Shown here piece by piece: positions 1 through 13,916 of a stretch of DNA of 13,916 nucleotides (position 1 is its first letter; every line of letters starts with the position of its first letter). A model generated the notes under the pieces. That model ran no database searches and was not told the DNA's origin. It saw only the letters and a program-made list of their open reading frames with translations. The translations under genes were made by a program, and so were the position numbers. The stretch lies in assembly GCA_043803745.1 (NCBI GenBank), contig JAZDJS010000024.1:1-13916 (forward strand), given 5' to 3'. This DNA comes from an archaeon (GTDB lineage: Archaea > SpSt-1190 > DYHY01).

Positions 1-73
1 GTCCGAGGCGCACGAAGTGGGCCGGGTGGCCGAACATCAGTGAGGTCCGAGGCGCACGAAGTGGGCCGGGTGG
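1..73. repeat. 29-bp exact direct repeat (1-29 and 45-73, period 44 bp) including the last 12 nt of tRNA-Lys
   Basis: GTCCGAGGCGCACGAAGTGGGCCGGGTGG occurs at 1-29 and 45-73. Positions 62-73 are the tRNA 3' end. The first copy is cut by the window edge. Confidence 0.9.
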
Positions 74-136
74 GATTCGAACCCACGACCTAAAGATTAA
101 GAGTCTTCCGCTCTGACCATGCTGAGCTACCGGCCC
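62..136 (-). tRNA. tRNA-Lys(CTT), intronless, CCA not encoded
   Basis: The reverse complement folds into a cloverleaf: acceptor GGGCCGG/CCGGCCC plus discriminator A, D stem GCTC/GAGC, anticodon arm GAAGA-CTCTTAA-TCTTT (anticodon CTT), T arm GTGGG-TTCGAAT-CCCAC. Confidence 0.97.
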
Positions 137-149
137 GAAGAAGGAGAAC

Positions 150-335
150 TCACCTTTTCTGCTTGCTCTTGATTCCCTTGTTCTGCCAGGAATATCTCCT
201 GATTTTCGCGCTCTTGCCGAAACTGCAGGAAGAGCAGACCTTCTTCCTCTTGTGATAGGTTGCCTTTCCGCATCTGCGGCAGCGCAGGTGGAGCGTCTTC
301 TGCCGGCGCCCCATGCTCGGTGTTCCTTTACTCAT
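150..335 (-). CDS. rpl37e: 50S ribosomal protein L37e
   Basis: [14 protein letters not shown]-terminus, CRRC...CSSC zinc ribbon and RRYSW. It lies downstream of LSm, the usual archaeal arrangement. Confidence 0.97.
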
Positions 336-345
336 TTTTATCCAA

Positions 346-585
346 TCACTCCTCCGGCGATATTATGGTTATGTTGTCGCCCCGTATTATCACGCGGCCG
401 AGCTTCCTTTTCAGCTGGCCGTCCTTCATTTCGGAAGCGTCGTCAAGGACCGTGTTTATGTGGATGTCAAAAGTCCTGAGAGTCCCGACGAAGGTTGTTT
501 CGTCCTTCAGCTCAACGAAAACCTTCTTTCCGCGCGCCTCGCTAAGCGCGTCAAGAGGCCTCTCAAGCGTTTCGCCGTTCGCCAT
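346..585 (-). CDS. LSm/Sm-like archaeal protein (SmAP1 type)
   Basis: RPLDAL, Sm1 motif [17 protein letters not shown] and Sm2 motif IIRGDNI. Adjacent to rpl37e. Confidence 0.95.
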
Positions 586-675
586 TGGTTGGCTCCGGAA
601 AAAGCGTTTTATAAGCGTTTCCGAAAGGGCGGCGAACTGTTATCTTTAAAAACAGGGTTTCGGGCACATCCGGCA
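586..675. promoter_or_regulatory. Divergent promoter region for lsm and rps8e
   Basis: TTATAAAA on the - strand (614-607) is 21 nt from the lsm ATG. TTTAAAAA on the + strand (645-652) is 23 nt from the rps8e ATG. Confidence 0.65.
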
Positions 676-1062
676 ATGGCACAGTATCATGCGAAGAGCC
701 TAATCAAGCCCACTACGGGCAGGAGAAGGCCCGCACACAAGAAGAAAAAGTACGAAATCGGCGGCAACTGGATTGAGACGAAAATCGGCAAGAACCATGC
801 CGCGACCATAAGGACGCGGGGCGGGAAAATCAAGAAAAACCTCCTCCGGGCGGAATTCGCGAACGTCAGGGATGCCACGGGGAAAATCGTCAAGACGAAG
901 ATAACTGGAGTCCTCGAGCACTCGGACAACCCGCACTATGTCCGGCGCATCATAATAACGAAGGGCTGTGTCGTCTCAACGGAGCTCGGGCGCGTCAAGG
1001 TAACGAGCCGGCCGGGACAGGCAGGCGTTGTAAACGGGATTCTGCTCGCAGCACCCCAGTAA
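676..1062 (+). CDS. rps8e: 30S ribosomal protein S8e
   Basis: C-terminal 128 aa of ORF 313..1062, starting at ATG 676 (MAQYH). Contains KKKKYEIG, IRTRGG, NPHYVRR, IITKG and VTSRPGQAGVVNGIL. Confidence 0.96.
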   Translation: MAQYHAKSLIKPTTGRRRPAHKKKKYEIGGNWIETKIGKNHAATIRTRGGKIKKNLLRAEFANVRDATGKIVKTKITGVLEHSDNPHYVRRIIITKGCVVSTELGRVKVTSRPGQAGVVNGILLAAPQ

Positions 1063-1070
1063 TATTCACA

Positions 1071-1331
1071 TTGGAACCGACTGAACGCAAGGCGGAAGCT
1101 CTCCTTGCGGAAGGCAAGGTAAGGAAGGGAGCAACCGGGGGGAGGGCGATTTATTTTTCGGTTGAGGGCTCGACCGAGACGCATCAGGTCTCCTTTGCTC
1201 CGGCAAGGGCGAAATGGAATTGCGACTGCAAATATTCCTCGGTGCATCCCGGGCGGGAATGCAGCCACATAATCGCGTGCAGGAAACTCCTTGCTTCGGG
1301 GAACGTTCCCTCAAGGGGGGAGCCTGAATGA
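1071..1331 (+). CDS. Small SWIM zinc-finger protein
   Basis: WNCDC...ECSHIIAC fits the SWIM CxC-xn-CxH motif, preceded by the typical beta-strand region (YFSVEGSTETHQV). TTG start 8 nt after the rps8e stop. Confidence 0.8.
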   Translation: MEPTERKAEALLAEGKVRKGATGGRAIYFSVEGSTETHQVSFAPARAKWNCDCKYSSVHPGRECSHIIACRKLLASGNVPSRGEPE

Positions 1332-1919
1332 AAGCCCCGATTTCCCGAAACCTTTGCCGAGGTATTTCTCCGCAAAGTCGCGCTTTCTTCCGCCCGCAAG
1401 AGCATTTTTCTTCCCACTGACAATCGAGAAGATTTTCCCGGCAACGGCAGCAGGAGTCTTCCCGGTCGTGTCGATTTCAATTGTGGCGCCCCTGCCGAAC
1501 CTTTGCTCTGTTTCTATCGATGCCGCGTCAAGGATTTCCGCAAGGATGTTTTCGGCGCGTTTCTTCTCCGGGTATTTCCTTCCGATAAGCCGCCTGTCAA
1601 GGACCTTCGGCTCGCATCTCAGGACGAAGACGAAATCCGGCTTTTCCGCGACAACGAGATGGGAATAGTGGCTCTCGAGAATGTTTCCCTTGCGCAGGAA
1701 GCCCTCCTTCCGGAGGAATTTCTTTGTTTTCTCAAGGTCGACTATCACGGATTTCCTTTCCCGGTCATATCCCGAGGAAAGCTTCCGGCGGTTCTTCCTG
1801 ACGAGCCTGCTTATGTCGATATGTTCGTGCCCGGGCTTTAGGAGAGCGGCAAGAGCCTCGGCAACGGAAGTTTTTCCCGTCCCGACGGAGCCGGTTATTA
1901 CAATAAGGAACTTCTTCAT
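1311..1919 (-). CDS. Fap7/AK6 (hCINAP)-type adenylate/NMP kinase
   Basis: Walker A ITGSVGTGKT, ILESHYSHL, and LRCEPKVLDRRL..RKY.EKK..ENILAEIL. ATGA overlap with the upstream protease gene. Confidence 0.88.
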   Translation of the reverse strand: MKKFLIVITGSVGTGKTSVAEALAALLKPGHEHIDISRLVRKNRRKLSSGYDRERKSVIVDLEKTKKFLRKEGFLRKGNILESHYSHLVVAEKPDFVFVLRCEPKVLDRRLIGRKYPEKKRAENILAEILDAASIETEQRFGRGATIEIDTTGKTPAAVAGKIFSIVSGKKNALAGGRKRDFAEKYLGKGFGKSGLSFRLPP

Positions 1920-3691
1920 TTCCTTCCCCCGCCCTTCTTCCCTCTTCGAGCTTCCCTCAAAGTCTTCCGCGACAGGATGACTGAATAGGCTGAAAGCAGG
2001 AGGGCTGCGAGCGATGCGGCAACAGGGAAAACGACAAGGAACTTGTCAATCCAGGACGGCGCGCCCGATTGGAATACCTCAGATTTTTCAAGAGCCGAAG
2101 GGAAGCTGAGGAACGCGGTCTCGACCCCAAAGGCCCGGAGGGAGAGGAAGAGCGCGCTCCTCGCATCGCTTTTCGAATTCAGGAGGCTTGCCCTGTGCAT
2201 GAGATAGTCGGAATGCTTCGAATAGCTGAGCGCCCAGGGGTTCCTGCTTGAGCCGGCTATCGAAAGGTTCCCCGCCTTTTCAGCAATCTCCTGGACCGTT
2301 CCCGAGAAGCTTTCTGATTCCGCATGCGCAATCGCATCCTCGGAATCAAGGATTGACGCAAGGGGCAGGCCCGCCTCCAGGGAAAGCGCGGCAAAGGAGA
2401 GGGCCCGCTCCGCAAGATAGGTGTCAGCTCCCGAGGATTTCGCAAGGGCGACAGTCCGGTATGCTTCCACAATCCTGACTCCCGCCTTTTCCTCAATTGA
2501 ATTGCGCGCTATCTCAGTCCCCCCCTTTTCCGGAAGGTTCCCGAGGATGTCCTCCGCAGCGGAAATCCACTCTATTGCTGATGAGACTGCCGCAAGCTCA
2601 TCTCCAGAGTCCCCATAGTAGGCAACAGCCCAGGAATATCTCTGCAATCCCGCGCCAAGGGGAGCCATCTGGGAAATGGAATATTCGGCGGAGGAGTTCA
2701 GCTCCGAAACGAGCTTACCTACCCGCTCATTCAGGGTCTCGAAATCCCGTTTGCTTTCCTCAAGCGAGCTTGACTCGATCCTTGCCTCGGTTGCCGCGAG
2801 GAAGGCCTCGTTCGCGGCAGTGTAGAAATAGTTCATTTCAAGGAGCGTCTCAGCGTTCGCGACCTTCTCGGCAAGCGCGGTGTTGTTCGTCCGAGCAACA
2901 AGGGCCCGCGCCCGCGCAAGGCCGTTTCCCGCAATAGTCCGCATCCCGGATTCCTCAGGAAGCTCGATTTTCTCCAAGAGGGGGATTTCCTCAAGTTTAG
3001 TTTCCGGAAGCCGCTTGGCGAAAGTTTCCCCGAAGAAAATCGGAAGCGCCTCGTTTATGCTTGAGATTTCCAGGACCCGGAGCCCGAGCTTTTCCCGCCC
3101 GTATGTTACGACATCGGTTGTTGTTGTCTTGCTCTCGGAAATTATTATCCCGTCAGGCTCAACTTTTTCAGTGTTTGATTCCTCCGTCTGGAGCCGGGTT
3201 CCCCTCGGTATCAGGAACGTTTTCGTTCCGGAGGAGGCCGCTGCCCGCGCCTTTTGGAGGATTCCTCCGACTGAGCCGATTCCTCCGTCGGATTCTATCG
3301 TCCCGGTTATTGCAACGCTTCCGTTCAGGGGAATTTCCGAGAAGGCCGAAATTATCGCAACAACCATTGCGGCGCCGGCCGAGGGACCATCGACGCTCGC
3401 GGCGTTCTGCGACCTTATCGTGAATATGAGGTCTGTATCGGAAAAGTCCTCTTCAAGGATTTTCTCGGTAACTTCCCGCGCGATCCGCTCGGAATTTTGG
3501 GTGTCGAGCCCGATGAGCGGTTCTGTCGAGACGAGGGTTCTGCCCCGCCCCGGGAGCGCTTCGACCTCAATTGTCGTGAGAACCCCTGACCCGTTCCCCG
3601 CGACGGCCGGAGCCATGATTGTCGCGTTCCCGGCGAGGACCGAGCTAACGGTCAGGATGAGGAGCAGGAGGAGAGCCGCGAGTGTCCGCAA
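1916..3691 (-). CDS. Secreted, membrane-anchored Lon-like (peptidase S16) Ser-Lys protease without AAA+ domain
   Basis: VDGPSAG catalytic Ser with Lys exactly 43 residues later (VGGILQK). N-terminal signal-like hydrophobic stretch, helical middle region, C-terminal TM helix and basic tail. I chose TTG 3691 as start because it sits just before the signal peptide; the ORF extends to 3757. Confidence 0.87.
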   Translation of the reverse strand: MRTLAALLLLLILTVSSVLAGNATIMAPAVAGNGSGVLTTIEVEALPGRGRTLVSTEPLIGLDTQNSERIAREVTEKILEEDFSDTDLIFTIRSQNAASVDGPSAGAAMVVAIISAFSEIPLNGSVAITGTIESDGGIGSVGGILQKARAAASSGTKTFLIPRGTRLQTEESNTEKVEPDGIIISESKTTTTDVVTYGREKLGLRVLEISSINEALPIFFGETFAKRLPETKLEEIPLLEKIELPEESGMRTIAGNGLARARALVARTNNTALAEKVANAETLLEMNYFYTAANEAFLAATEARIESSSLEESKRDFETLNERVGKLVSELNSSAEYSISQMAPLGAGLQRYSWAVAYYGDSGDELAAVSSAIEWISAAEDILGNLPEKGGTEIARNSIEEKAGVRIVEAYRTVALAKSSGADTYLAERALSFAALSLEAGLPLASILDSEDAIAHAESESFSGTVQEIAEKAGNLSIAGSSRNPWALSYSKHSDYLMHRASLLNSKSDARSALFLSLRAFGVETAFLSFPSALEKSEVFQSGAPSWIDKFLVVFPVAASLAALLLSAYSVILSRKTLREARRGKKGGGRK

Positions 3692-4430
3692 GGAATTTCT
3701 GGAGGCAGACCTCGGCAATCCCGGCAAACCCGCCCCATCTTTTTTCAAAGTTCTCAAGGGAAAGCCCCCCGTAATTCTCCCTTAAAATCCTTCTTATCAG
3801 GACGTCGTCGTAAACGGAGGAAAAGTCTCGGAGCGCGAAGAGACTGTAGATGCTTTCCGAATATTTCCCGACTCCAGGGAGTCCTTTCGTCAGGCTCCCG
3901 GAGAATCTTTCCGCGCACCCGAGAATGAACTTCTTCCTGTAGCCGACCCCGCAGGAATCAAGTTTGCTTGGCGCGCGCAAAACATCTCTTTGGCTCGGGA
4001 ACCTCCCGCCATATGCGGAATAGACCGAGTAGACCATTTTCTTGTACTGGTCAAAGCCCGTCATTTGCGAAAGGATTATGCAGAAAAGGGCTTCCCAGTT
4101 TGTCGGGGCTGAGAAAAGCCGCAAGCCGCGGATTTCTCCGGAGAAGCCGGAAAGGACCTGGTCCCTGTCGGCAAGTTCGTAGAACTCCGAGAGGTCGTCG
4201 TTTATCCCGAGGCAGCGGGACACAAGGGTTTTCACTTCCCCGGCAATTCCGCTTGGCGCCCCCTCAACCGAAACCGATTTCCCCTTCTGCGAAATCCTGC
4301 AGAGCGCCCGCCCGCCGGAAACCTCTAGAATCCGCGACATCCCGCCGCCGATTTCGAAGAGGAACGGCCTGTTCCTGAGGTTTTTGCCGAGGTCGAAATC
4401 CCCCCGGACCCTTATTTTCAGCCCCGCCAC
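3645..4430 (-). CDS. HhH-GPD DNA glycosylase, AlkA-like
   Basis: GLRL..PTNWEALFCIILSQ, FPS, GVGYRKKFI, HhH motif LPGVG, catalytic Asp region VYDDVLIRRIL and RWGGFAG. GTG start. Confidence 0.85.
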   Translation of the reverse strand: MAGLKIRVRGDFDLGKNLRNRPFLFEIGGGMSRILEVSGGRALCRISQKGKSVSVEGAPSGIAGEVKTLVSRCLGINDDLSEFYELADRDQVLSGFSGEIRGLRLFSAPTNWEALFCIILSQMTGFDQYKKMVYSVYSAYGGRFPSQRDVLRAPSKLDSCGVGYRKKFILGCAERFSGSLTKGLPGVGKYSESIYSLFALRDFSSVYDDVLIRRILRENYGGLSLENFEKRWGGFAGIAEVCLQKFLADTRGSPPAPHPDR

Positions 4431-4454
4431 TCTCCGGACAGTGGAGCAAAACCC

Positions 4455-4464
4455 TTATTAATAA
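4455..4464. promoter_or_regulatory. Palindromic TATA element TTATTAATAA between divergent genes
   Basis: Perfect 10-bp palindrome, 24 nt from GTG 4430 (-) and 21 nt from ATG 4486 (+). Confidence 0.6.
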
Positions 4465-4485
4465 ATGGCGGCTACCGGAACCAAC

Positions 4486-4998
4486 ATGGTTGTAGACTTG
4501 GCGACTTTTCTTGTCGGACTCGGGCTTGCGTTCGGGCAGCTTTTTTTCGGGCTCGTCCTTTCCCTCGCATCGGTTTACATCGGGCTGAAGGCGTTCGACA
4601 GGATGACTGTCGGGATTGACGAGATGAAGGAACTGAAGAGGGGGAACGTCGCGGTCGGGATACTGATGATGGCGGTGATTTTCTCAATTGCGACGGTTGT
4701 GCAGTCAGGAGTTTCCGGGCTTGCGGCAGCAGTATCCGGGAAAACCCTTGCCCAGCTTCCGATGGCAGTTGCAATAGGAATCCTCCAGCTTCTGATAGGG
4801 CTTGGCGCCGCGGTTGTCTCAGTCTATCTTTGCATCCGAGTTCTTGACATAATAACGGTCGAGATTGACGAGATGAAGGAACTTAAGAAAGGGAACGTCG
4901 CGGTTGCAATAATGATGGGGGGCATCCTGATATCGGTTGCCTTCGTTGTCCAGGCGGGGATTTCCGGAATCTCGACGGTTCTGGGAAGCCTGATTTGA
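4486..4998 (+). CDS. Membrane protein with two tandem DUF350 domains
   Basis: Hydrophobic protein with the repeated motif IDEMKELK(R/K)GNVAV, 83 aa apart. ATG 4486 is preferred over 4465, which abuts the TATA box. Confidence 0.85.
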   Translation: MVVDLATFLVGLGLAFGQLFFGLVLSLASVYIGLKAFDRMTVGIDEMKELKRGNVAVGILMMAVIFSIATVVQSGVSGLAAAVSGKTLAQLPMAVAIGILQLLIGLGAAVVSVYLCIRVLDIITVEIDEMKELKKGNVAVAIMMGGILISVAFVVQAGISGISTVLGSLI

Positions 4999-5050
4999 GT
5001 TGGGGAAAGCCAGAGTGTTGGAGCCCAGAAAAAGGCCGAATCTCTTTTGA

Positions 5051-5102
5051 GACCACTGAAGAATAGCAATATTTATAAGGAAAAGTACGGCATTGCTTTC
5101 CA
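5051..5102 (+). promoter_or_regulatory. Promoter with a degenerate copy of the orphan-gene upstream motif
   Basis: GACCACT (5051-5057) is 52 nt before the ATG. TTTATAAG at 5072-5079 is 23 nt before ATG 5103. Confidence 0.55.
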
Positions 5103-5957
5103 ATGGCAAAGAAAGACGAAGTAAAGATAGTAAATGTTTCGCTGTTCGAGCCCGATTCAAAAGGCAACAGGCGTGCGCTGAGCGGAGCTGCGAAAGACGC
5201 ATTTGCTGGAGAGAACGTCCTAATTGTATTTTACAAGGGGAGCAGGGATTCCTATGGCTTTGGAGAACCTGCCTTGGGAAACCCGGAAGCGGTTATCGAG
5301 CTTTCCCAAGCATTCGTGGACACTGACAGCCGGATCCACATAAACGGTTTTGTTCTTGACGGAATTCCAAGCGATTTGCCGAAAAGATACGACCTGAAGC
5401 AAGCTGAACTTGATCGGGCTGCGAGAGTTCAGAAGGGATATTCGCTGCTAGAGAAGATTTTCAAGGGAACTACGGAACCCGTTTTTGTAGATTCCACCGG
5501 AACCAAACTAACTGAATTGGCGCCCGGAACCGACATTGCAGACGGCACCCTTGATACGGTAGGCCAGCTTGCCTATCAGCTTGGAAGCCAGTTTCCCAAA
5601 GGAAACCAAGCCCAACTGCACGTTTCCGCGGAAATGCGCAGGGACTGGCAAGGCGAGTCAGACGTTCTTGTAAAACCTCAAAACGACTATTTTCTCGTAA
5701 CGACGAGGGGCCCGGCAACGATTAATTTTTCGCGTGCAAACCCTTATATGATAGAGAAAAGCGTGCCGATTTCCCCAAGAATCCTGAACGTCTGCGTGGA
5801 AGACATCCCTGCTCCAAGCGTTGAACCGAACGCGCCCAAGTTCCTATTGAAAATTCCTGGACTTGGCGGATACATCCAAGGAAGTGCAAACGAAAAAGCG
5901 GACAAGAAGATAGTTGCAGAACTTGTCAGGGACCTCGGATATGCACTCGCGGTCTGA
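5103..5957 (+). CDS. Hypothetical protein, 284 aa; N-terminal half possibly a thioredoxin-like fold without catalytic Cys
   Basis: Long ORF with its own TATA box and visibly more A-rich than neighbours. Weak AhpC/TSA-like segments were seen by eye. Confidence 0.8.
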   Translation: MAKKDEVKIVNVSLFEPDSKGNRRALSGAAKDAFAGENVLIVFYKGSRDSYGFGEPALGNPEAVIELSQAFVDTDSRIHINGFVLDGIPSDLPKRYDLKQAELDRAARVQKGYSLLEKIFKGTTEPVFVDSTGTKLTELAPGTDIADGTLDTVGQLAYQLGSQFPKGNQAQLHVSAEMRRDWQGESDVLVKPQNDYFLVTTRGPATINFSRANPYMIEKSVPISPRILNVCVEDIPAPSVEPNAPKFLLKIPGLGGYIQGSANEKADKKIVAELVRDLGYALAV

Positions 5958-5975
5958 CCGGGAGTTCAGGACAGC

Positions 5976-6617
5976 CTAAGGAATCTTGCTTACTGAAGCG
6001 ATTATCCCGTCTTCCAAGATTGTCTTAATCCTGTCCTTTGTGGTTGGGCCGCCGTGCCCGGGGAAAAGCTGGTTGAACCTCTTCACTGAGAGAAGCCGGA
6101 GGGATTTCTGGAGAGCTTCCCGGTCCCCGGTCGGGAAATCGAACCTTCCGACGGAATCGGCAAAGACAGTGTCCCCGGAAAAGAGCGCGCCGTTGGATGC
6201 AAGGATGCAGATGGAGCCTGCGGTGTGGCCAGGAGTGTGGATTATCGTGAGCGAGCCGTTCCTCGTTTCAATAACGTCCCCGTCCTTCAGATGCTTGTCA
6301 ATCTTCGGCAGGATTTCGACCTTCGCCATCGAGGCAAGGGTAACCCGGTCGTTCATTTCCTCGATCTGCCGCGCGTCAGCTGCATGCATGCAAATCTTCG
6401 CCTCCGTGAAGAATTCATTGCAAAGCAGGTGGTCATAGTGGCAGTGCGTGTTTATCACAAGGGTGACCATTTCCGGATAAATCCCGAGCCGTTTCAGCAC
6501 GCCTATCAGCCTCTCGTCGCACCCGGAATCAATCAGGATTGTCCTCTTCTCGTCAAGGACCAGGTAGCAGTTCGAGGAAATGCTTTTGCTCGGGAGGGGG
6601 ATTACTTCGAACGGCAT
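5976..6617 (-). CDS. MBL-fold metallo-hydrolase (glyoxalase II-like)
   Basis: SNCYLV, LIDSG, THCHYDH, HTPGHTAGS, LFSGDTVF, GRFDFPTGD and PGHG. ATG 6617 is preferred over 6641. Confidence 0.92.
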   Translation of the reverse strand: MPFEVIPLPSKSISSNCYLVLDEKRTILIDSGCDERLIGVLKRLGIYPEMVTLVINTHCHYDHLLCNEFFTEAKICMHAADARQIEEMNDRVTLASMAKVEILPKIDKHLKDGDVIETRNGSLTIIHTPGHTAGSICILASNGALFSGDTVFADSVGRFDFPTGDREALQKSLRLLSVKRFNQLFPGHGGPTTKDRIKTILEDGIIASVSKIP

Positions 6618-6621
6618 GCTC

Positions 6622-6897
6622 TTAGTCCGCCTCCTTTGCAATCTGCCTTCTCGCCCATTCGATCACCTTCCCCGGGTCAACCGAAGGATTCTGCGCCATC
6701 TCAATGCATTCAAGCTCAAGGGAATTCAGGATTCCGAGGATGTTCCGATTCTTGATAGAAAAATTCACGTTGAAAAGGGATTTGCCGGCTCCCGGCTCCC
6801 GCCATTTTTTCCTTTCCTCGGCGAAGAACTCGGAAACCTTCTTCCGGCTTTCAGCAATTTTCTTCGCCTCGTCAAAGCCTTCAGTATCGGAAGCCAT
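6622..6897 (-). CDS. Hypothetical charged helical protein (~91 aa)
   Basis: The ORF fills the gap between tctA and the MBL gene. ATG 6897 lies 20 nt from a TATA-like ATTAATAC (6925-6918). Confidence 0.6.
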   Translation of the reverse strand: MASDTEGFDEAKKIAESRKKVSEFFAEERKKWREPGAGKSLFNVNFSIKNRNILGILNSLELECIEMAQNPSVDPGKVIEWARRQIAKEAD

Positions 6898-6934
6898 TCC
6901 GGTCCTGCGCGCTTCCGGTATTAATGTCTTGTTC

Positions 6935-8077
6935 TCAGGAAAGATAACTTGCAAGGGTCGGGAGAATGAGGAATGCTACGAGCACGCGCTTGCTCACTCC
7001 CGCCCTTGCCGCAACGAGCGAGATTGCTGCCGAGAAAGCGAAAAGGGATATTCCCGGAAACCCGGAAAGGAGCCCGACAGCAGCCAGGAGGATTGCGAGG
7101 GAGAGTTCGTTGAGGAAGGGAAGCCTTGCAAGCTTTTCCGAAAGCGGGGAAATGCAGAACTTCAGGAAAAATGCGGAAGCGGAGGATGCGACTGCAACAA
7201 GGAGAATCGCGGGGGCAAGCCCCCCGAAGGATGCGAGCCCGGCTTGGGAGAGCGCGGAAATCACGCCGTTCCTTTCAGCCCCGGAGGAAAAGAAAGTCGG
7301 GAGGGAGAAAAGGAAGGCGGAAAATCCGCCGGAAACTGAAAGCGCCAGAAATTCCTCGGTATCGACCCCGCCGAAAAGCCCGGCAAGCGCGGCAACAACA
7401 ACCGAGACAGTCAGGGCGGGAAAGGTCCCGACGAAAAATCCGGCGAGCGTTCCCAGAATGACCGGGAAGAAAAGTTTCCCAATTGGAACCGGAGTTCTCC
7501 TTTCCGGGCGCTTCGCCCGGTCAGCCCCGTTTCCACCCGAAAGAATTGACTCGAGCAGCAGGGACCCGCCGAAGAACCCGGCGAAGACCGGGAAAAGCGA
7601 GTCCGAGGAAATGAAGTTCATTCCGAAGATTCCGGAAGCAAGGAAAACAAGAAACGCCTCGGGAAGCCTTTTCTCGGAGAAGACGAGAAGAACTGAGAAG
7701 AAGACGAGGATTCCGAGGACAAATTCGCGCGGGAATTTCCCCGGCAAGAGGAGGAGCGTTGCCGGAAGCGTTGCAAGGAAGACCGGAAGGGTCAGGAGGA
7801 GGGAATATGCAGAAACCAGGATTGCGCGGGAGCCCTCGCCAGCAAGGAACATCCTGTGCGCGGGAAGGACCGCGGTCTCGCTCCCTTCGGAAGGGACTCC
7901 GGAAAAAACCGAGAGGGGGACGGAGGAGAAATACTGGGCTGAAATCCCGGCAAGGATCCCCGGGACCCCGAGGGGGAGAAGGAGAACCGCAAGGGAGTTC
8001 TGGTGGATTCCGGGAAGGAAAAGCCCGGAGAAAATCCCGGCAAGGAAACCGAGGAAAGCCTGCGCGAGAAATTCCAT
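6935..8077 (-). CDS. Tripartite tricarboxylate transporter TctA family (archaeal DUF112-type) membrane protein
   Basis: GIFSGLFLPGIHQN, LSVFSGVP, AVLPAHRMFLAGEG and a second-half repeat GFFVGTFPALT. Hydrophobic throughout. Confidence 0.85.
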   Translation of the reverse strand: MEFLAQAFLGFLAGIFSGLFLPGIHQNSLAVLLLPLGVPGILAGISAQYFSSVPLSVFSGVPSEGSETAVLPAHRMFLAGEGSRAILVSAYSLLLTLPVFLATLPATLLLLPGKFPREFVLGILVFFSVLLVFSEKRLPEAFLVFLASGIFGMNFISSDSLFPVFAGFFGGSLLLESILSGGNGADRAKRPERRTPVPIGKLFFPVILGTLAGFFVGTFPALTVSVVVAALAGLFGGVDTEEFLALSVSGGFSAFLFSLPTFFSSGAERNGVISALSQAGLASFGGLAPAILLVAVASSASAFFLKFCISPLSEKLARLPFLNELSLAILLAAVGLLSGFPGISLFAFSAAISLVAARAGVSKRVLVAFLILPTLASYLS

Positions 8078-8100
8078 TTCGAGCCGAATAAATCCAAGCA

Positions 8101-8120
8101 GAGAATACTTTTAAAGACGG
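8101..8120. promoter_or_regulatory. TATA box for glyS, possibly also serving the divergent tctA
   Basis: TTTTAAAG at 8109-8116, 22 nt before ATG 8139, in a 61-bp divergent spacer. Confidence 0.55.
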
Positions 8121-8138
8121 GCGATTTCAGGCGTCGAA

Positions 8139-9656
8139 ATGCCCGCGACGACGACGACAAAGGAGGAAATCCTCGAGCTTCTCGCAAGGCGGGGCTTCGT
8201 CCTCCCTTCAAGCGAGGTTTACGGCGGTCTCGGGGGATTCTACGATTTTGGGCCGGTAGGTTCGATAACGAAGAGGAAGCTTGTCGATGCCTGGAGGAAC
8301 TGGGCAGTCAAGCGGGAAGGGTTTTCCGAAATAGACGGCTCGGCGGTTGTCAGGCGCGAGGTTGTCGAGGCAAGCGGCCACTTGAAAAGCTTCGTTGACC
8401 CCGTTGTCAGGTGCGAGAAATGCGGGGATGCCTTCCGCGCGGACCACCTCATAGAGGAGAAACTCTCGGAAAAGGCGGAGGGCAAGTCAAACGAAGAGAT
8501 TCAGAAAATGCTTTCCGAGAAGAAGGTGAACTGCCCGACCTGCGGCACGCGCCTGCCGGCAGCTGTCAATTCATTCCAGATGATGTTCGGAATCTCGGTT
8601 GGCGCGGGAAAGAAGGCAATCGAGGCATACCTTCGACCGGAAACCGCCCAGAGCATTTTCATAGACTTCCCGAGGGTCTTCAAGATAACGCGCGAAAAGC
8701 TCCCGCTGGGAATCGCCCAGGCAGGGAAGGCTTTCCGCAACGAGATTTCCCCGAGGCAGGGGCTCATCCGGATGCGGGAATTCGAGCAGCTCGAGATTGA
8801 GATATTCCTCGACCCGGAAAAGCTTGAGGAGGGGATGAGCGATTGGGATGCGCTCAGGGGGACCGTCGTCGAATTCGTGAAGGAAGGCGAAACCCTGAAA
8901 GCACCCGTAGAGGAGCTTTTTTCCTCCGGAAAAATCCCGGTGAAGCAGCTCGCATACTGGGTTGCGAAGGAGCAGGTTTTCTATTCGGAAATCCTCGGAA
9001 TCCCCAAAGAAAAAATCCGGTTCAAATTCCTCCCGAAGGGGGAGACGCCATTCTATTCCAAGGGCAACATTGACATGGAGGTCGAGACCTTCTACGGATG
9101 GAAGGAGACGATCGGGAACGCATACCGGACGGACTATGACCTGACGACGCACGGGAAGCACTCGGGAAAGGAATTCGCAGTAACGCTTCCGGACGGCAGG
9201 AAAATAATTCCGCACGTTGTCGAGCCCTCCTGGGGCTTGCAGAGGATGTTCTACTGCGCGCTTGAAAGCGCTTACCGCGCCAAGGGATTTGACAGGGACT
9301 GGGTCTGGCTTGACCTGCCTGCGGAAATCGCCCCATACGTCGTTCACGTCTTCCCTCTGATGAAACGGGACGGGCTTGACGCCCTTGCGAAGAAAATCGC
9401 GGCGGACCTCCAGAAAGGGGGGTTCGACTGCCTCTATGACGAGACCGGCTCAATCGGGAAGAGATACGCGCGCGCGGACGAGATAGGCTGCCCGTTCTCG
9501 GTGACAATCGATTATGAAAGCATTGAGAAGGAAAAAGGGGATGTGACTGTCCGGGACCGGAACACAATGAAGCAGGTCCGCGTGAAGATAGCCGAGCTCC
9601 CGGTTTTCATTGCCAAGCAGCTCTCCGTTCTATTGAAAAAAGAGGGAAGAGAATAG
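8139..9656 (+). CDS. glyS: Glycine--tRNA ligase (homodimeric archaeal/eukaryotic type)
   Basis: RRGF..S.EVYGG..GFYDFGP, ASGH, YLRPETAQ, motif 2 GKAFRNEISPRQGLIRMREFEQ, IPHVVEPSWG, and anticodon domain GSIGKRYARADEIG. Confidence 0.97.
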   Translation: MPATTTTKEEILELLARRGFVLPSSEVYGGLGGFYDFGPVGSITKRKLVDAWRNWAVKREGFSEIDGSAVVRREVVEASGHLKSFVDPVVRCEKCGDAFRADHLIEEKLSEKAEGKSNEEIQKMLSEKKVNCPTCGTRLPAAVNSFQMMFGISVGAGKKAIEAYLRPETAQSIFIDFPRVFKITREKLPLGIAQAGKAFRNEISPRQGLIRMREFEQLEIEIFLDPEKLEEGMSDWDALRGTVVEFVKEGETLKAPVEELFSSGKIPVKQLAYWVAKEQVFYSEILGIPKEKIRFKFLPKGETPFYSKGNIDMEVETFYGWKETIGNAYRTDYDLTTHGKHSGKEFAVTLPDGRKIIPHVVEPSWGLQRMFYCALESAYRAKGFDRDWVWLDLPAEIAPYVVHVFPLMKRDGLDALAKKIAADLQKGGFDCLYDETGSIGKRYARADEIGCPFSVTIDYESIEKEKGDVTVRDRNTMKQVRVKIAELPVFIAKQLSVLLKKEGRE

Positions 9657-9660
9657 CCAA

Positions 9661-10971
9661 ATGGGACTTTTCGGAACGTCTGGAATAAGGGGAATTTACG
9701 AAACGGAAATAACGGTCGACCTTGCAAGGAAGCTTGGCGCCGCTCTCGCGAAGAGGTACAAGAAGATTGTCATTGCGCGGGACCACAGGCTCTCGGGGCC
9801 AATCCTTTCCGAAGCCCTCGGGAAGGCTGCCGCAATGATTGGCGCGGAGGCAATTGAAATCGGGATTTGCCCGACCCCCGCAGCAGCTTTCGCGGGGAAG
9901 ACGCTCGGGGCCGACTGCGTCGTGGTCGTCACCGCAAGCCACAACCCGCCGGCCTACAACGGATTCAAGTTCTTCAACCCCGACGGCTCCGCTTTCTCGA
10001 GAATCCAGGAAGCGGAATTGGCGAAGCTGATTGAATATGCGCCGGTGGTCTCCGGGAGAATCAAGACCTCGGAAATTTCCAAGTTCTCGCATAACGACGC
10101 AATACTGAAGGAATTCGCCGGACAATTCGCCGGAATGAAGGTTGTCCTCAACTGCAACGGCGGGGCTGCGACCGCAACGGCTCCCGCGCTTTTCGAGAAA
10201 CTGGGCTGCATCGTATACCCGATTTTCGACAAGCCCGACGGGGAATATGTGCCGAACCCGAAGACGAAGCCTGACTCGACGCTCGGAGACTGGAACAGGA
10301 TTGCCGACGTTGACACAACCGAGCGCGCCGTTGCCGACAGGGGGGCCGATGTCGGGATCATCTATGACGGGGATGCTGACAGGCTTCTTGCAATCGCCCC
10401 TAACGGCGCCGTTGCGCCGGACAAGCTTCTCTACCTTTTCTGTGCGCAGTTCTACCCTGGCGCCAACGTCGTCGATGTCGTTGACGGCTCGTCAATCCTC
10501 GACTCGGTATGCAACGTCACAAGGGTTCCTGTCGGGGATGTAAACGTTTCCCACAGGCTCAAGGGGGAGGGCAACTTTTCCTTCGGCGGGGAAAGCTGCA
10601 GCGGAGTCTACATCTGGCCGAGCCTGCACTACTGTCCGGACGGGATCTATTCATCTGTGAAGCTCCTCCAGATGGTCAGGGAGAAGGGCTCTCTTGACGC
10701 GCTTTGCGCGCAGGTTCCGGAGAATTTCATAAAACGGGAGAAGGTTTCCGTCCCGAACGAGTTCAAGCTCCAGCTTCTTGAGCATGCCCGGGAGAAAATG
10801 GAGCCGGGATGGAAGATAAACGATTCGGACGGCATAAGGGTCGATTTTCCCGGAAGCTGGTTCCTGCTGAGGCCTTCCGGAACCGAGCCCCTGATGCGGA
10901 TTACCGTCGAGGCTGAAACGGAAGAAAAGGCGCTTGCGCTTTTGGACAAGGCACGGAAACTCCTGGAATGA
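9661..10971 (+). CDS. glmM: Alpha-D-phosphohexomutase (phosphoglucosamine mutase/PMM-PGM family)
   Basis: LFGTSGIRG, TASHNP, DGDADR, GGE and RPSGTEP. The GlmM assignment rests on nearby glmU; substrate specificity is not provable from motifs. Confidence 0.85.
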   Translation: MGLFGTSGIRGIYETEITVDLARKLGAALAKRYKKIVIARDHRLSGPILSEALGKAAAMIGAEAIEIGICPTPAAAFAGKTLGADCVVVVTASHNPPAYNGFKFFNPDGSAFSRIQEAELAKLIEYAPVVSGRIKTSEISKFSHNDAILKEFAGQFAGMKVVLNCNGGAATATAPALFEKLGCIVYPIFDKPDGEYVPNPKTKPDSTLGDWNRIADVDTTERAVADRGADVGIIYDGDADRLLAIAPNGAVAPDKLLYLFCAQFYPGANVVDVVDGSSILDSVCNVTRVPVGDVNVSHRLKGEGNFSFGGESCSGVYIWPSLHYCPDGIYSSVKLLQMVREKGSLDALCAQVPENFIKREKVSVPNEFKLQLLEHAREKMEPGWKINDSDGIRVDFPGSWFLLRPSGTEPLMRITVEAETEEKALALLDKARKLLE

Positions 10972-10978
10972 TTTCCAA

Positions 10979-11012
10979 GAATGACCACTTTGAAGGGATA
11001 AATATATAAAGG
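10979..11012 (+). promoter_or_regulatory. Conserved upstream element plus TATA box, copy 1
   Basis: GAATGACCACTTTGAAGGGATAAATATATAAAGG. TATATAAA ends 21 nt before ATG 11032. Identity to copy 3 is 30/34. Confidence 0.85.
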
Positions 11013-11031
11013 CGGAAGGAAATAGGCAAGC

Positions 11032-11436
11032 ATGAGTGACCTGATACTTCCCGATCCGAGAGAAGAAGCGGCAAGAAAATATCTAGAGGTTGGTGGCGAG
11101 ACAGCTCTCAATCCAATAGGAGAAACTTTAAACGATTATCTTGGGAGTTTCGGAATCTGCTCATCTGACGCCCAGACAATAGCGGATGGGCATTCGCAAA
11201 TCGACAAAAAATATCCGGTTTCGGTCGTAGTGGAGTTAACCAAAAGAGCGGATCAGAAGAGATGCGAGGATTCCACGCTTGCCCCGTGGGGCGCCCTCAC
11301 ATTGGATGAAAAACTCAAAGAGACAATGGCTTCCTATCTTCTTTTGGACGCATATGCCGCGAAGCAAAGGCACAAGGCAAATGCATCCGCAAAAAGCCCG
11401 CCTGCATATAGCGAAGTGGCCACTTTGAAGGGTTAA
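11032..11436 (+). CDS. Hypothetical protein, 134 aa
   Basis: ORF directly downstream of a clear TATA box. No recognisable motif. The stop codon lies inside motif copy 2. Confidence 0.7.
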   Translation: MSDLILPDPREEAARKYLEVGGETALNPIGETLNDYLGSFGICSSDAQTIADGHSQIDKKYPVSVVVELTKRADQKRCEDSTLAPWGALTLDEKLKETMASYLLLDAYAAKQRHKANASAKSPPAYSEVATLKG

Positions 11437-11447
11437 ACTTTTAAATC
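11414..11447 (+). promoter_or_regulatory. Conserved upstream element plus TATA box, copy 2
   Basis: AAGTGGCCACTTTGAAGGGTTAAACTTTTAAATC, containing the perfect palindrome AAGTGGCCACTT. TTTTAAAT ends 20 nt before ATG 11467. Confidence 0.8.
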
Positions 11448-11466
11448 CGGACGGAACGTCCCCGGA

Positions 11467-11928
11467 ATGGGAAACCTGAAGAATCTTTTGCGGACTGCAA
11501 ACCCGTTTTCCGGAGTTGACGAGGAATATATCTGGGGACTCCTTGATGAATTCGGCCTCGGGGCTGCGGTAAAGAAATATGAACTGGAATCCGGGGCGAT
11601 TGCCGGCGCGGGCGAAAGCAAAGGGCTTGATATCAGTTTCCCGAAAGCAATCGAGGTCAGATCAATACACCCGGAAAGCACCGGATTAACTGACGGAGAG
11701 TTCTACAATTTTGTGACAGTCAGAATTCCGGTTCCGGTAGAAGCCTCTTTCGCCCGAAGGGATTTCGGCTCGGCGGTCGTCCTTAAAGAGGAACACCCCG
11801 GTGAAAGATACGGAAAATTCCTGAAAGTGACAAGTGCGTATCCTGAGGTGCCGTTCGCAAACATTCCCGCAAAAGCCGATTTCAGGGAAGCTGTCGAATA
11901 TGCAAGGGACTTGCTGAGCTCGGAATGA
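11467..11928 (+). CDS. Hypothetical protein, 153 aa; probable paralogue of the next ORF
   Basis: Own promoter, and colinear similarity with 11925..12395. Confidence 0.78.
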   Translation: MGNLKNLLRTANPFSGVDEEYIWGLLDEFGLGAAVKKYELESGAIAGAGESKGLDISFPKAIEVRSIHPESTGLTDGEFYNFVTVRIPVPVEASFARRDFGSAVVLKEEHPGERYGKFLKVTSAYPEVPFANIPAKADFREAVEYARDLLSSE

Positions 11929-12395
11929 AAGGAGCAAGAGAGAAAATGACCAATCCGGAAAAATCATTCTTCGGCAGAATCAAAGAAGGAGTTTCCAACG
12001 CATTCTCGGATTTGGATGCTGGATATGCACTGCGCGCTGCCGCGCGAGCGGGACTTGAGGAAAGCATGCTCGGATATTTCCGCGCCCAAGAAGGAAATGA
12101 ACGTCTGCCCTTGCCGTTCGAAATCAAGGAAGGCCTAAGCAACCCAGTATATGCCGGAGCAGACTTGGACGATCCCTGCATTTATTTCCACGAACTGACA
12201 GCAAGGTTCCTTGTTCCAAACGGAGCACAAATAGAATCCGAACCTGAGAGAGGGATAAATGTCAGGGAACTTGAGGGAATCAGGTTCGCTGAACTGCAGG
12301 TAACTTATTTCAAGCCGGGCCTTTTCCTCCGCGCCGAAGCGAAGCACCGTTTGAAGGAAAACCTCGCTTACCTCGCGGACAGAGTTCTTGAGTGA
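11925..12395 (+). CDS. Hypothetical protein, 156 aa; probable paralogue of the previous ORF
   Basis: ATGA overlap with the upstream ORF (alternative start 11946). Shares motifs with 11467..11928. Confidence 0.78.
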   Translation: MKGAREKMTNPEKSFFGRIKEGVSNAFSDLDAGYALRAAARAGLEESMLGYFRAQEGNERLPLPFEIKEGLSNPVYAGADLDDPCIYFHELTARFLVPNGAQIESEPERGINVRELEGIRFAELQVTYFKPGLFLRAEAKHRLKENLAYLADRVLE

Positions 12396-12406
12396 CGAAG
12401 GAATCC

Positions 12407-12423
12407 CTAAAATTCTTTAAACC
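12407..12423 (+). promoter_or_regulatory. Putative BRE/TATA promoter of glmU
   Basis: CTAAAATTC followed by TTTAAACC (12416-12423), 20 nt before ATG 12444. The GRCCACT element is absent. Confidence 0.55.
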
Positions 12424-12443
12424 CATCCAACATCCCTAGGGAG

Positions 12444-13733
12444 ATGGCTGCGTCACAGGGAATAAGGACTGCAATAGTCCTTGCGGCAGGGGAGGGCACG
12501 CGCCTCCGGCCAATTACTTTCACCCGTCCGAAGCCGCTTATTCCAATACTTGGTAAGCCTTTCATTTCCCATATCCTTGAGAATCTTTCAAAAGCAGGAA
12601 TACGGCGCGCAATTGTCGTAATTGGCTACCGGGGGGAGGAAATCCGGAAATATCTGGAAGAGAATTCAAAGAAGCTCGGATTGAAAATAGATTTCGTCAC
12701 CCAAGCGCGCGCCCTTGGCACTGGCCATGCTTTCGCAGCAGCGGCCGGGCTTTTGGCAAAGAGCGACGAAAGATTCCTTTGCCTTGCCGGGGACAACTAT
12801 TATTCCGCAGGGGATATTGCGGATTTTGTAAAAAAAGCAGAGAAGGAAGCAGGTTTCCTTGTCGGAGGGATTGATGTCTTAGACCCGGGCAGGTTTGGGA
12901 TTTTTTCTCTTGAGGGCGAGCGCGTCACGAAAGTGATTGAAAAGCCGGCAAACCCGCCCTCGAACACTGCGAACGCGTCGCTCTATCTCTTCGACAAATC
13001 CTGCTTGGACCTGGCAGGGAAGCTTGAGAAATCGCCGCGCGGGGAATATGAGATAACGGACGTCCTGAAAATCCTCGCCGGGAGGAACCTCTTGAACTTC
13101 TCCAGGCTTTCCTACTGGACAGACCTTGGCGCGCCCTGGGACATACTTGACCTTAACGCAAAGCTCCTTTCGGAAATGAAGGGGAAAATCCATTCCGGAG
13201 CTGAAATCGAGCGCGGCGCGCACATCAAGGGCGCGGTTTTAATCGGGAAAGGGACAATTGTCAAGAGCGGCTCCTATATCGAGGGACCGGTCTGGATTGG
13301 CGAGGACTGCTCAATTGGTCCGAACTGCTACATCCGCGCGGGGACGGTCCTCGGGGAAAAGACAGGGGTTGGTCAGGCAGTCGAGATAAAGAACTCGGTT
13401 TTCTTCGGGCACACCAACGTCAAGCACCTCTCTTATGTTGCCGATTCGGTAATTGGAAAGAACTGCAATTTCGGGGCGGGGACAATTACAGCCAATCTCC
13501 GCCATGACAAGGGAAACATCAAAATGGTCCTCAACGGGAAACTCGTCGATTCCGGAAGAAGGAAGCTCGGCGTTGTAATGGGCGACAATTCAAAGACGGG
13601 GATACACTGCTCGGTTTACCCGGGAAGGACAATCGGGCCGAATTCCTGGACCGATTCGGCAAGCCTTGTTGACCGGGATGTCCCGCCCGGGCATTTCCTC
13701 CGAAGGGACGGGACTATTGAGAAGCTTCCCTGA
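12444..13733 (+). CDS. glmU: Bifunctional sugar-1-phosphate nucleotidylyltransferase/acetyltransferase (archaeal GlmU, ST0452-like)
   Basis: LAAGEGTRLRPIT..RPKPL, LGTGHA, EKP, SPRGEYEITD, hexapeptide repeats, HLSYVADSVIG and NFGAGTITANLRHD. Confidence 0.93.
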   Translation: MAASQGIRTAIVLAAGEGTRLRPITFTRPKPLIPILGKPFISHILENLSKAGIRRAIVVIGYRGEEIRKYLEENSKKLGLKIDFVTQARALGTGHAFAAAAGLLAKSDERFLCLAGDNYYSAGDIADFVKKAEKEAGFLVGGIDVLDPGRFGIFSLEGERVTKVIEKPANPPSNTANASLYLFDKSCLDLAGKLEKSPRGEYEITDVLKILAGRNLLNFSRLSYWTDLGAPWDILDLNAKLLSEMKGKIHSGAEIERGAHIKGAVLIGKGTIVKSGSYIEGPVWIGEDCSIGPNCYIRAGTVLGEKTGVGQAVEIKNSVFFGHTNVKHLSYVADSVIGKNCNFGAGTITANLRHDKGNIKMVLNGKLVDSGRRKLGVVMGDNSKTGIHCSVYPGRTIGPNSWTDSASLVDRDVPPGHFLRRDGTIEKLP

Positions 13734-13744
13734 AAAACCAAGGA

Positions 13745-13778
13745 AAATGGCCACTTTCAAGGGATAACTATATAAAGG
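13745..13778 (+). promoter_or_regulatory. Conserved upstream element plus TATA box, copy 3
   Basis: AAATGGCCACTTTCAAGGGATAACTATATAAAGG. TATATAAA ends 23 nt before ATG 13800. Confidence 0.85.
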
Positions 13779-13799
13779 AAAGCGCGCCTTCGCTTCCCA

Positions 13800-13916
13800 A
13801 TGGCCAAAACAACTATTCCAGTACCAAGCGAAGCTGACTCCGTAACACCCACGCCGAGTGAGGGCTCACCACCCAGCGAAAAAGTTTTTCATACTGGATT
13901 TGGACTACTTTTACCC
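13800..13916 (+). CDS. Partial hypothetical protein, truncated by the window end
   Basis: ATG 13800 opens a 39-codon frame to the edge (MAKTTIPVPSEADSVTPTPSEGSPPSEKVFHTGFGLLLP), correctly spaced from the TATA box. It is not in the ORF track. Confidence 0.6.
   Translation, partial: MAKTTIPVPSEADSVTPTPSEGSPPSEKVFHTGFGLLLP

Follow-up and report, generated by a model that had tools for sequence, protein, structure and literature searches.

Archaeal activators such as Ptr2 and TFB-RF1 have their sites upstream of BRE/TATA, the BRE itself extending over roughly 7 nt. In integrons, each promoterless gene cassette carries an attC recombination site at its 3′ side and an integrase is encoded nearby. 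Small-genome uncultivated archaea have up to half of their genes without a recognisable family, and how they regulate their genes is, to our knowledge, barely understood. In Sulfolobus, a DNA-damage-responsive element, A(N)TTTC, lies at −39 to −44, upstream of the BRE (PMC5817253), and is bound and used by Orc1-2, a non-initiator Orc1/Cdc6 (PMC6061795). EarA acts at the fla promoter through an activator site upstream of BRE/TATA (PMC5512572). For Pyrococcus, PMC1904270 describes single mini-ORBs away from the origin as not bound in vivo.

The window analyzed here, the whole of a 13,916-nt archaeal contig, contains three copies of a 33–34-nt promoter module on the forward strand, each ending in a TATA box and each followed by an ORF that had been called unrecognisable and indeed belongs to no Pfam family. 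Copy 1 (10979–11012) comprises the CCACT box TGACCACTTTGAAGGG at 10982–10997 and the TATA box TATATAAA from 11003, with the ATG 29 nt on, at 11032; copy 2 (11414–11447) comprises the palindrome AAGTGGCCACTT, followed by TGAAGGGTTAAAC and the TATA box TTTTAAAT, with the ATG 28 nt on, at 11467; and copy 3 (13745–13778) comprises TGGCCACTTTCAAGGG plus TATATAAA, with the ATG 29 nt on, at 13800. Reading the sequence and recounting by hand bore out the first-pass annotation in the coordinates, in the identities (30/34 between copies 1 and 3, 25/34 between copies 1 and 2), in the distances of 49, 49 and 51 nt from the G of GRCCACT to the ATG and in the perfect palindromy of AAGTGGCCACTT, which occurs once in the 1.23-Mb assembly. 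By the same hand count copy 1 has a weak dyad (4/8 pairs). In an independent repeat search no direct-repeat family of the region ranked above these three copies (33 nt; 100, 76 and 91% to copy 1), and the similarity between copies 1 and 3 continues upstream as far as CCAAG, with a 2-nt indel. The 16-mer TGRCCACTTTSAAGGG has three exact matches in the window and four at up to three mismatches, against 0.48 expected, a count reached in 0 of 200 shuffles. The 3′ half of the module corresponds to the BRE/TATA that promoters of this genome generally have, and its 5′ half (TGRCCACTTT) is the specific element. Copy 1 starts 8 nt after the preceding stop codon, copy 3 starts 12 nt after it and copy 2 starts inside the preceding ORF, whose stop codon (11434–11436) falls within the module. 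Neither this stop codon nor a weaker CCACT box on the same strand had been part of the initial description; the latter, agaCCACTgaagaatag at 5053–5078 (CCACT at 5053–5057), has a TATA box (TTTATAA) 20 nt downstream and precedes a family-less gene at 5103–5957.

The box was then followed across the genome using 613 TATA-plus-start sites, derived from crude ORF plus TATA heuristics, and all 5-mers were tested in the 18 nt from −26 to −9 relative to the TATA box. CCACT ranks second among all 5-mers, with 23 occurrences against 2.6 expected (p 1e-14) and 3 in the control window, and its reverse complement AGTGG is likewise enriched (13 vs 2.6); about 4% of promoters carry the box. Within 70 nt upstream of TATA boxes CCACT occurs 38 times, 23 of these at −22 to −14; its place before the core promoter is thus constrained. 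In most box sites the TATA box lies 28–30 nt from the start codon, and the box sits some 47–51 nt before it. The hexamer CCACTT is followed by a TATA box at the correct distance in 14 of 261 cases (5.4%), compared with 0.84% for 60 hexamers of the same composition, among which it ranks first for TATA pairing. Alignment of 24 box sites gives T at −3 in 18, A at −1 in 15 and A at +8, +9 and +10 in 17, 20 and 14, respectively, with variable positions +5 to +7 after CCACT. The average promoter of the genome has a TATA box centered about 28 nt before the start and an A-rich BRE, without information further upstream. The general box consensus is TTnTRA-CCACT-nnn-AAA and the strong version TGRCCACTTKSAAGGG. 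The six strongest copies are the three in the window and those at C21:67427, C19:46305 and C42:6005, all with 39–41 nt from AAGGG to the start codon. In variable slots flanked by conserved genes, they precede ORFs for which the closest genomes gave no homologue: a search of the four nearest genomes with four of their genes returned no match (o134, o156 and o39 lay outside the search). Pfam matches were obtained for 4/20 box genes vs 10/20 random promoter-matched controls, a difference that is not significant (Fisher two-sided p 0.096), and median GC3 is 0.536 vs 0.639 (Mann–Whitney p 1e-4); the box genes are mostly accessory, family-less and low in GC3.

Counts of RCCACT-N12-18-TWTAWA against a reversed control are 22 to 4 in G000, 8 to 0 in G001, 4 to 0 in G002, 9 to 0 in G003 and 13 to 2 in G004. 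G001–G004, the four nearest genomes and of the same order, sum to 34 vs 2, a total that includes some overlapping counts and is built from small numbers (4–13 per genome) in relatives that are not independent; the box–TATA excess is absent from 36 more distant genomes. At the orthologous promoter of a metallophosphoesterase gene the box is kept in two of the five genomes (ACCACT in G000, GCCACT in G003), G001 has the 1-nt variant TTCACT, and in G002 and G004 another promoter, lacking the box, takes its place. In the genome and relatives scan proposed in the first-pass annotation, the exact 16-mer is confined genome-wide to a stretch of about 3 kb in the window, and degenerate copies occur across the genome and in relatives. 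Weaker boxes stand at conserved genes and in relatives, which marks the box core as an ordinary resident cis element.

We consider it likely, judging from these sequence patterns, that the box is bound by a sequence-specific transcription factor just upstream of BRE/TATA and is a lineage-specific promoter signal, serving mainly unrecognisable genes of recent acquisition. The three copies would then be composite promoters of leaderless mRNAs, in which AAGGGWTAA plus TATA would serve as BRE/TATA and the CCACT box as the site of a candidate factor directly upstream of TFB/TBP; this factor would set the activity of some 25–35 promoters, activation by recruitment being more likely than repression, and the same element would be in use throughout the order. 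The regulator site for a dispersed gene set that had been suggested earlier stands as far as promoter linkage, constrained position, lower GC3 and location just upstream of BRE/TATA are concerned; the set is also richer in family-less genes, short of significance. Of the outcomes that had been named as fatal to it (copies in this stretch alone, equal frequency before housekeeping genes, no positional constraint), none emerged in full. The result is a cis element with a position rule, about 25 target promoters, a range of one order and two named candidate binders.

This element resembles Sulfolobales A(N)TTTC (PMC5817253 and PMC6061795) in being a short motif that adjoins the BRE on its upstream side (about −40 to −50) and in occupying dispersed promoters, many of hypothetical genes, with conservation among close relatives only. 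It differs in its conserved core, RCCACT, and in the variable bases that follow CCACT in the 24 sites; ACTTTC is found in copy 3 alone (−45 to −40 from the ATG), copies 1 and 2 having ACTTTG. No counterparts of the Sulfolobales ups, ced and tfb3 genes were seen in this genome, in which one TFB was found. EarA also acts directly upstream of the BRE, with presumed TFB/TBP recruitment; the present candidate site has another sequence and a much larger target set, mostly of orphan genes.

In the window, a segment at 10972–12443 lies between a glmM-like (9661–10971) and a glmU-like gene (12444–13733) and holds three forward-strand orphan ORFs. The first, o134 (134 aa, 11032–11436), has no Pfam or PHROG family and a GC3 of 0.47, and its last eight codons and stop lie inside copy 2; the second, o153 (153 aa, 11467–11928), has no Pfam family and no match in the four nearest genomes; and the third, o156 (156 aa, 11925–12395), also without Pfam family, overlaps o153 by 4 nt (ATGA) and is therefore probably cotranscribed with it from copy 2. 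As glmM and glmU are adjacent in all three family relatives (G001, with a 9-nt spacer, G002 and G003), the three orphans that separate copy 1 from glmU have been inserted into conserved synteny. The GC and GC3 of the orphans are below those of the neighboring genes, and the genes downstream of the modules are unrelated to one another. Against 5.8 billion proteins o153 and o156 each matched only themselves, a full HMMER scan of o153 gave itself plus one marginal match, and eight box-linked orphans had no match in PHROG. Copy 3 precedes the 5′ end (39 codons) of an unrecognisable ORF at 13800–13916 on the same strand, which is truncated where the contig stops; contig C26, beginning with a 236-aa orphan ORF followed by enolase, is probably the continuation of the variable slot. 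Small unrelated genes in a row, each with a conserved imperfect palindrome, within a conserved locus recall integron cassettes; unlike in these, the repeat is 5′ and carries a TATA box, each unit has its own promoter, and the box is also present at resident conserved genes. An integron-like array was rejected, with no repeat after o156 and no integrase among the 10 window ORFs scanned (six lay outside the scan), as was an IS or MITE, with neither terminal inverted repeats nor a target-site duplication flanking 10972–12443.

Several other explanations were weighed against a factor binding site. A longer core promoter that the basal machinery recognizes by itself (an alternative TFB/TBP or a long BRE), with no separate regulator, would account for the close tie of box to TATA, the fairly fixed spacing and the AAGGG block abutting the BRE position. 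It is nonetheless very improbable: CCACT lies 14–22 nt upstream of the TATA box, outside a BRE of about 7 nt, both orientations are enriched, unlike for a BRE, and the box is found at a mere 4% or so of promoters. The alternative TFB put forward in the first-pass annotation also loses ground, as the 90%-complete assembly yielded a single TFB gene, with two cyclin repeats in one 310-aa frame. A functionless local duplication or chance repeat would explain why the exact 16-mer is found in this 3-kb stretch alone. This reading is already disfavored, and we give it very little weight, since the downstream genes are mutually unrelated, further copies on other contigs keep the same start-codon spacing, the box is enriched across the genome and in relatives, and none of the 200 shuffles reached the observed count. 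That the copies act in RNA, as a terminator or processing hairpin at the 3′ ends of glmM, o134 and glmU, is hardly credible. Their starts close to or inside the preceding ORFs and the perfect 12-nt palindrome of copy 2 speak for it; against it, the copies fold neither stably nor alike (z −0.39, +0.21 and +0.61 vs shuffles), no Rfam family lies in the region, the T run is just 3, the C21 copy has no co-oriented gene before it, and the copy 1 dyad pairs at half of its eight positions.

A weightier rival, though still an unlikely one, is that a promoter of 34–42 nt was copied together with new genes, either by duplication or by repeated arrival from a single foreign source, a plasmid or virus of the lineage for instance, so that the copies would be alike through common descent and not factor-site selection; it would still be compatible with the box as a factor site. 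At 30/34, copies 1 and 3 fall at the very top of the identity distribution for 188,191 promoter pairs, in which, besides self-pairs and true repeats, one other pair reaches 30; with its extension to CCAAG across the indel, this identity exceeds what a factor site needs, which argues for shared descent of these two modules. The insertion between genes adjoining in the three relatives, the low GC and GC3 of the orphans and the o134 stop inside copy 2, as though the next unit had been joined on, fit such copying, as do the slot of the C21 copy, which is empty in G002–G004 and holds unrelated DNA in G001, and the absence of the composite module from every other genome searched. On the other side stand the repeat search, which found no flanking inverted repeats or duplications, the scanned window ORFs, 10 with six left out, among which no recombinase or integrase family was seen, the lack of PHROG matches, the 3′ end of the second unit (12396–12443), which has no module, and the virus, genome and metagenome collections, in which 0/3, 0/5 and 0/42 module matches were followed by a TATA box and hence none was a copy. 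The weaker boxes at conserved genes and in relatives also speak against it. Thus, of the mobile promoter cassette suggested earlier, the insertion of orphans into conserved synteny survives, and flanking repeats, a recombination-site architecture and copies elsewhere do not. If module copying occurred, it would illustrate a route by which orphan genes gain expression.

Returning to the factor binding site, the first-pass annotation had listed Cdc6/Orc1 among several pull-down candidates, and it is now the best candidate binder. The genome has two Orc1/Cdc6 paralogues, cdc6-A on C15 and another at C21:48894–50048. An ORB cluster at C15:20300–20500 lies directly upstream of cdc6-A, the C21 paralogue not being beside an ORB cluster, and nowhere in the genome are CCACT/AGTGG sites packed more densely (5 in 200 nt vs 0.12 expected); it holds TTTCCACTGGAAAC-type boxes plus one of the promoter type, AAACCACTTTC. 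The ORBs of this class read TTCCA-NN-GGAAA-N-[GC]AAGG(G), and their CCAC and [GC]AAGGG blocks are common to the window modules; AAGG follows within 10 nt of CCAC in 7/23 promoter boxes vs 36/758 CCACT sites genome-wide. The promoter boxes share with ORBs and mini-ORBs (PMC1904270) the blocks CCAC(T) and GAA/AAA and, in the strong copies, a [GC]AAGGG "G-string", and depart from them in having A or G in place of the T before CCAC (Pyrococcus core TTCC) and a spacer to the G-rich block that is about 4 nt shorter. Here, the base before CCAC is A or G in 21/24 promoter boxes (T in 2) and T in ORBs, and the spacer to [GC]AAGG is 3–4 nt in the modules vs about 7–8 nt in ORBs. The promoter boxes are, moreover, single, dispersed and each fused to a TATA box, not clustered beside cdc6/orc1, and other ORB center variants (CCAGT, CCACA) are absent among the enriched 5-mers. 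An assignment of the promoter boxes as ORBs or mini-ORBs proper was rejected, the TTCC core being lacking (GAA/AAA is present) and the boxes dispersed, where ORBs cluster beside a cdc6/orc1 gene with an AT-rich unwinding region; the true cluster is that on C15.

We tentatively favor one of the two Orc1/Cdc6 paralogues as the possible box binder, because the box resembles the genome's own ORBs in abbreviated form and because in Sulfolobales Orc1-2 acts via a short motif placed almost identically in the promoter. Against this choice, both Orc1/Cdc6 types are found class-wide, genomes that lack the box–TATA excess among them, and the unbound single mini-ORBs of Pyrococcus point the same way. Should this link be true, initiator-derived transcription factors would reach well outside the Sulfolobales. 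A bolder version, in which such a paralogue was co-opted in this order as master factor of accessory, orphan genes via TATA-fused, shortened ORB-derived boxes, with modules copied before newly acquired or newborn genes, seems distinctly doubtful; under it, such genes would be expressed and co-regulated from the start, coupled to the machinery of replication or the cell cycle.

The three promoter modules at 10979–11012, 11414–11447 and 13745–13778 (copies 1, 2 and 3), each composed of a CCACT box and a TATA element, are real, and their description in the first-pass annotation is accurate: the coordinates agree exactly with the sequence, recounting gives identities of 30/34 for copies 1 and 3 and 25/34 for copies 1 and 2, and the core indeed lies 49, 49 and 51 nt ahead of the ATG codons at 11032, 11467 and 13800. 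In a repeat search of the region no family ranks above the three copies (33 nt; 100, 76 and 91%). An exact search of the window with the 16-mer TGRCCACTTTSAAGGG yields three sites, and with up to three mismatches allowed this number rises to four versus 0.48 expected, a count reached by none of 200 shuffles; a chance recurrence is unlikely. That the copies act as RNA elements is unlikely as well, as they fold no better than shuffles and an Rfam scan of the region returns only a tRNA gene at 62–136 (−) (RF00005, 74 bits). The downstream ORFs, earlier termed unrecognisable, are so: the proteins of 134, 153 and 156 aa (o134, o153 and o156, at 11032–11436, 11467–11928 and 11925–12395) and the 39-codon stub at the contig end (o39, from 13800) are without a Pfam family. 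In a word-indexed search of 5.8 billion proteins o153 and o156 retrieve themselves only, and a full HMMER scan with o153 returns itself and one marginal match (E 4.6e-4) to a 4620-aa protein. Eight box-linked orphan proteins have no match among the viral families of PHROGs. Comparison by blastp, tblastn and phmmer of o134, o153, o156, o39, the 143-aa C21 and 236-aa C26 proteins and the slot ORF of the same-genus genome G001 revealed no significant mutual paralogy, the best match being E 0.008 over 21 aa between the G001 and the C26 slot ORF. Structure neighbours of the orphans in the ESM Atlas do not exceed a TM of 0.51, with low-confidence models (pLDDT 0.55–0.57), which renders a YbjN/chaperone-like lead for o156 unusable. 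A genome-trained codon model, comparing all six frames, gives the top score to the annotated frame in each of the three complete orphans and to a reverse frame in the stub; GC3 is 0.47–0.54 in the orphans versus 0.62–0.71 in the flanking glmM-like (9661–10971) and glmU-like (12444–13733) genes. Elsewhere in the window the two strands carry nearly coextensive ORFs of 380 and 382 aa (6935–8077 (−) and 6966–8114 (+)); the codon model prefers the minus-strand ORF, and the plus-strand ORF is without a Pfam match.

The host assembly G000 (1.23 Mb, 51 contigs, 54% GC, 90% complete), in which the window makes up the entire contig C24, has an AT-rich peak centred near −28 ahead of its start codons, enriched in TTTAAA, TTATAA and TATAAA, and its mRNAs thus appear mostly leaderless. 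Across 295 TATA-aligned promoters an A-rich BRE is seen at −8 to −4, and farther upstream the average promoter carries no information. From this profile it follows that the 3′ half of the module, AAGGGWTAA plus TATA, belongs to the common core promoter; the genome holds 24 instances of AAGGGWTAA by itself, many of them before genes. The special portion of the module is its 5′ half only (TGRCCACTTT). Whether the motif is private to the window depends on stringency: the exact 16-mer is (3 of 3 genome hits), and looser versions are not, being found on other contigs. A matrix built from the best copies identifies C21:67427 (TGACCACTTGGAAGGG plus TATA), then C19:46305, C42:6005 and two C16 sites, and at the first three the start codon, GTG, lies exactly 39 nt past AAGGG, as in the window. 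All 5-mers were then counted without bias in the 18 nt at −26 to −9 from TATA, with −70 to −53 as control window, in a promoter-like set of 613 sites having a TATA-like hexamer 24–35 nt ahead of the start codon of a reading frame of at least 80 codons. As can be seen from the resulting ranking, CCACT comes second, behind only the AT-rich TTAAA, with 23 occurrences versus 2.6 expected (p 1e-14) and 3 in the control window; ACCAC, CACTT and GCCAC are enriched too, as is the reverse complement AGTGG (13 versus 2.6). The positional constraint at issue in the first-pass annotation is borne out, with CCACT starting at −22 to −14 from TATA in 23 of 38 upstream occurrences. Of 261 CCACTT occurrences, 14 have a TATA at the right spacing after them; this is the highest rate among 60 hexamers of the same composition, which average 0.84%. 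Alignment of 24 sites yields the consensus TTnTRA-CCACT-nnn-AAA, two of them being further window sites: a CCACT box at 5053–5057, before a family-less gene at 5103, and a near-perfect CCACT-N8-AGTGG dyad, CCACTCTCCGGACAGTGG, at 4427–4444 (16/18 symmetric). The dyad sits just upstream of TTATTAATAAA, the TATA-like element of a membrane-protein gene at 4465/4486–4998. We regard it as fairly probable that the CCACT box is a transcription-factor site upstream of BRE/TATA, which would place it in a known class, that of archaeal upstream regulatory sites. The window copies belong to a wider promoter element specific to this lineage.

The composite 34-nt module is unique to G000 among the collections searched. 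Allowing one mismatch, the 16-mer was sought in 40 relatives and has no match in same-genus, same-family or same-order genomes, and single hits only were obtained in species-representative genomes (20-mer, 3 loci), viral contigs (18-mer, 5) and metagenome contigs (19-mer, 42), none of these followed by TATA. The short box is older than the module. Scanning for RCCACT-N12-18-TWTAWA versus the same pattern reversed, with some hits double-counted through overlapping TATA variants, gave 22/4 in G000 and 8/0, 4/0, 9/0 and 13/2 in its four nearest genomes, G001 to G004, all of the same order; no excess was found in 36 more distant genomes. In the one orthologous promoter compared, that of a metallophosphoesterase, ACCACT in G000, GCCACT in G003 and TTCACT in G001 occupy the same place, and the promoter in G002 and G004 is different and box-less.

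Only 9 nt separate the glmM stop from the glmU start in G001, and the two genes are adjacent also in G002 and G003 and unlinked in G004; window 10972–12443, with copy 1, o134, copy 2, o153 and o156, is therefore an insertion in the G000 lineage, and a repeat search found neither inverted termini nor target duplications flanking it. The slot after glmU, which in G000 holds copy 3 and its gene, contains unrelated small ORFs and then a convergent enolase in G001 and G003; since the G000 enolase opens contig C26 behind another orphan, of 236 aa, the window contig probably abuts C26. Two conserved genes flank the 1-kb gap in which the C21 copy lies; the gap is closed in G002–G004 and has unrelated DNA as its G001 counterpart. 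A 60–80-nt repeat of G001 (10 copies, loci L080–L089, e.g. G001:C7:55894 and C8:71897), found mostly at contig ends, is absent from G000 and G002–G004; two of its copies lie in or near slots that in G000 hold strong-box orphans, which suggests shared insertion hot spots. The idea that this repeat is an IS was rejected, as it is a 3′-terminal piece of a multi-copy ORF. The box targets lean towards accessory, orphan genes, at p 0.096 two-sided (Fisher; 0.048 one-sided) for the Pfam contrast: among 20 of the 23 forward-oriented box promoters, three ORFs of 81–89 aa being excluded as doubtful, four genes have a Pfam match (metallophosphoesterase, N6/N4 DNA methylase, a weak PPDK_N match and an HMA domain) versus 10 of 20 random promoter-linked controls matched in length and spacing. 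The proposed ORFan enrichment is thus seen as fewer Pfam matches and falls short of two-sided significance, in a sample slightly less independent because two of the 20 genes (C8, C44) are near-identical paralogues. Median GC3 of the box genes is lower (0.536 versus 0.639 in 539 others, Mann–Whitney p 1e-4), and four of the genes behind the six strongest boxes, sought in G001–G004 (84–94% complete), have no match there. The C8/C44 pair belongs to a 973-nt segmental duplication of 88.6% identity at two contig ends (C44:1–973 and C8:1–962) that includes a promoter with a CCACT box (TTKGCCACTGGCAAAGGG, which forms a 7-1-7 dyad by itself) as well as a 146-aa and a 116-aa membrane-like ORF; on this ground the 146-aa gene was rejected as an IS.

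Orc1/Cdc6 is the best candidate for a putative binder of the box because of two resemblances, one to the origin recognition box (ORB) of this protein and one to a Sulfolobales Orc1-2 motif. Of the two paralogues in G000, that on C15 (from 20512) lies directly downstream of the genome's densest CCACT/AGTGG cluster (5 in 200 nt versus 0.12 expected), which adjoins an AT-rich stretch; the cluster includes TTTCCACTGGAAAC, TTTTCCACTGGAACC and CTCCACTCGAAAC, CTCCACTTCC in inverted orientation and the promoter-type AAACCACTTTC. AT-rich stretch and five ORB-like boxes together point to a probable replication origin at C15:20300–20511. Clusters of boxes of the form TTCCA-NN-GGAAA-N-[GC]AAGG(G) precede the orthologues in G001, G003, G004, G005 and G008 and agree with the Pyrococcus mini-ORB TTCCAGTGGAACT, with cores TTCC and GAA (PMC1904270). 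Both blocks, CCAC and [GC]AAGGG, recur in the window modules, and in 7 of 23 promoter boxes AAGG comes no more than 10 nt after CCAC, versus 36 of 758 CCACT sites overall. In Sulfolobales, UV-inducible promoters require A(N)TTTC at −39 to −44, just upstream of BRE (PMC5817253), and the non-initiator paralogue Orc1-2 leaves its footprint on this motif and acts through it (PMC6061795). Against this assignment, however, the two blocks are about 4 nt closer together in the window modules than in ORBs, the base before CCAC is A or G in promoter boxes and T in ORBs, the 5-mer test gives no promoter enrichment for other variants of the ORB centre, and single Pyrococcus mini-ORBs went unbound in vivo (PMC1904270). 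Both Orc1/Cdc6 types moreover occur across the class, genomes without box–TATA excess included; since orthologue-level hits to the second paralogue span the class, its phyletic distribution does not discriminate. Two features merit experiment: the ORB resemblance and the tie to orphans that were newly inserted.

Control by an alternative TFB, as proposed in the first-pass annotation, is unlikely: a single TFB gene was found in G000 (at 90% completeness), and a BRE would not lie as far upstream as the box does. That copies 1 and 3 are so much alike suggests shared descent of at least those two modules and so keeps alive the reading that modules were copied, as promoters or within a cassette; we consider this improbable as the account of the element, and it is compatible with a factor site.

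Apart from the CCACT-box set, a second family of very similar promoters, approximately GATTYAAGCGGAAAGGRTTAAA, occurs at C21:48860–48893, C21:88564, C15:42341, C30:14065 and others, including before the second Orc1/Cdc6 gene (C21:48894–50048), and one pair of these is 30/34 identical, like copies 1 and 3. A 16-mer copy with one mismatch, TGGCCACTTTAAAGGG, lies in reverse orientation at C48:10038–10053 (−), 18 nt upstream of the TATA of a gene at C48:10099 (+) that encodes a secreted or surface protein of 1617 aa. Finally, the promoters at C36:30341 and C36:31827, 1.5 kb apart, are identical over 34/34 nt, probably through tandem duplication.
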